Origin: Promethearchaeota archaeon
Lineage (GTDB): Archaea; Asgardarchaeota; Thorarchaeia; Thorarchaeales; Thorarchaeaceae
Length of the DNA stretch: 64,000 bases
NCBI GenBank assembly: GCA_014730275.1
Contig: WJIL01000068.1
Location: 19,324-83,323 of the forward strand
Direction: 5' to 3'
This document shows, one piece after another, positions 1 to 64,000 of the stretch; the stretch's first letter is position 1; every line of letters begins with the position of its first letter. The translations under genes and the position numbers were made by a program. The notes beneath the pieces are model-generated. The model saw nothing but the letters and a program-made list of their open reading frames with translations. It ran no database searches and had not been told where the DNA came from.

Positions 1-134
1 CTCGTATCCCTAGCTTCAAGAACGGCATCACCATTCTGGGAAGAAACATGTGTCTGAACGATTGGCATTGAGAAGGGGAGTATAGCAAGTGTCAGCAATG
101 TGAGGAGGAATGGGGTTCTCACGTCCATAGCCAT
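1..134 (-). CDS. partial CDS (N-terminus only, continues off left edge): putative secreted or membrane protein
   Basis: ATG at 134 (minus) gives MAMDVRTPFLLTLLTLAILPFSMPIVQTHVSS..., a signal-peptide-like hydrophobic N-terminus. The frame stays open to the window edge. Confidence 0.3.
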   Translation of the reverse strand, partial: MAMDVRTPFLLTLLTLAILPFSMPIVQTHVSSQNGDAVLEARDT

Positions 135-205
135 CGTAACCAACTATTCCGTTTAGCTAGTACCTACATAATTCAAGGGAGGATGTGAAACCCTCCCTTC
201 TTACT

Positions 206-1507
206 TTACCGCTTACGTATAACGAGAGCTGCCACGGCGATTATACCGATAGCCAAAACACCAACAGCAACTTCGGGGGAGATGTCAGCTAAACCACCCA
301 CAGGTTGTTGAGTTGGTGATGATTCGGGCAGCAATTTCATTGACGGATCATGAACTAAAGATCCGTCATCAAAATTCGGATATGCGAGAAAGAGCAACAG
401 AGCTTCGCCAGTGGTGAAATATGACGCTTTTACATCCACGGCGTTTGTTGTGCTATTTGGAAGATCGATTACCGCCTTATCTAACCATGAGTAGAAAGCT
501 CGCGTGATATTGGTGGATCCCTCGACGAGAGATATATTCTGAACATCGTCATCCTCGCCATCATCATCTTCGTCAACATCATCAAAAGCCTCTCCCAGCT
601 CATCAGATTCCCACTCATCCTCGGATTCGTATTCGTGCTCCCCGTCATCTTCATTAGTTATGAACTTATGATCTGAGTCTTCACTGGCCGCGATGTCCTC
701 CTGTAAGAAATTCAGGACTGTCACCTTTGAGGTGTTTGATATAAATGGGAAATTACCGATTTCGATGTCTATCTTGAGCTCAGTTCCTGCGCTCACGGTG
801 TAGTTTGCTTGTACACCCGCATCATCAGTAACGGAACCATTGTAGTCATTCAAGTAGATATGAGCGTAGAATTGCACGGTCATATCTTCGTACTTGGTCA
901 GATTCAATTCATCGTCGTCAGAGTCTTCATCTGTAAGGGCAAAAGGTTCTTGCTCATCATCTTCGTCATCGTCATCATCAGTTTCATTCTCTTCAGTCTC
1001 AGGCATCCAATCTTCATACCAATCATCGTCCCAGTCTTCGCCTGAAATACCGCCCTTGGTATACGACGCGTAGACCTCCTCGTTCAGCCCTTCTTCATTC
1101 GTTACGGACCCAGTCTGAAGAGTCCATTCAAATGCTTGAAGAGGAACAAATGCTATAGTTTCATTCACCTGGTAAGCACCGTCTCCATTAGTATCCTCAA
1201 ACTCTATGACCATCGGATATGCTACACGAAATCTTGCCAGACTTCCATTTTCATCAGCACTATACCAGTATTGATACGCCGGTTGCTGTGGGTCTAGCAT
1301 CACAGTCACTACATCAGTTTGTATCCATACAGTCCCCGATTCGTCTCGCTCATGTTCGGGTTCGTTTTCTTCTTCGTAGTCATATTCATAGTCATCTTCA
1401 CCGTTTTCTTCGCCGTTTTCTTGAGCGTAGACGGTAGTGGATGTAACTAGAAGGAAGAGGACAACAACCATCGCAATCTTGGTTAGCGTGCACGATTTCT
1501 TCATCAT
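206..1507 (-). CDS. highly acidic secreted protein with C-terminal membrane anchor (function unknown)
   Basis: 433-aa ORF. N-terminal signal peptide (MMKKSCTLTKIAMVVVLFLLVTSTTVYA). Long D/E-rich tracts. C-terminal TM helix followed by RKR. Confidence 0.7.
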   Translation of the reverse strand: MMKKSCTLTKIAMVVVLFLLVTSTTVYAQENGEENGEDDYEYDYEEENEPEHERDESGTVWIQTDVVTVMLDPQQPAYQYWYSADENGSLARFRVAYPMVIEFEDTNGDGAYQVNETIAFVPLQAFEWTLQTGSVTNEEGLNEEVYASYTKGGISGEDWDDDWYEDWMPETEENETDDDDDEDDEQEPFALTDEDSDDDELNLTKYEDMTVQFYAHIYLNDYNGSVTDDAGVQANYTVSAGTELKIDIEIGNFPFISNTSKVTVLNFLQEDIAASEDSDHKFITNEDDGEHEYESEDEWESDELGEAFDDVDEDDDGEDDDVQNISLVEGSTNITRAFYSWLDKAVIDLPNSTTNAVDVKASYFTTGEALLLFLAYPNFDDGSLVHDPSMKLLPESSPTQQPVGGLADISPEVAVGVLAIGIIAVAALVIRKR

Positions 1508-1758
1508 TTTTCAATTATGTTGTGTATCATCTATTTTTAACGAATCTGAATTAACGTACTAAATTATTCAGATTTAGGAGGTTTAAAAGCTTTCATTTCT
1601 TCTTTAAAGATGTATGAAAATTCAAAATGCTTCAAGAAGAGTAATGAGGTTTAATGGGAGAGAGCTATCAGTCAGAAGTAAGTATTGAAGGGAAAAAGGA
1701 AGGAATTGATTGAGTAACCCGTCAAAAGATGTAAAACATTAGAGATGAGCAAAATCTC

Positions 1759-2475
1759 ATGATCAAAGGAGAAAACATCGTTGAAAGCATTAATTCAGAA
1801 CTAGATAAAGCGGTGTATGGCAATAATACAGATGCCCAAGCAGAAATGTGGAAATATGCGAACATAAGTACACCAACAGTAAGAATTGTTGGAAAGAAAA
1901 TCCTGAAGAAATTGGAGGGATATGGTTTTGATGATATGGATTCGCTACTGGAGATATGTGACGAACTCCTAGCTACCAAGGCTTGGCCACATAGAATCAT
2001 AGCCTTTCAATGGAGCTTTAAATTCAGAAAAGATTTCGAACCAAGGCATTTTCCTATCTTTGAAAGGTGGGTGAAAAAACATGTTACAGGATGGGGAAGC
2101 TGTGATGATCTCTGCACCCATACAGTGGGCTACTTCATCCTTGAGTATCCACAATTCATACCAAAGGTAAAACAATGGGTCAATTCTGATAACCCATTTG
2201 TCCGACGGGCAGCAGCTGTTTCATTCATTTACGCACTTCGAAAGGGAAAGCTGTTTGAACATGTGTTTGATGTTGCGGATGCATTGTTGAACGATGAGGA
2301 TAAGTATGTGCTAAAGGGGTACGGTTGGATGCTAAAAGTGTCTTCCAAGCATTACCAAGACGAGATTTTCGAGTACGTGATGGAGAATAAGGCGAGAATG
2401 CCGAGGCTTTCGCTGAGATACGCAATTGAGAAGATGCCAGAATCATTGAGGAAAAAGGCAATGGCGTCTCCATAG
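1759..2475 (+). CDS. DNA alkylation repair protein (AlkC/AlkD-like HEAT-repeat family)
   Basis: 238 aa. C-terminal region (RRAAAVSFIYALRKGK...DEDKYVLKGYGWMLKV...RYAIEKMP) matches my memory of the DNA alkylation repair enzyme family. Confidence 0.75.
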   Translation: MIKGENIVESINSELDKAVYGNNTDAQAEMWKYANISTPTVRIVGKKILKKLEGYGFDDMDSLLEICDELLATKAWPHRIIAFQWSFKFRKDFEPRHFPIFERWVKKHVTGWGSCDDLCTHTVGYFILEYPQFIPKVKQWVNSDNPFVRRAAAVSFIYALRKGKLFEHVFDVADALLNDEDKYVLKGYGWMLKVSSKHYQDEIFEYVMENKARMPRLSLRYAIEKMPESLRKKAMASP

Positions 2476-2607
2476 GTTATCACGGCTTCCGTTTCATAAT
2501 TCTGTATGCTGAGTGTCGGGTATTAGAACACGTGTTCTAAACCAATGGCTATTGCAATTCAGTCCACAAATCCGTAAACTGCCGAAGTGGGGAAATTCCA
2601 CAGCTAG

Positions 2608-2634
2608 AAAAAAAAGAGGGAGGAAATCCCCTCT
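2608..2634 (-). terminator. hairpin plus oligo-T terminator candidate for the DUF1700 membrane-protein gene
   Basis: On the minus strand, AGAGGG-N7-CCCTCT hairpin immediately followed by T8. It lies 12 nt downstream of the stop at 2646. Confidence 0.45.
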
Positions 2635-2645
2635 GTCTGAAAATA

Positions 2646-3749
2646 CTATTGTTCGTCACTACTATTCGGTTCAGTTCCTCGGTCTTCCTCTGTTTGTGAG
2701 CCATTCCGCAGAGAAGACAACCACGAGGGTAGTGCGGGCCTCTTTTCGGTCCACCACCACCCCTTTCCTGCCTCACGATACATGGGAATCTTCATCACAG
2801 AGATGAGTACTTCCCACATGTTGGCTATCACAATCACGAAGACTATGAAGATCCAGAAGATGTTGGATACCAACAAGAGATCGAACTCATTTCCCATCAA
2901 CAAATCAAGCTCCTCGACACTCATCAGAATCCACTGATTGAGCTCACTGTCAAAGGCGTATACTTGTTCCACTGGCCATGGTACATTAATCAGGAATAGA
3001 GCCAAGAGTACCCAGCTCAAAGCAACGAGGGCTTGAACAGCGAGGTTGACGTTGTTTTCACCATACAGGAAGAACAAGAGCCCTTTGAACGCATCAAGGA
3101 GAACCAAAACGATTCCTGCGTAGAGAAAAACAAGGAAGCTCTCCGCGAAGATGAGCTGAATCGCAGGATGGAGTAGGACTATAGTAAACACTACCCCCAT
3201 AACAGCTTCACCAGCTGATTCCCAACGGCTCTTAGGTTTGAAAACACCAGCTCCAATACCAAATGCCTTTTCCAAGAATGTCTTCTCGGTTGGCATCCTA
3301 CCTCTATCAAGCAAGGAAAGGCCCCCGATGATAGCAAAAGCATAGATAAGGGATATGACAATCATAAGCGCTACATTGTATGGGAAAACCATGACATTTC
3401 CCAGCCCCGGTACTGCAAATCCTACGATATAGCTAGCCACTGCAAAAGCGGCACCCAGCGCAATAAGAGCCAATGCTATCCGTAACAGCGGGGGAACGTA
3501 TTCCTTGGGTATGGGCCCTGCTTTTTTTCCGGTTCCAGCATATGCATTGGCAGCATCCTTTGGCTCACCAAAGCGTTCAATGGCAAGCATGGCAGATCCA
3601 TGTGTTAGTTTGCCATCGCCAAGACGCTCAGCTTCCTCCATCAGATGCGTCCTCATTTCCTTTAGCGTGTCCTCGCTGCCAACGGGCAGATAAACACGAA
3701 CTCGTTCCAAATACTTCTCAATCAATTCTATTGGTGTATCACCCATCAA
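2646..3749 (-). CDS. polytopic membrane protein with N-terminal DUF1700/HAAS-type helical domain (PadR-associated sensor)
   Basis: N-terminus IELIEKYLERVRVYLP...EMRTHLMEEAERLG...AIERFGEPKDAANAY is the DUF1700 pattern. It is followed by multiple TM helices. Its start overlaps the PadR stop (3746-3749). Confidence 0.7.
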   Translation of the reverse strand: MMGDTPIELIEKYLERVRVYLPVGSEDTLKEMRTHLMEEAERLGDGKLTHGSAMLAIERFGEPKDAANAYAGTGKKAGPIPKEYVPPLLRIALALIALGAAFAVASYIVGFAVPGLGNVMVFPYNVALMIVISLIYAFAIIGGLSLLDRGRMPTEKTFLEKAFGIGAGVFKPKSRWESAGEAVMGVVFTIVLLHPAIQLIFAESFLVFLYAGIVLVLLDAFKGLLFFLYGENNVNLAVQALVALSWVLLALFLINVPWPVEQVYAFDSELNQWILMSVEELDLLMGNEFDLLLVSNIFWIFIVFVIVIANMWEVLISVMKIPMYREAGKGWWWTEKRPALPSWLSSLRNGSQTEEDRGTEPNSSDEQ

Positions 3750-4114
3750 AATTCAACTCCTTTCATCAGTGTACTCATTTCTTGGGAAAGAATAGCCCAA
3801 GTCTCCATCATCATTTCAAGGGCCTTCTGCCCTGCGGCAGTAAGCCCATAATACTTCTTCGGCTTAGAAGGTTGATCGTAGTTCCATTCACTCTCAAGCA
3901 GTCCTCGCTTCTCAAGCCTTCGAAGCAATGGGTAGACCGTACCTTGCTCCAACTGGAGGAAGGAAACCCGGTCACTGAGCTGTCGAACAATCTCATACCC
4001 ATATGCCTCTTGCTCCTCGAGGACAGCCAGAATTGCAAGTGAGGCTGCGCCTCGCTTGACTTCCTTGGACCAGCGCTCAAACTCATCCAAGACCTTCTTC
4101 GGCGGCTTACTCAT
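3746..4114 (-). CDS. PadR family transcriptional regulator
   Basis: 122 aa with GYEIVRQL...GTVYPLLRRLEKRGLLESEW...KKYYGLTAAG, the classic PadR winged-helix signature. Confidence 0.9.
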   Translation of the reverse strand: MSKPPKKVLDEFERWSKEVKRGAASLAILAVLEEQEAYGYEIVRQLSDRVSFLQLEQGTVYPLLRRLEKRGLLESEWNYDQPSKPKKYYGLTAAGQKALEMMMETWAILSQEMSTLMKGVEF

Positions 4115-4354
4115 TGGAAACCACCTTTTGTTCCAGTCCGATATAATACATCATTATGTTTCGCCATTCACTATGCGTTATATAGTACATGGCGATATAC
4201 ACATATAAATATTGCTAGGTGTGCAAATATCCTCCAAGAATCGAGAAAAAAACAACGTAAGTATTGCAAAGAATAGAAAATAAGTTCCGTAAAGCACAGG
4301 ATTCGTCTCAGGCGCTAGAAGTTACAACGCAGTTTGGGGAATGTTCACATAATC

Positions 4355-6532
4355 TTACGGTACAGGTATTTTGATTTCGAAAGTTGTGGGATCCGTACTG
4401 GTTAAATCAATACTCCAGCCATGAGCGTGTATAATTCTTTTGACAATACGAAGCCCAAAACCATGCTTTTTTGTTCCCAGCCAATTGGCATCCCTAAAGA
4501 CTTCATCTTTCAAGTCTTCCGGGAAAGGTTCTCCATCATTTGAGATTTCAATGGTTATCGTGCTTCCGTTCTCATAACCTACAACCTCAATATGCTTGGC
4601 ATTCCCATGTTTCAAAGCGTTGTCCATTATGTTTTGAAAGACCTGAGTCAGTTTAGTGGCATCCCCTGATACTACTGGCAGATTCTTGGATGTAAAACCA
4701 ACAGAGGGGGGTAATTGTGAACCCGCCACAGCAGTAATGACACTGCTCAGGTCAACTGGTTCGGAATCCTTTATGATAACACCCGAATCTGCCAATTCTA
4801 CTGAGTGAACGGTGAGCTTGTTCAATTCAGCAACAAGCTCTTTGATTTTCGTTGCATATTCGCCATTTCCATATTGTTCCCACAATTCAACATTGGCTGC
4901 TATTTTATGGAGATAGTTTTTGATATCATGGCTCATATGATGTGCGAAACGACTCAGTTCCTCTCTCTGCCGCTGGATGCGCTCAGTAGCATCTTTTTCT
5001 TCAGTGATATCAATCATGACAGCTTCAACAAATCCTTCATCATGATATGCACGGAAGAAAAAACGCCCCCAGAACTGTGAACCATCTTCTCGTGCCACGG
5101 GTAGGTCCACGACTGTCCTTTCTTTGGTTTCTAGAAGAGCAAGGACTCTTTTGCGATCCTCAGGATTAGCGTAAAATGCGTTCGTTGTAGTTTGATTTGC
5201 GAGGACTTCTTCACGATTAATATAGCCAATCATTCTTGCGGCTCGTTCATTACACTCAAGAATTCTTCCTGTCCCCAATTCGGATCGGAATAGTCCAACA
5301 AGTGCATTGTTGTAAAGACGTTGATATCTTGTCCTGCTCCGTTCAAGGGCCTTCTCAAATCGTACAAGGTCGGTGATATCAATGATTTGATTGAGATAAC
5401 CCTTGATTTCATCCCGGGAGTGTTTCTTCAGGGGTGTCGCTATGGCTTCCAAATGGATTGTGCCTGTCTTACTGGTTTTAGATAAATTGGGCTCGTCGGT
5501 TATGTCGAAATCGAAGCTCGTAGAAAACCTGACTGTATCTCCTTGTTTCAACGCTTGTTTGGCTCGCTCAGGTGTATTCTCATCTTCGAAGATGTTGAAA
5601 TCGAGTAGTATGTCAAATGAATCTAGTCCAAACAAATCCAGGGTGGCTTGATTGGCACGGACAAGTTTCCCAGACGCATCGAAGATTTCAATGGCTATCG
5701 GTGAGCTGTCAAAAATTCCTCTGAATAGGGCTTCGCTTTCACGAAGAGCCTGTTCAGCACGCTTTCGCTCATCTATGTCCTCAACGAAACCAATATCGTA
5801 CTTGAATTCGCCATGCTCATCATAGACAAGAGATACTGTCAAGCGTCCCCAGAAGATACTTCCATCTTTCTTGATGAAACGTTTCTTCATTTGGTAAGAG
5901 TTTTTGTTGTTCTCAATGGCCTTCTCAGCTAGCTTCTTGTCTTTCTCCCAATCATCAGGATGGGAGAAATCTATGACATTGAGCTCCAGAAGCTCATCCA
6001 ATTCGTACCCAAGCATATCAGCCAATGCCCTGTTTGCTTGCAACATGTTGTCATTTTTGTCAACTACTGTCATGCCAATGGCACATTGCTCAAAGACTGT
6101 CCTGAACCGCTCTTCACTGGCATCAAGGTCCGCCTCAAGCTGCCTCTTGGCGGCCAGCTTTCGGATATGATGGGCAACTTCAGTATATACACCCTTAATT
6201 TTCACAGGATCTTTTCGTATGTAGTGATCAGCACCAAGATTCAGTGCCTTAACTACTGTTTCCTCCCTGCCGCAGCCTGTAAGGATAATGATTGGAGTTT
6301 CGATTCCTCTTGCTCTTGCTTCACCGAGAAAATCAAGTCCAGAATCCGCTTTCGGTCCAAGGTCAACTCCGCTAACTACAACATCGATGTCCTTCTCTGC
6401 TAAGATTTCCAATGCTTCTTGAGAAGAAGCAGATAATGTGAACTGAAAATCCGGGTTATCCCGTTCAAGGAGCTCCTTTGCTAGTAATTGAGTCTCGTGG
6501 TCGTCGCTCAGAAGAAGCACATCTATGCTCAT
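4355..6532 (-). CDS. hybrid signal-transduction protein: N-terminal receiver (REC), multiple PAS domains, HisKA, HATPase
   Basis: REC-like N-terminus. Repeated PAS-like blocks (e.g. ERFRTVFEQCAIGM, FRGIFDSSPIAIEIFD). H-box FAHHMSHDIKNYL. ATPase G-box HGFGLRIVKRII. No TM segment seen. Confidence 0.9.
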   Translation of the reverse strand: MSIDVLLLSDDHETQLLAKELLERDNPDFQFTLSASSQEALEILAEKDIDVVVSGVDLGPKADSGLDFLGEARARGIETPIIILTGCGREETVVKALNLGADHYIRKDPVKIKGVYTEVAHHIRKLAAKRQLEADLDASEERFRTVFEQCAIGMTVVDKNDNMLQANRALADMLGYELDELLELNVIDFSHPDDWEKDKKLAEKAIENNKNSYQMKKRFIKKDGSIFWGRLTVSLVYDEHGEFKYDIGFVEDIDERKRAEQALRESEALFRGIFDSSPIAIEIFDASGKLVRANQATLDLFGLDSFDILLDFNIFEDENTPERAKQALKQGDTVRFSTSFDFDITDEPNLSKTSKTGTIHLEAIATPLKKHSRDEIKGYLNQIIDITDLVRFEKALERSRTRYQRLYNNALVGLFRSELGTGRILECNERAARMIGYINREEVLANQTTTNAFYANPEDRKRVLALLETKERTVVDLPVAREDGSQFWGRFFFRAYHDEGFVEAVMIDITEEKDATERIQRQREELSRFAHHMSHDIKNYLHKIAANVELWEQYGNGEYATKIKELVAELNKLTVHSVELADSGVIIKDSEPVDLSSVITAVAGSQLPPSVGFTSKNLPVVSGDATKLTQVFQNIMDNALKHGNAKHIEVVGYENGSTITIEISNDGEPFPEDLKDEVFRDANWLGTKKHGFGLRIVKRIIHAHGWSIDLTSTDPTTFEIKIPVP

Positions 6533-6837
6533 TATTCAGTTTCCACCAACAACTGCCGCAGGTCTGGTATTACTGACGATAATGGTACGAATATTATTGT
6601 TATTCAGCTCTAGTACCAAAGAAATAGTAACATGAAACAAAAAATTCACTCTTGAATCGTAAGAATCTCCACCACAATCCACTTATGCAATAAGGATTTC
6701 TTCTGGAATATCGTGTAGGTTATGGCGTGCTAATCGAACGTTTTTCTTGGGATGGTGCGATTCGGATTCGTACTCGGGGCGACGCGACTTGTTCGGTAGA
6801 TTACTGGAACTAATAGAATCAGTCATCTCTTACTGTT

Positions 6838-7302
6838 TTAGGGAACCATCTCCGGAGTAATTACGAAACGAATTGACCAAGCTCCATCCTCCTCTTCCAA
6901 ACAATTGATTCCAGCGTTTCGTACTGACAGAATTTGCTCATCCTCATCACCGGTTACCAAGAAACTGGCCAGGCGACTCATATATGGCAAGTGACCAACA
7001 AGCATTAGAACGCGATCAGTTTCATCTATGTGTTCACCCCATTTATGTGGATCATCAAGCGGACGTAGTCCCTCAGCCTGTTCAACACCCCCAGAAGGTG
7101 TTAGTTCATCTGCTAAGACCTCAGCTGTCTGTTTTGCTCTCGTTTTCCCGCTGTGGAGAATCTGGTCAACTGAAATGTTCAACTGCTGCGCTGCATACTT
7201 AGCCATTCGAAAAATGTTATGCCGGCCTTCTTTCGAAAGCGGACGATCTTCATCCTCGTCCTCGGATAGTGCTTCTGCATGTTGAACTAGGTAGACCCTC
7301 AT
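6838..7302 (-). CDS. sixA: phosphohistidine phosphatase SixA (histidine phosphatase superfamily)
   Basis: 154 aa. MRVYLVQHAEA...RPLSKEGR...SGKTRAKQTAE...LVGHLPYM matches the RHG-type SixA pattern and size. Confidence 0.8.
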   Translation of the reverse strand: MRVYLVQHAEALSEDEDEDRPLSKEGRHNIFRMAKYAAQQLNISVDQILHSGKTRAKQTAEVLADELTPSGGVEQAEGLRPLDDPHKWGEHIDETDRVLMLVGHLPYMSRLASFLVTGDEDEQILSVRNAGINCLEEEDGAWSIRFVITPEMVP

Positions 7303-7432
7303 TTTCTATACACCATTCTTAGATAAAGGACCGCGACGAATTTGTAGTTGGTCATTTCCGAAATAGAGATGGATGAGAGGGCTGCAACACAGCAAGATTT
7401 GAGGCTACTGAAAGGTTTCAAACCCGTGATGA

Positions 7433-8344
7433 CTAGGTTGGATGAGTAAACAGCCATTCTAAGAGGCCAGTACCTTCTTCGTTAGTTTCTGTGTTCCTGT
7501 GAAGTGCCATATTTTCAAATAGTTCAGTCCGCCCCTTACCAAAATCTCTTTCAAAGCGAATGAAGCTATTCTGTGAAAGAGTACGGGATTCAATTTCATA
7601 GGTGCTACCATCAGACCCATGCACTATCGTAACCGCTCCAAACGGTATTTCCTCCATATCCTCGAGATATTCTGTTTCAAGCTCGATTTCTTCGATGGGA
7701 ACATGACCATCCTTATTCGAAATTGCCCCGGATGGGAAAAACTCTCCGTCAACGAAATCCCTCCTAAGGCCAATAGAGAAGTCCTTGAATTGGGCATGAA
7801 ATGCATACCAAGCATCAATATGCCAATTACGATAACCCCAGCTTTTGTCGCGCTCACCATAGCCTTCGAAGTTCATTTCACGCCCATCGGGTAGATGGAT
7901 ATGTCCACGTACTATTCCGGACTGTTCAAAGTGACCTTCCCACGAGGTCCCACTTCCCTTACCAAAATCATAGCAAGAGAAGCGCCCTTCCCAGGAGAGT
8001 TCAACAGAAATGCCCCCTCGTTTGTATGACAGAATCCATTCTTTCAGTGGATTAACAAGTTCATACGACAACACCGAATCGCCAATATCATCAAGCTCGT
8101 TTACAATCTCTCCATCGGGTTCCAAAAAGTACACTTCTCGTTTGTCATCATAGAAAAGAACAAACACAAGCTCTCGTTTCTGTTGATTCGGAAGAAGACC
8201 AATTGTAGTGAACCCTGATACTTCCAATTCGGGGTCCACCCAGTTGAAGTAGTAACTTTCTCGCCAATCTCTTCGCTCACCAGGTTCATGCAGAAATTCA
8301 TCATCTTTAGTAATTGACGTCATATCATTAGCACTCCGTCTCAA
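7433..8344 (-). CDS. hypothetical protein, beta-rich; possibly AttH/CrtC-like lipocalin-fold superfamily
   Basis: 303-aa ORF. WRESYYFNW and GYGERDKSWGYRNW motifs are reminiscent of that superfamily. The assignment is weak. Confidence 0.55.
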   Translation of the reverse strand: MRRSANDMTSITKDDEFLHEPGERRDWRESYYFNWVDPELEVSGFTTIGLLPNQQKRELVFVLFYDDKREVYFLEPDGEIVNELDDIGDSVLSYELVNPLKEWILSYKRGGISVELSWEGRFSCYDFGKGSGTSWEGHFEQSGIVRGHIHLPDGREMNFEGYGERDKSWGYRNWHIDAWYAFHAQFKDFSIGLRRDFVDGEFFPSGAISNKDGHVPIEEIELETEYLEDMEEIPFGAVTIVHGSDGSTYEIESRTLSQNSFIRFERDFGKGRTELFENMALHRNTETNEEGTGLLEWLFTHPT

Positions 8345-8347
8345 ACA

Positions 8348-9505
8348 TCATTCAGGGAGGAGGTAGAGTGTAGGATCTTCCTCCATTTCTTCATCGAACC
8401 TGCCAAATCGTATGAAGGCAGGATCGGCATCATTTTCCATAAAGAAGGGGATGTATTTCTCTTGGACTTCTTCGGATATGGTCCATTCAAATTCGTCCGT
8501 AATTCCCACAGCATCAGTGTACCTCGCCAGACCTCTCCAATATGCCATAGCACCAGCAAGCATAAGCTCCTGCTTATCCCACTGAGCAAATTTCATGTAT
8601 AGTTCTGCTTGTGCAGCATCAGCAGCTTCAGCATACTCAGATAGGTCGCCTATATCTAGTAGAACTATCTTACCATTCTCCCGGGTATAAGTGGTTATGC
8701 CAGTTACAAGGCCGGAATAGTTGCTTGGTTCAATCGTCATTGTACCGACATCGTTGAAGGTTGCATCTACGTCTTCGAGAGTCATTGCAACTCCAAGAGA
8801 TGAAGTGGGAAGCTCAGTCTCTGTATCAGACCAAGGCAGCCAAGGCCTTCCTTTGCCATCATGAAGGCGGGTGTATTCTGATACGACAAGGACCTCATGA
8901 TCATTGACAGGATAGGGGCCATGATCGATAATCTTTGCCCTGGCATCGCATTCATCTATGAACGCATACAAATCCACAGAGCCAAGAGCTCTTCGCACAG
9001 ATTTTGTTTGTTGTTCATTGGTCGATTGTCGGTTCTTCAGCAACCAATCAATTGTGTCTTGTTCGAATGCAAGATTACGATAGCCAGACTTTGCGACTGT
9101 AGGCTCTTCAGTATTGAAATGACTGGTAGCAAGGCGATACCAAATATCTAGCATCCATTTCCATTGATTCCTTTTCTCCTCTGGTTCTTGCAATGGATTA
9201 CTATCATATTCATTGAAAATCATGCCCATTCGACCGAGAGACCAGTACAGCCAGCAGTAGGTAATACTGAGAGCGTGAATATCTGAAAGGAGTTTCTTGC
9301 TTCTACTTGCGAGCTCTTCTGGAGAGACTTCAGAAAACACGCGTTTCATGAGATCATACTGATTATAGTAGCAATGATAACAAGAGAGACTGATATATTC
9401 AGATATGGGGAAGAGTTTCGATTCTAACAGGCCGCGTTCGGCTAAAACATCACCGAAGACCTTGGAGATGTGTCGAATTAGGGAATTCGTCTTTTGGAGA
9501 TTCAC
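8348..9505 (-). CDS. hypothetical protein (no recognisable domain)
   Basis: 385-aa ORF with GTG start. It ends 3 nt upstream of the 7433-8344 gene, so the two look like an operon. Confidence 0.55.
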   Translation of the reverse strand: MNLQKTNSLIRHISKVFGDVLAERGLLESKLFPISEYISLSCYHCYYNQYDLMKRVFSEVSPEELASRSKKLLSDIHALSITYCWLYWSLGRMGMIFNEYDSNPLQEPEEKRNQWKWMLDIWYRLATSHFNTEEPTVAKSGYRNLAFEQDTIDWLLKNRQSTNEQQTKSVRRALGSVDLYAFIDECDARAKIIDHGPYPVNDHEVLVVSEYTRLHDGKGRPWLPWSDTETELPTSSLGVAMTLEDVDATFNDVGTMTIEPSNYSGLVTGITTYTRENGKIVLLDIGDLSEYAEAADAAQAELYMKFAQWDKQELMLAGAMAYWRGLARYTDAVGITDEFEWTISEEVQEKYIPFFMENDADPAFIRFGRFDEEMEEDPTLYLLPE

Positions 9506-9715
9506 GGTCTTTCACCTAAGAGCTGAAGTCCTACGTAGGATTTAGAAGCGCTCGCTCCCAGCTATTAAAGATTACACGGAATGTTCTGCACTAGTTCGTC
9601 AAGATTCTATTATGTCACATAGTCTTAGTGTTTGAGCGAGTCTGCTCAGAATTTGAGTCATCACTCTTTTTAGTGAATAATAACCGAAAATCGGGAAGCC
9701 GATACTCAGGATGGA

Positions 9716-10075
9716 GTGCTAGCAGTGAAGAAAATCGGAACAGGTCAGATATCACTTGACGTTCGAGCCGAAGGCGAAATCAGGTACATCACGTCTGTGC
9801 AAGAAGTTGTTGAGCTTTGGAAAGAAGGAGCAGAAGGGAAAATCGCTCTTGTGGATGATGCAGGAACTACGACACTATCACCTGTCCTTTCAAAACTTGC
9901 TGGCGTTGTGTGTACATCAGGTGGGCTTGGCTCTCATCTCGCTATAGTGACAAGGGAATTTGATATACCAGCATTGATGGGGTTAGAACTAGAAAATCCA
10001 GAGTTGTTGGACAAATCGCGCGTTGCAATTGAGCCAGATGGTGGTACATCAGGTACATTGATTTCATTGGAATGA
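9716..10075 (+). CDS. stand-alone PEP-utilising enzyme mobile (phospho-His swivel) domain protein
   Basis: 119 aa with CTSGGLGSHLAIVTREFDIPALMG, the GG-x-x-SH-x-AI-x-x-RE-x-x-IP catalytic His motif. Confidence 0.85.
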   Translation: MLAVKKIGTGQISLDVRAEGEIRYITSVQEVVELWKEGAEGKIALVDDAGTTTLSPVLSKLAGVVCTSGGLGSHLAIVTREFDIPALMGLELENPELLDKSRVAIEPDGGTSGTLISLE

Positions 10076-10102
10076 GGGCTGGGTTGTATATCATTACCAT
10101 AC

Positions 10103-11113
10103 ATGAAAGAGTTGCAGAACACAATGGGAAACTTGGATAGAGTAAGAGAATCTGGCATTGTTCCAATCAGCGGAATTCCCCAATCCGAAAGCGAAAGATA
10201 TGGTGGGAAAGCCGCAAATCTTGCTCGTCTTCAGAGAATGGGCATAAATGTACCAGAGGGTTTCTCAGTTCCGAGTAGTGTATTCACTGATGTGGTCATA
10301 TCGAATCTTGAAGCTCAAAACCTAATCAGAACCATAAGCGATTCTAATGACATTGATGCAATCCTCACGTATACTGCTAATTTGCGGAGAATTATAGAGA
10401 ATATTGAGATCCCAGAGGGGGCACGCTCAGAGATTCTGGGAGCATATAGGAAGCTGAGGGAGAAATCTAACTTAGAAGAGCCAAAATTTGCCATTCGTTC
10501 TTCCGCTACCGTCGAAGACAGGGATGATTTTTCTTTCGCGGGGCAAGCACGGAGTTTTCTCTGTGTCTCAAAAGAGGAGGATATTCTTGAGTGCATCAAA
10601 GGAGTTTGGGCATCAGCGTTCACACCAGAAGCCGTTTTCTATTTGCGTGATAATAATGTGTCTCTATCAAAAGCAAGAATGGCTACGGTAGTTCAGGAAG
10701 TAATTCCAGCAGAAGTATCAGGGGTGATGTTTACGGTGAATGTAATTTCGAAGAATACTGAGCAACTTCTACTGAACGCTACATGGGGGCTTGGTGAAAC
10801 GCTGGTTTCAGGGAAGGTAGTCCCCGATACGTACGTGGTTGGAAAAAAGAATCTAAATCTAGTGGAGCAAAGAATGGGGTCCAAAAAGAGAATGTGTATT
10901 CCCGAAGGGTCCGAAAATGGTGAGTATACCAAGATTGTTGAAACACCACAATCAAAGAGAGATAGATATTCACTGTCCCACAGGGAAATCAAGAATATTT
11001 CTCAAATCGGGCTTCAAATCGAACGGTATTTCGAATCAGCTCAGGACATAGAGTGGTGTCTCATCGATGGCGATATAGCCATCGTTCAAAGCCGGCCGAT
11101 AACCACAATCTAA
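10103..11113 (+). CDS. PEP synthase / pyruvate phosphate dikinase N-terminal ATP-grasp (PPDK_N) domain protein
   Basis: 336 aa. YGGKAANLARLQRMGINVPEGF, AIRSSATVEDRDDFSFAGQ and DIEWCL...IVQSRPIT are typical of the nucleotide-binding domain. No TIM-barrel PEP/pyruvate domain is present. Confidence 0.85.
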   Translation: MKELQNTMGNLDRVRESGIVPISGIPQSESERYGGKAANLARLQRMGINVPEGFSVPSSVFTDVVISNLEAQNLIRTISDSNDIDAILTYTANLRRIIENIEIPEGARSEILGAYRKLREKSNLEEPKFAIRSSATVEDRDDFSFAGQARSFLCVSKEEDILECIKGVWASAFTPEAVFYLRDNNVSLSKARMATVVQEVIPAEVSGVMFTVNVISKNTEQLLLNATWGLGETLVSGKVVPDTYVVGKKNLNLVEQRMGSKKRMCIPEGSENGEYTKIVETPQSKRDRYSLSHREIKNISQIGLQIERYFESAQDIEWCLIDGDIAIVQSRPITTI

Positions 11114-11406
11114 TACTCTTGTGTCATCATGTGAAGTGATTCGCCGGGCTTGACTGTAATCGCATTCTCGGGGCAAACTTCAACACATTTCATACAACCC
11201 ATACACAGTGAAGGCCAGACAGGGGTAATCTTCCACCGCTCCGGATTATAGGGATCGGGGTGGTCTTCAAGTGTGGGATGCATCAGGAATACTGCAGGAT
11301 CGCATATTTGGAGGCACTTCTTACATTCCCGCGGGTCAACATTCACACCCTCTTCGTAGCCACATTTGCTGTAGTCTATTGTGATTTCTGTCCTTGCCAT
11401 ATTCAT
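11110..11406 (-). CDS. small ferredoxin-like 4Fe-4S protein
   Basis: 98 aa. CMGCMKCVEVCPENAI motif plus additional Cys (CKKCLQICDP). Confidence 0.65.
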   Translation of the reverse strand: MNMARTEITIDYSKCGYEEGVNVDPRECKKCLQICDPAVFLMHPTLEDHPDPYNPERWKITPVWPSLCMGCMKCVEVCPENAITVKPGESLHMMTQEY

Positions 11407-11412
11407 TCCTCC

Positions 11413-12276
11413 TTAGTAGTTACCTGCCTGACCAGGAACCTCTTCCCGAGGAACCAGTTTGAGCGCATCGAAGTTACAGGCGTGTCTACATACTCCGCAA
11501 CCAAAGCATTTGTCCAAATCGACAATGACTCGATCTATGGAAGGTAAGTATCGAAGAGCGTTGAACTGACACATCTTGACGCATTCACCGCATCCCTCAC
11601 ACAAGTCAGGATCAATACTGATGACATACTCAGCTTTGTAGACCGTCTTGAGCCCGAAGTCATTTCGGAGACGCAAGCCACCACATTCAGGGCTTTCACA
11701 AGAACAAATTGCATTGATATACGGTACTGGCTGGAACCAAACTGATGCCACGTATCCCTTTTTGTTGTGCTCTTCAAGAGCTTCGATGGCTTCTTCACGA
11801 TCCAACTGCCATTTCTCATCAACCGGGATATATCGTTCCAATTTCGGAATAATCTCACTCAAGGAACCGAAATTGATGCATACAGAATCTTTTACCCCTC
11901 GCTGCATGTACCTACAAAGACAGTAGTTCTTGATAATGGTCGGAGCAGCCAAGTTTCCAAGAATATGCTGTGCGTCTTCCATGGGAATGACCTGTCCGAA
12001 GTGCCCATCTCCACGAATCGGGTTTCGGCTGTGTGATTCATTGTGAATCTGTCGTTCAGCTGCAGCCCGTACAATACGGCCTATTATGGGCATCTGCATT
12101 TTGTATCCGAGTCCTACAGAGTTGAAACCCATAATCTTGCGAATGAATAATTGTTCCATGTATTTCCATTGTTCTTCGAGATACGGCTTCATTTGTTCGC
12201 CCAGTTTCTCAGAGTAGTTAGCGGCGTTCAGGTACCACTTTTTTCCCGCGCCGTGTTTGAAGCACCATTGGCACAC
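11413..12276 (-). CDS. Cys-rich protein with C-terminal 2x[4Fe-4S] ferredoxin domain
   Basis: 287 aa. N-terminal MCQWC. Central Cys cluster (CSCESPECGG). C-terminal CEGCGECVKMC and CFGCGVCRHAC. Confidence 0.65.
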   Translation of the reverse strand: MCQWCFKHGAGKKWYLNAANYSEKLGEQMKPYLEEQWKYMEQLFIRKIMGFNSVGLGYKMQMPIIGRIVRAAAERQIHNESHSRNPIRGDGHFGQVIPMEDAQHILGNLAAPTIIKNYCLCRYMQRGVKDSVCINFGSLSEIIPKLERYIPVDEKWQLDREEAIEALEEHNKKGYVASVWFQPVPYINAICSCESPECGGLRLRNDFGLKTVYKAEYVISIDPDLCEGCGECVKMCQFNALRYLPSIDRVIVDLDKCFGCGVCRHACNFDALKLVPREEVPGQAGNY

Positions 12277-12401
12277 TGTGGTTCAAATCTCCTTAGTAGA
12301 AGTAGTAGGCCTAGAAGGGGGATATAAGCATCCCGAGTATGTAGTGAATTTCTTCGACAAAATGCGAAGTTCTACTGGAGACTATCAGAAAGGGCAAGGA
12401 T

Positions 12402-13118
12402 TCAGAGGGGAGTGGATCCGAAGCGACGATCTGCAACTGCGACGTGTTCGCTGTACAACCAAAGCATCATTGAAGAGACATGCCATGCCATCATGACGTC
12501 CATATCCAATCGAACTACTTCATCGAATAATTCTACTGTTTCTCTAGCCAAATCCCCGTGTGGGAATGCTCCCACACCGAATATTACAGATTTGGATGAA
12601 TCTTCTGGAATCATGGCCTTCAGTCGGCGGGGGGTAATCTTCGTTCCCTCTTCCTCAGCCAGAATCGACATAGAGGAATCACCCTTCAAATCAGCGAGAA
12701 GTCCTTCAAGATCCAATTGTGTTATCCTCAACAATGGATCGCCCCGTGGAGGGACTTGTCCTTCGACCAGTAGCTGCTCCATCAACCCAATGAATCGGTC
12801 GTAGTTACGCGGAAGGCGAACCTCTGGGTTTACCTCTATAATCCGTCCATCCTGTAGATGGATATATACTGAGAGAAGTCCTTCCTTGCACAACGGGGTC
12901 TCAAGTACTGAAATAAGGGTGAGGAAGGTGATATCTGGACGACCCCGCTTCTCATGATTTGGCAATCGAGTCATAACCCGGCCATGATAACTCTGATCTA
13001 GCAAAACCTCGTCCGGTTTTTTTCCTCTCTTTCCAGCATAGCTTTGAACATCCTTTAGTGCAGTAAGCCGACCCGGTACAAGTTCAATTGCACTCTCCAA
13101 CAGTATCAGGTGAAGCAT
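12402..13118 (-). CDS. nep1: ribosome biogenesis rRNA pseudouridine-N1 methyltransferase Nep1/EMG1
   Basis: MLHLILLESAIELVP... and GRPDITFLTLISVLETPLCKEGLLSVYIHLQDGRIIEVNPEVRLPRNYDRFIGLMEQLL align closely with the conserved EMG1 core. Confidence 0.85.
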   Translation of the reverse strand: MLHLILLESAIELVPGRLTALKDVQSYAGKRGKKPDEVLLDQSYHGRVMTRLPNHEKRGRPDITFLTLISVLETPLCKEGLLSVYIHLQDGRIIEVNPEVRLPRNYDRFIGLMEQLLVEGQVPPRGDPLLRITQLDLEGLLADLKGDSSMSILAEEEGTKITPRRLKAMIPEDSSKSVIFGVGAFPHGDLARETVELFDEVVRLDMDVMMAWHVSSMMLWLYSEHVAVADRRFGSTPL

Positions 13119-13190
13119 CGTTACTCGATGTTGTGTACATTAGGAATGTTTTAAGCGATAGCAAAGACAACTCCTCCGTGGAGTAAACTC

Positions 13191-13517
13191 TTGATGGGAA
13201 GACGAATATCTAGGGGTCAACTGAGAAGGCTTGCGGAGAGCAGAATCCAAATTCTTTGGAAACAAGCCAAGGATGTAGCTAAAGAGAACCCAGACTTGGC
13301 AAGAGATTATGTTAGCACTGCCAAAAAAATCGCCCAAAAGGCGCGAATAAGTCTTCCACAAAGAATCACCAGACGTATCTGTAAGGAATGTAATTCGGTG
13401 CTTGTGCCAGGTAGAACTGTACGGTTCCGCGTCAGAAACAATCGCAGTACGCATCTGACAGTAACCTGTTTACATTGTGGGGCTGTTAGGCGTCTTCCTG
13501 TCACAAACCAAACTTAA
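13191..13517 (+). CDS. rnp4: RNase P protein component 4 (Rpp21/Rpr2)
   Basis: 108 aa. Helical N-terminus plus zinc ribbon CKECNSVL...TCLHCGAVRR. Confidence 0.85.
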   Translation: MMGRRISRGQLRRLAESRIQILWKQAKDVAKENPDLARDYVSTAKKIAQKARISLPQRITRRICKECNSVLVPGRTVRFRVRNNRSTHLTVTCLHCGAVRRLPVTNQT

Positions 13518-13541
13518 TCAGGACGCAGGCACGCAGGTTAT

Positions 13542-13829
13542 ATGATGGTAATGACGCACCAGAAGGAACCAGATGAATATTCCATAGGTCTTGCATGGCA
13601 AGAACCTGCCCTCCTTCAAATAGGAAAATCAGGACTGTCAGAAGGAGTAGTAAAGGAAGCAAAAAGGCTACTGAAGAGCCATGAGTATGTCAAGCTACGA
13701 TTGCTTCGAAGTGCACGCGCACAAGCTGACTCTCAAAAAGAAATACTCAAGAGCCTATGCGAAGAAACTGGTGCTACCCTCATAGGTACCAGAGGGCATA
13801 CGGGCCTGATTTACAAGAGTCGAAAGTAA
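13542..13829 (+). CDS. YhbY/CRM-domain RNA-binding protein
   Basis: 95 aa. LQIGKSGLSEGVVKEAKRLLKSHEYVKLRLL...GHTGLIYK is the CRS1/YhbY pattern. Confidence 0.7.
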   Translation: MMVMTHQKEPDEYSIGLAWQEPALLQIGKSGLSEGVVKEAKRLLKSHEYVKLRLLRSARAQADSQKEILKSLCEETGATLIGTRGHTGLIYKSRK

Positions 13830-13932
13830 AAGCTTTTATTTGCACTCTAAAGTTGCGATTTCAGGCTTTTGAGTTAGCCCATCGGCCCAGTTAGGATGCG
13901 GTGCCCCTCAAACAAAATGGAGAGAAACAAAA

Positions 13933-14385
13933 TTGCCTACAGTCTACGATATTCCCGCAAATATCCTCATAGAGAGACTCTCGGAGGAACTCAAATCAAG
14001 AGACGAAATTGGACCTCCAGAGTGGTCGTACTATGTCAAGACGGGGGTACATAAAGAGAGATCTCCCGATGACCCAGATTGGTGGTACACACGCTGTGCG
14101 GCCGTACTACGAAAAGTCTACCTAGACGGACCTATAGGCACTGAAAAACTTAGAATCCATTTTGGTGGAAAAAGGAGAAACGGAAGCAGACCTAACAAAT
14201 TCAGTAAAGGTAGTGGTTCAATCATCAGGAACGTACTTCAACAGCTTGAGAAAGCTGATTTGGTTGAAAAAGAGAAAGGAGAAGGAAGGGTCGTAACCAG
14301 CATGGGTCACTCGTACTTAGATCGGCTTTCGGCGGTTATAAAGAAAGAATTGGAGAAAGCCATTCCTGAACTAGAGAACTATTAA
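13933..14385 (+). CDS. rps19e: 30S ribosomal protein eS19
   Basis: TTG start. VYDIPANILIERLSEELK...PEWSYYVKTGVHKERSPDDPDWWYTRCAAVLRKVYLDGPIG. Confidence 0.9.
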   Translation: MPTVYDIPANILIERLSEELKSRDEIGPPEWSYYVKTGVHKERSPDDPDWWYTRCAAVLRKVYLDGPIGTEKLRIHFGGKRRNGSRPNKFSKGSGSIIRNVLQQLEKADLVEKEKGEGRVVTSMGHSYLDRLSAVIKKELEKAIPELENY

Positions 14386-14409
14386 TCCTTGTATTGGTGT
14401 TGATAAACA

Positions 14410-14739
14410 ATGAGTGATGATGAGCTTGAGGAAATTAGGCAGAAGAAGCTCGAAGCTCTAAAGGAGCAGGCTTCGCAAGAACAGGTACGCGAAGAACAAA
14501 TGGCTGAGGCTGAAGCGAAGAAACAGGCAATCCTTCGGCAAATCCTTACTCCAAAAGCCAGACAACGGCTCTCCAATATCAAACTGGTTAAACCTCAATT
14601 CGCTGAGCAAATCGAGCTTCAGTTGATTCAAATTGCGAGCTCAGGTAGGCTTAGAGGGAGAGTAGACGACGAAAAACTCAAATCGCTTCTGAAGCAGCTC
14701 CAAGGCAAAGGAAGAGAGAGAAAAATCAAATTCAGATGA
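14410..14739 (+). CDS. PDCD5/TFAR19-like DNA-binding protein
   Basis: 109 aa. [34 protein letters not shown]. It occupies the conserved position between eS19 and eL39. Confidence 0.85.
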
Positions 14740-14761
14740 ATGTAAAATCAAGGTGTTTCAA

Positions 14762-14917
14762 ATGGCAAGAAACAAACCACTCGGAAAGAAACTGAGAATG
14801 GCAAAGGCAATGAAGTCCAATAGCTCGGTTCCTACATGGGTAATCCTCAAGACTGACGGAAAGGTACGAAGAACGCCCTCTCAAAGGAACTGGCGACGGA
14901 CTAAACTGAAACCGTAA
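14762..14917 (+). CDS. rpl39e: 50S ribosomal protein eL39
   Basis: Hand-translated; absent from the ORF track because it is under 60 aa. [55 protein letters not shown] Shine-Dalgarno-like motif 7 nt upstream. Confidence 0.9.
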
Positions 14918-14932
14918 CAGGGGATGTAGATA

Positions 14933-15466
14933 TTGAGTCCACCGGAAGAAGCTTCAGGAGATGAATCTCCAGCAGAAGAAGAATTAGAAATCGAGGAAAC
15001 AGAAGAACTCGAAGACGAAGAGCTGGAAGATTTCGAAGACCTAGATTTGGAAGATGAAGATCTCGAAGATTTGGGCCTAGAAGACGAAGAAATGGGCGAT
15101 CTCGATGAGATTGAAGGGTTAGAAGATATTGAAGCCCCAGTTGAAGAAATCGAGGGCGAGATAGAAGAAGAACTCGAACCAACGGAAGAAGTGCTTCCGG
15201 AAGAAGAGATTATCGATGAGCGAATTTACACTGTTCCCCTCCGGAAAGTGTACTGGACTGGTAGTAAACGCAAGAGAGCAAATAGAGCGGTTAAGGAAGT
15301 CAAGCAGTTTGTAGACCGACATATGAAACCTGACTTTCTGCTCATTGAACAAGAGGTAAACCAGAAGATTTGGTCTCGTGGAATCGAGAAACCACCTAGG
15401 AAACTCAGGATAAGAGCAACAAAAAATGCAGAGAATCTTGTTAGAGTATATCTTGCAGAGGGGTAA
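14933..15466 (+). CDS. rpl31e: 50S ribosomal protein eL31, apparently with a ~90-aa polyacidic N-terminal extension
   Basis: The C-terminal 85 aa (ERIYTVPLRKVYWTGSKRKRANRAVKEVKQF...LRIRATK) are canonical eL31. The ORF opens at TTG 14933 behind a GGGGAT SD-like motif. An alternative GTG at ~15190 would give a normal-length protein. Confidence 0.85.
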   Translation: MSPPEEASGDESPAEEELEIEETEELEDEELEDFEDLDLEDEDLEDLGLEDEEMGDLDEIEGLEDIEAPVEEIEGEIEEELEPTEEVLPEEEIIDERIYTVPLRKVYWTGSKRKRANRAVKEVKQFVDRHMKPDFLLIEQEVNQKIWSRGIEKPPRKLRIRATKNAENLVRVYLAEG

Positions 15467-15472
15467 ACCAAA

Positions 15473-16138
15473 ATGATCGCCCGGCTTAATTTTGAGGGCG
15501 ATCCTAACGTAGGCGCATTCGCACTGACAACGGATAGGATGGTTTTCACATCACCGAATATGTCACCCAAATCATTGGATGCCATTGAACGTATCTTCAA
15601 TTTGCCTTTGATTCAATCAACTGTTTCCACAACTGATGCTGTGGGTTTCTTTACAGCTGCGAATTCATCTGGTATCCTATTACCATATACTATTACAGAT
15701 GAAGAACTGGAGACGATTAAGGACTCTACAGATCTCCCTGTGGAGTGGATTGATAGCAAAATGACAGCCCTAGGTAATATCATTCTCTGTAATGACAAAG
15801 GTGCAATTTGTCATCCAGGCTTTGATGATTCAGCAAGACAAACCATGGAAGATATACTGGATGTGGAAGTAGTTCCAAGTGAGATTGCTAACCTTCCAAT
15901 TGTCGGAGCTACTACAGTTGCAACAAATGTAGGAGCAGTAACTCATCCTTTGGCCACTGAAGAAGAGGTTCAGCAAATATCCGAGATATTAAAAGTGCAA
16001 TGTGAAGTGGCGACAGTAAACAGAGGAAGCCCTTACACAAGTCTAGGTGTTTTGGCAAACTCGGACAGCATGATTACAGGCTCCGATACAACAGGTGTCG
16101 AGCTAGCGCATCTAAGTCAGGTATTAGGTTTCGTGTAA
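15473..16138 (+). CDS. eif6: translation initiation factor 6 (aIF6)
   Basis: 221 aa. MIARLNFEGDPNVGAFALTTD... with the pentein repeat pattern. Confidence 0.9.
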   Translation: MIARLNFEGDPNVGAFALTTDRMVFTSPNMSPKSLDAIERIFNLPLIQSTVSTTDAVGFFTAANSSGILLPYTITDEELETIKDSTDLPVEWIDSKMTALGNIILCNDKGAICHPGFDDSARQTMEDILDVEVVPSEIANLPIVGATTVATNVGAVTHPLATEEEVQQISEILKVQCEVATVNRGSPYTSLGVLANSDSMITGSDTTGVELAHLSQVLGFV

Positions 16139-16150
16139 GCATAAAACAAG

Positions 16151-16405
16151 GTGATTTTAGTGAGTCCAAAAGTTTGGCGCATAAAAGGAAAGTACAACAA
16201 GAAAGGTAGGACATTTCGCTTTGAGAAAGAAATGATAGCACCAAAGCCGTCTCATGTTGAGGAGAAGCTTCTCTCCGAATTAGGTAGTCGGCACAGAGTA
16301 AAAAGAAGGAGTATCGATATTTCTGAAATCGAAGAAGTCGAACCAGAGGAAGTCACTGATTTGGAAATTAGAAGGATACTGGGCGTAGAGAGTGAATTCG
16401 AATGA
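16151..16405 (+). CDS. rplX: 50S ribosomal protein LX (eL20/L18Ae family)
   Basis: 84 aa. WRIKGKYNKKGRTFRFEKEMIAPKPSHVEEKLLSELGSRHRVKR. Conserved position after aIF6. Confidence 0.8.
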   Translation: MILVSPKVWRIKGKYNKKGRTFRFEKEMIAPKPSHVEEKLLSELGSRHRVKRRSIDISEIEEVEPEEVTDLEIRRILGVESEFE

Positions 16406-16839
16406 GTCAACAGGATAAGCAGGAACAACTTCAGCAATTATATGTGCAACAGCAGATGGCCGAGTCCAATGCCAACGCACTCCAAGAGCGTATCGAGTTG
16501 CTTCAGGCATATATGCAAGATTACAGATCAGGCCTTGAGGTTCTCAAAAAGATAGAAGATAAGGATGCAGGCGAAGATATGCTGATGAATATCGGAGGCA
16601 ATATTTTCGTTCGAGCTCGGTTATTGGATGCTGAAACGGTTATCCGTGAGGTTGGTAGCGGTGTTCGAATAGAGCAGGACGCTCAAGAAGCAAAAGCATC
16701 CGTTGAGGATTCATTGTCTCAGCTGCAGGAGCGGTCTGGTTCCCTATCCGCTCAATATGAGCAGCTGGTCACTCAAGCCCAAGCACTTAACGCCCAAATC
16801 AGACAAATGGTTGCTCAAATGCAGCAACTGGGGGAATAG
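16402..16839 (+). CDS. pfdA: prefoldin alpha subunit
   Basis: 145 aa. Coiled coil, beta-hairpin, coiled coil layout. Conserved position before ftsY. Confidence 0.8.
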   Translation: MSQQDKQEQLQQLYVQQQMAESNANALQERIELLQAYMQDYRSGLEVLKKIEDKDAGEDMLMNIGGNIFVRARLLDAETVIREVGSGVRIEQDAQEAKASVEDSLSQLQERSGSLSAQYEQLVTQAQALNAQIRQMVAQMQQLGE

Positions 16840-16843
16840 ATGT

Positions 16844-17749
16844 TTGTTTGACAAGCTCCGCAGCGCAATTGATACTGCAGTTACCAAGGCTACTACGAAA
16901 GAGCTAGATGAAGAGAACCTTTCTGACGCTGTGTGGGAGTTGCAGTTAGTACTCATACAGAATGATGTTGCTGTGGAGGTTGCTGAACGCATTTGTGAAT
17001 TAACAAAAAAAGAATTACTGGGAAAAAGAACTGGCAGACTCGAGAACCTCACGAAACTGTTCCAGGAAGCAGTCTATGATTCGGTGCTCGAAGTACTCGA
17101 ACCTGAAGAGCAACTTGATGTTTTGGAAGTCGTCAAGAAGCGAAAAGAAGAGGGAAAAAGTACAACGATTCTTTTCGTCGGTGTCAATGGTACAGGCAAA
17201 ACAACCACCCTTGCGAAGATGGGGCATTTCTTGAAAGAACGGGGTTTTTCCATTGTGATTGCAGCTGCCGATACATTTCGAGCCGGCAGTATAGAGCAGC
17301 TCCAAAGACATGCTGACCGGCTGGGAGTAAGAGTCATTAAGCAGGATTATGGAAGTGATGCTGCAGCAATTGCGTATGATGCTGTTGCACACGCTAAGGC
17401 AAAAGGTCTAGATGTAGTGCTTGTTGATACGGCTGGCCGAATGCAGAGTAACAAGAACCTGCTTGAAGAGATGAAGAAAATAGCCAGAGTCTCGGAACCA
17501 GACTTGAAACTTTTTGTCGGTGACGCTCTGGCAGGAAACGATGCAGCATCGCAAGCAAAGAAGTTCCACGAAGCAATCGGAATAGATGGTGCAATTCTAA
17601 CTAAAATCGACGCAGACCCATCGGGTGGGGCTGCATTATCAATTACATATGTTACTGGAAGACCGATTGTTTACGTCGGCGTTGGTCAAGAATACGAAGA
17701 TTTGAGAAGATTCAATCCGGAATGGTTTGCAGAGAGACTTGTTGGCTAG
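16844..17749 (+). CDS. ftsY: signal recognition particle receptor FtsY
   Basis: TTG at 16844 gives MFDKLRSAID... The NG domain has GVNGTGKTTT, DTAGR and TKIDA motifs. The longer ORF-track start (16703) overlaps prefoldin and was rejected. Confidence 0.9.
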   Translation: MFDKLRSAIDTAVTKATTKELDEENLSDAVWELQLVLIQNDVAVEVAERICELTKKELLGKRTGRLENLTKLFQEAVYDSVLEVLEPEEQLDVLEVVKKRKEEGKSTTILFVGVNGTGKTTTLAKMGHFLKERGFSIVIAAADTFRAGSIEQLQRHADRLGVRVIKQDYGSDAAAIAYDAVAHAKAKGLDVVLVDTAGRMQSNKNLLEEMKKIARVSEPDLKLFVGDALAGNDAASQAKKFHEAIGIDGAILTKIDADPSGGAALSITYVTGRPIVYVGVGQEYEDLRRFNPEWFAERLVG

Positions 17750-17891
17750 AACCGGATATGGACTCGTTGTTAAGGCAACCTAATTTCCCGCTTGGTACGA
17801 ACAATGTCACTGAAATTGACGATGTGAACATGTTTATTACTTTCTTGAAAGTTCATCCTGATTAGACGAAATTACTTCCGAGGTAATAACC

Positions 17892-18815
17892 GTGAGTCTG
17901 AAAGGTAGGCACTTCGTTGATCTCTACGATTGGCAGAGAGACGAATTAAGAAAGATACTAGACAAGAGCTATGAGCTTAAAGAGAAGCTCAAGAATGGAG
18001 AGCCCCACCGTGTGTTAGAGAACAAATCTCTAGCAATGATTTTCATGAAGTCAAGCACACGAACTAGAACTTCATTTGAAGTAGGTATGACCCAGCTTGG
18101 TGGCCACGCATTGTACCTAGGCAAGAGTGGAACACAGCTGGCACGTGGAGAAACAATCGGTGATACGGCAAAGGTCCTAAGCAGATACTGTGATGGGATC
18201 ATGGCACGTGTATATGCGCACAGTGACATTACTGGACTTGCTGAGCATGCCACCGTTCCCGTAATTAATGGTCTCACTGATTTCCTTCACCCATGTCAAA
18301 TAGCCGCAGATTTGTTCACAATAGAAGAGAACAAAGATGATCTGGAAGGGCTGAAAATTACGTATGTCGGTGATTCGAACAACGTCAGCAACTCCATCAT
18401 GCAAGGCGGCACCATCATGGGAATGGACGTCACAATTGGCTCTCCCAAGGGCCACACACCAGAAGAAGAAATAATGGGCAGAGCTGAGGAGCTCAGTGAG
18501 AAACATGGTACAGATCTTCAGATTGTCAATGATCCTGTCGAAGCAGTCAAGGACACGGATGTCATCTATACTGACACGTTCTTCAGTATGGGAGAAGAAA
18601 GAAGCAAGGAAGAGACTGACAGGCTGATGCCGTACCAAGTTAACAAGGAACTGGTGAGTCATGCTAAACCAGACGTGATAGTCATGCATTGCTTGCCAGC
18701 TCATCGCGAAGAAGAAATCACAAGCGAGGTAATGGACGGACCCCATTCAGTTGTTTTCGACCAAGCTGAGAACAGAATGCACGTTCAGAAAGCGATTCTT
18801 GCATTGTTGATGTAA
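17892..18815 (+). CDS. argF: ornithine carbamoyltransferase
   Basis: SSTRTRTSFE, HPCQ and HCLPAHREEE motifs. 307 aa. Confidence 0.85.
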   Translation: MSLKGRHFVDLYDWQRDELRKILDKSYELKEKLKNGEPHRVLENKSLAMIFMKSSTRTRTSFEVGMTQLGGHALYLGKSGTQLARGETIGDTAKVLSRYCDGIMARVYAHSDITGLAEHATVPVINGLTDFLHPCQIAADLFTIEENKDDLEGLKITYVGDSNNVSNSIMQGGTIMGMDVTIGSPKGHTPEEEIMGRAEELSEKHGTDLQIVNDPVEAVKDTDVIYTDTFFSMGEERSKEETDRLMPYQVNKELVSHAKPDVIVMHCLPAHREEEITSEVMDGPHSVVFDQAENRMHVQKAILALLM

Positions 18816-18827
18816 GAGGCTGATTGT

Positions 18828-19763
18828 TTGGGCGTAGAAGTTGTAGCATGCGGCAAAATCAATATCGACATCTTGATGGATGTTGATGAGATTCCGAAAG
18901 GATTTCAACACATCATGGCAAATTCCAGCAGTATATCTGTTGGGGGATCAGCTGCAAACTTCGCAGTGCATTCCGCACGTCTTGGAGTGAAAACCAAACT
19001 GGTTGCTTGCGTTGGAGATGACTTCTACGGCCGAGACGCAACCAAGAGAATCTCTGAGAAGGGGGTTGATACTAGCATGGTTCAAACCATAGCAGATCAA
19101 CCCACCGGCCTCTTTTTTCTTGTAAAAAAGGGCGAACAACCAAGCTTCATCATTGCTGAAACAGGAGCCAATGAGCAACTTGAAGAAGTCACCCTCCGAA
19201 GGAAGAAAGTTGCAACCGCAAGGACAATTCACATTGCCGGTGGTTTTCCAAAGACTATATCGGAGGCTGCAAGAATAACAACCTCAGAAGGAATTGTACT
19301 CTCCCTAGATCCAGGTCGTAAAGCTGAGAATGTTGACTTCTCGACTATTCTGCGCCATGTAGATCTTCTTTTCCTAAACGAGGAAGAACTTCGCAGTTAC
19401 TTCAGCATGGAACCGACAGAAAAAAATCTGAAGGAACTTGGTAAAAAGTTGCCGGGTATTGTTGTCGTCAAACGGGGAGGAAAAGGCACTATGGCAACAA
19501 ACGGATTCGAGTTCTATGAATCTAAAGCATTCGAAGTAGCAGTAGCAGATACCCTTGGTGCGGGTGATGCCTTTGCAGCAGGATTCATCACGGCATGGAC
19601 CAGATCTGAAGATATAGAGCTAGCATTGCATATGGGTAATGCAGTTGCTGCGTTAACAATTGGAGAGGTAGGAGCACAAAACGGACCAACTCTGAAACAA
19701 ACGCATGAGCTTCTCTCTCAATATGGAGTCAATACAGACCCTATTCTTAGAACGTTTAGGTAA
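18828..19763 (+). CDS. PfkB-family carbohydrate/nucleoside kinase
   Basis: 311 aa. C-terminal DTLGAGDAFAAGFI signature. Confidence 0.8.
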   Translation: MGVEVVACGKINIDILMDVDEIPKGFQHIMANSSSISVGGSAANFAVHSARLGVKTKLVACVGDDFYGRDATKRISEKGVDTSMVQTIADQPTGLFFLVKKGEQPSFIIAETGANEQLEEVTLRRKKVATARTIHIAGGFPKTISEAARITTSEGIVLSLDPGRKAENVDFSTILRHVDLLFLNEEELRSYFSMEPTEKNLKELGKKLPGIVVVKRGGKGTMATNGFEFYESKAFEVAVADTLGAGDAFAAGFITAWTRSEDIELALHMGNAVAALTIGEVGAQNGPTLKQTHELLSQYGVNTDPILRTFR

Positions 19764-19785
19764 CGCCTTGACGAAATTACCCGCA

Positions 19786-19818
19786 GGGGTATATTACCCC
19801 GAGAATATTCTGGTTTTT
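19786..19818 (+). terminator. hairpin plus T5 terminator candidate after the PfkB kinase gene
   Basis: GGGGT-atatt-ACCCC hairpin at 19786-19800, followed by TTTTT at 19814-19818. Confidence 0.35.
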
Positions 19819-19855
19819 GTTTCAATGTCATCTGGATAATCATAGTCCGAAATAG

Positions 19856-20998
19856 GTGACAGTGATGCATCCGCTTGTTGAAGGAGTTCTAAATGAAACG
19901 CCGAGTAGTGAAGACCCAAGAAGAGCGAGGGCAAAGAGGACACATACTCGATCTTCTACTAGTGATGATGAGCTTGCAGATTTACTTGAGACAGCCAGCG
20001 CAAGAATACTCGTAGTTGGTGTAGGAGGCGCAGGCAACAATGCAGTCACTAGATTGATGGAGGTAGGAGTAGAAGGGGCAGAAACTATGGCGGTCAATAC
20101 TGACGCCCAAGACCTCTACTTCTCTAATTCGCATCACAAGCTTCTCCTAGGTAAGGAAACATGTGGAGGACTAGGTGCAGGAAATGATCCCGATTTAGGT
20201 GAAGCTGCCGCTGTTGAAACGTATGATGTTATAGAAGAAGTTGTTGGCGGAGATCTCGTTTTCATCACAGCGGGAATGGGCGGAGGAACGGGAACGGGCG
20301 CGGCCCCCCATATTGCAAAGGCAGCAAAGGAAAACGGTGCACTAACTGTCGCCATTGTATGTCTTCCCTTTGAAGTGGAAGGACGAACTCGGAAGAAGAA
20401 TGCTCAGCGCGGACTTAATGGATTGATGGAACATGTCGATACCCTGATAGCGATACCAAACGAGAAGCTATTGGAAATCGCACCGGATTTGTCATTGCCT
20501 GAAGCATTCATGGTCGCTGACGAGATACTTGTTAGGGCGGTAAAAGGAATAGCTGAACTGATATCTCGACCGGGACTTGTCAACCTTGATTTCGCGGATG
20601 TTCGTACAACTATGAAGAATGGAGGGGTCTCTATTATCGCTTTAGGAGAGGGGGAAGGAGAGGACAGAGCTGAAGAAGCAGTCTTCAATGCCCTGCGCAA
20701 CCCCTTGATTGATGTATCAATAGAAAATGCCAGGAATATACTCATCAATGTAAGTGGTAGCACCGACCTCCAGCTACAAGAAGCGAAACATGTTGTGGAA
20801 CTGATTACAGAGCAGGTCAATCCAGACGCTGAGGTTATCTATGGAGCGCTTATTCAACCCGAGTTGGAGAACAAACTCCGAGTCACGGTAATAGCTTCGG
20901 GGGTTAAATCACCCTGGATTATCAATTCACGCTCTGAACCGGTAACACCGCTTGCTGAAGATCTGAAGGACGAGCTCGACCTTCCCAAAGTCGAGTGA
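19856..20998 (+). CDS. ftsZ: cell division GTPase FtsZ
   Basis: VVGVGGAGNNAV, NTDAQ and the GGGTGTGAAP tubulin signature. The exact start is ambiguous (GTG 19856 or ATG 19865). Confidence 0.95.
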   Translation: MTVMHPLVEGVLNETPSSEDPRRARAKRTHTRSSTSDDELADLLETASARILVVGVGGAGNNAVTRLMEVGVEGAETMAVNTDAQDLYFSNSHHKLLLGKETCGGLGAGNDPDLGEAAAVETYDVIEEVVGGDLVFITAGMGGGTGTGAAPHIAKAAKENGALTVAIVCLPFEVEGRTRKKNAQRGLNGLMEHVDTLIAIPNEKLLEIAPDLSLPEAFMVADEILVRAVKGIAELISRPGLVNLDFADVRTTMKNGGVSIIALGEGEGEDRAEEAVFNALRNPLIDVSIENARNILINVSGSTDLQLQEAKHVVELITEQVNPDAEVIYGALIQPELENKLRVTVIASGVKSPWIINSRSEPVTPLAEDLKDELDLPKVE

Positions 20999-21095
20999 AT
21001 CATAGACCGTTGCTCAGAAAGCATTAAAAGAGAACCTTGAGTGGCAACGATGGATGTCACCGACCGAGAAGCATTTGCTAACAACGACGTGAATT

Positions 21096-21284
21096 ATGAT
21101 GGGTATAGCAGATTTCATTCGTGAAGCGAGACGGATCCTGAAGCTAGCTACAAAACCATCCAAAGATGAGATTTGGTTGAGTGCAAGAATCAGTCTCCTA
21201 GCCATGGTTCTTGTGGGCATATTAGCATTCATAATCCAAACTCTGATGGCAATCATAACTCAAAACTGGCAACAATCTGGCTAA
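21096..21284 (+). CDS. secE: protein translocase subunit SecE / Sec61-gamma
   Basis: 62 aa. FIREARRILKLATKPSKDEIW followed by a single TM helix. Confidence 0.85.
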   Translation: MMGIADFIREARRILKLATKPSKDEIWLSARISLLAMVLVGILAFIIQTLMAIITQNWQQSG

Positions 21285-21314
21285 TCGGTATCACGTCATA
21301 TATCTCTGGAGGTC

Positions 21315-21959
21315 TTGTATATGCAATCCACGGGCAACATTTATGCAGTACGAACTACAATTGGACAGGAAAAGAGCGTTGGAGATTTAATTAGAACAGC
21401 CGTGACCAGTGCAAATGATATCTGGGTATGTCCATTTTGTGAAAAGGAGTTTGACTTCAAGGATGATGCTCAGGAGCATATAAAGGAATGCCAGATGGCC
21501 GAAGGGGAAGATTCTCCTGAACGTGTATCGGAAAACAAGCTATTAGGACGGGTTAAAGCAGTTCTTGTGCCCGGTACTCTGAGAGGGTATATATTCCTTG
21601 AAACCATGGAATTTAGAGATGTGGAATTGGCAATCCAAGGAATTCCCCATGTACGAGGGCGTGTTGGGGGAAAGGTGACACTTGAAGAAATTGACAAGTT
21701 TCTTGTACCTCCACCCGCCGCTGAGGGTATTTCAGTTGGCGATCTCGTTGAGATTATTTCTGGAGCATTCAAGGGTGAACGGGCTAAGGTAGTCAGAGTC
21801 GAATCAGCAAAAGGAGAATTGATCTTAGAACTGCTTGACAGTCCTCATACGATTCCAATAAGAGTACATGCAGATTTTGCCAAGCTTGTTGAAAAAGCTG
21901 AACCAGAAGAGGATGAAGAAGAGGAAGGAGAGGAAGAAAGCGGGTTCTGGGCGAAGTAG
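21315..21959 (+). CDS. spt5: transcription elongation factor Spt5 (NusG family) with NGN-domain insertion and acidic C-terminal tail
   Basis: IYAVRTTIGQEKSV (NGN start). KOW motif GDLVEIISGAFKGERAKVVRV. A ~40-aa insert contains CPFC-x12-H-x3-C. Confidence 0.9.
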   Translation: MYMQSTGNIYAVRTTIGQEKSVGDLIRTAVTSANDIWVCPFCEKEFDFKDDAQEHIKECQMAEGEDSPERVSENKLLGRVKAVLVPGTLRGYIFLETMEFRDVELAIQGIPHVRGRVGGKVTLEEIDKFLVPPPAAEGISVGDLVEIISGAFKGERAKVVRVESAKGELILELLDSPHTIPIRVHADFAKLVEKAEPEEDEEEEGEEESGFWAK

Positions 21960-22193
21960 ATTGAAGCAAGTATACAACAACTAGTCCACAACGCTTAAAA
22001 ACTGAATTCAAGGCAACCTCCTTGTAACTCCTTAATCTGACATGAACGCATAGACGTCATGTCTGGGGTGATGAAAAGTGACAACCGATGCAGTAGACTT
22101 TGCCAAATGTGAATCTAATTTTCAATGGCAGGTCGAGCGATTTCTCAGACAGCTATGTCTGATGTTACAACTGCATAAGGAGTCTTGTTTGAA

Positions 22194-22700
22194 ATGAGTG
22201 AAGCGAACAAAATAACTGTAGATGCCATGGTGGAAGGCGGAAAAGCCTCTGGTGGGCCTCCAATAGGTCCTGCTCTAGGTCCAACGGGTGTCAATATCTA
22301 CCAAGTAGTACAGAAGATTAACGAAGTGACCCAACCGTACGAAGGACTGAAGGTACCTGTTACCATCATTGTGGATCCATCTTCCAAGGAATTTGAAGTC
22401 GATGTAGGAACCCCTCCAACAAGTGCGCTCATACTCAAAGAAGTAGGAGCGCCACAAGGTTCTGGCGAACCAAACCTGTCTAAAGTTGGAGACATAAGTA
22501 TTGAACAGCTGAAGAAAGTTGCAAAGGGTAAAGCAAACGACTTGACTGCCCTAGATATGAAAGCTGCTGTTCTAACTGTAGCCGGTACTTGTGTATCGAT
22601 GGGTGTTACGATTGAGGGAAAAGAGCCCAAGGTGTTCCAGAAAGAAGTAGCCAACGGTGAGTGGGATGATGAGCTTGATGAGCCGTTCAGGGAGGGATAA
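22194..22700 (+). CDS. rpl11: 50S ribosomal protein uL11
   Basis: VEGGKASGGPPIGPALGPTGVNI motif. ATG at 22194 preferred over the TTG at 22185. Confidence 0.9.
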   Translation: MSEANKITVDAMVEGGKASGGPPIGPALGPTGVNIYQVVQKINEVTQPYEGLKVPVTIIVDPSSKEFEVDVGTPPTSALILKEVGAPQGSGEPNLSKVGDISIEQLKKVAKGKANDLTALDMKAAVLTVAGTCVSMGVTIEGKEPKVFQKEVANGEWDDELDEPFREG

Positions 22701-22703
22701 AGG

Positions 22704-23360
22704 GTGGCTTACGAATTCCCGGACATAAAAGAGGCAGTATCCGAGGCCAGAAAGAAAGGAGTGGCCCGAGATATCAATTTCGAACAGAGCTTCGATACCG
22801 CTGTTAACTTCCGGACAAAAGAAATTGACATGTCAGATCCGGAAAACCGATTTAACGAAGAGCTGATTCTACCGAATGATTTGTATCCACCATCCAAAGT
22901 AGCTGCTTTTGGGGATGGAGAATTCGCTGAAAATGCAAAGGCTGCAGGCGTATCTAGAGTCATCTCCAAAGACGAGATAGCAGAAATAGGGGAGGACAAA
23001 AGCAAGCAGAAAGCAGTGGTGAAAGAATTTGATTTCTTTATTGCTGCCCGAGACGCCATGCCCCTTGTTGGAAGATATTTGGGACAGCTACTAGGTCCAC
23101 GTGGGAAGATGCCCAAGCCGTACCCACCTGAAGCTGATCTTGGTGGTGTTGTCGAACAGTATCAAAGAACCGTAAGAATCAGAATGAGAAATACCCCAAC
23201 CTTCCATGTCAAGGTCGGCCATGAGCGAATGGGTGACGAGCAGATTGCCGAAAACACGGATGCCGTAATCGATTTCGTGAGAGACAAGGGGTTGGCACGG
23301 AGAATAGATAGCGTTTATGTGAAAACAACAATGGGCCCAGCAATTGAGGTACCACGGTAA
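22704..23360 (+). CDS. rpl1: 50S ribosomal protein uL1
   Basis: 218 aa with GTG start. FDFFIAARDAMPLVGRYLGQLLGPRGKMP. Operon position is L11-L1-P0-P1. Confidence 0.9.
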   Translation: MAYEFPDIKEAVSEARKKGVARDINFEQSFDTAVNFRTKEIDMSDPENRFNEELILPNDLYPPSKVAAFGDGEFAENAKAAGVSRVISKDEIAEIGEDKSKQKAVVKEFDFFIAARDAMPLVGRYLGQLLGPRGKMPKPYPPEADLGGVVEQYQRTVRIRMRNTPTFHVKVGHERMGDEQIAENTDAVIDFVRDKGLARRIDSVYVKTTMGPAIEVPR

Positions 23361-23372
23361 GAGGTGAGATGA

Positions 23373-24389
23373 GTGACTGTATATGAACACGATGTTCCAC
23401 AATGGAAGAAAGACACCGTAAAGAAGCTAAGTGACATGATCGAAGACAGTGAGATGGTTGGTCTTGTAAATGTTGAAGGCGTTGGTGCCAAACAAATGCA
23501 TGGTATTCGAGAGAGCCTCAGAGGCTCAGCGGTTATCAAAATGGCACGAAATACCCTCATGAAAAGGGCCATCGACAAGGTGGATAAAGAGGGTATCCAG
23601 AAACTGGAGAATCATGTAAAAGGACCAGTCGCTTTCGTCTTTAGTGACCAAAACCCGTTCAATCTTAGTCAGTTCCTAAGAGAGAACAAAGCTGCAGCAC
23701 CGGCAAAGGGTGGGCAGGTTACACCAAAAGATATCATTGTACCATCAATGAATACAGGTGTTGCACCAGGCCCCTTCATCAGTGAGTTAGCAGCCCTTGA
23801 TATTCCCTCACGTGTGAAAGGCGGTGTTATTCATATCACCGAAGAAACCGTTGCAGTTGAGGCAGGTGAAATTGTCTCCAATGCCATGGCACAGATGCTT
23901 GGAAGACTGGGCATAGAACCCATGGAACTTCAGCTGAAACTCATTGCTGCATATGCTGACGGCACGCTTCTGACAGAGAACGTACTTGAAACTGATCTTC
24001 AGGATATATTCAAGGAAGTCATTATTGGTCACCAATTCGCAGTTAATCTGTCAATTAATGCAGGTTATCCAACGGCTGATACCATTCCGATGGTTATAGC
24101 CAAGGCGGATAGAGAAGCCAAGAGCCTAGCTCTGAGCACCGGTTTCGTGGTGCCAGATATGATAGGCGAGTTCCTTGCGAAAGCCAATGCAGAATCACTA
24201 GCACTAGCAAAGCAATTAGCTAACGAGAACCCAGACGCAATACCCTCAGAAATCATTGATGAGATCAGTTCTGTCCCAGCTGCATCTCCAGCACAGCAAC
24301 CTCAGGAAGAAGAGGTTGCTGAGAGCGAAGACGAAGAGGAGGACGAAGAAGTAGAGGCAACCGAAGGCCTAGGATCAATGTTCGGATGA
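23373..24389 (+). CDS. rpl10: 50S ribosomal stalk protein uL10 (P0)
   Basis: 338 aa. Acidic C-terminus ending [11 protein letters not shown]. Confidence 0.9.
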   Translation: MTVYEHDVPQWKKDTVKKLSDMIEDSEMVGLVNVEGVGAKQMHGIRESLRGSAVIKMARNTLMKRAIDKVDKEGIQKLENHVKGPVAFVFSDQNPFNLSQFLRENKAAAPAKGGQVTPKDIIVPSMNTGVAPGPFISELAALDIPSRVKGGVIHITEETVAVEAGEIVSNAMAQMLGRLGIEPMELQLKLIAAYADGTLLTENVLETDLQDIFKEVIIGHQFAVNLSINAGYPTADTIPMVIAKADREAKSLALSTGFVVPDMIGEFLAKANAESLALAKQLANENPDAIPSEIIDEISSVPAASPAQQPQEEEVAESEDEEEDEEVEATEGLGSMFG

Positions 24390-24416
24390 TAGCATAACTT
24401 AGAGAGGTATCAAGAG

Positions 24417-24722
24417 ATGGAATATGTATACGCAGCATTACTGCTTCACAAAGCAGGCAAGAAGATAGATTCAGAAAACATGGAGGCCGTCCTTAGTGCG
24501 GCTGACGTAGAAGCTGACCAGGGTAGAATTAAAGCCCTGATTGCAGCTCTCGAGGGTGTCGATATTGAAGATGCACTGAAGAGTGCGGCAATGCCAGCTG
24601 CACCTGCTGCAGGTGCTGGCGAAGCCCCAACTGAAGAGCCTGCTGAAGAAGAGGAAGAAGAGGAAGAGGAAGAAGAAGACGAAGATGAAGCTACTGAAGG
24701 ATTGGGCAGCCTATTTGGCTAG
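24417..24722 (+). CDS. rpl12: 50S ribosomal stalk protein P1 (aP1/L12e)
   Basis: 101 aa. [11 protein letters not shown]... with acidic tail ending [11 protein letters not shown]. Confidence 0.9.
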
Positions 24723-24759
24723 AACAGTTCTAAAAGCTCATCTACTTCCCAATTTCAAT

Positions 24760-24802
24760 GGGCAGAGGCCGCAAGCTTTCTGCCCAACACCCTAATTTTT
24801 TT
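24760..24802 (+). terminator. hairpin plus T7 terminator candidate ending the L11-L1-P0-P1 operon
   Basis: GGGCAGA-N12-TCTGCCC at 24760-24785, followed by TTTTTTT at 24796-24802. Confidence 0.45.
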
Positions 24803-24882
24803 CCAGAGCAATTTTCAAGTACGCTAAAGTAGAATAGAGGTACGCTATATGATTCTCAAAAGACAATAATGGTGAACTGAAA

Positions 24883-25665
24883 TTGCAGATTGTATATCAT
24901 CCTGATATGGCGAAAACCTACGATAGAACACCGGCAGGGGCGCCCGGAAGATTAGATACGGCAGTGCAGGTTCTTAGCAAAAGCGAGGATTATGAATTCG
25001 TGGAACCCAAGCCTGCAACGAAGAAACAAATACGGTATGCACATGATCCAACTCATGTCGAGAATGTAGCAAAGGAAGGCTATGGGGGTTCCAATGGGGT
25101 GGTGTATCGACTCGCGGCACTGGCCGCGGGAGGTGCAATCAAAGCCGGACACATCGCAGCAGAAGGTGATCCCTCATTTGCTCTTGTCAGGCCACCTGGC
25201 CATCATGCTTCACGACGGGGATATTGGGGCTTCTGCTACTTCAATAATGTAGCAATATCATTGTTGGATTTGAGGGCAGAAGGAATCATAGACTCAGCGT
25301 TCATTCTTGACTTCGATCTCCACACGGGAGATGGCACCATCAATATTCTTGGAAATGATGATGCTTTTGTGATAGTCAATCCTAGTAGCAAAGGAAATGA
25401 GGCTTATCTTCAGGAGGTGAAAGAGACACTCTCAAGCAGTCCCTCCGTTGATATCATCGTTGCATCTGCAGGTTTCGACCAGTACGAAGGTGATTGGGGA
25501 GGGAATCTCTCAACCGATGCCTTTCACAAACTCGGACATCTCATGAGCGAGTTCGCACAGGAAGAATGCAACGGACGTCGATACGGAGTACTTGAAGGCG
25601 GTTACAACCATGAAGACCTAGGACGAAATGTTGACGCCTTCTGTAGCGGATTAATGACGAACTAG
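24883..25665 (+). CDS. histone deacetylase-family (arginase-fold) deacylase, compact form
   Basis: RPPGHHA, DFDLHTGDGT and EGGYN catalytic/metal motifs. Only 260 aa. Confidence 0.75.
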   Translation: MQIVYHPDMAKTYDRTPAGAPGRLDTAVQVLSKSEDYEFVEPKPATKKQIRYAHDPTHVENVAKEGYGGSNGVVYRLAALAAGGAIKAGHIAAEGDPSFALVRPPGHHASRRGYWGFCYFNNVAISLLDLRAEGIIDSAFILDFDLHTGDGTINILGNDDAFVIVNPSSKGNEAYLQEVKETLSSSPSVDIIVASAGFDQYEGDWGGNLSTDAFHKLGHLMSEFAQEECNGRRYGVLEGGYNHEDLGRNVDAFCSGLMTN

Positions 25666-25757
25666 ACATTCTAAGAATCTCGCCCCCTCGTTTGTTTGTT
25701 ACAAAAGCAGTATCCTTAAACCCAGAGGATTTACGTTGCGAGCTAGGGATTTGTACG

Positions 25758-25952
25758 ATGAGTAACTTGTCCAAGAGAAAAGGAATGTATGTGGGTCTAG
25801 GGATTATACTTGGTGCAGCTGCAGGAGTTTTACTGTTTATTCTAGCAAATCAAGCATGGTACATTGGAGCCGGGGTAGGAATAGGGTTGGTTCTTGGGGC
25901 AATCTTAGAGGGACTTCAGAGCGAAGAATCAGAATCAGCCGAAGTCGAATAG
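25758..25952 (+). CDS. small 2-TM glycine-zipper membrane protein
   Basis: ATG at 25758. GLGIILGAAAGVLLF...GAGVGIGLVLGAIL, then an acidic tail. Confidence 0.4.
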   Translation: MSNLSKRKGMYVGLGIILGAAAGVLLFILANQAWYIGAGVGIGLVLGAILEGLQSEESESAEVE

Positions 25953-26056
25953 ATATCTGCTCTATGTCCAAGAAGCTCAAGCACCTTATACAGTTTCTAC
26001 AAACGAATTTCACGACCTTAAATCTTCAATCACGGTATCAAATCCTGTGAGATACG

Positions 26057-26302
26057 ATGTATTTCCCATTACTGAGCCCGCTTACAAACTTCGCTGAGAT
26101 GATTACGATGTATTTCGCTGAGATTTGGGACTTTCTTATCTTCATTGGATACTCATCTGCAGTCATAGTCGTTCTAACAGGCGCAATCCTGTGGTTTACC
26201 GAAGCGAACCCAAAGAGGGGGAAAGGTCTCGTCTTTGGAGGTATTGTGCTTGCCATCGTTGTGCAGTATTTCGTTACGTATCCGCCTTCTTTTGTCGCAT
26301 AG
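26057..26302 (+). CDS. small membrane protein (2 TM)
   Basis: 81-aa ORF with two hydrophobic helices. No family recognised. Confidence 0.35.
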   Translation: MYFPLLSPLTNFAEMITMYFAEIWDFLIFIGYSSAVIVVLTGAILWFTEANPKRGKGLVFGGIVLAIVVQYFVTYPPSFVA

Positions 26303-26424
26303 TGATTAGCCCATTCCCAAGCCCATGAGAGGTACCTGCACACGCATTTGAAATCATAGTATAGTAAGAATTCATTACTAGGCGGAAAGCTTTATGACGA
26401 TATAGAGTTCAGTTGGATTTGAAT

Positions 26425-26556
26425 GGGCCGGTTGCCTAGCCCGGATAGGGCACCAGCCTTCTATAGGTCGTCATCTGGCCTGAAGAAAGTTGGACTTCGA
26501 GGGTTCTTGGCCTTTGATTTCCAAAGGCCAGCCCAAAAGTCCCTCCCGGCCCGCCA
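26425..26556 (+). tRNA. tRNA-Arg(UCU) with two predicted introns: 37/38 (about 26464-26487) and T-loop (about 26507-26536). CCA encoded.
   Basis: Hand fold:
- Acceptor GGGCCGG/CCGGCCC.
- D-stem GCCT/GGGC.
- Anticodon stem CCAGC/GTTGG (one G-U), loop CTTCTA^A.
- T-stem GAGGG/CCCTC, loop TTC^AAGT.
- The T-loop insert contains an 8-bp hairpin GGCCTTTG/CAAAGGCC. Confidence 0.7.
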
Positions 26557-26604
26557 CTTCAACCATAGTTCATTCTGAGAATCAGCTACCGAAGCCTGAG
26601 ACCT

Positions 26605-28281
26605 TCAAGAAGCCCTTGTTGATAGTGAATTTACCAGCCACTCTGGTAGTTCAATGCCCACGGAATCGTACAGGTCTTCTTCTGTCTTTGAACCGGAGGC
26701 TATTTTGAGACGGGCTGCTCGCTTAGAACCAATCCCAGGAATAGCGCGCCACTGCCTCAGACTTAATTCTTCAGGATTGATAGGATATGGAAGGACTGTA
26801 AGGCTTCTGGGGCCATGATCTACCACTAAGAGGTCCATTTGGCGCGCATGGTGGCTTCCATTTGGCATATGGCATAGGAGCGGATACGTCCCGAGAGGGC
26901 GCAAAAGTAGGTTCTTCCCTCGTTGGGCCTCAACAAAAGCTGAACGGATGACTGTGCCCTGTGGTGCAATACGCTGAATCATGGGAAGATCGATTCGTTC
27001 GCGAACCTCTGCCTTATGGCGGTAAAATTCGTGATGTTCTAAGCTAGTTTCTCCCATATCATATGCTCGGGTGCCGGGGACGTGAATCACTTGGCGGATA
27101 TTGATTCTTCGAAGCATCAGGCCTTCCTGTAGTATCCTATCGAGATAATCCATATTGTGCTTGATAGTTTGACTGGTCTCTCCCGGTAGACCATATAACA
27201 AATTGATTCCAGGTAGCAAATGTGGCAAACCACGAGCTACGCGTTTGGCACCAACTTCATTCAGTATCCGGATAGCCTGAATGATTTCTTCACCTGAAGC
27301 TTTGAGATTGTTTTCTTTGGCAACTTTTGGATCAAAAGATTCGACACCAAACGCAGCCACATCTCCCGGGGTATGGTATTTCACGAGGATTTCAGCAACT
27401 TCTGTGCTTTCTTCAGGATGATGTGCTATTGTTCCCGGGTTCACATTGTCAATATGAAGTACGTCTAAATCCGGGGCAATCGAACGGATTCCAGAAAAAA
27501 GGCGCTCAATCGTATGTGGACACGGAGTTGGGAATTCTTCTATGCCCATCTCCTTGGAACCATATGTGAAAAGATCTGGTTGGTTTCCTATACGAAAAGC
27601 ACGAACACCTTGCTGATATAAGGATTCAACTTCTCGTAGTACTGCATCCACTGATCGCTGTCGAGGTGGTCCTTGGAGGGGCTCAATGCAGAATGAGCAA
27701 CCCCCAGTCAGGTATCTGGGGCAGCCTGAATATGTTTCAATTTCACAAATTAGATGATTATTCGAATGGTCTGGATGCTGGCTTACGATGTGTGTTCCCT
27801 TGATTACGGAGTCCTCAAATTTCTTGTAGTTGTCTCGCTCCAATGAGCAGTCCAAGTCCTTTGGATGCTTGTTTCCTGTTATATATTCATCCAAGACTGC
27901 CTGCACATCGCCATCCACAATACAATCAAAGGGGGGAGAAAGAGCATCAGGGCTTAGTGCACGTTTTCCCCCCTCAAAGCCGCAACCGAATCGTGCCCAA
28001 GGACCAACCAGCATTTTCGGTACCGTTGCCACTAAAGGTGAAGAGAAAACATCCTTTGCTTCTTGAATTGATATCGGATTTCCACCGAGATACTTTCCAG
28101 GAACAATCATGCCAGCAATGAGAACAAGCAAATCAGCTGATGTCCAATTCCTAATGGAATCTCTCTGATTGTTTCGCACATCATCGATGGTTTGATAGAT
28201 AATATCAATATCAGGAGAGTGAGCCCAAATGGCACCTGCTACATATCGGGGATAGGTTGCTAGGTAAGGCGGAACACCCAA
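26605..28281 (-). CDS. radical SAM-type protein with B12-binding-like N-domain and C-terminal helix-hairpin-helix
   Basis: 558 aa. Cys motif GCPRYLTGGCSFCIEP. C-terminal IPGIGSKRAARL (HhH). The real N-terminus may lie upstream of the first canonical start (see findings). Confidence 0.8.
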   Translation of the reverse strand: MGVPPYLATYPRYVAGAIWAHSPDIDIIYQTIDDVRNNQRDSIRNWTSADLLVLIAGMIVPGKYLGGNPISIQEAKDVFSSPLVATVPKMLVGPWARFGCGFEGGKRALSPDALSPPFDCIVDGDVQAVLDEYITGNKHPKDLDCSLERDNYKKFEDSVIKGTHIVSQHPDHSNNHLICEIETYSGCPRYLTGGCSFCIEPLQGPPRQRSVDAVLREVESLYQQGVRAFRIGNQPDLFTYGSKEMGIEEFPTPCPHTIERLFSGIRSIAPDLDVLHIDNVNPGTIAHHPEESTEVAEILVKYHTPGDVAAFGVESFDPKVAKENNLKASGEEIIQAIRILNEVGAKRVARGLPHLLPGINLLYGLPGETSQTIKHNMDYLDRILQEGLMLRRINIRQVIHVPGTRAYDMGETSLEHHEFYRHKAEVRERIDLPMIQRIAPQGTVIRSAFVEAQRGKNLLLRPLGTYPLLCHMPNGSHHARQMDLLVVDHGPRSLTVLPYPINPEELSLRQWRAIPGIGSKRAARLKIASGSKTEEDLYDSVGIELPEWLVNSLSTRAS

Positions 28282-28334
28282 GCATGTCGGTTCGTCAACA
28301 TACCCATCAATAATGAAAACCCGTTCCAGTCAGT

Positions 28335-29339
28335 TCACCCCTTTTTCAAAACATCATAGCCTTTTGTGGGAATCATTCTTTCATGAGAGTCCCCCATATA
28401 TCTAACTCCAGAACCTTCTTCGACGTGACCAATGGGCATCAGTTTTGCATGTTCACGTTTTGCAATTTCAACAGCCTTGTCCCACCCCTCTGTTGAGATT
28501 GTAAGCACAAGACTGAATTCCTCACCACCCTGCATAATGACTTCGACGAGATCGAGATTGTGTTTCTTCGTAAATTCCTCCACACCAGCTGCAACAGGCA
28601 ATTCATCGATCAAAAAGAGGTGTCCACTTCGTTCTGCGAGGGTATTCAAGGTGATACCAAGACCATCGCTGCTGTCCATAGAAGAGTGTACAACGGAAGC
28701 TTTCGAAAGCTCTGAAACTATGGAAAGATGGATATCAGGTTTGTATGCAGCCTTGATGGCCCGATTCCGCAGTTTCTTTTCGGCAGAGTAGCCCTCGAGT
28801 AATATATTGAAGGCAACAGAACTAAGGCCAAATGTATCAGTAACCGCTATAATATCACCAGGTTGCGCGCCAGTTCTCGTTACGATTCGTGGCGGCGAGG
28901 CAGTCCCAATGCCAACCCCTGTTAGAACAATCTCCTTTGAATATCCCAAATCGCCGCCAAGGAATGGTACATCAGACTTGAGACAATACTGTGAGAATCC
29001 ACGGATACATTCATGCATGGATTCGGTTTGGGAATCATCACCAACACATGCTGACAAAAGCATTCCTCGTGGAGAAGCACCTTTTGCAGCCAAATCACTG
29101 AGTGTCATCACTGCCGTTTTTCTTCCGGATTGAGCGTAACTCATCCCTGGAAGCTTGTCAGTACTTGTTACGAAGGTGTCTACATTGATGACTATGCTTT
29201 CGTTTTCATGCAGGGGAATATCCGATGCGTCATCGTCGAAATCAAGTCGTGATCCCGGGATTTTTCGTACGAGATATTTGATTTGTGATAGGAATTCCCG
29301 TTCACCTATATCGTTATTTTCCATTGTTGGGCTCCACAA
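28335..29339 (-). CDS. thiL: thiamine-monophosphate kinase ThiL-like (PurM/AIR synthase superfamily)
   Basis: DDASDI, VINVDTFV and AVMTLSDLAAKGASP motifs. 334 aa. Confidence 0.75.
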   Translation of the reverse strand: MWSPTMENNDIGEREFLSQIKYLVRKIPGSRLDFDDDASDIPLHENESIVINVDTFVTSTDKLPGMSYAQSGRKTAVMTLSDLAAKGASPRGMLLSACVGDDSQTESMHECIRGFSQYCLKSDVPFLGGDLGYSKEIVLTGVGIGTASPPRIVTRTGAQPGDIIAVTDTFGLSSVAFNILLEGYSAEKKLRNRAIKAAYKPDIHLSIVSELSKASVVHSSMDSSDGLGITLNTLAERSGHLFLIDELPVAAGVEEFTKKHNLDLVEVIMQGGEEFSLVLTISTEGWDKAVEIAKREHAKLMPIGHVEEGSGVRYMGDSHERMIPTKGYDVLKKG

Positions 29340-29367
29340 CTGGCTCCATGAAGTCTAATGATAAATG

Positions 29368-29374
29368 TTTATAA
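29368..29374 (+). promoter_or_regulatory. TATA-box candidate for tRNA-Thr
   Basis: TTTATAA lies 30-36 nt upstream of the tRNA 5' end (29404). Confidence 0.4.
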
Positions 29375-29403
29375 CCACACTATCGGCACACGGCATCAGA
29401 CGG

Positions 29404-29509
29404 GCCTCGGTGGCCAAGTGGTTGAAGGCGTCTGCTTCGTAAGCAGAAAACCGCGGGTTCGAAGTCCATTGCAATTTCTGTGTGGACGAAATTCCCGCCC
29501 GGGGCTCCA
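29404..29509 (+). tRNA. tRNA-Thr(CGU) with a predicted ~29-nt T-loop intron (about 29464-29492). CCA encoded.
   Basis: Hand fold:
- Acceptor GCCTCGG/CCGGGGC (one U-G).
- Anticodon stem TCTGC/GCAGA, loop TTCGTAA.
- T-stem GCGGG/CCCGC, loop TTCGAA^T.
- The insert has a GTCCA/TGGAC hairpin. Confidence 0.7.
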
Positions 29510-29864
29510 TCCTTTTCTGCTTTGGACCTAGAGAACGATGTACATTTCATAGATATTATCAGTGCAAATTCCCTAGTATACAGAAATAGGAGGTGAATAG
29601 TTTGAAAGATACTAAATGTAAGAAAGAGAAGAAAGAAGAAGAACACCAACTTCCACCATTAGAGTGGTTTGCGGCTATCACGAGATAGACAACAGTGTTC
29701 CTAGTTTACCCAGATTAGTGTCTGTTGGCGAAGCGTTGCTTCGCTTCTCTCGGGGTTTTTCCCCGTCTCATATCGTTTCTGTTTCTTCAGTCCATTGCCA
29801 TCCCGAAAAGGTAAAAAGTATCACTTGCCCCGCTAGGTCTGCGAACCCACTACTACTCTCATAT

Positions 29865-29987
29865 GCGGAGGTTACCAAGCCTGGCCAAAGGTGCTAGGTT
29901 GAGGGCCTAGAGCGTGTCGGAAGCCATTTTCGATTGCGTGGGCACTCTCGTAGGAGTCCGCGAGTTCAAATCTCGCCCTCCGCACCA
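29865..29987 (+). tRNA. tRNA-Leu(GAG) with a ~33-nt insertion at the start of the variable arm (about 29912-29944). CCA encoded.
   Basis: Hand fold:
- Acceptor GCGGAGG/CCTCCGC.
- Anticodon stem CTAGG/CCTAG, loop TTGAGGG.
- T-arm GCGAG-TTCAAAT-CTCGC.
- 49 nt lie between the anticodon and T stems, against ~15 expected for a Leu variable arm (CTCT-CGTA-GGAG). Confidence 0.65.
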
Positions 29988-30085
29988 TTTTTCATTCTAT
30001 TGATATTGGTGAAGAGGGCTTTACAATGATGAAAAGCTATAAAGGCAGTTTTCATGGCTCTCCACCGTAAGCGGAGTAAGGAAGA

Positions 30086-31084
30086 ATGAAGGCTCCACAG
30101 ATTGGAATCATCGGCGCTGGCAACATGGGAAAGATCCACGCCAGAGTGCTACACAATGTACGCGCGCTTTCCGGGGTTGCTGATATCGACAAGGAGAAGG
30201 CGGCCCAGATAGCCAGTAAATACGGTGTCGACGCCTTCGAAAGTTATGAAGCAATGATAGAAAGCAAAGGAATTGATGGAGTGATAATCTCAACTCCAAC
30301 GTCTACTCATGCTGAGATAGCACAATCTATTGCCGAGAAATTTGATAGTGTCAGGGGCATCCTGATTGAAAAACCGCTTGCCAGCACCCTTGCGGACGCA
30401 AATAGAGTGGCAAAGGTTCTGAAAGAAAAGGGGATAGGAGTTGTCGTCTCACACTCCGAAATATACAATCCTGTGGTCGATAGAGCACTAGATTTGATTA
30501 ACAATGGTACTATTGGAGATCCCAGGACAATCATACATGATCGGAGGGGGCATGTCCAACCAAGTAGAATTCCATCACTTGGCGATGTGTTTCAAGACAT
30601 CGGGGTACATGATTTTGATATAATGGCCCGGATTAGCCATGGAGAGGGAACCCTGTATGCGCAAGGGCACAAGAAGGAGGGTGTGTTCAATTCTGCAACA
30701 GTTATGGTTGAATTCGAAAACGGTACAGAGCATGTATTCCATCTTTCACGCCAGTATGCAGGCAGAAGGCGAAGCATGGACGTTTCCGGCGAGAAAGGAA
30801 ATCTTATTCTCGATCTGTTTGGTCAGATAATCAAATTGCAGGATCTGGATGAAGAGCCCTCAGCTGATAGCCAGATGATTCATTTACCAGAAAGGGGTGC
30901 CACAATCAAAGTCTACGGTGAACCAGTACAAGAGGTCATAAACGATTTTCTCAGCAGCATAGAAACCGGAAAAGCGCCACGAGTCGGCCTTGATGATGGT
31001 GTTGCAGCCCTGAAGATTGTAGAAGCTGCAAGAGAAAGTGCAAACACAGGCAAGATAGTGGATGTCAATATTGAGCCGAGGTAA
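30086..31084 (+). CDS. Gfo/Idh/MocA-family NAD(P)-dependent oxidoreductase
   Basis: N-terminal Rossmann IGIIGAGNMGKIHARVL. EKPLA motif. 332 aa. Confidence 0.8.
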   Translation: MKAPQIGIIGAGNMGKIHARVLHNVRALSGVADIDKEKAAQIASKYGVDAFESYEAMIESKGIDGVIISTPTSTHAEIAQSIAEKFDSVRGILIEKPLASTLADANRVAKVLKEKGIGVVVSHSEIYNPVVDRALDLINNGTIGDPRTIIHDRRGHVQPSRIPSLGDVFQDIGVHDFDIMARISHGEGTLYAQGHKKEGVFNSATVMVEFENGTEHVFHLSRQYAGRRRSMDVSGEKGNLILDLFGQIIKLQDLDEEPSADSQMIHLPERGATIKVYGEPVQEVINDFLSSIETGKAPRVGLDDGVAALKIVEAARESANTGKIVDVNIEPR

Positions 31085-32366
31085 TAACTTCTCCTGATAG
31101 ATATGTCCTATGAGCCTTGGTAATTTTCGCGGTCACAGTCTCACCTATAGCAATATCCTCATCATGTAGAATGACGGGTACATAAGAAGGGTTGCGACCC
31201 ATAAGTCCACTTTTTGAGCCATATCGAGTTACAACAACAGGACCAATCCAATCAACCCATGCTCTATGATTGGCGAGGTTCAGTTTGGTTACTAGATTCG
31301 TTAGCTTCCTGCTTCTCTGCTTTTTTACCCGAGTGTCAACTTTCTGACTAGACTTGGATGCCTCTGTATCAGGCCGATCGCCATATTTTGATATGTTGAC
31401 CAAAGCGGGTCTGTATTGTTTGAGTGCCGTCACGGTCTCATGAAAATCATTCTCTGTTTCACCGGGAAAACCAGCTATTACATCTGTAGCGATAGTTGCG
31501 CGTGGAATTTCTTCGCGGATACGCTCTACTGCATTACCCCACTCTTCAACAGTGTATCGACGATTCATTCTGGCCAGAATCTCATTACTTCCTGACTGAA
31601 GAGGCATGTGGAAGAAGTTGAAATAATGCTCAGAAGACATAACGTGCACCATATCATCCAAGAACGGCGAGACGAGATTCGGATTGAACATGCCCAGTCT
31701 GAAGCGATGATTTCCAGCGAGTGTGTCAAGTTTCTGTAACAGCTGAAGAAGGTTCGTGCCCCTGTCATGACCATATACACCCGAATCCTGTGAGGTAAGC
31801 CGAATCTCGCGATAGCCGCTCTTGATACACTCTAGTACGAGTTTGATGATTCTGTCAATGCTATAGCTTCTTACATTTCCTCTGGCAAACTTCACAGCAC
31901 AATATGCACAAGAACCAAGACAACCTTCACAAATCGGAATTGTGCAAATGACCGAATCAGGAGGAAGACGTAGGGAATCAATCTTGGGGGCGTCCTCGAA
32001 GGAGTCGAGTTTCACGATGCCTCTTTCATCATTCATGATAGCCCGCAGGGAAGAAGGAAGAGAATGGATTGATTGAGGAGTGTGTATTGCTGCGAAATTG
32101 GGAATAGCTCGTTTGATTCTCTTCAAGGAGATTCTGGGAAGGCAACCGGCTACAATAACAGGTTTGTTGATCTGAGAGAGTTCTTTCAGCCGATGAATGA
32201 CCCGATCCTCAGTTGGTTCCTTGACACCACAAGTGTTGACCACTATCACTTCGGCATCTTCTTGATTGAAGACTTGTTGTGCCCCCACGCTGTTAAGCAC
32301 ACCCGCTATGATATCGGAATCAGCATCATTAAGAGAACAACCGTAAGTTTCAATGTAGTATTTCAT
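31065..32366 (-). CDS. archaeal/eukaryotic-type tRNA methylthiotransferase (e-MtaB / CDKAL1-like, MiaB family)
   Basis: YIETYGCSLNDADS (UPF0004 domain). Radical-SAM CLGSCAYCAV. C-terminal TRAM-like domain. ATG at 32366 is preferred because it forms an ATGA overlap with the upstream gene's stop. The ORF-track TTG start is 32378. Confidence 0.85.
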   Translation of the reverse strand: MKYYIETYGCSLNDADSDIIAGVLNSVGAQQVFNQEDAEVIVVNTCGVKEPTEDRVIHRLKELSQINKPVIVAGCLPRISLKRIKRAIPNFAAIHTPQSIHSLPSSLRAIMNDERGIVKLDSFEDAPKIDSLRLPPDSVICTIPICEGCLGSCAYCAVKFARGNVRSYSIDRIIKLVLECIKSGYREIRLTSQDSGVYGHDRGTNLLQLLQKLDTLAGNHRFRLGMFNPNLVSPFLDDMVHVMSSEHYFNFFHMPLQSGSNEILARMNRRYTVEEWGNAVERIREEIPRATIATDVIAGFPGETENDFHETVTALKQYRPALVNISKYGDRPDTEASKSSQKVDTRVKKQRSRKLTNLVTKLNLANHRAWVDWIGPVVVTRYGSKSGLMGRNPSYVPVILHDEDIAIGETVTAKITKAHRTYLSGEVITSAQY

Positions 32367-32665
32367 GTCCAGTTGCAATCACCTTCACCCCCTTGGATAT
32401 GAGGGAGCAATACGATTTCGTCTCCATCATGAAGCTTTGTATCCTCGCCCTCAAGATTTTCTACACTTGTCTTGTTGAGCATCAAAATGAGGTTGCCACT
32501 GAGTTCCCCCTCGGTCATGACAATATGGCGTACCTCCTCCTCACTGTTCTCCAGAACTGCATCCAAGGCATCCCCAACAGTTGCTCCTTCATTCAAGTCT
32601 AGAACCATTTCGTTTTTCCCTATTTTTCTTCTGAGGGTGCCAAGGGGTTTGAAACGGACTTGCAT
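32363..32665 (-). CDS. MoaD/ThiS-family ubiquitin-like beta-grasp protein with a 7-residue extension after the GG motif
   Basis: 100 aa. ...LHDGDEIVLLPHIQGG-EGDCNWT. Length and the DGDE-x-PxxxGG pattern are typical of MoaD/SAMP proteins. Confidence 0.7.
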   Translation of the reverse strand: MQVRFKPLGTLRRKIGKNEMVLDLNEGATVGDALDAVLENSEEEVRHIVMTEGELSGNLILMLNKTSVENLEGEDTKLHDGDEIVLLPHIQGGEGDCNWT

Positions 32666-32696
32666 ACGCCTATCAGACAGAGCTTGAAACGGTAGG

Positions 32697-33077
32697 CTAT
32701 TCAGCCTTTTGATAGTGCCGAATCATATCTTCAACGAGATGATCAGCCACATCAACAATCTGAGTAATCTCAGCCTTTGTCACATCATCATAATGGATAC
32801 CAGCTGTTACAACCGCTGAGGTGTGCAATGCTTCGCATATCTTCTCAGCTGCAGAGTTTGCAATGAGATAGTCTTTGTGTCCAGGAAGAGCCATAGTATT
32901 CACACTCGTAGTTGAAGCATCACGGTAGTGACTACGCGTTTGATATGCAGTGGCTACTCCCCCAATGTGGTGTTCATCTCCACCATATATGCACACGAGG
33001 TAATCATTCCCGATTCTCTTAGCATCGAGAAAGATCATATGGCGTCCGGCCTCTTTTCTCAGGGTTAGTTGGGCCAT
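32697..33077 (-). CDS. LpdD-like protein (prenylated-flavin chaperone family), tentative
   Basis: 126 aa. YGGDEHHIGGVA, LPGHKD and VVTAGIHYDDVTKAEI resemble LpdD motifs as I recall them. Not verified. Confidence 0.4.
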   Translation of the reverse strand: MAQLTLRKEAGRHMIFLDAKRIGNDYLVCIYGGDEHHIGGVATAYQTRSHYRDASTTSVNTMALPGHKDYLIANSAAEKICEALHTSAVVTAGIHYDDVTKAEITQIVDVADHLVEDMIRHYQKAE

Positions 33078-33129
33078 CTTACCGTCATCTCTAGCAAGTA
33101 CGATATAAACAGAAGACTAGATAAATTAT

Positions 33130-34692
33130 TCAGTCTTCATCGTTGTCTTTGGAGAGCCGTTCCTGAAACATCCTCCAGGAGAGTGTGAGGGTCCTTGGAT
33201 GAGCGGCACGATACTCGTCTAGCTTTCTAAATGCAGTCGAGTGTGGTGCGTTCTTAACTTTCTCAGGCGTTTCATAGGCTTCTTCCGAAATGGTTTCCAG
33301 AGCAGAGATGAAGGTATCAAGCTCTTCTTTGGATTCAGTTTCGGTTGGCTCAATCATAAGAGCCTCATCAACAATCTGAGGGAAATATACGGTAGGCGCA
33401 TGCACGCCAAAGTCAAGAAGTCGCTTCGCGATGTGCATAGCTGTGACGCCGGTATCTTCCTTCATTTGTTGTGCGGAAATCACGCACTCGTGTTTTCGAG
33501 GCGCATCTTGAGAATACGGCAGTTTGAAACCTTGGATTTCCTCAATGTGTCTCGCACAGTAGTTAGCATTGAGAACAGCAAGTTTCGATGCTTCTTTCAG
33601 TCCATCAGCACCAAGTGCATAGATATACGAATAGGCTCGTACAAGAACACCGAAATTTCCGAAGAAACCATGAACTTTCCCAATCGAGTTAGGATAATTA
33701 TATTTCAAATCAAAGCTTTCGTCCGCTTTCCTCACGATACGCGGAATGGGTAAGAATTCAGCTAGTTTGTCCTTCACACCAACTGGCCCCGCACCCGGCC
33801 CGCCACCTCCATGAGGTGTAGACATCGTCTTGTGGAGGTTCATATGAACAATGTCAAATCCCATATCGCCAGGTCTTGTCATCCCCATGATTGCATTCAG
33901 GTTAGCACCATCATAGTACAATAACCCACCTTCATCATGAACTGTAGCTGCTATTTCTTCGATATCTTTCTCAAACACGCCGATAGTATTGGGATTCGTT
34001 AGCATCAAGCCTGCGGTCTTGGGGCCCACAGCATCTTTCACTGCTTCCGTATCAACCAACCCTTCATCACTCGAAGGCAGTACAACTACATCAAATCCAG
34101 CCATAGCAGCTGAAGCTGGGTTTGTTCCATGAGCAGAATCGGGTATGAGCATTTCTGACCGTTGCTCACATTCCTTTGTTATACAACGGTGATATTCCCT
34201 GATAAGCAGCACACCCGTTAGTTCGCCTTGAGCTCCTGCCGCTGGTTGTAGTGTAACAGCATCCATGCCAGAAAGCTCACCCAACCACTTCTCAAGCTCC
34301 CACATCAGTTCCAAGGCACCCTGGATAGTTGATGTATCCTGGAATGGATGGATATTGGTGAATCCATTTAGCGAAGCGCAACGATTGTTGACAACAGGAT
34401 TGTATTTCATAGTACAGCTGCCCAGTGGATAGGTGCCCTGAGTTACCGAGTAGTTCATCTGTGAGAGACGAATGAAATGCCTAACTATCTGAGGCTCCGA
34501 GATTTCGGGAAGGTCGGGATGCTTTTTCCGTTGCATGTTCTCAGGAACCAGTTCATCAACGGATCCTACTTCTTGAACAATCGCATCTTCTGGGACGGGA
34601 AACCAGTGACCTATTTGACCGGGTGTGGACTTCTCAAAAAGAAGAGGAACGTCCCATTTTGCTTGTTTGTAACGTTGTTCATCTTTCGTCAA
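33130..34692 (-). CDS. gcvPB: glycine dehydrogenase (decarboxylating) subunit 2
   Basis: 520 aa. NLHKTMSTPHGGGGPGAGP is the PLP-lysine region. Confidence 0.95.
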   Translation of the reverse strand: MTKDEQRYKQAKWDVPLLFEKSTPGQIGHWFPVPEDAIVQEVGSVDELVPENMQRKKHPDLPEISEPQIVRHFIRLSQMNYSVTQGTYPLGSCTMKYNPVVNNRCASLNGFTNIHPFQDTSTIQGALELMWELEKWLGELSGMDAVTLQPAAGAQGELTGVLLIREYHRCITKECEQRSEMLIPDSAHGTNPASAAMAGFDVVVLPSSDEGLVDTEAVKDAVGPKTAGLMLTNPNTIGVFEKDIEEIAATVHDEGGLLYYDGANLNAIMGMTRPGDMGFDIVHMNLHKTMSTPHGGGGPGAGPVGVKDKLAEFLPIPRIVRKADESFDLKYNYPNSIGKVHGFFGNFGVLVRAYSYIYALGADGLKEASKLAVLNANYCARHIEEIQGFKLPYSQDAPRKHECVISAQQMKEDTGVTAMHIAKRLLDFGVHAPTVYFPQIVDEALMIEPTETESKEELDTFISALETISEEAYETPEKVKNAPHSTAFRKLDEYRAAHPRTLTLSWRMFQERLSKDNDED

Positions 34693-34694
34693 TA

Positions 34695-36092
34695 CTACTC
34701 AACCTCCTTTGTAAGATGTTCTTCAACGCTCTGAACAAACTTATCGATTTCCTGTTTTTCATGCAGTTCAGTAACGCAAACCAGAAGAGATTCACCAAGA
34801 TCTGGAAAGCTATCAGAAAGAATTGTACCTGCGTGAATGCCCCGATCTAACAATCCTTCACGTATCTCTTGCGCCGGAGTATCCTCAAACCTGACAGCGA
34901 ATTCCTTCCAAATTGATGAGCCAGCCGCTGGAGCTACGACCCCATCCAGTTCATTCAGCTTCTTCGCAGCATACATTGATTTGTATGCAATAGTTTTGCT
35001 CATTTGTTCCAAACCGGACGGCGTAAGAAGTGAAAGGTATACTGCTGCAGTTACTGCCATGAGTGCTTGGTTAGAACAGATGTTACTCGTTGCTTTTTCT
35101 CTTCGGATATGCTGCTCCCTAGGAACCAGTGTTAGGACGTATCCACGTTCATAAGGTTCCTCTTTGGTCCGGGTTAGACCAACAAGGCGGCCAGGCATCT
35201 GACGTATCACCCTCGTTCCCCCTTTGCAGCCAAAAATCCCAAGCAACGGCCCCCCACATGAAACAGGTGAGCCAAGTGGCTGGCCTTCTGCAATCACTAT
35301 ATCGGCACCATAGTCTCCCGGAGGGCGAATAAGACCTAGTGAAAGAACATCCACACCTGCAACAAGTAGTGATCCCGCGTCGTGAACTAATCTATTAATC
35401 TGGTCCACCTGCTCTTCGATAACACCCAGGTATGATGGATTTTCTATGTAGACCCCGGCAACATCATCATCAAGCTTGGATTCCAAATCATCAAGCATCA
35501 GCAGCCCACTTCTGGGATCTTGTTTGACTTTCTCAACTTCAATATCAGCAGATTCACAATATGTTTCAAGAACGGTGAGGTGGTTTGGATTCATATAATG
35601 TGGAACAAGAAAACGGGCACACTTGCGCTTTATTCGAGAGGCCATCCTCGCAGCTTCACCAAGTGCACTGGCCATATCATACATACTACTGTTGACAACA
35701 TCGATTTGTAGAATCTCCGCGAGAAGACTTTGATATTCAAAGAGAGTTTGCAACATACCTTGGCTTACTTCTGCTTGGTAGCTTGTATAGGAAGTGACAA
35801 ACTCCGAACGGTTTGCCAAAGCAGGAACAGCTGCTGGTATGTAATGCATATCTACGCCAGCTCCAAGAAAATTCTTACCCGCTGTTAGTTCTACATTCTT
35901 AGATGCAAGCGCCTTCAATCTACGGCTTACTTCTTCTTCAGTATGTGATGTAGGCAAGTCCAACTCTTTATCGAGCCTGAATTTCTCAGGTATATCACTG
36001 AAAAGACTTTCAATATTCTCCGCACCGATAGATTCTAGCATCTCTTTCTTGTTTTCTGTAGTTATAGGAAGGTATGGATGCTTTCGTTTCAT
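34695..36092 (-). CDS. gcvPA: glycine dehydrogenase (decarboxylating) subunit 1
   Basis: 465 aa. Lies immediately upstream of gcvPB. SYQAEVSQGMLQTLFEYQS motif. Confidence 0.95.
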   Translation of the reverse strand: MKRKHPYLPITTENKKEMLESIGAENIESLFSDIPEKFRLDKELDLPTSHTEEEVSRRLKALASKNVELTAGKNFLGAGVDMHYIPAAVPALANRSEFVTSYTSYQAEVSQGMLQTLFEYQSLLAEILQIDVVNSSMYDMASALGEAARMASRIKRKCARFLVPHYMNPNHLTVLETYCESADIEVEKVKQDPRSGLLMLDDLESKLDDDVAGVYIENPSYLGVIEEQVDQINRLVHDAGSLLVAGVDVLSLGLIRPPGDYGADIVIAEGQPLGSPVSCGGPLLGIFGCKGGTRVIRQMPGRLVGLTRTKEEPYERGYVLTLVPREQHIRREKATSNICSNQALMAVTAAVYLSLLTPSGLEQMSKTIAYKSMYAAKKLNELDGVVAPAAGSSIWKEFAVRFEDTPAQEIREGLLDRGIHAGTILSDSFPDLGESLLVCVTELHEKQEIDKFVQSVEEHLTKEVE

Positions 36093-36238
36093 TCAGCTTC
36101 CTCCGGAGAGGTTTGTCCCAGTTTCGCCAACTTGATTATGACAAATTAGCTTTCCCATCTAACAAGGGATAGTCGGTCATGTATCTACATCATTCTTAAA
36201 TTGTGATACCATGAAGACTTCTTATAGGAGAATCCAAG

Positions 36239-36559
36239 GTGAAGCGGTGGCTTATGGACATCTTAGCATGTCCAGTCAAAGAGTGTAGAAGCAGTCTCGA
36301 CCTCGAGGTACTTGAATCCCATATGGTGCAAACCGATGATGGGGAGGTCGAGGAAATCGATGCCGCACTCATAACGTGCCCTAAGTGTGGGCGTTGGTAT
36401 CCAGTTATCGATGGGATAGCATGTATGCTCCCTGACAATCTTAGACAAGAGGGGAAACAGAAAACTGAGGAAACCGCATTTCTGAAGGAATGGGAGGAGA
36501 AAATCCCTGCTGAAATCATTGCTGAGGGAATACCATTTGGATTAGAGAGAGAAGAGTGA
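36239..36559 (+). CDS. Trm112-like zinc-ribbon protein
   Basis: GTG start. LMDILACPVKEC...LITCPKCGRWYPVIDGIACMLPD. Confidence 0.75.
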   Translation: MKRWLMDILACPVKECRSSLDLEVLESHMVQTDDGEVEEIDAALITCPKCGRWYPVIDGIACMLPDNLRQEGKQKTEETAFLKEWEEKIPAEIIAEGIPFGLEREE

Positions 36560-36738
36560 AGAATCAAACTGCAGCAAGAATCGTTCAAAATGCTTAGTTC
36601 AAATCGTAACTCACCGCTAAAGCCTTAGATGTGCAACATATCATTCAGAAACAGTAATATTGAAAGCAGTCGTGGACTCGAAACGAGATAGATGATTTGC
36701 CTACTTCATCACGAGGAGACATCATCTAAATATAGCCT

Positions 36739-36814
36739 AGCCCTGTAGTGTAGCGGTCAATCATTTCGGGTTTTGGTCCCGGAGACCCAGGTTCGAATCC
36801 TGGCAGGGCTACCA
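36739..36814 (+). tRNA. tRNA-Gln(UUG), intron-less, CCA encoded
   Basis: Hand fold:
- Acceptor AGCCCTG/CAGGGCT.
- Anticodon stem TCGGG/CCCGG, loop TTTTGGT.
- T-arm CCAGG-TTCGAAT-CCTGG. Confidence 0.85.
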
Positions 36815-36816
36815 TC

Positions 36817-37671
36817 TTACCCTTTTTCATGTACGCTGAGGTCTGTGGGTTCTTTCATCTGGACCTTGAACAATCGCTTCACTTCTGTAAGGACCAATCG
36901 GTCACCATTAACAACCACGTCTATGGAAACCTGATTCTGTAAGCCCGATGTGGTTAGTTTCTTCTCAAGTATAGTCTGGACCTGAAAAACCCCGGCAGGA
37001 TTGTCCATATGAACAGTGATGAGTAAAGGCCGATTCTCACCATGGTCAAGAATAACATCTTTGATGGCAAGCGCGCTGACACTGTGTATGTCCACTTTCC
37101 CTTTCTGGAATGGCACTATGGTACGGCCTTTCGTCATATCGCACCCATCGCCAATTTTCGTGATGCCGGCCTCTAGTGTCAGGCACTGGGTATCATCATC
37201 ATGGGCGTAAATCCCATGGAGAATGAAACTTAGAATATCGGCAGCCTTGGCGGGATCTTCATACATCTTGTCAAGTTTGGGCCCAAGAATAGGACTCGCA
37301 AGTTGCATGGCAGAAATTGCGTGTTCTTGCCGGTGGACAACCATGCCAATGTCATGCAAATACGCAGAAGCAAGAACAATCATGCGTGCGTCATCGGTAT
37401 CGCCCAGATTTTCAGCAACGATGTTTGGCTTGAAAGTGTCATCAAGAATATCAAAAACTCTTAGGGCGTTCCATGTTGCTACTTCTGCATGTACCGGACC
37501 ATGGTCAGTGTATCCCAGACGCGATACTGCCATTCGATTGGCAGCACGAAGATACGATTGAATCTTAGGTGATGTTTTCAGATAATTGTACATTTCATAG
37601 GCCTTTGTGCTTGAAGAAAGAAGGTCACCCGCCGAAATAGCGTCACGGTCTAATGATTTATCATTGTTCAT
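36817..37671 (-). CDS. HD-domain metal-dependent phosphohydrolase
   Basis: HGPVHAEVAT and AYLHDIGM (H...HD) motifs. ATG at 37671 (MNNDKS...) preferred over the TTG at 37719. Confidence 0.75.
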   Translation of the reverse strand: MNNDKSLDRDAISAGDLLSSSTKAYEMYNYLKTSPKIQSYLRAANRMAVSRLGYTDHGPVHAEVATWNALRVFDILDDTFKPNIVAENLGDTDDARMIVLASAYLHDIGMVVHRQEHAISAMQLASPILGPKLDKMYEDPAKAADILSFILHGIYAHDDDTQCLTLEAGITKIGDGCDMTKGRTIVPFQKGKVDIHSVSALAIKDVILDHGENRPLLITVHMDNPAGVFQVQTILEKKLTTSGLQNQVSIDVVVNGDRLVLTEVKRLFKVQMKEPTDLSVHEKG

Positions 37672-37821
37672 CGATATGCCACCTCCAAAGAGGGGCATCA
37701 ACCCACGGAATGGTGCCAATTAAACATTTCACAATGTAATTTACGAGGAGATATCTTTTTAGCTGGATAGAGAGTCTTCCGCGTTCATTGGAAGTCCCTC
37801 CCGCAGTTTAGGCTCGTTTCA

Positions 37822-40791
37822 TTAGAGCTCTCCTGCTTCTTCTTCAATAGATAGGAGAATCCGATCTATCGCGCTCGTGGCTTCCTTTATTGTATTCAAG
37901 TAGTCTTGTCGCGACTTCTCAAATGCAGCTCTGCTAATCCGTTGTTTCTTCTTTCTTCGAAGTAGTTGTCGCAATCCAGCTTTGGCCCCTTCAACTTTCT
38001 CATTTTCCATCTCCAGTTGTGCAATCATATCACGATACTTGGAGCCATAGGAAATCAACTCATCCTTAACCGAAGGAAGCTCACTATCTATGTCCTCAAG
38101 CTTAGACTTGATGTCTTTCTCGCGAATCATGTATTCTTTCTTAGAGACCTTCCCTCTTCGTCTCGAGGCTTGCAGCTTCTCCAAGTCCATCTCAAGCGCC
38201 GTCTTCCTGGAATACATATCCGCAAACTCTCTGAGAAGTTCTGGTGGAGCTCCAACTTGCCTGCGTACTTCTTCAGTTGATTTGCCTACCACCGGAGCCG
38301 GGCCCTTGGGTCGTATCTTGCGATAAGATACATAGACTGTGGCAACCAACCCAATGATGAATGCGAATATGAGTGGCCTCGCTACAATTCCAATAGCTAA
38401 GTTATAGACGAGCCGTACTTCAGGTGGATTATATTGCGTTGTATTGAAAACGGTGTAGCGAAGTATTGTATCAAAAGCACCATAGAGCAATCTGTAGCTT
38501 CCTGAAGCGTCAACAACTGAGATTGAAGTTGAAAGGACAAGGTCAACTGTGTGCTTCTCTACAAGGATATGACTCAAAGTACCCATAGGTAGTTCAAGTA
38601 GGCTTCCACCCGGTGAGGAACTTGTATACGCGTCCAGTTTCACATAGTAGTCTATTTTGAAAGTATAATCCCATCCAGGTTTGAACTTGCCCTCACCAAA
38701 ACGGTCGCTCTGTAGATTGATCGTTAATTCAACGGATTCATTGAAGTTGTGTTCTGCTGTTGTCTGCGAATCTGCAAGTATACCTACTTTGTCATGAATT
38801 CGAATGCCTGACGCGTAGGCTGGAACTTCGAAAGATATCTTATCCTCGTTTGCGGTTCCGATATTGTGTATTGAAATTTCTTCAGTATAGACCAACCAAC
38901 CCCAAGAGTTCAGCTTCACACTTGTGCTCCGATCAGCCGTCAGATATGGTGTAAAAGAGCTCATGTTGAGAATGAACATCTCAGAAGACATTGGCTCCAA
39001 GTTCTCAGTGGTATCATCGACTTTTTCACTAGCCAAAGAGTCTCCGCTTCGGAGATTTGTGGCCAAGCTGGCACGCCTAAGAACATATGGAACAACAGGA
39101 TACTTCAAGAACTTCAATTCATAGATATTGCCTTCATCTTCAAGGAGTGTGTGAAGAGAGTGGAAGTACATCTCAGATGTGAAGTTGTATGTTTCCTCTA
39201 CAGAAACAGGCTCAAAGAAATGCAGTCGCCAATGCATGAGATCCGCATCATTAGATATTCGAACTACTTCAATTTCACGATCATTTGCATCTGTGGCTGA
39301 AATTGAAAGGAAATGAGGTTCCCATCTAGTGGGTAAGAACACCTCAATCGAGTTGATGGGGGCGGATCCATTGTTCTTGACAGAGAACGTATCCTCCACC
39401 TTTGTTTGATGGTGTTCCAAGGTACTAACGGTTCGTGATACCCTTAACCGCATCCCAAGCAGAGGAATCTGCGGCCAGTAGAAAATAACATCCACTGATG
39501 CAATACTAGTTACATTGGATGCATCGGTAGCATTGAACCAGATAGTATGTGTTCCATTATCATAATCCGAGAGGTCAGTCTTGGATTCCCAGAGATCGGA
39601 CTTGAAATTACGATAGAATTCAATCCATTCGCCATCATCAACTCTGTAGAAGCATCTTCGGACTAATCCATCATCAGACGCGTTGACCTTCAAAGTTGTA
39701 ACCAAACCAAGTATTGCATTTGGTTCAGGATTGACTATCTCCAAAACGGGGGCAGTGTTTGGAACGACCTGCATACTTAGTGGGTTGGTCCATTCCGTAT
39801 GTTGAGCAGGAAGCGAACTAAAATCATCATTCGGTCCACGAAGAAGAACAAAAGGAAATCGTGCATCAGTCGAGTTATACAGAGGAATGTCATAGGGATC
39901 TGTGCTGTTCATCCGAATGAAGTATTCAACCTGTGTTGTTCCGCCAACCAGACTTGCATTTGCGGAGAGTATTCTGCTTTGATTAGCATCTGGGAGATGC
40001 TGAAAAGTACTGATGCCATGCTCATCACTATAGGCTATCGAGCTCATATCTGCAGGGTTATCAAAACTCTCACCAATGCGCTTCAAAGTGATAACATATT
40101 CAAGGTCCTTTCCATACATGGGGTGTCCCGGTCTATTGTAGGCTTCTTCGGCGGGAATTATGAAATGGCGCTCTTCGCCAATACGCATGCCGATGATTTG
40201 GTCGATGTAAGCATTGAGAAGAGCATTCTCTTCAGCAACTTCGGGTCTCAAATCGCCAATAGGAGTATCAGATTCATCACCTGGTGCACTTCCCTCTTGC
40301 AAAAGGGTCCCATTTCGAGTATAAAGCTTGTAATCTACAGTGACCACATCATTTGGGGTTACACGTGGATAGCTCGATAGGGGGGTACCAGTAGCAGTTC
40401 CATAAATCAAATCACTCCCATTGAGACCATCTGTACTAAAAGTGCCGGTTTGATTCTTCCATCCAAGAGCTAACCAGCCAGATGTGGGGGCAGATAACCC
40501 TACGTATAGAACGGAGGAATTATGCTCGAAGAATACGGTTGTACCGGTTGCAGGATCAGTATAGTTTTGGCTATACTCTGTTGGGTCTATGATTCCATCT
40601 GCAAACCCGTAGTGGGTATCAACGTACGGAATCGATAGGTTCACGGGGGAATCCGCGGCCGATGCAATGTCTACAGGTTCAACATCAAACGCGGAATTGC
40701 CCCAGCTGTGGGGGTGAGACATGGTTGTTGCCATGCTGCTGGCAAAGAGTAATACCAGTAGTGCGAGTGTCACCGACCGTCTATGGAACAT
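37822..40791 (-). CDS. large secreted, membrane-anchored glycoprotein candidate: signal peptide, DOMON-like domain, FKBP-like PPIase domain, Ig-like region, ribophorin-I-like domain, TM helix, helical cytosolic tail
   Basis: - Start at ATG 40791 (MFHRRSVTLALLVLLFASSMA).
- GWLALGW...GSDLIYG (DOMON-like).
- VVTVDYKLYTRNG...EERHFIIPAEEAYN...LEYVITLKRI (FKBP-like).
- SVKLNSWGWLVYTEEISIHNIGT and RFGEGKFKPGWDYTFKIDYYV parallel human RPN1 [20 protein letters not shown] and RFPLFGGWKTHYIVGY.
- A TM helix is followed by a ~190-aa coiled-coil tail.
- Many N-x-S/T sequons. Confidence 0.7.
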   Translation of the reverse strand: MFHRRSVTLALLVLLFASSMATTMSHPHSWGNSAFDVEPVDIASAADSPVNLSIPYVDTHYGFADGIIDPTEYSQNYTDPATGTTVFFEHNSSVLYVGLSAPTSGWLALGWKNQTGTFSTDGLNGSDLIYGTATGTPLSSYPRVTPNDVVTVDYKLYTRNGTLLQEGSAPGDESDTPIGDLRPEVAEENALLNAYIDQIIGMRIGEERHFIIPAEEAYNRPGHPMYGKDLEYVITLKRIGESFDNPADMSSIAYSDEHGISTFQHLPDANQSRILSANASLVGGTTQVEYFIRMNSTDPYDIPLYNSTDARFPFVLLRGPNDDFSSLPAQHTEWTNPLSMQVVPNTAPVLEIVNPEPNAILGLVTTLKVNASDDGLVRRCFYRVDDGEWIEFYRNFKSDLWESKTDLSDYDNGTHTIWFNATDASNVTSIASVDVIFYWPQIPLLGMRLRVSRTVSTLEHHQTKVEDTFSVKNNGSAPINSIEVFLPTRWEPHFLSISATDANDREIEVVRISNDADLMHWRLHFFEPVSVEETYNFTSEMYFHSLHTLLEDEGNIYELKFLKYPVVPYVLRRASLATNLRSGDSLASEKVDDTTENLEPMSSEMFILNMSSFTPYLTADRSTSVKLNSWGWLVYTEEISIHNIGTANEDKISFEVPAYASGIRIHDKVGILADSQTTAEHNFNESVELTINLQSDRFGEGKFKPGWDYTFKIDYYVKLDAYTSSSPGGSLLELPMGTLSHILVEKHTVDLVLSTSISVVDASGSYRLLYGAFDTILRYTVFNTTQYNPPEVRLVYNLAIGIVARPLIFAFIIGLVATVYVSYRKIRPKGPAPVVGKSTEEVRRQVGAPPELLREFADMYSRKTALEMDLEKLQASRRRGKVSKKEYMIREKDIKSKLEDIDSELPSVKDELISYGSKYRDMIAQLEMENEKVEGAKAGLRQLLRRKKKQRISRAAFEKSRQDYLNTIKEATSAIDRILLSIEEEAGEL

Positions 40792-40969
40792 GCTCAAGAT
40801 ATGATCACCATGGTTTACTTGTTCGTGAAAATCCAGTTTACAATCAGGATGCTTCACGAACAATCCGCCCATCTTGTGTTTGGTTAAAATAGTTTCGGAC
40901 AATACAAGTGCCGTACAATTATTGATTCCTAGAGAAGTATTAAAAGGAGGTAGAAACTGACCGGGATAT

Positions 40970-42004
40970 GTGAGGTATGAGCTCGTGTTCACTATTCTGA
41001 TGGCGTTTCTCATATCCATAGTAATTACGGTAGTGTTCCTGCCCACCACAATAGAAATGTTAGAAGAAAGGAACAAATTCGCTGAAGACGTCCATAAAAA
41101 AGACAAGCAAATGGTTCCTAAAGGTGGGGGATTTGTTCTGCTGTTTGCTGTTGTCGCCGCCTTATTGATTATTGTCGGTTTCTCCACGTTCATCATGCAG
41201 AATGCGGTTAATCCAGCTATACTTGGTGCATTGGTCTCGATACTAATGGCGGGAATGGTTGGTCTCTTAGATGACAACCTAGATTTCAGAGATAGAACAA
41301 AAATCGCTTTGCCCCTAGTTGCATCTATTCCCCTTATGGCACTCAATGTGGGGACAACAACGATGTCAATACCTCTCATAGGTGATGTTAATCTACAGTG
41401 GGCATATCCATTACTAGTGGTCCCCCTTATGACAACATTCATTGTTGACAGTACAAACATGTATGGGGGAATGAATGGGCTTGAGTGTGGACTCAGCATC
41501 GTAAATTCATCGGCCATAGTAGTCTATGCATTGCTAACCCCAATACTCACAGGAAATGGTCTGGTTCAAAATCAAATGGACGGAGCAACAATAGCAGCTT
41601 CATTACTTGGTGCCTCGATTGTGTTCTTCCTTTTTAACAAGTACCCAGCAAAGGTTCTGCCAGGGGATGTTGGAAGATTACCAATAGGAGCAGCTATGGC
41701 CGCCTCCCTGATTATAGGCAATATGGATCGATTAGCTGTAATACTGTATTTGCCATTTTTACTGAATTTCATGATGTATCTTGTCTATAGATTGAAGGTA
41801 AAGAGAACAGGCATGGATTATCAGAAATTCGCAAAGCCAAAAGAAGATGGTAGTCTTGACGTTGTTGGTCCCTATACCATGTATTGGTTACTCCCCCACT
41901 TCTTTCAAAACGTAACCGAGAGGAAGAATGTATTTTTCTTGATACTTTTACAGGCCATATTGGCTTATGGAGGTGTCATTCTTTTACTCGTGGTTGGAAT
42001 CTAA
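40970..42004 (+). CDS. aglH: UDP-GlcNAc:dolichyl-phosphate GlcNAc-1-phosphate transferase (AglH / ALG7-type, MraY-WecA superfamily)
   Basis: 344 aa, polytopic, GTG start. GLLDDN, NMYGGMNGLECG (the NGLE form typical of archaeal/eukaryotic GPT) and LPGDVGRLPIG. Confidence 0.8.
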   Translation: MRYELVFTILMAFLISIVITVVFLPTTIEMLEERNKFAEDVHKKDKQMVPKGGGFVLLFAVVAALLIIVGFSTFIMQNAVNPAILGALVSILMAGMVGLLDDNLDFRDRTKIALPLVASIPLMALNVGTTTMSIPLIGDVNLQWAYPLLVVPLMTTFIVDSTNMYGGMNGLECGLSIVNSSAIVVYALLTPILTGNGLVQNQMDGATIAASLLGASIVFFLFNKYPAKVLPGDVGRLPIGAAMAASLIIGNMDRLAVILYLPFLLNFMMYLVYRLKVKRTGMDYQKFAKPKEDGSLDVVGPYTMYWLLPHFFQNVTERKNVFFLILLQAILAYGGVILLLVVGI

Positions 42005-42016
42005 AGAGTAGTGAGC

Positions 42017-43072
42017 CTAGGTCAGCTTATCTGAAAGATACACGTCAACGACATAATCCATACCATAACGACTGAATGCCTGTTGTTCAGCCTTCTTTCG
42101 TAGCTGCTTGAAATCGTCGATATATGCTTGCCATTTTGGAGTCTCGTAACGAACGTCTCGTTTAAGCTCATCCAAGCGCTTCATATCAGCATCCGTCATT
42201 GATTCAGTTGGCAAATCGTAGTTTACAATATCAGCAGCGGTAACACCAATCCACTGAGCTTCGGGGATGGTCAGACCCCTTATGTGAGCTGAACTTGCAC
42301 TTCCACAAATAATCACCCGTGCAATATGGAGTCCCCAGGGGTCACCATCTGTGAATATGTACAATGGAAGATTCAGGTGTTCATGAAGTCGTTTCATCAA
42401 CCGTCGTGTCGATCGTGGGGGTTGGCCTCCAAGCTGAACAAGGACAGCATTGAATGTTTCCCATGCTTTCGTTTCAATAAGGCGAGAGAACATGCCTCCA
42501 GATTCCACAGCGAGAATCATCTCTGCGTTGGTGTCCAATGGTTCTGCAGTCATTAGAGCTGGGCCTACTGGCAAACCATCCGGGCTTATAGTGAGGTCTA
42601 CTTCACGACCCTCATATCCAGGGACAGTGTACTCCATAGTAACACGCCCATATATTGAGGAATGTTCCTCAGGAAAAATCCCAAAATCTTCACGTGCCAA
42701 TCCAGTAAGGGATTCCAAATCAGCAACGATTCGGTCTGATTCCGATTGACTAGAGAAATCGATGTCTTCGCCCTCACTCGAGTAGTAGAGATCCCTGAGT
42801 GAGCTGGTACGCTGTGCACCGAGAAGCTTCTTTGCAAAAGCTGCAACCCACATTAGTTGAGAAAAGCTTTTGATATGTTTGATATTCTTGGAATCCCGTG
42901 TAATACTTGAGTCACCAAGAACAAATTGCCCTTTTGTTTTGTCAAAGACAATATTCCCCGTAGTCCGGTCAGGAAGCTCTAGAGTGGGAAACTCACCATC
43001 ACGAAGTGAATCCAGAATCTCCTTGCCCAGTTTTTTCAGAGCGTTTTGAGCATCGTCGAATTTAGACATCAA
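42017..43072 (-). CDS. top6A: DNA topoisomerase VI subunit A (Spo11 family)
   Basis: 351 aa. SLRDLYYSSEG active-site Tyr region. Toprim ILAVESGGMF and FTDGDPWG. Confidence 0.95.
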   Translation of the reverse strand: MMSKFDDAQNALKKLGKEILDSLRDGEFPTLELPDRTTGNIVFDKTKGQFVLGDSSITRDSKNIKHIKSFSQLMWVAAFAKKLLGAQRTSSLRDLYYSSEGEDIDFSSQSESDRIVADLESLTGLAREDFGIFPEEHSSIYGRVTMEYTVPGYEGREVDLTISPDGLPVGPALMTAEPLDTNAEMILAVESGGMFSRLIETKAWETFNAVLVQLGGQPPRSTRRLMKRLHEHLNLPLYIFTDGDPWGLHIARVIICGSASSAHIRGLTIPEAQWIGVTAADIVNYDLPTESMTDADMKRLDELKRDVRYETPKWQAYIDDFKQLRKKAEQQAFSRYGMDYVVDVYLSDKLT

Positions 43073-44576
43073 GATTCACCTCGAAGAGCTGTTCAACCAA
43101 AGAGTGAACTGAGGGTACTTCGTCCTCTTCTGAGAGCTCTGCTCCAAGTTCAGCAATGAGAGCAAGCTGCTGAGAATAACTTCTTGCTTCTTTGATTCTT
43201 TGAGCCCGTTTTTTCTTCACCTTTGTCATTCGTCGCAAACATCTACCGAGTTCTTTGTAGAGCAAAGTAAGATGAGATTCGATTTCCGCTTCAGTTGCCA
43301 CTGACTGTTTGCCAGCGGCTTTGTAAGGAACTCGGGTTGAGCAGAAATGAATAAACAAACCAACTTTTCTCGATTTTGTTAGACCGTATCTAGACCAATC
43401 AACTTCGTTGAGGGACTTTGTCATTACATCTTCACTGGCATCATAAAGAAGAGGAACTCTATTTGTGAAGCGGAACAAGCCAGGAGTCTTTGCTTTCCGT
43501 AATCTCCCGCCAATAGCAATTACTCCCTCAACAATGAATGGATGACCACCCCATTCTGATGGCCCTTTCTGTGCATAACCAACGTCTACGGCATCATATG
43601 TTTCAAGAACGGCATTCATGAACGGTTTCTCGCCTATCGGACTAAGAGAATCGATGGTTGGGCGACCCAACCCCTGGAAGTTCTGGAGAGCTGTGCTTAG
43701 CCGGCTTATGTCAGACCGCTCAAAATCGCCAACTTCTCGTTGAGGATTCATACCAAGGAATTCAATTATTTTAGAAGAAGTAACACGACCAACCTGTTGG
43801 AAAGATTTCCGAAGAAACTCCTGAAGTGGAGACTGAGCACATTTCTTGATCAGTCTTCGGAGTAGCTCCATATCGGCGGCATGAGGATGAGGTTTTGCAG
43901 AAACAGGAGGGGTGGGCAGTGTATCGCTGGATGGATGGATGGCGAATTGCTTTTCGCCATCTCGTACGAGCTCAATTTGAGAGTGGGGAGTGGAGACAGA
44001 AGTCAATCTGAGGTAATCAACTACTCGGTCATACGCTCTTGCAACTGCACCCTTCATGCTGATACGAACCGATGTGCCGACTTTATTTCGCTTAACCGAG
44101 TTTGAAGATACAATAATAGGCCTATTTTTTTCAACATCAATGAGAAGTTCATAGGTCCTGCCTGCCTCGTCATTCTCTGTGCAGGTATAAATCATAACAG
44201 GGGTTTCTGTAGTTATCTGGCCGTAGAGCACAGCCATAGTCACTCCAAGTCCAAAGGTACCACGTCTCTGGCGAGAGAGATACTTGCTACCGTAGAGAAC
44301 TCTGCCAAATGAATCAGCTACATGTGCATGAGGTAAGCCTTCACCATTGTCCGATACAGTGATAGTTACAATCCCTGAGGGGGCTTCATCGATTTCCACC
44401 TTAATCTCGGGTCTCTTACGTGCATCCTCGCAAGAATCAAGGCTGTTTTCTACCAGTTCACGGACCGTAGAATAGACAGCTTGTGTAGGATTGCCAAATC
44501 CTGCCATCTGGCGATTCCGATAGAAGAACTCCGCTGGTGAAATGCTGGCAAATACTCTGCTTGGATTTTGAGGCAT
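43062..44576 (-). CDS. top6B: DNA topoisomerase VI subunit B
   Basis: 504 aa. Bergerat-fold VRELVENSLDSCE, DNGEGL and GTFGLGVT. Overlaps the top6A start by 11 nt. Confidence 0.95.
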   Translation of the reverse strand: MPQNPSRVFASISPAEFFYRNRQMAGFGNPTQAVYSTVRELVENSLDSCEDARKRPEIKVEIDEAPSGIVTITVSDNGEGLPHAHVADSFGRVLYGSKYLSRQRRGTFGLGVTMAVLYGQITTETPVMIYTCTENDEAGRTYELLIDVEKNRPIIVSSNSVKRNKVGTSVRISMKGAVARAYDRVVDYLRLTSVSTPHSQIELVRDGEKQFAIHPSSDTLPTPPVSAKPHPHAADMELLRRLIKKCAQSPLQEFLRKSFQQVGRVTSSKIIEFLGMNPQREVGDFERSDISRLSTALQNFQGLGRPTIDSLSPIGEKPFMNAVLETYDAVDVGYAQKGPSEWGGHPFIVEGVIAIGGRLRKAKTPGLFRFTNRVPLLYDASEDVMTKSLNEVDWSRYGLTKSRKVGLFIHFCSTRVPYKAAGKQSVATEAEIESHLTLLYKELGRCLRRMTKVKKKRAQRIKEARSYSQQLALIAELGAELSEEDEVPSVHSLVEQLFEVNLDV

Positions 44577-44641
44577 TCTACTCCAAACAACCTTTGATTG
44601 ACAAGATTATAGGATTCAGTATTATAACGAAACAGCCCAAA

Positions 44642-45208
44642 TTAAAACTCGGAATTTTCCCAAATCTGTGCTTTGTAGCGATTCAAGTCGCGCCGCATAC
44701 TTTCTAGCCTAGAATAGACAGAGCTATGAGGAGCACCAGAAATCAGCATATCGATAGCTTTCCGAGCATAGTCAAGACCGGGATAATAGCCAATGATTGA
44801 GACCGTATAGCCATATACGGAAACCATTGTTTCGGTAGTTTGTTCAATGATTTTGCGCGTCTTGCCATCCTCCCCGATGATTCTGCCAGCAACCCTTCTT
44901 ATTTGTCGAGGAGATGAGCCGACAATATCTCGTAGTGAGATTATCACAAGACGGGCATCATCATCCATAAGAGTGAATGCATTTCTTGGGCTAAAACCTC
45001 GTGCCATTGCACGAATAATGTTTCGAGCCTTCCATGCAAGCACAGGATCCTCTGAGTCTCTACGACCGGTAAGAGTGACTACTCCCTCTTCAGAGATTTC
45101 TACATCAACATTCGTCATGTTTTCCAATCGATTCTTGACTTTGCCATCTTGGCCTATGATTACCCCGATTCGGTCACGGGGCACCTTTATGGATTCTTGG
45201 AATAGCAT
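44642..45208 (-). CDS. KH-domain RNA-binding protein (Dim2/Pno1-like)
   Basis: ATG at 45208 lies 1 nt after the RIO stop. IKVPRDRIGVIIGQDGK and GRIIGEDGKTRK are GXXG KH motifs. Confidence 0.8.
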   Translation of the reverse strand: MLFQESIKVPRDRIGVIIGQDGKVKNRLENMTNVDVEISEEGVVTLTGRRDSEDPVLAWKARNIIRAMARGFSPRNAFTLMDDDARLVIISLRDIVGSSPRQIRRVAGRIIGEDGKTRKIIEQTTETMVSVYGYTVSIIGYYPGLDYARKAIDMLISGAPHSSVYSRLESMRRDLNRYKAQIWENSEF

Positions 45209-45209
45209 A

Positions 45210-46019
45210 CTAGTCTTCACCTCCAGAGGAAACGATTTCTTCAACCATTGTGACCGGGTCTTCGGTTTCGACACCCAGACGACCAAAGTAGCGGGCAAGG
45301 TTTTCAATGTCCCGAAACAGGAACTCTTTCGCATGGGGGTGTGCTTTCAGAACGGCTTGAGAAACATCAATGAGTACAGGTCCACCGTACCACATGATGT
45401 TGAACTCGCTCAAATCGGCATGAACAATTTCGGCATCCCGATATCCACAAAGAACCATATCCATGATTTCGTTGAATATCTTATCAGGCTCAGGTATTTC
45501 TATATCTTTGAGAAGGGGTGCTTGTAGACCCTCTTCGTCATCTCCGATGAATTCCATCACCAGCACATTGCGTTTCACAGCAATTGGTTCAGGCACTCTC
45601 ACGCCTGCTTCATGGAATCTTAGGAGATTCTTGAACTCCTTGTTAGCCCACTGAGGGATTAATGATCTTGCACCAGTTCCAACTCGCTTGAAGCGAGGGT
45701 CACCAGCAATGTACTTCTGCATATACTCCTTTTGTGCAGTTGTCATACGGTAGATTTTGATAGCAACATACGTTCCATCTCGTTTCTGACCTCGATAGAC
45801 ATTCGCTTCTTTGCCGGCGCTGATAATACCATGTACAGCATCAATAATCCCACGATTCAGAAGGTTGTATAGCACCTTGAGCGTGGGTGGATCGATTACA
45901 CCCTCTACAACTTTCAGTTCATCAGAGTCCTTTCGTTTCTTGCGGTCCTCGTCTTCTTGTGCTTTTTCGAATCGGGAGAGAATATCTTCATAATCTTCTT
46001 CCCGTCGATCCATATCCAT
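45210..46019 (-). CDS. rio1: RIO-type serine protein kinase (Rio1)
   Basis: ISAGKEANVY, VHADLSEFNI and IDVSQAV motifs. Start at MDMDRR (46019) preferred over 46067. Confidence 0.9.
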   Translation of the reverse strand: MDMDRREEDYEDILSRFEKAQEDEDRKKRKDSDELKVVEGVIDPPTLKVLYNLLNRGIIDAVHGIISAGKEANVYRGQKRDGTYVAIKIYRMTTAQKEYMQKYIAGDPRFKRVGTGARSLIPQWANKEFKNLLRFHEAGVRVPEPIAVKRNVLVMEFIGDDEEGLQAPLLKDIEIPEPDKIFNEIMDMVLCGYRDAEIVHADLSEFNIMWYGGPVLIDVSQAVLKAHPHAKEFLFRDIENLARYFGRLGVETEDPVTMVEEIVSSGGED

Positions 46020-46097
46020 CCTACCTAACAATCCAATGGTGTTCTTGACCCTGAGAAGACAAAACAAGAGGCAACAATCAACAATCTTTTGGGTATT

Positions 46098-46415
46098 CTA
46101 GAACATTTCCAAGATGCCTTTACGTTCTAGCCAATCGACTTCATTGCCTTTGTACCGCCAAATGACGTCACATTTCTCATCACTTTGAAAAGACCAAGGT
46201 ACAATCAATACTGTATCTCCAACTCGCATCCAGATTCGCTTTTTCATACGGCCAGGTATTCGACCAACTCGCATCTCGCCATCCTCACAGCGAACCCGGA
46301 CACGGTCATGTCCCAGCATCTGAACTATTATAGCAAACTGTTCTCCTTCTGATCTATTGGGAGTTCTTACGCGCATCGGTTGGTCTTCATCATTTGATCT
46401 ATTCCCGCGGGCCAA
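46098..46415 (-). CDS. eif1a: translation initiation factor 1A (aIF1A)
   Basis: 105 aa. S1-like OB fold: GEQFAIIVQMLGHDRVRVRCEDGEMRVGRIPGRMKKRIWMRVGDTVLI. Confidence 0.9.
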   Translation of the reverse strand: MARGNRSNDEDQPMRVRTPNRSEGEQFAIIVQMLGHDRVRVRCEDGEMRVGRIPGRMKKRIWMRVGDTVLIVPWSFQSDEKCDVIWRYKGNEVDWLERKGILEMF

Positions 46416-46633
46416 AACGACATCTCCAAGGTCAACTAGAGTAATATCTAACCTTGCGAAAAGCTTCTGTAGAGAACATTTAAGGGTTGCTGAATATCAT
46501 ACAGAGGTCTCATCCAAAAAGACATCAACCAGCAATTTAAGATTCAGAAGGCCCCTCACAAGCGATTCACACAGCAGGTGAAACTGTAAGGAATAGGTCA
46601 TACTTACATTTCCGAGAAGACGAATGCTTTTTC

Positions 46634-47722
46634 TCATGTTGTGTTAACTGGTTGCGGAACATAGTACACCGTACCCTGTAATTTGACCGCCCATATCTTG
46701 TCTCCGTTCTCCAAATCGGAGGGCAACGAATCCCCGGGTAGATTCTCCACCTCATACGTTTGAGAATTCATCAGCTGAATTGGTTCTCCATAGGCCTTGG
46801 AGATAACCATATACTCTTGCTTATCGGATTCCGGGGCAAGGAATTCAATCTCTTGCCATTTGCTACTCCGTTGTGATACTGTAAATTCGCTTTTGTCTTC
46901 GAAACTGTAGCAAACCAGACCTCCCCGTCCCAAAGCACGGACCTGGCAGGGGCTACCAGCAACTTCCACAAAATCACCTTCCTTGAAGTGAGGTAATCGA
47001 AGGAGTATAGTTGTTCTATACTTCTCCTTTCCATCGGATTCTTGACCAATCAGTTTGTATGTTTGCTTGCGAGCAGCCATGTAACGGGATTCCAAATCAT
47101 CAGCAATCATTCTACACAGATGATTTGACCCAATCTTAAGATCAATGCCGTACTTGGTTCGGGTAATCTCATTTATGTATGCCATACTATCTTTGCCATA
47201 TTCCCCAATTGTCAGGTCGGTTGCCGTGTCAAGAATTTCGTCTTCTTCTGCCTTGGTGAGCTTTCGATCATCAGCGCGAATCTGTAATATGGCCTCATGG
47301 TATCCCCCTCTCATCATTCCACAGCTGTCACAAGTCCCATAGTCAAGTCTGACTTCGACATCGTGTATTTCGGTATGAGGGGGTAATTCAGGATGTGAAT
47401 GCCCTTGAGCAACCACTTCAATGTGCACAACTCGATCCAGTCTTTTCTGTGGCATCACAGAGTATGTCACATTTTCTCCAAGTACTTCGACTTGATCATC
47501 AAGAAGAATCTGCAATTGAAGGGCAAGAAGCTCCTCAGGGCTGGATATACGTTCTGTAATCTGTTTCCAGCGACCATGGATTTTGACAGCGCCACATCTA
47601 TCACAGATGAGCATACGTAGAGGTGTTTCTACCTTGAGAATAGGATGCTCTTCATTGTAGCATCCCTCGCATAAACCCTCAACTACAGCGGGTTTTCCAC
47701 ACAGGTAGCAGGGAGGTCTCAT
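46634..47722 (-). CDS. nmd3: NMD3-family 60S-subunit biogenesis protein homologue
   Basis: 362 aa. N-terminal CYLCGK...CEGCY and CDRCG zinc motifs. Confidence 0.8.
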   Translation of the reverse strand: MRPPCYLCGKPAVVEGLCEGCYNEEHPILKVETPLRMLICDRCGAVKIHGRWKQITERISSPEELLALQLQILLDDQVEVLGENVTYSVMPQKRLDRVVHIEVVAQGHSHPELPPHTEIHDVEVRLDYGTCDSCGMMRGGYHEAILQIRADDRKLTKAEEDEILDTATDLTIGEYGKDSMAYINEITRTKYGIDLKIGSNHLCRMIADDLESRYMAARKQTYKLIGQESDGKEKYRTTILLRLPHFKEGDFVEVAGSPCQVRALGRGGLVCYSFEDKSEFTVSQRSSKWQEIEFLAPESDKQEYMVISKAYGEPIQLMNSQTYEVENLPGDSLPSDLENGDKIWAVKLQGTVYYVPQPVNTT

Positions 47723-47903
47723 AATCAGCTCATCTCAGACTATGTCATTCTAACTTTAAAGTCGCGGGATATCTAACAATTTTGTGATTAAGTATTGTGC
47801 ACATAGATTTGTACAGGAAGAATCTAGACGAAAAACAGTCTTGAACAATCTACAGGGTTTATTCAAATCAAAAAGGGACTCGAATTATCTACACGTATAG
47901 TAG

Positions 47904-48206
47904 TTACAGTTGTACCCATTGAGCATGTGGGTGTCCCTGAATATCTACGACCGCGTCTTTGTGAACCATTCCCGCTTCGATAGCAACATCAACAGTGGTT
48001 TTACCAACTATATTCACAATCGTGGCTTTCTCAAGATGCTTAAGACAATCATCAACGTGCACCAGCTTGTCACCGTAAAACTCCTCGCTGACCTTGAACT
48101 CAAGATCTCCTTTGACCAAGGTTTTGTTCAGCAGAGCCTTATCACACATGGCTACCATGTAGTGATCGATGGTTTCGCGGACCCGCATATAGACCTCCAT
48201 TTTCAT
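47904..48206 (-). CDS. DUF424-family protein
   Basis: ATG at 48206 (MKMEVYMRVRE...VAMCDKALLNKTL...FYGDKL). Typical position downstream of aIF2beta. Confidence 0.6.
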   Translation of the reverse strand: MKMEVYMRVRETIDHYMVAMCDKALLNKTLVKGDLEFKVSEEFYGDKLVHVDDCLKHLEKATIVNIVGKTTVDVAIEAGMVHKDAVVDIQGHPHAQWVQL

Positions 48207-48216
48207 TTCACTTCCA

Positions 48217-48630
48217 TCAAACAGGTCGAATTGATGTACGTGCTCCACATGCTGAGCAGCGCAAATAGTATGCGTTTTTCTCTTTCTCCATGTGAGTATC
48301 AGGCCTGCCACAAACGGGGCATATTACGTAGTCTTGGATGTATTCTTCTAGGACATCTTGTACGTTATGTGAGTAGAATTTTCCATTGAAAATAGCATTT
48401 CCGCCTTCAATCGTCCCTGCAGTAGCTAGCTGACCAGACACATATTTCAGTACCTCCTTTCCAGGTCGATTCAAGACATCCACTATTTCTTGGAAATTCT
48501 GCCAGATAGTCCTATTACCTTGGACTATTAGCTGAACATCCGGCACTTGGAAACGTTCGCCAGATTTGTCAAACGCATCTTTAGGGACCTGAGATCGTCC
48601 CCTTTTCAGCAGGCTATCATATTCTTCCAT
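48217..48630 (-). CDS. eif2b: translation initiation factor 2 beta subunit (aIF2beta)
   Basis: ATG at 48630 (MEEYDSLLKRG...). C-terminal zinc ribbon CPVCGRPDT...CSACGA. Confidence 0.9.
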   Translation of the reverse strand: MEEYDSLLKRGRSQVPKDAFDKSGERFQVPDVQLIVQGNRTIWQNFQEIVDVLNRPGKEVLKYVSGQLATAGTIEGGNAIFNGKFYSHNVQDVLEEYIQDYVICPVCGRPDTHMEKEKNAYYLRCSACGARTSIRPV

Positions 48631-48671
48631 ATTATGTCTCTCTCCATTCTCCTTTATTGAAGCTTCTGTTC

Positions 48672-49379
48672 TCACATGGGAAGATATACGCCCACTTCCT
48701 TTTCACGAATCTTGTTTTCCTCCAGTAAGTCGAGGACCTGTAGCTGGATTCCTGCTTTATCTTCACCCTGGGATACGAAGCGCTCACAGATTTCACGCAT
48801 TTTGATACCTTTTTTGCCAGCCGAGTTTTGAATGAACTGTAGAATTTTTTCAGAAAGAGTAGCCGCGGTATCATCCTCATCGGTGTATGATTCAAGAGTG
48901 CTTTCAGTAGATATAGCCTCATCTGATTTTGATTGTAGCTGCGATTGTTCTTCAGGGGGAGTCTCTAGGGTAGAAATACCAGCTTTTGTAAGCATTGCGC
49001 GATACCTTTCAAGTAGATGAACGGTCATAGTGTTGGAATCCTTGACTTCCTGAGTTATTTCAGGTACGATGTAGATTTCATCCTCATATTCGCGGATTTT
49101 ACCAACAACAAGTATGAGCTTATCCTCAGGAGTATTCTCAAGCAAAGCAGCTTCAGTGCCCCAAGCTTTAGCCCTGATTGTTTCAGTACCATCATCTATT
49201 GTTATACTTGCAAAATTGCCGTCACCAACGTATTTGTTGACAACAAAGCCAAGTACTACTACACGGCGAAGCTCTACGCCATGGGGGGATACAACATGGG
49301 GACCATTCGTTTCATCAAATCTGCCATTTACTATATCATTTACACAGGCTCTAACAGCGGTCATTCGTTCAGCCATCAT
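48672..49379 (-). CDS. OB-fold ssDNA-binding protein with C-terminal winged helix (RPA32/Rpa2-like architecture)
   Basis: 235 aa. OB segment VVVLGFVVNKYVGDGNFASITIDDGTETIRAKAW...LILVVGKIREYEDEIYI, then an acidic linker, then a wH-like ILQFIQNSAGKKGIKMREICERF... Confidence 0.55.
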   Translation of the reverse strand: MMAERMTAVRACVNDIVNGRFDETNGPHVVSPHGVELRRVVVLGFVVNKYVGDGNFASITIDDGTETIRAKAWGTEAALLENTPEDKLILVVGKIREYEDEIYIVPEITQEVKDSNTMTVHLLERYRAMLTKAGISTLETPPEEQSQLQSKSDEAISTESTLESYTDEDDTAATLSEKILQFIQNSAGKKGIKMREICERFVSQGEDKAGIQLQVLDLLEENKIREKEVGVYLPM

Positions 49380-49488
49380 CTTGATTCACCGTGTATACCA
49401 TCGTATTGGTATGAGCGTATTTATGATATCCCCCTGAAAGGCATTCTTGAATGTTTGTGATTATACCGATTTTCATGATAGTTTTCAG

Positions 49489-50523
49489 CTAGAAGAAATC
49501 CTCCAAAGCACTCTGTCGGGTGGTATCACGAATTTTTTCCAATGATGCTTCCAGCCTCTCAAGGGAACTATCTACCCGGTTTCTACTGAAGTCATGCTCA
49601 TCACACAAGAGGGCTCGAATGGCATCAAAATCTGGATCCTTCCATTTCGGGGTTTCGATAGTTACTTCAGGTGGTTTCAAGAAGATGTTACGAATTTGCT
49701 CATAAGGAAAATCAAAATCATAGTCAGTAGCCGATTCAATTTCCTCTAGAGTGCCATGTTTCTTCACAAGCTTCAAGGCAGTTTTAGGTCCGACACCTGG
49801 AGGAGAATCATTGTAATCAGTGCCGATGAGAATAGCTATGTCTATTAGCTGTTCCCGACTGATTTCCAGTAGTCGGAGATTAAGGTCAAGATCAATGAGT
49901 TCCGGTTCAATAGTTACATAGCCGCTAGAAGAGGAGGATTTCCTGCGACCTGATATCGTCAGGTTCCGTATCATGCGCGGACAGCCGTAAAGGAGTGAAT
50001 CGTTATCTTGGCTCGCACTTGCCCAGACCAAGTCATCTTGTACCAGCTGAGCTGCTAGCGCTTCTCCTTCCGAAGGGGCTTGTATGTGAGGAATACCGAG
50101 AGCAAAGAGTAACTCCTTACTATCAGTAACCGTATCCTCGGTAAGTTTGGAACTTGCTTGAGCCGCCTTTCGAGCATCCTCAATCCGGCCTTCCTCCTTC
50201 GCTTTCTTCCATTCTTTTCGAGCTTTCCTTCGCACTGTTCGTCTACGTTCGATTTCTTCAGATTTCAGCTCAGGAGGCTCACCATCAAAGACATATACTG
50301 GGTGAATGCCCTTCTCAAGCAGATTGATATTTCGGTAAAAGAGGCCGCTCAGATGGCTTGTTACCCGCCCTTTTCGATCTTTGAGAGGGGTACCATCAAC
50401 TTGACGGATTATAGCCAAGAAGGAGTATATGGTATTGAAAGCATCTACCGCAATCTCACGGCCAGATAAATCCGATAGTGAGAGTGTCTCAGCCTGGACG
50501 ATTGCTCCAAGTTTCGTACCCAT
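49489..50523 (-). CDS. fen: flap endonuclease 1
   Basis: 344 aa. XPG-N and XPG-I domains. GTDYN. C-terminal PIP-box-like QSALEDFF. Confidence 0.95.
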   Translation of the reverse strand: MGTKLGAIVQAETLSLSDLSGREIAVDAFNTIYSFLAIIRQVDGTPLKDRKGRVTSHLSGLFYRNINLLEKGIHPVYVFDGEPPELKSEEIERRRTVRRKARKEWKKAKEEGRIEDARKAAQASSKLTEDTVTDSKELLFALGIPHIQAPSEGEALAAQLVQDDLVWASASQDNDSLLYGCPRMIRNLTISGRRKSSSSSGYVTIEPELIDLDLNLRLLEISREQLIDIAILIGTDYNDSPPGVGPKTALKLVKKHGTLEEIESATDYDFDFPYEQIRNIFLKPPEVTIETPKWKDPDFDAIRALLCDEHDFSRNRVDSSLERLEASLEKIRDTTRQSALEDFF

Positions 50524-50711
50524 GTTTGTGTCTCCCGCTTATGCTAACATGATAACGCACTATATAGGCATAAATCATTGGTGGCGAGTAAATCCCAATC
50601 ATTCAAATCAGATTATCGCAGCTTACCCTTCGGTAGGTTTATAATTATTCCAAGACTGGCCCAATCTGTCCAGAGCGACTGGAAATACCGATTGGTGATA
50701 ATTTGTCGTCT

Positions 50712-50879
50712 ATGAAAGCTATAAGATGTACCTCATGCCATCGTTCCATTTCACCGAAAGAAAACAGCGTCAAGTTTCGATGTCCATCGTGTGGAGAATT
50801 CATAATATGGCGCTGTGAAAATTGCAGACGCTTTTCCATTAACTATACCTGCCCCAATTGTGGCTTTGAGGGCCCCTAA
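50712..50879 (+). CDS. double zinc-ribbon protein (COG2888 / HVO_2753-like)
   Basis: Hand-translated 55 aa, not in the ORF track: [55 protein letters not shown]. It has four CxxC pairs and the typical position just upstream of aEF-1beta. Confidence 0.75.
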
Positions 50880-50899
50880 ATCATGAAAGAGGCATACAA

Positions 50900-51166
50900 A
50901 TGGCAAGAGTCATAATCACACTGAAGGTCATGCCTGAAGACGTTGACATCGACCACGAGGCATTACTAGAAAAGATAAAAGAGAATATCCCAGAAGGTAC
51001 TGATGTAAGAGCAACTGAGATTACACCAGTAGCATTTGGTCTGAAAGCAATTAGAATGAATGTTGCGAGGGAGGAATCAATGGGGGGTACAGAGGATATC
51101 GAAGAAGCCATAATGGAGATTGAGGGTGTAGGTCAAGTCGAAGTTGAACGCGTATCAAGAATGTAA
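50900..51166 (+). CDS. ef1b: elongation factor 1-beta (aEF-1beta)
   Basis: 88 aa. MARVIITLKVMPEDVDID...TPVAFGLKAI... Confidence 0.9.
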   Translation: MARVIITLKVMPEDVDIDHEALLEKIKENIPEGTDVRATEITPVAFGLKAIRMNVAREESMGGTEDIEEAIMEIEGVGQVEVERVSRM

Positions 51167-51400
51167 CCAAGAATCCTCTATAGTAGATGTTACTGGGTGA
51201 GAATAGTCTATAGAAGGTACATTCTTATCAAGAAATGTGAGGTATACATTCGTGAACGCTGGTTTCTTTCACTGAATATGAAGCATGTTCACGGAAAGGA
51301 ATCTAAGCGAGACTATCGCTACGGAAAACCTCATTAGCAGTAAAAATGGTTGAAAACTGTGCGGCAGTTGAGGCATGCCAAATATTGTCCTCAGTTCTAG

Positions 51401-53623
<2,223 letters not shown>

Positions 53624-53639
53624 AGGGGAACTATAGTAA

Positions 53640-53903
53640 ATGAGCGAAACTTGGACAGCAATTCCACTACGAAATCTAATAGTCAGCATCTTGAGGAAGC
53701 GACATGGGGTCATATTAAATGACGAGCTGAACCGGGCGGTACGAAAGGAGTGGGGAAAAGAGCCCAGTCGTTCTGAGATGAACGCGGCCCTTATGCAGCT
53801 TGAAATCAATGGAATCGTACATGTCAGTCAAATCACCAAAACTAAGCGTCGAATCGAAATAATTAAGGACGGATTAGAGTTTCTCGCGGTTGATGAAGAT
53901 TGA
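53640..53903 (+). CDS. hypothetical small protein (possible winged helix)
   Basis: 87-aa ORF packed tightly between cdc48 and ribL. No family recognised. Confidence 0.45.
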   Translation: MSETWTAIPLRNLIVSILRKRHGVILNDELNRAVRKEWGKEPSRSEMNAALMQLEINGIVHVSQITKTKRRIEIIKDGLEFLAVDED

Positions 53904-53906
53904 ACC

Positions 53907-54389
53907 GTGTTGATAGGTATGACCCGTAAGAAGGTACTTGCAGCTGGAAAATTCGACATTTTGCATCTCGGTCATCTAGCATATTTAAGACAAGCAAAAG
54001 ACCTAGCAGGTTCAGATGGAACGCTTGTCGTAATTATTGCGAGAGATGATACTATAGAAAAGGAAAGGGGAGCACCGCCGGTGTTTCCACAAGAGCAGAG
54101 ACGAAAGCTTGTCGAGGCTCTAGAAATGGTTGATGAGGCTGTTATAGGCTACGATAATGAAGATCATTCCGCTATTGTCATAGACATCAAGCCGGACATA
54201 GTAGCTTTGGGATACGATCAGAACGCAAATAGGGTCCACCTCAAGGAAAGCCTGAATAAGGCCGGACTTGAAGTACGAATCGCCAGGCTGAAGAAGAAGA
54301 AAGCAGATGGACTATGTTCTTCCACTAAGATCAGGAAACGGATTATCGCCTATTACAAAGAAAATGGCAGTATTCCAGGAATGGAATAG
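53907..54389 (+). CDS. ribL: archaeal FAD synthetase RibL-like cytidylyltransferase-family protein
   Basis: AAGKFDILHLGHLAYL (HxGH), VIIARDDTIEK and PQEQRRKLVEAL resemble M. jannaschii RibL. The start is either GTG 53907 or ATG 53919. Confidence 0.75.
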   Translation: MLIGMTRKKVLAAGKFDILHLGHLAYLRQAKDLAGSDGTLVVIIARDDTIEKERGAPPVFPQEQRRKLVEALEMVDEAVIGYDNEDHSAIVIDIKPDIVALGYDQNANRVHLKESLNKAGLEVRIARLKKKKADGLCSSTKIRKRIIAYYKENGSIPGME

Positions 54390-54405
54390 CAACCAATTCT
54401 CGCAC

Positions 54406-55743
54406 TTAAAGGACTAATTCTCCACGTTCTTCAGCTTTCTTTATTACCATGTCTCGAGTCCGCCTTCGATCCACTTCCTTCTTCCAGATTACAAAAGCAA
54501 TTCCAACGGATGCAAAAAGCAAACCTAGACCAAGGAACGTAAGCCATCCGAATGGAAAATGTCCTGAGAAATCCTCAAGTGGACGCTGAATGAAATACGG
54601 CCAATTGATGAACACTCCAAATGTATAGAGTAGTCCAACAATTGTGATTTGCTTAAGGTACCCTATCGCTTGTTCATCTTCATCAAACATCAAGCAAAGA
54701 GGACCAAGCCAGAAAAGATACCAAGGCATTACCCAGCGAAACACGAACAAGAAGGATGGGAGAAGATACAGATACAGAGGTTTGAGCTTGTTAATTCGGC
54801 CTTTCCAAGTAGCATTCTTCATGTCTTCCAAAGAAGGAAGATAGATTTGCACTGTGCTGAGCATGAATATTACATAGACAACAAGTGGAATTAGAGCCGG
54901 CGGCCACATGTATGATGGCTGATAATCACCGAATCCAGGGGTTGCAAGGAAAAGGCCCGGAAACAGTGGATTCACTATGTACTTGCTATATGAAGAAGCA
55001 TTCAGGAAATGCTGAATCAACGAATCGAAATTTGCTCCCAGAAATGTAAATGGAATCACGGTCAAAAGAGTAGAAACGAAGAACCATATTACTGATAGTG
55101 GTGCTTCAATAAACAGTAAGGGTAAGAGGACCCCGGAGTAGATTTTTGTCTGAACTGATAAGCCCAAGGTAAACATTGACTTACCCATTTGGCCTTCCTT
55201 ACGTAACACGAGGGCCATGAGCATAAGACAATCTACAATTGGTTCAAGCTTTCCGCCTCCAGCTGCCATAATCAGACCATAAACGTAGTATCCAGCAAAG
55301 AACATTCGTGCCCATTGTTGATTATAGATTTTATCTCCCAGAAGTACTGCTATCAGTACCAAATTCAGATTGAAAACAAGAGTGAGAACGAAATTTAGCC
55401 AAAGGGGTTGAAAGCCTCCAGCACCTGGGAAGAGCCATGTACCGATGGCGAAGAAAATGAGACCAAAAACGGGATACTCGTAGGTTATGTTCCCTAAATA
55501 ACGTGGAAGTGTGTGATACCCGTCATTAAACGGAGGGCCCATTTCTTCTGCAAGCTGATGATCGTTCATATTGTAGATATTGAATCCGTAAATCCAGAAT
55601 GCTTCACCATACATCTCATTCCTATTACGATCGCGTTCGATTACCAATATATTCGCGAATGGTATGGCAATCATTGAAATGACCAAGCTCAGCACGAGAT
55701 ATCTCCGCATCTCGTAGATTTTCAACGATATCGCATCAAGCAT
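54406..55743 (-). CDS. polytopic membrane protein, possible GT-C-fold glycosyltransferase
   Basis: 445 aa with more than 9 hydrophobic helices. The first loop has acidic/aromatic residues (IERDRNRNEMYGEAFW...YEYPVFG). The function is only inferred. Confidence 0.5.
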   Translation of the reverse strand: MLDAISLKIYEMRRYLVLSLVISMIAIPFANILVIERDRNRNEMYGEAFWIYGFNIYNMNDHQLAEEMGPPFNDGYHTLPRYLGNITYEYPVFGLIFFAIGTWLFPGAGGFQPLWLNFVLTLVFNLNLVLIAVLLGDKIYNQQWARMFFAGYYVYGLIMAAGGGKLEPIVDCLMLMALVLRKEGQMGKSMFTLGLSVQTKIYSGVLLPLLFIEAPLSVIWFFVSTLLTVIPFTFLGANFDSLIQHFLNASSYSKYIVNPLFPGLFLATPGFGDYQPSYMWPPALIPLVVYVIFMLSTVQIYLPSLEDMKNATWKGRINKLKPLYLYLLPSFLFVFRWVMPWYLFWLGPLCLMFDEDEQAIGYLKQITIVGLLYTFGVFINWPYFIQRPLEDFSGHFPFGWLTFLGLGLLFASVGIAFVIWKKEVDRRRTRDMVIKKAEERGELVL

Positions 55744-55865
55744 TCTGCATTGACTCCAATCCGTACGTTTCAGAAACGGTTTACGCTAGTTTCGCAGGGC
55801 TGGTCCGTAATTAACCTTTTGCAGTGATGAACCAATAATGAGATTATTCAACCGCTCAATGGTGT

Positions 55866-57779
55866 CTATTGGAGATATGTAGGACAAGGCCATTCATTGC
55901 ATTCCAAACAACCAGAACATCTCTGCGAGTTGACTTGTATTTTGCCATTTACAAGTTCAAGTGCGTCATATTCACACCTTGTAACACAGCTCCCACAACC
56001 CTGACAGAGTGTGGCTCGTGTAACAGTATGCTTAATCTGATCGGCAAAATCTCGAATCTTCTCTGCGCGTCTCCCACGGATAGTAAGTAAGCCAGATCTA
56101 TGTAGAAGTATCTCCAAATTGCCTCTTTTTGTGAGAAGCACCACGTCACCGTCAGAGAACGTCGTTTCTCCGAATATGGGCATAACCTTTGATACACGAT
56201 GCAAATCTAGACCTGAAGAAAATTTGCCTTGTATCTCATAGCTACTATCGTCTGTGCGAATGGTGTCATTCAATGATAAGCTCAGTTCACTACTTGGAGA
56301 ACCTCGATTACGAGAAATATCGAGATCCAATTTCTCAACCAGGTTCATCTGACCAGTTGGAAGGTCTTTCCATCTCCAGAAACCAAACTCGACCCACTCC
56401 TCAGGATATCCATATTCATCAGCCCAGTTCATCAACTTGTCTGAAAGACGCTTATGGAGGCGGGGGTGAGTTTCTTTCAATGAATCGAGTTCAGCCAATG
56501 ACGAGGACGGGCACAAGAAACAGCCAATTCGCTGATAACCGTGTTTGTATAGAGGGTTGTAAGGTACATTCTCCTTGAAAAGATATAGCCAGACCTCCAA
56601 CGCGTTCCAATCTTGAATGGGATTTGCAGATTTTTGTCCGGGAACCCAAGGATTAGAGGTTACCCTTGGTTCACGAGAACGCCGAAAAGACTCAAGCTTA
56701 CGTTGACCCATAAAATTGAGAACATCTCCTGAGAATTCGTTCTTAATTGTCTGAGCTGCGGGGCCTAATTTGACTATTTTACAGCACCATCTATAATCTC
56801 TGGCAGGAGGACCAAAATCATCCATTGCCTGCCAAAACGCGTCATTCATCTCTTCTCCGATGAGGGGGACATTCTCTTCGCGAGCAAACTGTTTAACAAA
56901 CTCGGTCGTTTCTGGTAGCTCAATCCCAGTATCAATGAAGAAAATGGGAGGAGGTTCATCTAGGGCATTCTTCACAACGAGATAAGTCGCAAGAGAGTCT
57001 TTACCACCACTGAAACCAACCACTACAGGTTTGTTCTCTTCTTCCACAACCCGTTTCACAAAGGATATTGCCTCATTCTCGATGCGTTCTAAGTCCTTTC
57101 TATTTGCGGCTACTGCGTCATCCCAAGTCGCTTGTGTGGGATTGATTTGTGGCGCAACAGGTTCAGCCGCTTCTCGCACCTTAATCGCATAGCCTTTCTC
57201 TTTTTCATGCATCTCTTCTCCACTCATACGTGCCAAACCGGTTGCAACAACAAGGCCCGAAGGATCGGTAACATATACTTCATCACCAATCTCAATTTCT
57301 GCATCACACCCAGACACCCCGGGCTGCATCAAGTTGGCACCATCCAAGAGGAACGGGACTACGTCAGCATCGCATCCGACCCACTTCTGTTCGCTCACCT
57401 GGGCAGTCCTTCGACCGCCTTCAAGCGTGAGTAGAAATGTGTACTGTTTCTTTGGTATATCATATCGTAATCGACCAATTACATATCCGTCTATAATAAT
57501 CTCAAACATTGAATCAAGAGAGGGTGCCTTGTTCATGACGATTGTCTTCATATCAGGCAAAACACTCGTACCCGTGCCTTGTCCAAATTGCCTATCTAAA
57601 GCCGCACGTGCTAACTGTAGATGGCCGTCCATAGCTGGAAAGGAATCGCCAGGAGGTGAGATTTCTACTTCACGTACCTCTTCAGCGCACACTCCACATG
57701 GGGTCTCTTGGGCTTTTGGTACATTGCATGTGTCACACCAGAATAGGCGTATTTCGCCTAGATAGGGAGCACCGCCCAA
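55866..57779 (-). CDS. PAPS-reductase-like PP-loop ATPase fused to an N-terminal zinc ribbon, a PUA domain and a C-terminal 4Fe-4S ferredoxin domain
   Basis: CDTCNVP...CGVC. PUA-like GANLMQPGVSGCDAEIEIGDEVYVTDPSGLVVATGLARMSGEEM. PP-loop GFSGGKDS. C-terminal CQGCGSCVTRC...CSGCLECNEWPC. Confidence 0.8.
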   Translation of the reverse strand: MGGAPYLGEIRLFWCDTCNVPKAQETPCGVCAEEVREVEISPPGDSFPAMDGHLQLARAALDRQFGQGTGTSVLPDMKTIVMNKAPSLDSMFEIIIDGYVIGRLRYDIPKKQYTFLLTLEGGRRTAQVSEQKWVGCDADVVPFLLDGANLMQPGVSGCDAEIEIGDEVYVTDPSGLVVATGLARMSGEEMHEKEKGYAIKVREAAEPVAPQINPTQATWDDAVAANRKDLERIENEAISFVKRVVEEENKPVVVGFSGGKDSLATYLVVKNALDEPPPIFFIDTGIELPETTEFVKQFAREENVPLIGEEMNDAFWQAMDDFGPPARDYRWCCKIVKLGPAAQTIKNEFSGDVLNFMGQRKLESFRRSREPRVTSNPWVPGQKSANPIQDWNALEVWLYLFKENVPYNPLYKHGYQRIGCFLCPSSSLAELDSLKETHPRLHKRLSDKLMNWADEYGYPEEWVEFGFWRWKDLPTGQMNLVEKLDLDISRNRGSPSSELSLSLNDTIRTDDSSYEIQGKFSSGLDLHRVSKVMPIFGETTFSDGDVVLLTKRGNLEILLHRSGLLTIRGRRAEKIRDFADQIKHTVTRATLCQGCGSCVTRCEYDALELVNGKIQVNSQRCSGCLECNEWPCPTYLQ

Positions 57780-57804
57780 AATTCACACCTCGAATAAAAT
57801 AGAA

Positions 57805-58470
57805 TTAGTCCTCTGCACCACCGATGATTTGAATGCCTCTGCTGGCACCAATTCTTGTTGCACCGGCATCAACCATAGCCTTTGCTTCATCGTAGGTGTG
57901 GATTCCTCCAGCAGCTTTGATGCCCAGTCTACCACCAATCGCATCATTCATAATTTCAACATCCTCAATGGATGCTCCCCGGGGACCAAAACCGGTAGAG
58001 GTTTTGACAAAGGCAGCTCCAGCGCCCTCTGCTAGTTGACACGCTGCTGTAATTTCGCCTTCAGTAAAAAAACCAGTCTCCAAAATCACTTTCACTGGTT
58101 TACCATTTGAAGCTTCAACAACGGCGGCAATATCCTCTTCCACCAGCTCCTCATCTCCAGCCTTCATCGCACCAATATTCATGACCATATCAATCTCATG
58201 TGCGCCATTGCTTACCGCACACTCTGCTTCAAAGGCCTTTGCCTCAGTCATCATAGCTCCCAAGGGAAAACCGACTACACTACAAACATTCACATTTGTC
58301 TCGGCAAGCTCATCCGAAGCAAGCATTACATTACAGCTATTTACACATACAGCCCCAAATCCATGATCTATAGCTTCTTGGCATAGCTCCCTTATTCGAT
58401 TGGGGGTGGCATCAGGTTTCAGTTCTGTATGATCTATCATCTGAGCAAGTTTGCTGGATGTGAGCTCCAT
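57805..58470 (-). CDS. deoC: deoxyribose-phosphate aldolase
   Basis: 221 aa. IDHTELKPDAT, VVGFPLG, KVILETG and FVKTSTGF (Schiff-base Lys). Confidence 0.9.
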   Translation of the reverse strand: MELTSSKLAQMIDHTELKPDATPNRIRELCQEAIDHGFGAVCVNSCNVMLASDELAETNVNVCSVVGFPLGAMMTEAKAFEAECAVSNGAHEIDMVMNIGAMKAGDEELVEEDIAAVVEASNGKPVKVILETGFFTEGEITAACQLAEGAGAAFVKTSTGFGPRGASIEDVEIMNDAIGGRLGIKAAGGIHTYDEAKAMVDAGATRIGASRGIQIIGGAED

Positions 58471-58532
58471 AGGTACAACTCCGGTCGAAGAGTTGACTGT
58501 TTAATGCTATTAATATCTTCGAAAAGGACTAT

Positions 58533-58868
58533 TTAGCTGCCGCCAAGATAAGCCTTGATGTCATCAAGGACCTCTTTCTGCAATCGAATAATGTCATGAA
58601 CTTCAAGCTCTTCGGCACTATCCACAACACTATTCAGCTGAACAACCGTACCCACCTCGGTGATTTTCTCAAAATCAACTGGAAACTCAACTTCAGCGCC
58701 TTTCACAATAAGCTCTGAACGAGTGGGATGGAGCGAGATACGTATACTTCGTACAATGCCAATTCGCCTAGCCCTGCTATCAAGCACTTCTTTTCCTAGT
58801 AGACGTCCCGGCATGCTGAGCTCATAGAGCTCTGCCTCAATACTCGGTTTTGTTTCAGATTCGGTCAT
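58533..58868 (-). CDS. PRC-barrel domain protein
   Basis: ATG at 58868. LLGKEVLDSRARRIGIVRSIRISL...ELIVKG pattern. The longer ORF start overlaps the hef 5' region. Confidence 0.6.
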   Translation of the reverse strand: MTESETKPSIEAELYELSMPGRLLGKEVLDSRARRIGIVRSIRISLHPTRSELIVKGAEVEFPVDFEKITEVGTVVQLNSVVDSAEELEVHDIIRLQKEVLDDIKAYLGGS

Positions 58869-58983
58869 ATTATCCCAGCTCCATAGGATGCAAGAAGGAA
58901 ATGAAGTAATAGGCTTTTTACAGTATGTATTACTGGTGAATAGTGTGGCAAGAACCGTGGCAGGCACCGAGTCCTTTGTCAAG

Positions 58984-61275
58984 ATGAACCTGATCAAACC
59001 AAGAACAATAGAACATCGAGACTATCAGGTGAACCTAGCAGAAGCAGCAGCAAAAGAGAGTACGATGGTAGTTTTGAGTACCGGGCTAGGAAAAACAATC
59101 ATCGCTGCCCTATTGGCTGCAAAGAGGTTGACCAGGTATTCGAACTCTAAGGTGCTTTTTCTAGCGCCATCGCGACCCTTGGCCAATCAGCATGCCAGAT
59201 TCATGAAACAGGTGCTTACTATTGGTAGCGATTCCATTGTGTGTATGACTGGTGACGATGCACCCAGCGAGAGGCCTTCCATTTGGAAGAAATCGAAAAT
59301 CATAGTAATGACCCCTCAAGCATTGCAGAATGATTTAGTTCAAAATAGCTATGACCTTAGCAACGTATCTCTGATTGTATATGACGAGGCGCATAGGGGA
59401 GTAGGAAACTACGCATATACCTTCGTTGCAGAACTATACGAAAAACAAGCAGAGCATCCACTCAGCTTGGGCCTCACTGCCTCACCCGGTCACAAACCTG
59501 AACATATACGCCAAGTCTGCGAGAATCTTAATCTCACACAAATCGAAGTGCGAAATGAGGGTAGTCCCGATGTGAAGGACTATGTTGTATCGGTAGATAC
59601 AGATATTCGGTATGTTCGTTTGCCAGCTGAAATAGAGGTTCTCAGGGACATACTCTATGACTTGCTAGATGACTATGCACGACCCATCAAGAAGTATGGC
59701 TATTCGCTTTCAGATAGCAGACGAATGAGTAGGAGTGAAATTCTTGAAGTGCAGAGGGAAGTGCGAAGGGAGATAGGATCGTATACCGATCCCCCACGAC
59801 ATCTCTTCCTGATAATGAAGAATCTAACATCTGCAATCCGTATTGTTCAGCTGCTAGAATTTGTGGGTACCCAAGGTCTCACACCCACATTTCGCTATGT
59901 ACAGAATATGTACGAGGAGGTACGCAATAAGAAGAGCTCAAAGGGTCTTCAGGACTTAATATCCCGCCCGGAATTCGATCAATTTAGAAATCTGCTCGAG
60001 GCACTCATTGCCAAAGGCTATCGTCATCCCAAGGCAGATGCACTCCTTGAAATTATCAGTGAACAATTATCAGTCGATGAGGATTCGCGAATTCTGGTTT
60101 TTACCCGATATCGTGACACCGCAGCAGAAGTCGTTGATACAATTCAACAGCTGGACGAAGTACGGGCTAGCAAGTTTGTCGGTCAGAGCTCACGAGGCTC
60201 TGATAAGGGATTCACTCAGAAAAAGCAGTTAGAAGTACTCGAAGGCTTCAGAAGCAATGAGTTCAATGTCCTTGTTGCAACGCAAGTTGGGGAGGAAGGA
60301 CTGGATATACCTGAGTGTAATCTCGTCATCTTCTACGATTGCGTACCATCAATAGTGCCGTATATTCAGAGAAAAGGACGAACAGGAAGGAAGTATCCAG
60401 GTCAAGTTATCATATTTGTTGCAAAAGGCACACATGACGAATTTTACCACTGGAGCGTGAAAAAGAAACTCAAGAAAATGCCATCAGCATTGGAAGAGGC
60501 AGAAGATGACAGTCAGACAAGTTTGGAAGACTTCGCCAACGAGGGGGACCCGACACCAAAAGAGAAACCGAGTAGTCCACCAACTAGAACTAAGGATGGG
60601 AAAATCAAGATGATAGTGGACTCCCGCGAGCTGCCAACAGCTGTCGCCAGAGAACTAGCTAGACTTGATGTAGTCATATCAGGAGAAAGCCTTGAAATCG
60701 GTGACTATATCGCTTCAGAGGATGTAGCTGTTGAAAGGAAAGAAGCAAATGACTTCATAGAGTCTATGATCGACGGAAGATTGTTTTCACAACTTATTGA
60801 CCTGAAATCCACCTATCGAAGACCGGTACTTGTCATCGAAGGCGAACAAATTATTGGTTTAAGAGCGGTCAACCCAGCATCTATCTATGGCGCTCTTGCT
60901 TCAATTGCAATTCGAATTGGGGTTCCTATCATCTGGACACGGAACGAAGAGGAGACTGCAAACGTACTCTATCGTATTGCATATCTAGAACAGGAGAAGG
61001 AGAAGAAGCCAATACGAACGAGGCCAAGTGAATCAAAAAGCCGTGATGCTGATATGCTGGAGTATATCCTCTCAGGTTTCCCAGGCATCGATACAGTGAT
61101 TTCTCGGGCGATTCTCACTAAATTTGGTACGCTCGATAAAGTCTTCAGCGCTGACAAAAAAGAGTTGCAAAGCGTAAATGGTGTTGGCCCGAAAAAAGCC
61201 GGTAGAATCCGAAGATTGCTGCGTACAATCCATCCGTTCTATGAAGGGGAAGAAAAAGAGGATGATGCTGAATGA
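58984..61275 (+). CDS. hef: Hef (FANCM/XPF-like) helicase-nuclease
   Basis: ATG at 58984. Helicase motifs STGLGKT, DEAH and TASPG. C-terminal ERCC4 nuclease VDSRE...GDYI...ERKEANDF. HhH GVGPKKA. Confidence 0.9.
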   Translation: MNLIKPRTIEHRDYQVNLAEAAAKESTMVVLSTGLGKTIIAALLAAKRLTRYSNSKVLFLAPSRPLANQHARFMKQVLTIGSDSIVCMTGDDAPSERPSIWKKSKIIVMTPQALQNDLVQNSYDLSNVSLIVYDEAHRGVGNYAYTFVAELYEKQAEHPLSLGLTASPGHKPEHIRQVCENLNLTQIEVRNEGSPDVKDYVVSVDTDIRYVRLPAEIEVLRDILYDLLDDYARPIKKYGYSLSDSRRMSRSEILEVQREVRREIGSYTDPPRHLFLIMKNLTSAIRIVQLLEFVGTQGLTPTFRYVQNMYEEVRNKKSSKGLQDLISRPEFDQFRNLLEALIAKGYRHPKADALLEIISEQLSVDEDSRILVFTRYRDTAAEVVDTIQQLDEVRASKFVGQSSRGSDKGFTQKKQLEVLEGFRSNEFNVLVATQVGEEGLDIPECNLVIFYDCVPSIVPYIQRKGRTGRKYPGQVIIFVAKGTHDEFYHWSVKKKLKKMPSALEEAEDDSQTSLEDFANEGDPTPKEKPSSPPTRTKDGKIKMIVDSRELPTAVARELARLDVVISGESLEIGDYIASEDVAVERKEANDFIESMIDGRLFSQLIDLKSTYRRPVLVIEGEQIIGLRAVNPASIYGALASIAIRIGVPIIWTRNEEETANVLYRIAYLEQEKEKKPIRTRPSESKSRDADMLEYILSGFPGIDTVISRAILTKFGTLDKVFSADKKELQSVNGVGPKKAGRIRRLLRTIHPFYEGEEKEDDAE

Positions 61276-61278
61276 ACG

Positions 61279-61974
61279 TCAGTAAACCTCGGGATTCTTA
61301 CCCTTGCCGTTTCGGTACGCCTTCCGAAGCCTGTCAGTTACGTGACGGCTTACTTCCCAGTAGCGCTCATATTCTGAATCGGTTAGATGCAAGATGCTGA
61401 GGATTCTTCGTAGCGATACGTAGACATTAGGATCAAGTGTACCAATATTCTTCAAATCCTTTGCCGCTTCATCACGACACTTTCGCCAGAGCGTATCCCA
61501 TTCAACAAAGAGCTCGGCAATTTCTGCTACCGCGTCTTCGTTTTCGGGTATCTTGAACCCAATCTCCTCAAGGGGGCGAATTATATTTCGCGCTTTGGCA
61601 ACTTCATAAGCTTCTCGTTCAGGAAAGTCCTCGATGGTAGTAGCTGCAATGAATATGTGTTCAGCTACAGCACGCCAAACCTTCTTCAGAATATGGCTGT
61701 TCCCATTGCCTGCATGGGCATAACCGTCGAGTTCAACCAGGTTGCTTTCTTGCAGTTTCTTCAAATGGTATCTAACGGTTTGAGGTTTAATAGAGTTCTC
61801 TGGATCGTCCTTAGATAGGAATTCAACCAGCTCTGTTGTGCTCATCTTTTTGGCTTTCAGAGCATTCAGTATCCGCCGTCGAGTATCATCGTTCAATGCG
61901 TGTACGGCTGAAATTGCTTCATCACTGGTTAAGATTTTCAAAGCTTCCAATCCAAACCGCGCCCCCGGATTCAA
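61279..61974 (-). CDS. ArsR-type winged-helix transcriptional regulator with C-terminal helical domain
   Basis: DDTRRRILNALKAKKMSTTELVEFL...VRYHLKKLQESNLVEL. Confidence 0.7.
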   Translation of the reverse strand: MNPGARFGLEALKILTSDEAISAVHALNDDTRRRILNALKAKKMSTTELVEFLSKDDPENSIKPQTVRYHLKKLQESNLVELDGYAHAGNGNSHILKKVWRAVAEHIFIAATTIEDFPEREAYEVAKARNIIRPLEEIGFKIPENEDAVAEIAELFVEWDTLWRKCRDEAAKDLKNIGTLDPNVYVSLRRILSILHLTDSEYERYWEVSRHVTDRLRKAYRNGKGKNPEVY

Positions 61975-62115
61975 TCTTCATTCTTCCTTATGCAAATTAA
62001 AGGTTTCAGAAATGTTCATCGTCGTTATGAGAGGGGGGTTGCCCCGCCTGCCATTTACCGCTCTCATTGTAATCAACACCCCAGACAAAGTCAAGGGTGG
62101 AATCATGTTCGTGCC

Positions 62116-62361
62116 TTACGCAGGCACGTATATCCATTGCCGCATATCTTGTAGGCAGGGCACTCTCTTGATCAAGTCTTTCTTGAGTAGTTTTCTGAGA
62201 GCGTACCTTACGGTCCGCGGAGCAAAGGATACTTTATCCAGCAGTTGCTTTGGTGTTACACCATCTTTACCACTGCTGCGAAGTATATCAAGAACGATCT
62301 TCTGACTCTTAGTCAGCTTGAGATCCTTCAATTCTTCCTGCAGTTCTTCATCGCTCATCAT
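62116..62361 (-). CDS. small winged-helix DNA-binding protein
   Basis: 81 aa. KIVLDILRSSGKDGVTPKQLLDKVSFAPRTVRYALRKLLKKDLIKR. Confidence 0.6.
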   Translation of the reverse strand: MMSDEELQEELKDLKLTKSQKIVLDILRSSGKDGVTPKQLLDKVSFAPRTVRYALRKLLKKDLIKRVPCLQDMRQWIYVPA

Positions 62362-62460
62362 TTATTATTCACCTACTTTCATTATCTCAACGTACCTAGA
62401 GGAAGTATAGTTCCCAGCGGTACATCACATGATATTATGGTTACAATCACCCTTATTAAT

Positions 62461-62490
62461 GTATCGCAGTTTGGTTCGTGGTATCGCAGT
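62461..62490. promoter_or_regulatory. two exact 10-bp direct repeats (GTATCGCAGT) spaced 20 bp apart in a divergent intergenic region; operator candidate
   Basis: GTATCGCAGT at 62461-62470 and at 62481-62490. A partial GTAT follows at 62502, overlapping a TATAAAAT element. Confidence 0.35.
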
Positions 62491-62597
62491 CCCACACCGC
62501 GGTATAAAATATCTCTTGGGAATCAATCAAACTAGCTGGCTCGAATGAATTCACACTTCACCAAAATATATAGTATAGTGAAACATCGAATGCAAGG

Positions 62598-63884
62598 ATG
62601 GCAATGAAGAAAGCTGCAATACTCGCTGCTGGCGATTCGACCCGAATGATGCCTCTTTCAGCAAACGTCCCAAAACATCTTCTTCCCATAGCTGGGAAGC
62701 CGTTGTTGTTTCATACATTGGAGCAGCTTGAAGCTGCTGGTATTGAAGAATCGTTGATTGTATACGGATACAACGGTGAAGAGCTGAAGCGCGCTGTGGA
62801 ATCCAGAGACTGGGGCAAAATGAATATTCAGTACACATTCCAAAAAGAGCGCAAAGGAACCGCTCATGCTGCATCATATGCCAGTGACTTCGGCGGAAAA
62901 GATGAGATTCTACTGATGTATGGTGATGTCATGGTTGCCCCAAACACCTTTAGCAATCTCATCAAATTTCACGAAAACGGCGGCTACGAGGCGACGATGT
63001 CCTTGTATGAGGTGGAGGATCCATCTGCGTATGGTGTCGTCCAAATACAAGATGGGTTGGTAAATCGTATTATAGAGAAACCAGATTCTGACGCCCAGGG
63101 AAACCTCGCTAATGCAGGTATCTATGTTGTTGGAGATAGTGTATGGGACGCAATCAGTAAGACAAAAGAATCTGAAAGAGGAGAATATGAGATAACAGAT
63201 TCAATCGAAAGCATTGCAAAAGAGGGGAGGGTTGGTGGATTCAGACTTCCGTCATGGTGGATAGATATCGGAAAGCCGTGGGATATTCTAGAGGCAAACA
63301 AACTAGTCTTGCAATCTCAAAAACGGAGACTAGATGGTTCAATTGAGGAAGGGGCGCATATTGAAGGAGAAGTAGTTGTGGAAGAGAATGCGAAAATCCT
63401 GAGCGGCGCATACATCATAGGACCAGTGTATGTAGGAGCAGAATCCAAGATAGGGCCAAATTGTTACATACGACCGCACAGCTCACTTGGTCAAGACGTC
63501 AGAATTGGGAATGCAGTAGAAATCAAAAACAGTGTGATTATGGACCATACGAATGTCGGTCATCTTTCATATGTTGGCGATTCAGTAATTGGACACAACA
63601 CGAATCTAGGTGCTGGAACCATAACTGCGAACCTCAGGCATGATGATGCAGACATAAAGGTCACAGTGAAGGGAGAAAGAAGAAGCTCTGGAAGGAGAAA
63701 ACTTGGTGCAATCCTCGCAGACAATGTGAAAACAGGAATTGGGACTTGTCTTGGCCCAGGGGTAGTTGTTGGACCGGGAGGGAGAACTGGAATGGGAGTA
63801 ATTGTTGATAAAGACATAGAAGAGGATACATTAGTTATGGCTCAACAGCAAGTAGAGCAAAGAAAGATGAGTGGCAACGAATGA
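62598..63884 (+). CDS. bifunctional sugar-1-phosphate nucleotidylyltransferase / acetyltransferase (archaeal GlmU-like)
   Basis: ILAAGDSTRMMPLSANVPKHLLPIAGKPLL (GxGTRx). C-terminal left-handed beta-helix hexapeptide repeats. Confidence 0.85.
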   Translation: MAMKKAAILAAGDSTRMMPLSANVPKHLLPIAGKPLLFHTLEQLEAAGIEESLIVYGYNGEELKRAVESRDWGKMNIQYTFQKERKGTAHAASYASDFGGKDEILLMYGDVMVAPNTFSNLIKFHENGGYEATMSLYEVEDPSAYGVVQIQDGLVNRIIEKPDSDAQGNLANAGIYVVGDSVWDAISKTKESERGEYEITDSIESIAKEGRVGGFRLPSWWIDIGKPWDILEANKLVLQSQKRRLDGSIEEGAHIEGEVVVEENAKILSGAYIIGPVYVGAESKIGPNCYIRPHSSLGQDVRIGNAVEIKNSVIMDHTNVGHLSYVGDSVIGHNTNLGAGTITANLRHDDADIKVTVKGERRSSGRRKLGAILADNVKTGIGTCLGPGVVVGPGGRTGMGVIVDKDIEEDTLVMAQQQVEQRKMSGNE

Positions 63885-64000
63885 CGCAAATGGCATTCAG
63901 AGAACGGAACATAGTCAGGAAGAATGCCCAAAAAGTAGATGTCCTGTTCGGGTATTGCTATCCTTCCACCTACAGAACAGGTATGACTAGTCTATCGACC
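63881..64000 (+). CDS. partial CDS (N-terminus, continues off right edge); possibly a B12-binding/radical-SAM-type protein
   Basis: ATG at 63881 overlaps the upstream stop. MTQMAFRERNIVRKNAQKVDVLFGYCYPSTYRTGMTSLST resembles N-termini of some radical SAM families. Weak. Confidence 0.3.
   Translation, partial: MTQMAFRERNIVRKNAQKVDVLFGYCYPSTYRTGMTSLST

Follow-up and report, generated by a model that had tools for sequence, protein, structure and literature searches.

A predicted classical-type zinc finger in the NGN domain of Spt5 and a matching Spt4 loop in one family of Asgard archaea

The spt5 gene studied here is situated in a 64,000-nucleotide stretch of DNA from a Promethearchaeota archaeon—referred to below as the window—within the gene block ftsZ-secE-spt5-rpl11-rpl1-rpl10-rpl12. 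The open reading frame at 21315-21959 of the forward strand, noticed in a preliminary description made from the letters alone, was confirmed and its translation is the same. The identity of the product as Spt5, also proposed there, is borne out by TIGR00405 (E-value 2.3e-38; 131.5 bits, cut-off 69.95), by the gene context and by both Pfam domains, i.e. NGN (PF03439; 60 bits, cut-off 22.4), whose match is broken into two stretches by an insert—the second one covering residues 72-130 in the 214-residue numbering—and KOW (PF00467; 30.5 bits, cut-off 22.3; E-value 3e-07). The real start is probably ATG 21321 rather than TTG 21315, which would make the protein 212 and not 214 residues long, because GGAGGT precedes this ATG and the N-termini of the homologues, M-x-x-x-x-S-I-Y-A, align there. 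A profile search of the genome itself returned a single PF03439 match, by which a second, specialised Spt5 paralogue is ruled out; judging from the single copy and the secE-spt5-rpl11 context, this Spt5 must be the housekeeping factor. The features are collected in Table 1, and residues are given below in the 212-residue numbering unless stated otherwise.

Table 1 Features of the spt5 locus with their positions in the window
Feature	Position	Strand	Basis or remark
Shine-Dalgarno-like GGAGGT, 7 nt upstream of ATG 21321	21308..21313	+	Direct sequence reading
spt5 coding sequence, 212 aa plus stop	21321..21959	+	Pfam/TIGR matches; 100% identical 212-aa database protein
NGN part 1, strand β1 and helix α1 (residues 5-30)	21333..21410	+	Alignment with P. 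furiosus Spt5 2-28; AF2
Insertion (residues 31-77)	21411..21551	+	Without counterpart in solved archaeal Spt5
Predicted finger core, W35-C57	21423-21491	+	Segment 1 of the insertion
Variable charged linker (residues 58-65)	21492-21515	+	Segment 2 of the insertion
Conserved third strand and return segment, P66-R77	21516-21551	+	Segment 3 of the insertion
NGN part 2, β2-β3-α2-β4-α3 (residues 78-130)	21552..21710	+	Pfam NGN; PDB alignment
KOW domain (residues about 137-192)	21729..21896	+	Pfam KOW; AF2 strands 142 to 191; P. furiosus KOW alignment
Disordered acidic tail (residues 193-212), ending S-G-F-W-A-K	21897..21956	+	AF2; homologue alignment
F209-W210	21945-21950	+	Homologue alignment

Spt5/NusG is, to our knowledge, the only transcription elongation factor common to all cellular life, and its archaeal form is usually viewed as a minimal NGN-KOW protein. 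The canonical archaeal Spt4/5 structures taken for comparison were those from P. furiosus (3P8B, 3QQC and 8OKI), M. jannaschii (3LPE and 4ZN1) and T. kodakarensis (9BCT). The present protein shares with them the NGN domain and the single KOW (31-34% identity in structural alignments), the glutamate holding Spt4, the H-x-R loop, the gene neighbourhood and a four-Cys Spt4, whereas it differs by about 45 extra residues of the putative zinc finger and by an extra 8-residue loop in its Spt4; moreover, the solved archaeal Spt5 proteins have 147-152 residues and no acidic tail such as the 20-residue one ending in F-W here. The full AF2 model matches 3P8B_B with a Foldseek E-value of 5.7e-16, the order of its elements around the insert being β-α-β-β-α-β-α; in the first part of the NGN, strand 6-12 and helix 17-30 are predicted with pLDDT of about 90. 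E94, located in the second part, is the sole invariant column in the alignment of 116 Spt5 sequences and, by the offset from the PDB alignment, corresponds to Glu46 of M. jannaschii Spt5, which holds Spt4 through an acid-helix-dipole contact (PMC2896526). The H-x-R loop is conserved as well, H110 and R112 being the equivalents of residues that contact upstream DNA in P. furiosus, where R64, H65 and R67 fulfil this role (bioRxiv 10.1101/2024.01.05.574147).

With regard to the insertion itself, residues 4-30 align with residues 2-28 of the solved P. furiosus Spt5 and residue 78 aligns with its residue 33, so that about 43-47 extra residues—some 40 had been estimated previously—lie between helix α1 and strand β2. 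They contain the motif W35-x-C37-x2-C40-x3-F44-x8-H53-x3-C57. It agrees with the classical C2H2 consensus C-x2-4-C-x12-H-x3-5-H, in which an aromatic residue stands two positions ahead of the first Cys and Phe four positions behind the second, except that Cys replaces His as the last ligand, which makes it a C2HC variant. The spacing C-x2-C-x12-H-x3-C, read correctly at the outset, is the same in all 120 best homologues, and D33, C37, P38, C40, F44, H53 and C57 are invariant in 121 of 121. Of the two doubts raised beforehand, variation of the four ligands is thus not seen, and an assembly or frameshift artefact is ruled out by the open frame and by the spacing kept both in these homologues and in the 44 family genomes described below. 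The label of zinc knuckle given at that time had to be abandoned: a knuckle has the spacing C-x2-C-x4-H-x4-C, while both the actual spacing and the predicted fold match a classical β-β-α finger. In the AF2 model, the finger consists of strands 33-36 and 43-44 and helix 47-56, with the pLDDT of the insert being 83-90 in the full model and 79.5 when modelled alone. In Foldseek superpositions, the insert fits MYST C2HC fingers with an rmsd of 0.6-0.7 Å (26 residues) and the Tramtrack finger 2DRP with one of 0.8 Å (24 residues); it should be noted that for a motif of 25 residues the E-values of the fold matches are non-significant and the Z-scores low.

Among the top Pfam matches under threshold are zf-MYST and zf-C2H2, the scores for PF00096 (12.3 bits against 25.2), PF13894 (12.2 against 27) and the MYST-type finger PF17772 (15.2 against 28.8) all remaining under the curated cut-offs. 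Single short zinc fingers often do so, and for this reason the insert is filed as a classical-type finger rather than as a member of any Pfam family. Membership in the MYST group does not apply, since only the ligand pattern and the local fold are in common and the finger is housed in Spt5 instead of an acetyltransferase. The insert is best described as a predicted classical β-β-α zinc finger with Cys2-His-Cys ligands, through which zinc would be bound. It resembles the classical TFIIIA/C2H2 fingers and their MYST/MOZ/NEMO-UBZ variants in the spacing (W/Y)-x-C-x2-C-x3-F-x8-H-x3-C and in the predicted fold; unlike the classical ones, however, it is single, embedded in the NGN, closed by a third strand and ended by a Cys ligand, it has T or A and not L at the second core position, and it lacks an acetyltransferase or multi-finger context.

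As for possible relatives, the strict classical-finger pattern matches nothing other than Spt5 in the whole 3.6-Mb genome, i.e. no intragenomic donor of the finger was found there. The top VIA-align match of the isolated insert is AFV1p06 (2LVH; Z 4.2, 41 residues, rmsd 2.6 Å, 15% identity), a C2H2 finger of an archaeal virus, which shows that classical fingers exist in the archaeal world; that one is, however, a free-standing viral protein, and relatedness is not indicated at such identity and low Z. A whole folded module inside an NGN loop is also known from NusG of Aquifex aeolicus (1M1G) and Thermotoga maritima (2XHC), both of which the full Spt5 model matches in fold. Their insert is, in contrast, far larger and non-zinc, and bacteria are without Spt4, hence no change of a second subunit accompanies it; furthermore, it occupies a different NGN loop.

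The preliminary description had suggested asking which clade shares the insert. A full-length match carrying it is present in 44 of the 44 sampled genomes, covering 16 genera, of the GTDB family to which the genome belongs (family f1). It was not found in the sister family f2 or in the other Asgard families with a match, where the matches begin only at residue about 68-78; the search for Spt5 in other Asgard families gave a match in 23 of 25 and none in two. The members of family f1 bear mostly the name Thorarchaeota at NCBI. Together with the Spt4 loop described below, the finger provides a clean molecular marker for the Thorarchaeal clade.

Within the family, conservation is distributed unevenly over the insertion. 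Behind the finger, P66, L68, S70, N72, L74, G76 and R77 are invariant or nearly so in the homologue alignments, while the helix surface positions 47-49, 51-52 and 55-56 vary among the 121 sequences. One could regard the insert and the Spt4 loop as near-neutral embellishments that became fixed a single time, in the ancestor of the family, and have persisted without any added function, only because the NGN would misfold if they were lost. The invariance of nothing but ligands and core within the finger fits this, its poorly conserved exposed surface suits a neutral embellishment as well as an interface, and other archaeal Spt5 proteins have a C4 ribbon at a different NGN site; the retention in all 16 genera with fixed spacing, however, as well as the conserved P66-R77 segment and the E/D-D-P-R/K part of the Spt4 motif, suggest selection beyond the zinc site, and we consider near-neutrality improbable. 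Much the same low probability is given to the finger docking a further protein, e.g. a ubiquitin-like protein or a lineage-specific transcription or chromatin factor. Asgard archaea do have ubiquitin-like systems, C-x2-C-x12-H-x3-C is also the ligand pattern of protein-binding CCHC β-β-α fingers (UBZ/NEMO-type), and the structural matches include—amid many other fingers—the UBZ fingers of NDP52 and Rad18 and the CCHC finger of MOZ at Z of 2.2-3.2, in addition to the close MYST superpositions. All these matches are, nevertheless, no better than those to ordinary C2H2 fingers, the helix surface used by UBZ fingers varies within the family, and no docking partner was found in this analysis.

The linker connecting the finger with the third strand has a net charge of +2 to +7 in 92 of the 102 scored family members, typically K-K-K-K-K-K, and is acidic in this genome and its genus (Q-M-A-E-G-E-D-S). 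The finger and the basic linker could form mainly a nucleic-acid-binding addition that raises processivity by contacting the upstream DNA duplex, the non-template strand or the nascent RNA, comparably to the KOW1-linker of eukaryotic Spt5 and the basic NGN residues of P. furiosus. The classical finger fold frequently binds DNA and RNA, models as well as the P. furiosus elongation complex place NGN and Spt4 alongside upstream DNA, and the charge of the Spt4 loop increases with that of the linker. On the other hand, apart from the acidic linker of this genus, the base-reading positions—here F46, D48, D49 and E52—are unconserved in the family and the invariant finger residues are all ligands or core, from which it follows that the finger itself cannot be conserved for contacting DNA. 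This explanation as a whole is held to be rather unlikely, and sequence-specific DNA reading is likewise unlikely in view of the variable helix surface. In the reading preferred here, the finger helix, with its exposed positions varying and acidic in this genome, would be no base reader, and the poly-lysine linker may in most genera add a non-specific contact to the DNA backbone, lost in this genus.

Concerning the partner subunit, a check for an spt4 gene had been recommended, and the gene is indeed present in the genome (G000:C118:26073-26273), adjoining rpoE' and coding for a protein with all four Cys kept. Spt4 was further found in 41 of the 43 other genomes of the family, the two without a match being 71-74% complete; replacement of Spt4 by the finger is thereby ruled out. 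The Spt4 of family f1 carries an extra 8-residue loop with the motif P-x-K/R-D/N-x-x-E/D-D-P-R/K in 17 of 17 sequences, and the motif is missing from all six Spt4 sequences from outside the family. Across 201 genomes, the span of the Spt4 match is, among the matches listed, 198-201 nt in the family versus 174-186 nt at 136 places outside it. The loop follows the strand G-I-V-I-I-L and precedes the Ser capping helix α4, at the known interface, the elements of which are the sheets meeting edge to edge, the Ser39-Glu46 contact and Spt4 α4 packed against NGN α1 and α3 (PMC2896526); the NGN strand pairing with Spt4 was assigned from the same work and from the fold topology.

The 8-residue insertion, seen in the Spt4 of this family only and placed at this interface, lends indirect support to the earlier proposal that the Spt5 insert alters or adds an interaction surface. 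The Spt5 finger would touch the Spt4 loop, as suggested by the topology and by the co-occurrence in one clade, which amounts to a single evolutionary event. Net charge rises jointly in the Spt4 loop and in the Spt5 linker (rho 0.84, n=12, with kinship ignored), a joint shift that fits one shared surface. A position of the insert on the clamp-binding face is unsupported. Clamp and protrusion are without a correlated change: the Rpo2 protrusion/lobe has an unchanged length with a span of 1152 nt in both f1 and another Asgard family (f12), and the Rpo1 clamp domain, at 927-936 nt, exhibits no family pattern in length. Elf1 was found in 43 of 43 genomes of the family, by which its replacement by the finger is ruled out.

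Taken as a whole, we regard as moderately probable a single functional Spt5 of the Thorarchaeota type, in which a zinc-stabilised NGN subdomain enlarges the Spt4/5 surface and a separate motif resides in the tail. The NGN α1-β2 loop would have gained a self-contained zinc-stabilised subdomain on the Spt4 side of the domain, with the third strand closing the finger and bringing both subdomain ends together. Along with the co-evolved Spt4 loop, this subdomain would give the heterodimer a larger, lineage-specific outer surface and may also strengthen its interface. In the elongation complex, the new surface would presumably face the protrusion and the upstream-DNA side, remote from the clamp coiled-coil, with the canonical roles retained: clamp binding, Spt4 binding via the conserved Glu, and contact with upstream DNA by the corresponding loop.

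No description of the Spt5 insert, the Spt4 loop or the tail motif was found in the searchable literature, and the correlated Spt4 loop is new here. An analogy is the S1 insertion domain (SID) of metazoan Spt6, a predicted C2HC finger which is lineage-restricted and whose electronegative surface argues against nucleic-acid binding (PMC13289920). The same article looked for Spt5 in 218 Asgard proteomes, and its passages dealing with Asgard archaea and zinc are silent on the insert. As in the SID, a C2HC finger is placed within a domain of an elongation factor, and both finger and linker are acidic in this genus; the host there is, however, a different protein (the S1 domain of Spt6) from another domain of life, which makes this an analogy and not homology. 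A whole family in the phylum closest to eukaryotes has rebuilt its Spt4/5 heterodimer by three linked changes—the putative NGN zinc finger, the matching Spt4 loop and the tail with a fixed aromatic motif—and the paired insertions represent a natural experiment on the tolerance of the Spt4-Spt5 interface to insertions and on its co-evolution with them.

The tail of the protein had been described as polyacidic; the acidic character stands, yet the tail is not solely polyacidic, ending in a conserved aromatic F-W, which is present near the C-terminus in 119 of 120 homologues and replaced by Y-W in one. In a further homologue alignment, F209 and W210 do not vary. AF2 models the tail as disordered, with pLDDT below 50 at residues 195-208. 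In 20 open reading frames of the genome that have an acidic tail with an aromatic end—including TBP, Hsp70 and stalk proteins—the S-F-W-A motif occurs in none. The tail would be a feature separate from the finger, acting perhaps as a tethered short linear motif for a basic or hydrophobic groove of a partner. Offsetting of the linker charge by the tail charge was set aside, the trend being too weak to use (rho -0.21, p 0.04, kinship ignored).

It should be pointed out that acidic tails with hydrophobic ends are present in most Asgard Spt5 proteins, which raises the question of whether recruitment to the elongation complex by way of motifs, so characteristic of eukaryotic Spt5, is older than eukaryotes. 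A broader and more speculative possibility, to which we attach only modest likelihood, is that Asgard Spt5 proteins are recruitment hubs of the eukaryotic style by means of their aromatic-ended acidic tails, with the finger and Spt4 loop of Thorarchaeaceae as an additional docking platform. If so, they would correspond, in prokaryotes, to what eukaryotic Spt5 has in its acidic N-terminal region and its C-terminal repeats; the tail would carry a partner to the polymerase during elongation, the candidates being histones, a single-strand-binding protein, the termination factor FttA and the ribosome or translation GTPases. The direct bearing of the finger on eukaryote origins is small because it is limited to one family, which is not the closest relative of eukaryotes. 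The aromatic motifs themselves are D-S-F-W-A-H in the tails of family f1, and F-S-F-D-D plus D-E-W-A-K-F-(D)-G-F in two long-tailed families (f9 and f24).

The open reading frame at 21315-21959 is present with exactly the translation given in the preliminary description, and its product matches the NCBIfam model of Spt5 (TIGR00405) with 131.5 bits at a cut-off of 69.95. Pfam recognizes an NGN domain of the Spt5 type, split in two stretches, as well as a KOW motif; the gene, the only Spt5 copy in the genome, lies in the usual ftsZ-secE-spt5-rpl11-rpl1-rpl10-rpl12 block. Since a GGAGGT sequence precedes the ATG at 21321 by 7 nt and all homologues start at the equivalent methionine, the protein is most likely 212 residues long, i.e. 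two codons shorter than the version with a TTG start reported previously; residues are numbered throughout according to the 212-residue form. A non-coding spacer of ~225 nt (21960-22184) separates spt5 from rpl11, the neighbouring genes being tightly packed.

Features of the Spt4/5 system (G000, genome of the window; C, contig; L, locus; P, protein; f9 and f24, other Asgard families)
Feature	Position	Strand	Remarks
GGAGGT	21308-21313	+	
Spt5 coding sequence, 212-aa form	21321-21956	+	ATG start
Segment with finger motif	Spt5 residues 33-57		D33-I-W35-V-C37-P38-F-C40-E-K-E-F44-...-H53-I-K-E-C57
Charged linker	Spt5 residues 58-65		after C57
Closing segment of insert	Spt5 residues 66-77		P66-E-R-V-S70-E-N72-K-L74-L-G76-R77
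Tail	Spt5 residues 193-212		acidic, end S-G-F-W-A-K; disordered in AlphaFold2 model
spt4	G000:C118:26073-26273 (locus L001:1492-1704), outside the window		directly after rpoE'
Long-tailed Spt5	loci L045, L046 (f9), L051 (f24); P0164, P0177, P0190, P0254, P0260, P0264		250-310 aa

In the alignment with solved archaeal Spt5, residues 4-30 and 78-198 correspond to P. furiosus 2-28 and 33-153, respectively, leaving ~43-47 residues (31-77) without a counterpart, which take the place of the four-residue loop joining the NGN helix α1 to the strand β2. The extra residues after the first NGN helix and their C-x2-C-x12-H-x3-C motif, both described from the sequence previously, are thus confirmed by this alignment and by the homologues. 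The label "zinc knuckle" given to them was, however, wrong: a knuckle needs C-x2-C-x4-H-x4-C, whereas the insert has (W/Y)-x-C-x2-C-x3-F-x8-H-x3-C, i.e. the pattern of a classical ββα finger with cysteine as the fourth ligand. No second copy of the strict classical-finger pattern was found in the genome (3.64 Mb, 99.5% complete).

The AlphaFold2 model of the full-length Spt5, built on a 116-sequence alignment, has a mean pLDDT of 81 (83-90 in the insert) and places a strand at 34-36, a helix at 47-56 and a strand at 67-70, followed by the NGN strand 78-82. It agrees with a separate model of the insert, derived from 29 sequences of genome loci (pLDDT 79.5; strands 33-36, 43-44 and 67-71, helix 47-56); in these models, the first and last strands would be the obvious means of joining the two ends of the inserted module. 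With Foldseek, the finger core superimposes on that of Tramtrack (rmsd 0.8 Å, 24 residues, 46% identity) and on the MYST acetyltransferase C2HC finger (rmsd 0.6-0.7 Å, 26 residues), while an independent structural aligner ranked first a C2H2 finger of an archaeal virus (Z 4.2, 41 residues), followed by the Kaiso, ZFAT, MOZ-CCHC and UBZ fingers. The E-values and Z-scores of these matches are weak, as expected with a 25-residue motif, and the Pfam finger models remain below threshold (zf-MYST, E 0.018; zf-C2H2, E 0.26).

Concerning the conservation, the best 120 of 333 database homologues (identity 60-97%, length about 212-260 residues), named mostly "Thorarchaeota" at NCBI, all contain the motif with unchanged spacing. 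Among 121 sequences, D33, C37, P38, C40, F44, H53 and C57 do not change, position 35 is W or Y, and T50 and M54 are almost fixed. Free variation is seen at 47-49, 51-52 and 55-56, the exposed positions of the helix. Of 201 sampled genomes of the phylum, all 44 Thorarchaeaceae (16 genera) gave a full-length Spt5 match; in the single sister-family genome the match begins only at residue about 68-78, as it does in the 23 of 25 other families giving a match (two gave none). A cysteine pair at the insert site was found, among 1.8 billion cluster representatives searched, only in the two clusters of Thorarchaeaceae. The possibility that the insert is an artefact or that its ligands are not conserved, considered in the preliminary description, is therefore ruled out by the invariant ligands, the fixed spacing and the presence across the family; the insert is a shared derived character at the family level.

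An spt4 gene, the presence of which had been left to be checked, was found in the genome and is normal. Its product has eight extra residues (L-P-P-K-D-P-N-E-D-P-R-D-T-S-Y) compared to the sister family and five other Asgard families, in none of which this loop was found, located between the strand G-I-V-I-I-L and the serine opening the next helix; the core P-x-K/R-D/N-x-x-E/D-D-P-R/K occurs in 17/17 extracted sequences of the Thorarchaeaceae. In the 201-genome search, the Spt4 profile match covers 198-201 nt in all 14 listed genomes of the family, while the 136 places listed outside it all have a match of 174-186 nt. Across the sequences checked, the Spt4 loop and the Spt5 finger co-occur perfectly. 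This correlated loop is a result added to the preliminary description.

In M. jannaschii Spt4/5, two sheets are joined edge to edge, Spt5 Glu46 is held by Ser39 of Spt4, with which helix α4 begins, and this helix packs on the NGN helices α1 and α3 (PMC2896526). Glu46 corresponds to E94 in the window Spt5, the sole invariant column in 116 Spt5 sequences. The insert leaves at the C-terminal end of α1 and re-enters at β2, which the β-α-β-β-α-β topology of the fold suggests to be the edge strand beside α1; therefore, the Spt5 insert and the Spt4 loop both flank interface elements and are probably adjacent to each other. The RNA polymerase regions touching NGN exhibit no length change specific to the family (protrusion/lobe span 1152 nt in Thorarchaeaceae and in another Asgard family, f12; clamp domain 927-936 nt). 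A substitution of the finger for Spt4 or Elf1 is ruled out, since Spt4 is present and Elf1 occurs in 43/43 Thorarchaeaceae genomes.

The linker after Cys57 reads K-K-K-K-K-K-x-G-E in most genera, and of the 102 family members scored, 92 have a linker with a net charge of +2 to +7. The window genus has an acidic linker (Q-M-A-E-G-E-D-S), with F46, D48, D49 and E52 at the helix positions by which classical fingers read bases. The net charges of the Spt4 loop and the Spt5 linker correlate (Spearman 0.84, 12 genomes, related genomes being non-independent points), and a change in the same direction fits better with two parts of one exposed surface than with a salt bridge between them. In P. furiosus Spt5, the upstream DNA is contacted by R64, H65 and R67 (bioRxiv 10.1101/2024.01.05.574147); the equivalents H110 and R112 of the window Spt5 are invariant in the homologues. 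The composite surface is expected to face the protrusion and the upstream-DNA side, away from the clamp, and in the poly-lysine genera, given this placement, it may brush the DNA backbone.

The acidic tail claimed previously is present as well; F209 and W210 are invariant in the Spt5 alignment (F-W kept in 119 of the best 120 of 333 homologues), and the S-F-W-A ending occurs in no other protein of the genome. Solved euryarchaeal Spt5 proteins (147-152 residues), in contrast, are without such a tail. Twenty Spt5 genes covering 18 further Asgard families were compared, and 13 of these families show an acidic run with a hydrophobic or aromatic terminus (e.g. E-E-E-F-H-L, E-E-E-G-F-A, E-Y-L-L and D-D-V-F-T-E-L-F-K-S). 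We infer that the F-W tail may be a tethered short linear motif for a putative partner. The charged tails in f9 and f24, ~100 residues long with two conserved motifs (F/I-S-F-D/E-D/Q-E and the terminal D-E-W-A-K-F-(D)-G-F), look like motif-bearing recruitment tails on a prokaryotic Spt5. The TATA-binding protein (205-residue frame on contig C111) ends E-E-D-E-E-E-E-E-I-V-L-E-F and RpoE' (Rpo7; L001:874-1488) ends G-E-G-E-E-N-E-E-E-E-E; several transcription proteins here are thus acidic-tailed, some with hydrophobic ends.

In sum, the Spt4/5 of this genome is canonical except for a zinc-finger/loop elaboration specific to the family and a tail that bears a motif. Of the preliminary description, the observations stand—frame, insert, motif and tail—and the interpretation only in part, the knuckle having become a finger and the function being inferred. 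A study of 2026 described a C2HC finger inserted in the S1 domain of Spt6 in metazoans and also surveyed Spt5 in 218 Asgard proteomes; its passages on Asgard and zinc do not mention the Spt5 insert (PMC13289920). Spt5 is named, without the insert, in reviews of transcription in archaea and Asgards as well as in a paper dealing with ribosomal gene clusters of Asgard archaea. The searchable literature, subscription journals excluded, yielded no account of the finger, of the loop in Spt4 or of the motif in the tail. As an innovation on a universal factor, the elaboration is clear and testable and seems not to have been described before, although it is limited to one family and its function is putative.

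The NusG proteins of Aquifex and Thermotoga, both present among the fold matches of the full-length model, are known to have a domain inserted into NGN. Two other archaeal Spt5 clusters (P0244, P0266) carry a C-x2-C-x10-C-x2-C zinc ribbon elsewhere in NGN, between β4 and α3; zinc modules thus entered Spt5 more than once. The α1-β2 loop itself seems to be a preferred site of insertion, with unrelated long non-zinc inserts in P0125 (about 70 residues, mostly helical, the remainder of the protein resembling the Asgard family f27) and P0207 (about 90 residues). With regard to Elf1, the f9 frames (e.g. G159:C139:1108-1359 and genomes G117, G153, G019, G162, G030) are about 195-210 residues long vs. 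about 85 in Thorarchaeaceae; in several genomes of one f9 genus the match holds one in-frame stop (TAA, TGA or TAG; frame reported 204 residues), which may point to recoding, a split gene or an error in sequencing. In the window genus (G000:C148:21930-22133, G093, G027), the Elf1 match starts from model position 12, compared to position 1 in the rest of the family; the genus, which is also the one that lost the Spt5 poly-lysine linker, seems to have a shorter or diverged Elf1 N-terminus.

Follow-up and report, generated by a model that had tools for sequence, protein, structure and literature searches.

Ribophorin I/OST1 is a non-catalytic scaffold subunit of OST that lies beside the Sec translocon. 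In the stretch of Thorarchaeota DNA analyzed here (the window, 64,000 nucleotides long), one gene encodes a protein that resembles ribophorin I toward its C-terminus and carries an FKBP domain toward its N-terminus, raising the question of whether its product serves OST or some other process. Our analysis indicates that the gene is probably the Thorarchaeota orthologue of OST1/ribophorin I, a non-catalytic OST scaffold with an added FKBP module that would lie near the translocon.

Gene model and domain organization

The ORF list and homologue alignment define a 991-aa type I membrane protein encoded on the minus strand (37822-40797). An earlier note on this DNA had begun the protein at the ATG at 40791, which gives 989 aa, and this start is probably incorrect. 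When the upstream regions of 38 Thorarchaeota loci are aligned, the Shine-Dalgarno GGTGA and a TTG after it do not vary, and the true start is therefore most likely the TTG at 40797, from which the protein would begin MSMFHRR..., as the homologue P0001 does. Mechanical extension of the ORF to 41517 was rejected, as it runs into the divergent gene and coding is not conserved there. Pfam residue positions in the text follow the 989-aa numbering, while the features below are numbered on 991 aa from TTG 40797.

37822..40797, minus strand: Thorarchaeota long-form OST1/ribophorin I, whole gene (ORF list; >120 full-length homologues, 48-92% identity)
40717..40797, minus strand: signal peptide, aa 1-27, cleavage site approximate (N-terminal RR; hydrophobic aa 8-27, Kyte-Doolittle)
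40375..40644, minus strand: DOMON-like β-sandwich, first half, aa ~52-141 (AF2 strands; sub-threshold Pfam DOMON)
40081..40362, minus strand: FKBP-type domain, aa ~146-239 (Pfam FKBP_C; P0125; PDB 1IX5, 3PR9)
39757..40071, minus strand: DOMON-like β-sandwich, second half, aa ~243-347 (AF2 strands; sub-threshold Pfam DOMON)
39481..39750, minus strand: Ig-like Big_7 domain, aa ~350-439 (Pfam Big_7; AF2 pLDDT about 90)
38401..39453, minus strand: ribophorin I extracytoplasmic region, two β-sandwich domains, aa ~449-799 (Pfam; AF2 pLDDT 80-93; Foldseek; hhalign)
38314..38400, minus strand: single transmembrane (TM) helix, aa ~800-828, then RKIRPK (Kyte-Doolittle peak 2.44; AF2 helix 365-390 of the C-half model)
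37825..38313, minus strand: cytoplasmic tail, linker plus four-helix bundle, aa ~829-991 (AF2 helices; 8WHN; conservation)
37824-37822, minus strand: stop codon (minus-strand ORF ends at 37822)

The protein is of type I: two ribophorin β-sandwiches face outward, one TM helix crosses the membrane, and the four-helix bundle lies in the cytoplasm. Its outward-facing N-terminal module is a Thorarchaeota addition in which a DOMON-like sandwich apparently encloses an FKBP domain and an Ig-like spacer domain follows.

The ribophorin I homologue

The earlier note had likened the C-terminal ~520 aa to ribophorin I and proposed Pfam and Foldseek comparisons; both bear the likeness out, and the C-terminal ~540 aa are confirmed to be a full ribophorin I/OST1 homologue. 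Residues 650-754 match Pfam Ribophorin_I with 32.8 bits (curated cut-off 25). The AF2 model of the C-terminal half (pLDDT 82.5) shows a pair of β-sandwiches and a TM helix, with four helices beyond it. In Foldseek its eight best matches comprise only human RPN1 and yeast Ost1 (E 7e-29 to 3e-17), ahead of integrins as the next fold (E 3e-8). Human RPN1 ranks highest (6S7O chain E and 8B6L chain O; E 7e-29 and 3e-23), in alignments that span about 600 columns of the tail-bearing chains at ~13% identity. A pan-Asgard profile that includes the window protein covers residues 9-604 of human RPN1, tail included (E=1.4e-50), and also matches yeast Ost1 (E=8e-24). In hhalign, the Thorarchaeota profile matches the luminal part of human RPN1 (PDB 6S7O sequence) at E=3e-4; in a search of the PDB, the Thorarchaeota-only full profile missed human RPN1 at E<=1. 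Two luminal pairings with human RPN1, proposed in the earlier note, were recovered in both the hhalign and the pan-Asgard profile alignments.

Human RPN1 shares the overall architecture of the Thorarchaeota protein, cytosolic helical bundle included, but lacks the N-terminal extension and belongs to an 8-9-subunit OST of the ER membrane rather than lying in the cytoplasmic membrane. Yeast Ost1 (6EZN, 6C26, 8AGB; Foldseek E 3e-20 to 3e-17) has the two luminal β-sandwiches and TM helix in common, but its chain stops just past the TM helix (profile position 424). As yeast Ost1 has no cytosolic bundle, the C-terminal end of the Thorarchaeota protein resembles the human protein more than the yeast one.

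Topology and the cytoplasmic tail

A single TM helix and a helical tail had been proposed from the sequence, and both are recovered. Kyte-Doolittle analysis finds only two hydrophobic segments (aa 8-27 and 796-828), the AF2 model contains four helices after the TM helix, and PDB 8WHN matches the tail with E=9.8e-8 (single sequence) and 3.5e-10 (profile). N-X-S/T sequons number 19 ahead of the TM helix, compared to 7.5 +/- 2.5 in shuffled sequences, and are absent from the tail. Hydropathy and sequon distribution support a cytoplasmic location for the tail, and not the location outside the cell that the earlier note had held to count against its reading.

Nowhere in the protein is conservation higher than in the tail (column conservation 0.75-0.92). 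A tail-only pan-Asgard profile scores the human RPN1 tail at 23.2 bits, versus 0.5 +/- 2.1 bits for 500 shuffled human tails (maximum 8.4), while the Thorarchaeota-only tail profile reaches 2.8 bits, a score matched by 53 of the 500 shuffles and not significant. These comparisons support a relationship between the two tails, with the link passing through other Asgard sequences. The suggested resemblance of the terminal AIDRILLSIEE to human ...KIDHILDAL also holds, the Asgard consensus IDrii falling on human IDHIL in the pan-Asgard alignment.

The structure 8WHN, solved by crystallography, shows the OST1 cytoplasmic domain of the Lokiarchaeon MK-D1, a four-helix bundle with human topology that pulls down human ribosomes (Carilo et al. 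2024, PMC11417166). MK-D1 OST1 (WP_147663064.1; ‘Ca. Prometheoarchaeum syntrophicum’) likewise starts with a signal peptide and a ribophorin ectodomain and continues with a single TM helix and the four-helix bundle, and an exhaustive search places it in the same Asgard OST1 family as the window protein. Among these archaeal proteins, ribosome binding is known from the MK-D1 domain only. Since the MK-D1 bundle is published, neither the OST1 homologue, which the earlier note already took as known, nor the retained tail, which it singled out for attention, is new.

The N-terminal module and its distribution

The other feature singled out there, the architecture, fares better: no description of an FKBP/β-sandwich module on Thorarchaeota OST1 was found in searchable papers. 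The N-terminal ~430 aa comprise an FKBP domain, a β-sandwich with sub-threshold DOMON scores, and an Ig-like Big_7 domain. The predicted FKBP domain is substantiated by Pfam FKBP_C (27.6 bits, curated cut-off 21.1, residues 144-237). The Big_7 domain (30.2 bits, curated cut-off 24.1, residues 348-417), missing from the original domain list, stands between the FKBP/sandwich module and the ribophorin part and is the best-modelled part of the N-half AF2 model (pLDDT about 90). Taken as a whole, that model is mediocre (pLDDT 66.6), and Foldseek pairs it with Ig-like folds of a generic kind.

A DOMON-like sandwich upstream of the FKBP domain had been proposed. The β-sandwich strands are present in the AF2 model, but the FKBP domain apparently lies inside the sandwich rather than after it, and the DOMON label is weakly supported by profile scores. 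In a scan of the intact protein, DOMON was absent from the Pfam families with E up to 1. When the FKBP segment was excised, 6 of 13 constructs matched Pfam DOMON (E 0.0011-0.17), the longer matches spanning the excision junction; the Pfam cut-off was reached neither by the intact protein nor by these constructs.

The FKBP segment is of the short archaeal, SlyD-type class. Its closest solved relatives are MtFKBP17 (1IX5) and M. jannaschii FKBP26 (3PR9/3PRB), a weak match (E=0.047) that includes the common motifs GM.vGE...iP.e.AY and H.l.GKdL.f. Both are cytoplasmic proteins with an IF chaperone insert, whereas the Thorarchaeota domain lies outside the cytoplasm, has no such insert and is apparently nested in another domain. 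Set against FKBP12, the Asp37 equivalent is Gln in the main Thorarchaeota clade and the window protein has an extra loop nearby, making catalysis uncertain. Of the aromatic pocket, Y26, Y82 and H87 are retained and W59 and F99 are each replaced by Y; the pocket positions are invariant across the aligned Thorarchaeota proteins. The divergent homologue P0125 has a stronger FKBP_C match at the same position (50.8 bits) and retains the canonical Phe-Asp.

The module occurs, in a single uninterrupted frame, in 64 of 64 Thorarchaeota genomes whose contig permits the check, and is kept throughout the lineage, even where identity falls to 32%. The 550-630-aa OST1 proteins of Odinarchaeia, ‘Asgardarchaeia’ and the Loki type lack it. 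The Loki-type form is about 607 aa and, unlike the Thorarchaeota form, has no FKBP, sandwich or Ig module; its members have no Pfam match whatever, and residues 449-607 of the representative P0169 match 8WHN residues 3-161. One long-form locus per genome was found in 76 genomes using search patterns specific to the Thorarchaeota tail, a count still compatible with a plain OST1 paralogue. With the homologue and tail already known, the Thorarchaeota-wide FKBP/sandwich/Ig extension is the less ordinary part of this gene.

Genomic context

40970..42004, plus strand: AglH/ALG7-type GlcNAc-1-P transferase candidate, GT4 family, 344 aa (Pfam PF00953; DPAGT1; synteny)
40798..40969, no strand: divergent intergenic region (alignments of 62 and 38 loci)
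36817..37719, minus strand: downstream gene, HD-like (Pfam HD at cut-off, 22 bits)

The AglH/ALG7-type assignment of the divergent neighbor agrees with Pfam Glycos_transf_4 (PF00953, E=6e-27), the family common to DPAGT1/ALG7 and archaeal AglH, and with human DPAGT1 as the closest solved relative (E=2e-16, ahead of MraY at 3e-10); NCBIfam gave sub-threshold matches to MraY only. The substrate assignment is putative, and the protein is shorter than DPAGT1 (344 versus 408 aa). It contains GGMNGLE where DPAGT1 has INGLE.

The divergent pairing noted earlier is found in 58 of 58 genomes, including the P0125 lineage, in which downstream synteny is altered but the GT4 gene is kept. Counted from ATG 40791, the spacer is 165-228 bp across the 58 genomes (median 178, the length first given for this locus); the probable TTG start makes it 172 bp here. 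Aligned loci share a BRE/TATA-like CCGAAA-CTATTTTAA on the minus strand (about 40886-40900), a conserved block after it and the GGTGA Shine-Dalgarno. OST1 and the GlcNAc-1-P transferase may be co-regulated via this common ~175-bp promoter region. The HD-like gene lies immediately downstream on the same strand in 68 of 68 loci (about 70% identity) and is a possible operon partner of OST1. The wider region, including NMD3, eIF1A, RIO1, TopoVI and GcvP, is syntenic in Thorarchaeota, and GT4 adjacency alone is therefore weak evidence of a functional link. No AglB/STT3 occurs among window ORFs of at least 600 aa, and no OST family match was obtained for the ten window proteins scanned, which cover in part the smaller ORFs where OST3/6 would be.

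Proposed function and alternatives

An N-glycosylation machine with an OST1 helper subunit is common to eukaryotes and Asgard archaea. By analogy to what has been published on MK-D1 OST1 and human RPN1, the Thorarchaeota tail bundle would dock the translating ribosome, such that nascent chains leaving SecY meet AglB/STT3. The divergent GlcNAc-1-P transferase would start lipid-linked glycan synthesis. The module would put a prolyl isomerase or peptide-binding chaperone at the translocon-OST exit, where the DOMON-like sandwich might bind a ligand or glycan, and folding control would be coupled to N-glycosylation. In eukaryotic OST, malectin is bound to ribophorin I and OST3/6 (TUSC3/MagT1) are thioredoxin subunits, and eukaryotes reach such coupling with these separate lumenal partners. 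The parallel is one of function only, a folding- or glycan-related lumenal domain beside OST, and no homology is claimed: malectin and OST3/6 have other folds and are separate polypeptides, whereas the Thorarchaeota module is fused.

The chief alternative, possible though clearly less probable, keeps the C-terminal half as OST1 and takes the module to be structural: the FKBP domain would be an insert that is degenerate, binds a peptide or ligand, or serves architecture alone, and FKBP, sandwich and Ig domains together a stalk through the envelope or a surface-glycan binder. The Gln at the Asp37 position in the main clade, the modest FKBP_C score, the missing IF insert, the adhesin or Ig-like Foldseek neighbors and the richness of the module in sequons, with conserved sites, are all in keeping with this. 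Against it, the pocket is kept or conservatively replaced and invariant, and the canonical Phe-Asp of P0125, with its higher score, points to selection acting on a binding site of the FKBP type.

It is rather unlikely that the protein is instead an independent membrane-anchored surface foldase or receptor on a ribophorin-like scaffold, acting outside the OST-translocon assembly with its tail serving another cytoplasmic partner. Public annotation as FKBP isomerases and the missing OST catalytic subunit among the window's large ORFs fit that reading, and so would a plain OST1 paralogue elsewhere in these genomes. On the other side, RPN1 homology runs end to end through TM helix and tail, the tail as the best-conserved region is homologous to the ribosome-binding domain of MK-D1 OST1, each of the 76 genomes has one locus by the tail-specific patterns, and the gene stays paired with the enzyme that opens the N-glycan pathway in 58 of 58 genomes.

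That the similarity to ribophorin I is spurious, arising from generic Ig-like repeats and an unrelated coiled coil, is refuted and has very little probability left: the low identity to RPN1, the failure of the Thorarchaeota-only profile in the PDB and weak tail matches to coiled-coil proteins such as Beclin-1 are outweighed by the Pfam and pan-Asgard matches, an E-value gap of ~nine to twenty orders of magnitude that separates RPN1/Ost1 from the next fold, the 8WHN match, and a human tail score that no shuffle equals. A fusion produced by assembly or gene calling is the least probable reading, with no observation in its favor, and is likewise refuted, as the frame is intact in 64 of 64 independent assemblies, more than 120 protein clusters carry it, and the P0125 module is collinear with that of the window protein at 32% identity.

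A long-form OST1 in Thorarchaeota

The earlier note's interpretation, a ribophorin I homolog with a cytoplasmic tail and additional N-terminal domains, is supported by our analysis, and both the homolog and its tail were already known. What is new here is the N-terminal module, which is Thorarchaeota-wide and new relative to known OST1, together with an invariant trio of genes. The trio and the conserved sequence lying within it are as follows.

36817-37719, minus strand: HD-like gene, matching Pfam HD exactly at the cut-off
37822-40797, minus strand: OST1, with the stop end of the ORF at 37822 and a TTG start most likely at 40797
~40830-40915, minus strand: conserved intergenic blocks, 'CCGAAA-CTATTTTAA' and then the consensus 'CCAGAAGCTCGAGCGCATCGTTCG'
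40970-42004, plus strand: GT4-family gene, 344 aa, matching PF00953 at E=6e-27

Identity of the C-terminal half

The C-terminal half matches Pfam Ribophorin_I (PF04597) at 32.8 bits against a curated cut-off of 25 (E=5.5e-8). An AlphaFold2 model of residues 436-989, made from an 11-sequence alignment, has a mean pLDDT of 82.5. It folds into a pair of β-sandwich domains and a long helix that coincides with the hydrophobic segment, after which a disordered linker leads to four long helices. When this model was compared to the PDB with Foldseek, RPN1 or Ost1 accounted for each of the best eight chains: human OST-A entries aligned at E=7e-29 and 3e-23 over ~600 columns, TM helix and tail included, and yeast Ost1 entries at 3e-20 to 3e-17, with integrin the next fold at 3e-8. 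Target-normalized TM-scores were 0.58-0.62 for the tail-less RPN1/Ost1 chains, and the tandem outward β-sandwich pair, as modeled, superposes on solved RPN1/Ost1.

A profile of the C-terminal half built from Thorarchaeota only did not reach RPN1 among PDB sequences, its sole match being 8WHN, the OST1 cytoplasmic domain of the Lokiarchaeon MK-D1, and thus a broader Asgard profile was needed. The pan-Asgard profile, made from 84 Asgard family members with the window protein as the first row, matched residues 9-604 of human RPN1 (E=1.4e-50) as well as yeast Ost1 (8e-24). Aligned to the human RPN1 sequence by hhalign, the Thorarchaeota profile scored E=3e-4 in the luminal part, pairing '...VKLNSWGWLVYTEEISIHNIG' with a 21-letter human segment and 'DRFGEGKFKPGWDYTF' with 'PRFPLFGGWKTHY'; these are the two luminal pairings that the earlier note had proposed. 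Its case for ribophorin I homology therefore stands on the Pfam match, the Foldseek ranking against OST structures, and the pan-Asgard profile, and the same results exclude a reading of this region as generic Ig repeats. NCBIfam returned nothing for the whole protein beyond one chance-level SMC-related match in the tail.

Topology and the cytoplasmic tail

Only two segments of the protein are of membrane-grade hydrophobicity (aa 8-27 and 796-828), and the second is followed directly by RKIRPK. Between them lie 19 N-X-S/T sequons, compared to 7.5 ± 2.5 (maximum 16) in 2000 shuffles, 12 of which are kept in at least 80% of homologs; the tail contains none. The sequons and hydrophobicity pattern fit a predicted outward-facing, glycosylated ectodomain and a cytoplasmic tail, with a predicted type I topology of signal peptide, one C-terminal TM helix, and cytoplasmic C-terminus. 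The basic residues after the TM helix and the distribution of sequons speak against a placement of the tail outside the cell, which would have undone the proposal.

Residues ~847-979 of the tail match 8WHN (PDB name "Ribophorin 1 superfamily protein"), with E=9.8e-8 for a single sequence and 3.5e-10 for a profile; together with the four AlphaFold2 helices, this points to a predicted cytosolic four-helix bundle, in line with the helical tail of the earlier note. The tail identity given there is correct, and the observation is not a new one: the cytoplasmic domain of MK-D1 OST1, and not its extracellular part, has been shown to pull down human ribosomes (PMC11417166). Yeast Ost1 differs in ending at the TM helix, without the cytosolic bundle carried by the metazoan and Asgard type. 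A tail-only pan-Asgard profile scores the human tail at 23.2 bits, compared to 0.5 ± 2.1 (maximum 8.4) for 500 shuffles, none of which reach 23.2. A Thorarchaeota-only tail profile gives the human tail 2.8 bits, not above shuffles; the Thorarchaeota and human tails are thus truly related, but transitively. No part of the protein is better conserved within Thorarchaeota than the tail, whose column conservation is 0.75-0.92 (0.5-0.7 elsewhere) and which includes an almost invariant stretch, 'GAKAGLRQLL.RKKKQRISR.AFE'.

The N-terminal module

An FKBP domain was claimed for the N-terminal half and is present, as Pfam FKBP_C (PF00254) matches residues 144-237 at 27.6 bits against a cut-off of 21.1 and reaches 50.8 bits in P0125, a divergent Thorarchaeota homolog cluster. 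The closest solved relatives of this domain are 1IX5 and 3PR9, and by sequence it is assigned to the archaeal/SlyD lineage, although it lacks the IF insert of these two proteins. The bacterial Ig-like domain Big_7 (PF17957) was found at residues 348-417, with 30.2 bits against a cut-off of 24.1.

An AlphaFold2 model of the N-terminal half (aa 40-446) shows the FKBP segment flanked by approximately ten strands, together with a well-modeled Ig domain. Its pLDDT of 66.6 makes it too weak for an informative Foldseek search; the matches returned were all generic (Ig-like, adhesin, or receptor folds), with none specific to DOMON, CBM, or FKBP. The DOMON-like β-sandwich reported by the earlier note has sub-threshold sequence support. 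Pfam DOMON (PF03351) is absent from the intact protein at E up to 1, and was the sole recurring Pfam match among 13 constructs from which the FKBP segment was removed and the flanks joined. Six of these matched DOMON at E of 0.0011 to 0.17, all below the cut-off of 32.7 bits (best 19.6), and the longer matches cross the excision junction (e.g., residues 49-169 on model positions 11-115 of 124). We read these matches as an FKBP domain that interrupts a DOMON-like sandwich at one of its loops, with low confidence in the DOMON label; since the curated cut-off is never reached, "DOMON-like" is the only label we use. A profile of the FKBP-excised sandwich found nothing in PDB sequences and only chance-level matches in NCBIfam.

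Distribution of the long form

The C-half profile, searched exhaustively against 1.84 billion representatives, found 389 OST1 family members. Most of these are 550-630 aa in length and are matched from residue ~30-60 through the end of the tail, with named short-form examples in Odinarchaeia and "Asgardarchaeia". The ~607-aa class is the Loki type, of which the protein P0169 matches 8WHN at E=4.6e-40 across its last 159 residues. Among family members, only two Thorarchaeota clusters, P0039 and P0125, reach ~980 aa and have a match that begins near residue 433; P0125 is collinear with the window protein over its whole length at 32% identity. A third protein, P0130 (631 aa, matched at residues 414-625), reads as a truncated long form.

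A scan of one genome per species yielded 76 loci, nearly all labeled Thorarchaeota; as the scan used patterns specific to the Thorarchaeota tail, it cannot reveal plain OST1 paralogs. The N-terminal module is in frame at all 64 loci with a long enough contig, and the remaining 12 end at contig ends. On one contig with a plain OST1 (L004), either from a sister lineage or from a Thorarchaeota relative that bears a paralog, GcvP identities are 54% and 61%; those between Thorarchaeota are 59-71%.

We found no paper mentioning an FKBP fusion of an archaeal ribophorin. Public names for the Thorarchaeota long OST1 are "FKBP-type peptidyl-prolyl cis-trans isomerase", "Ig-like domain-containing protein", or hypothetical, and none of the homologs among the matches listed is named ribophorin or OST1. 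Two Loki-type proteins, P0169 and P0144, have zero Pfam matches at E≤0.01. OST1 can thus escape surveys that rely on names or on Pfam. Ost1 has been stated to be absent from "Ca. Prometheoarchaeum syntrophicum" (PMC11284389), part of whose OST1 has been crystallized (PMC11417166), and the blindness of Pfam to the Loki type may explain this conflict.

Gene start and neighborhood

Upstream regions from 38 related Thorarchaeota loci, when aligned, share an invariant GGTGA Shine-Dalgarno sequence that is followed 6-7 nt later by an equally invariant TTG codon. OST1 therefore most likely starts at TTG 40797, two codons upstream of ATG 40791, to give a protein of 991 aa whose N-terminus, 'MSMFHRR...', resembles that of P0001, a homolog with 92% identity. 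ATG 40791, the start chosen previously (989 aa), is probably wrong. A mechanical ORF of 1231 aa (37822-41517, minus strand) was rejected, as it runs antisense over the start of the GT4-family gene and its extension is not conserved; this extension is an artefact of stop-codon-free sequence. The G+C content of the window is ~45%, and the names of homologs assign it to Thorarchaeota, an Asgard lineage.

The closest solved relative of the GT4-family protein is human DPAGT1 (2e-16, versus 3e-10 for MraY), which places it by similarity in the GPT/ALG7/AglH branch of PF00953, nearer DPAGT1 than MraY. The ALG7/AglH-type GlcNAc-1-P transferase neighbor of the earlier note is thus retained as a candidate, with use of UDP-GlcNAc and dolichyl phosphate predicted. 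The gene is divergent and upstream of OST1 in 58 of 58 loci with enough sequence, the P0125 lineage included; the downstream neighborhood is altered in that lineage. Across the 58 loci, the spacer is 165-228 bp long (median 178 bp). Within it, the BRE/TATA-like 'CCGAAA-CTATTTTAA' precedes the OST1 start by ~95 nt and leads into the 'CCAGAAGCTCGAGCGCATCGTTCG' block; both are kept among genomes whose proteins are only ~50% identical. This conserved stretch may bind a regulator or act as an initiator region. RNAalifold found no consensus structure in the conserved 5' region, so no RNA element is claimed, and Rfam had no match there.

The HD-like gene lies directly downstream on the same strand in all 68 Thorarchaeota loci and may be co-transcribed with OST1. 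It has a weak PDB match to the EF1143 dNTPase (2O6I) and an identity of ~70%, above the conservation of OST1 itself. The adjacency of AglH and OST1 alone proves little, and the wider block is syntenic as well (NMD3, eIF1A, RIO1, KH, TopoVI B/A ... Trm112, GcvP). AglB/STT3 is absent among window ORFs of at least 600 aa, which encode a histidine kinase, CDC48, a PUA-PAPS reductase, and Hef. Housekeeping neighbors, listed below, are consistent with an Asgard chromosome.

42017-44576: topoisomerase VI A and B
46634-47722: NMD3
51428-53623: CDC48-type AAA ATPase
58888-61275: Hef-like helicase-ERCC4 nuclease

Possible roles of the fused module

Membership in the OST complex (STT3/AglB) together with tail-ribosome binding has been published for eukaryotes only; for MK-D1 OST1 the published evidence is the ribosome pull-down (PMC11417166), making this one Lokiarchaeon the experimental case for ribosome binding by the tail. 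The window leaves that picture unchanged. Taking the homology, domain order, predicted topology, and conservation established here together with the MK-D1 and mammalian work, the tail would dock the ribosome while the TM helix and ectodomain would sit beside AglB at the Sec translocon. The FKBP/sandwich module may act on emerging chains or glycans, which would make it the fused equivalent of lumenal helpers that accompany the eukaryotic OST as separate proteins. We tentatively propose, as a possibility on the doubtful side, that a working prolyl isomerase/chaperone and a ligand-binding sandwich have been fused to a ribosome-docking OST1. A single polypeptide at the archaeal cell membrane would then physically link translocation, N-glycosylation, and folding catalysis, and its gene would be co-regulated with the first glycan-donor enzyme through a shared promoter.

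The main alternative is that the N-terminal module is a structural or binding stalk in which the FKBP domain is degenerate. Of the binding-pocket residues of FKBP12, the aligned domain retains Y26, Y82, and H87, whereas Tyr takes the place of W59 and F99, and Leu that of F36; the D37 equivalent is Gln in the main clade, and the P0125 lineage keeps Phe-Asp. The coupling of translocation, glycosylation, and folding catalysis, if true, would give a prokaryote its own counterpart of ER co-translocational folding and quality control, reached by a different route. Throughout one Asgard lineage, OST1 bears a conserved FKBP/sandwich/Ig module on its extracytoplasmic side, and this natural "Rosetta stone" fusion ties putative folding catalysis to the OST. 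The order AglH, long OST1, HD-like gene is invariant in the genomes checked and the predicted promoter region is conserved, making this a concrete target for studies of N-glycosylation regulation in Asgard archaea.

Additional observations

A tRNA-Gln at 36739-36814 is called by Rfam and ARAGORN alike; at 29404-29473 (plus strand) Rfam reports a tRNA at 29.9 bits against a gathering score of 29, and ARAGORN makes no call. The locus L069 (CAYTND010000390.1, 2705 bp), filed under "uncultured Pirellulales bacterium", carries a Thorarchaeota OST1 tail region at 54% identity and is probably a binning contaminant. Another locus, L022, is labeled Hermodarchaeota, and its gene is of typical Thorarchaeota type at 52% identity. 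At the P0125 locus (L005, 6763-9795), an actin-family gene and a gene with weak BBS2/BBS7 β-propeller matches, both typical Asgard eukaryotic-signature proteins, lie a few kb downstream of OST1.
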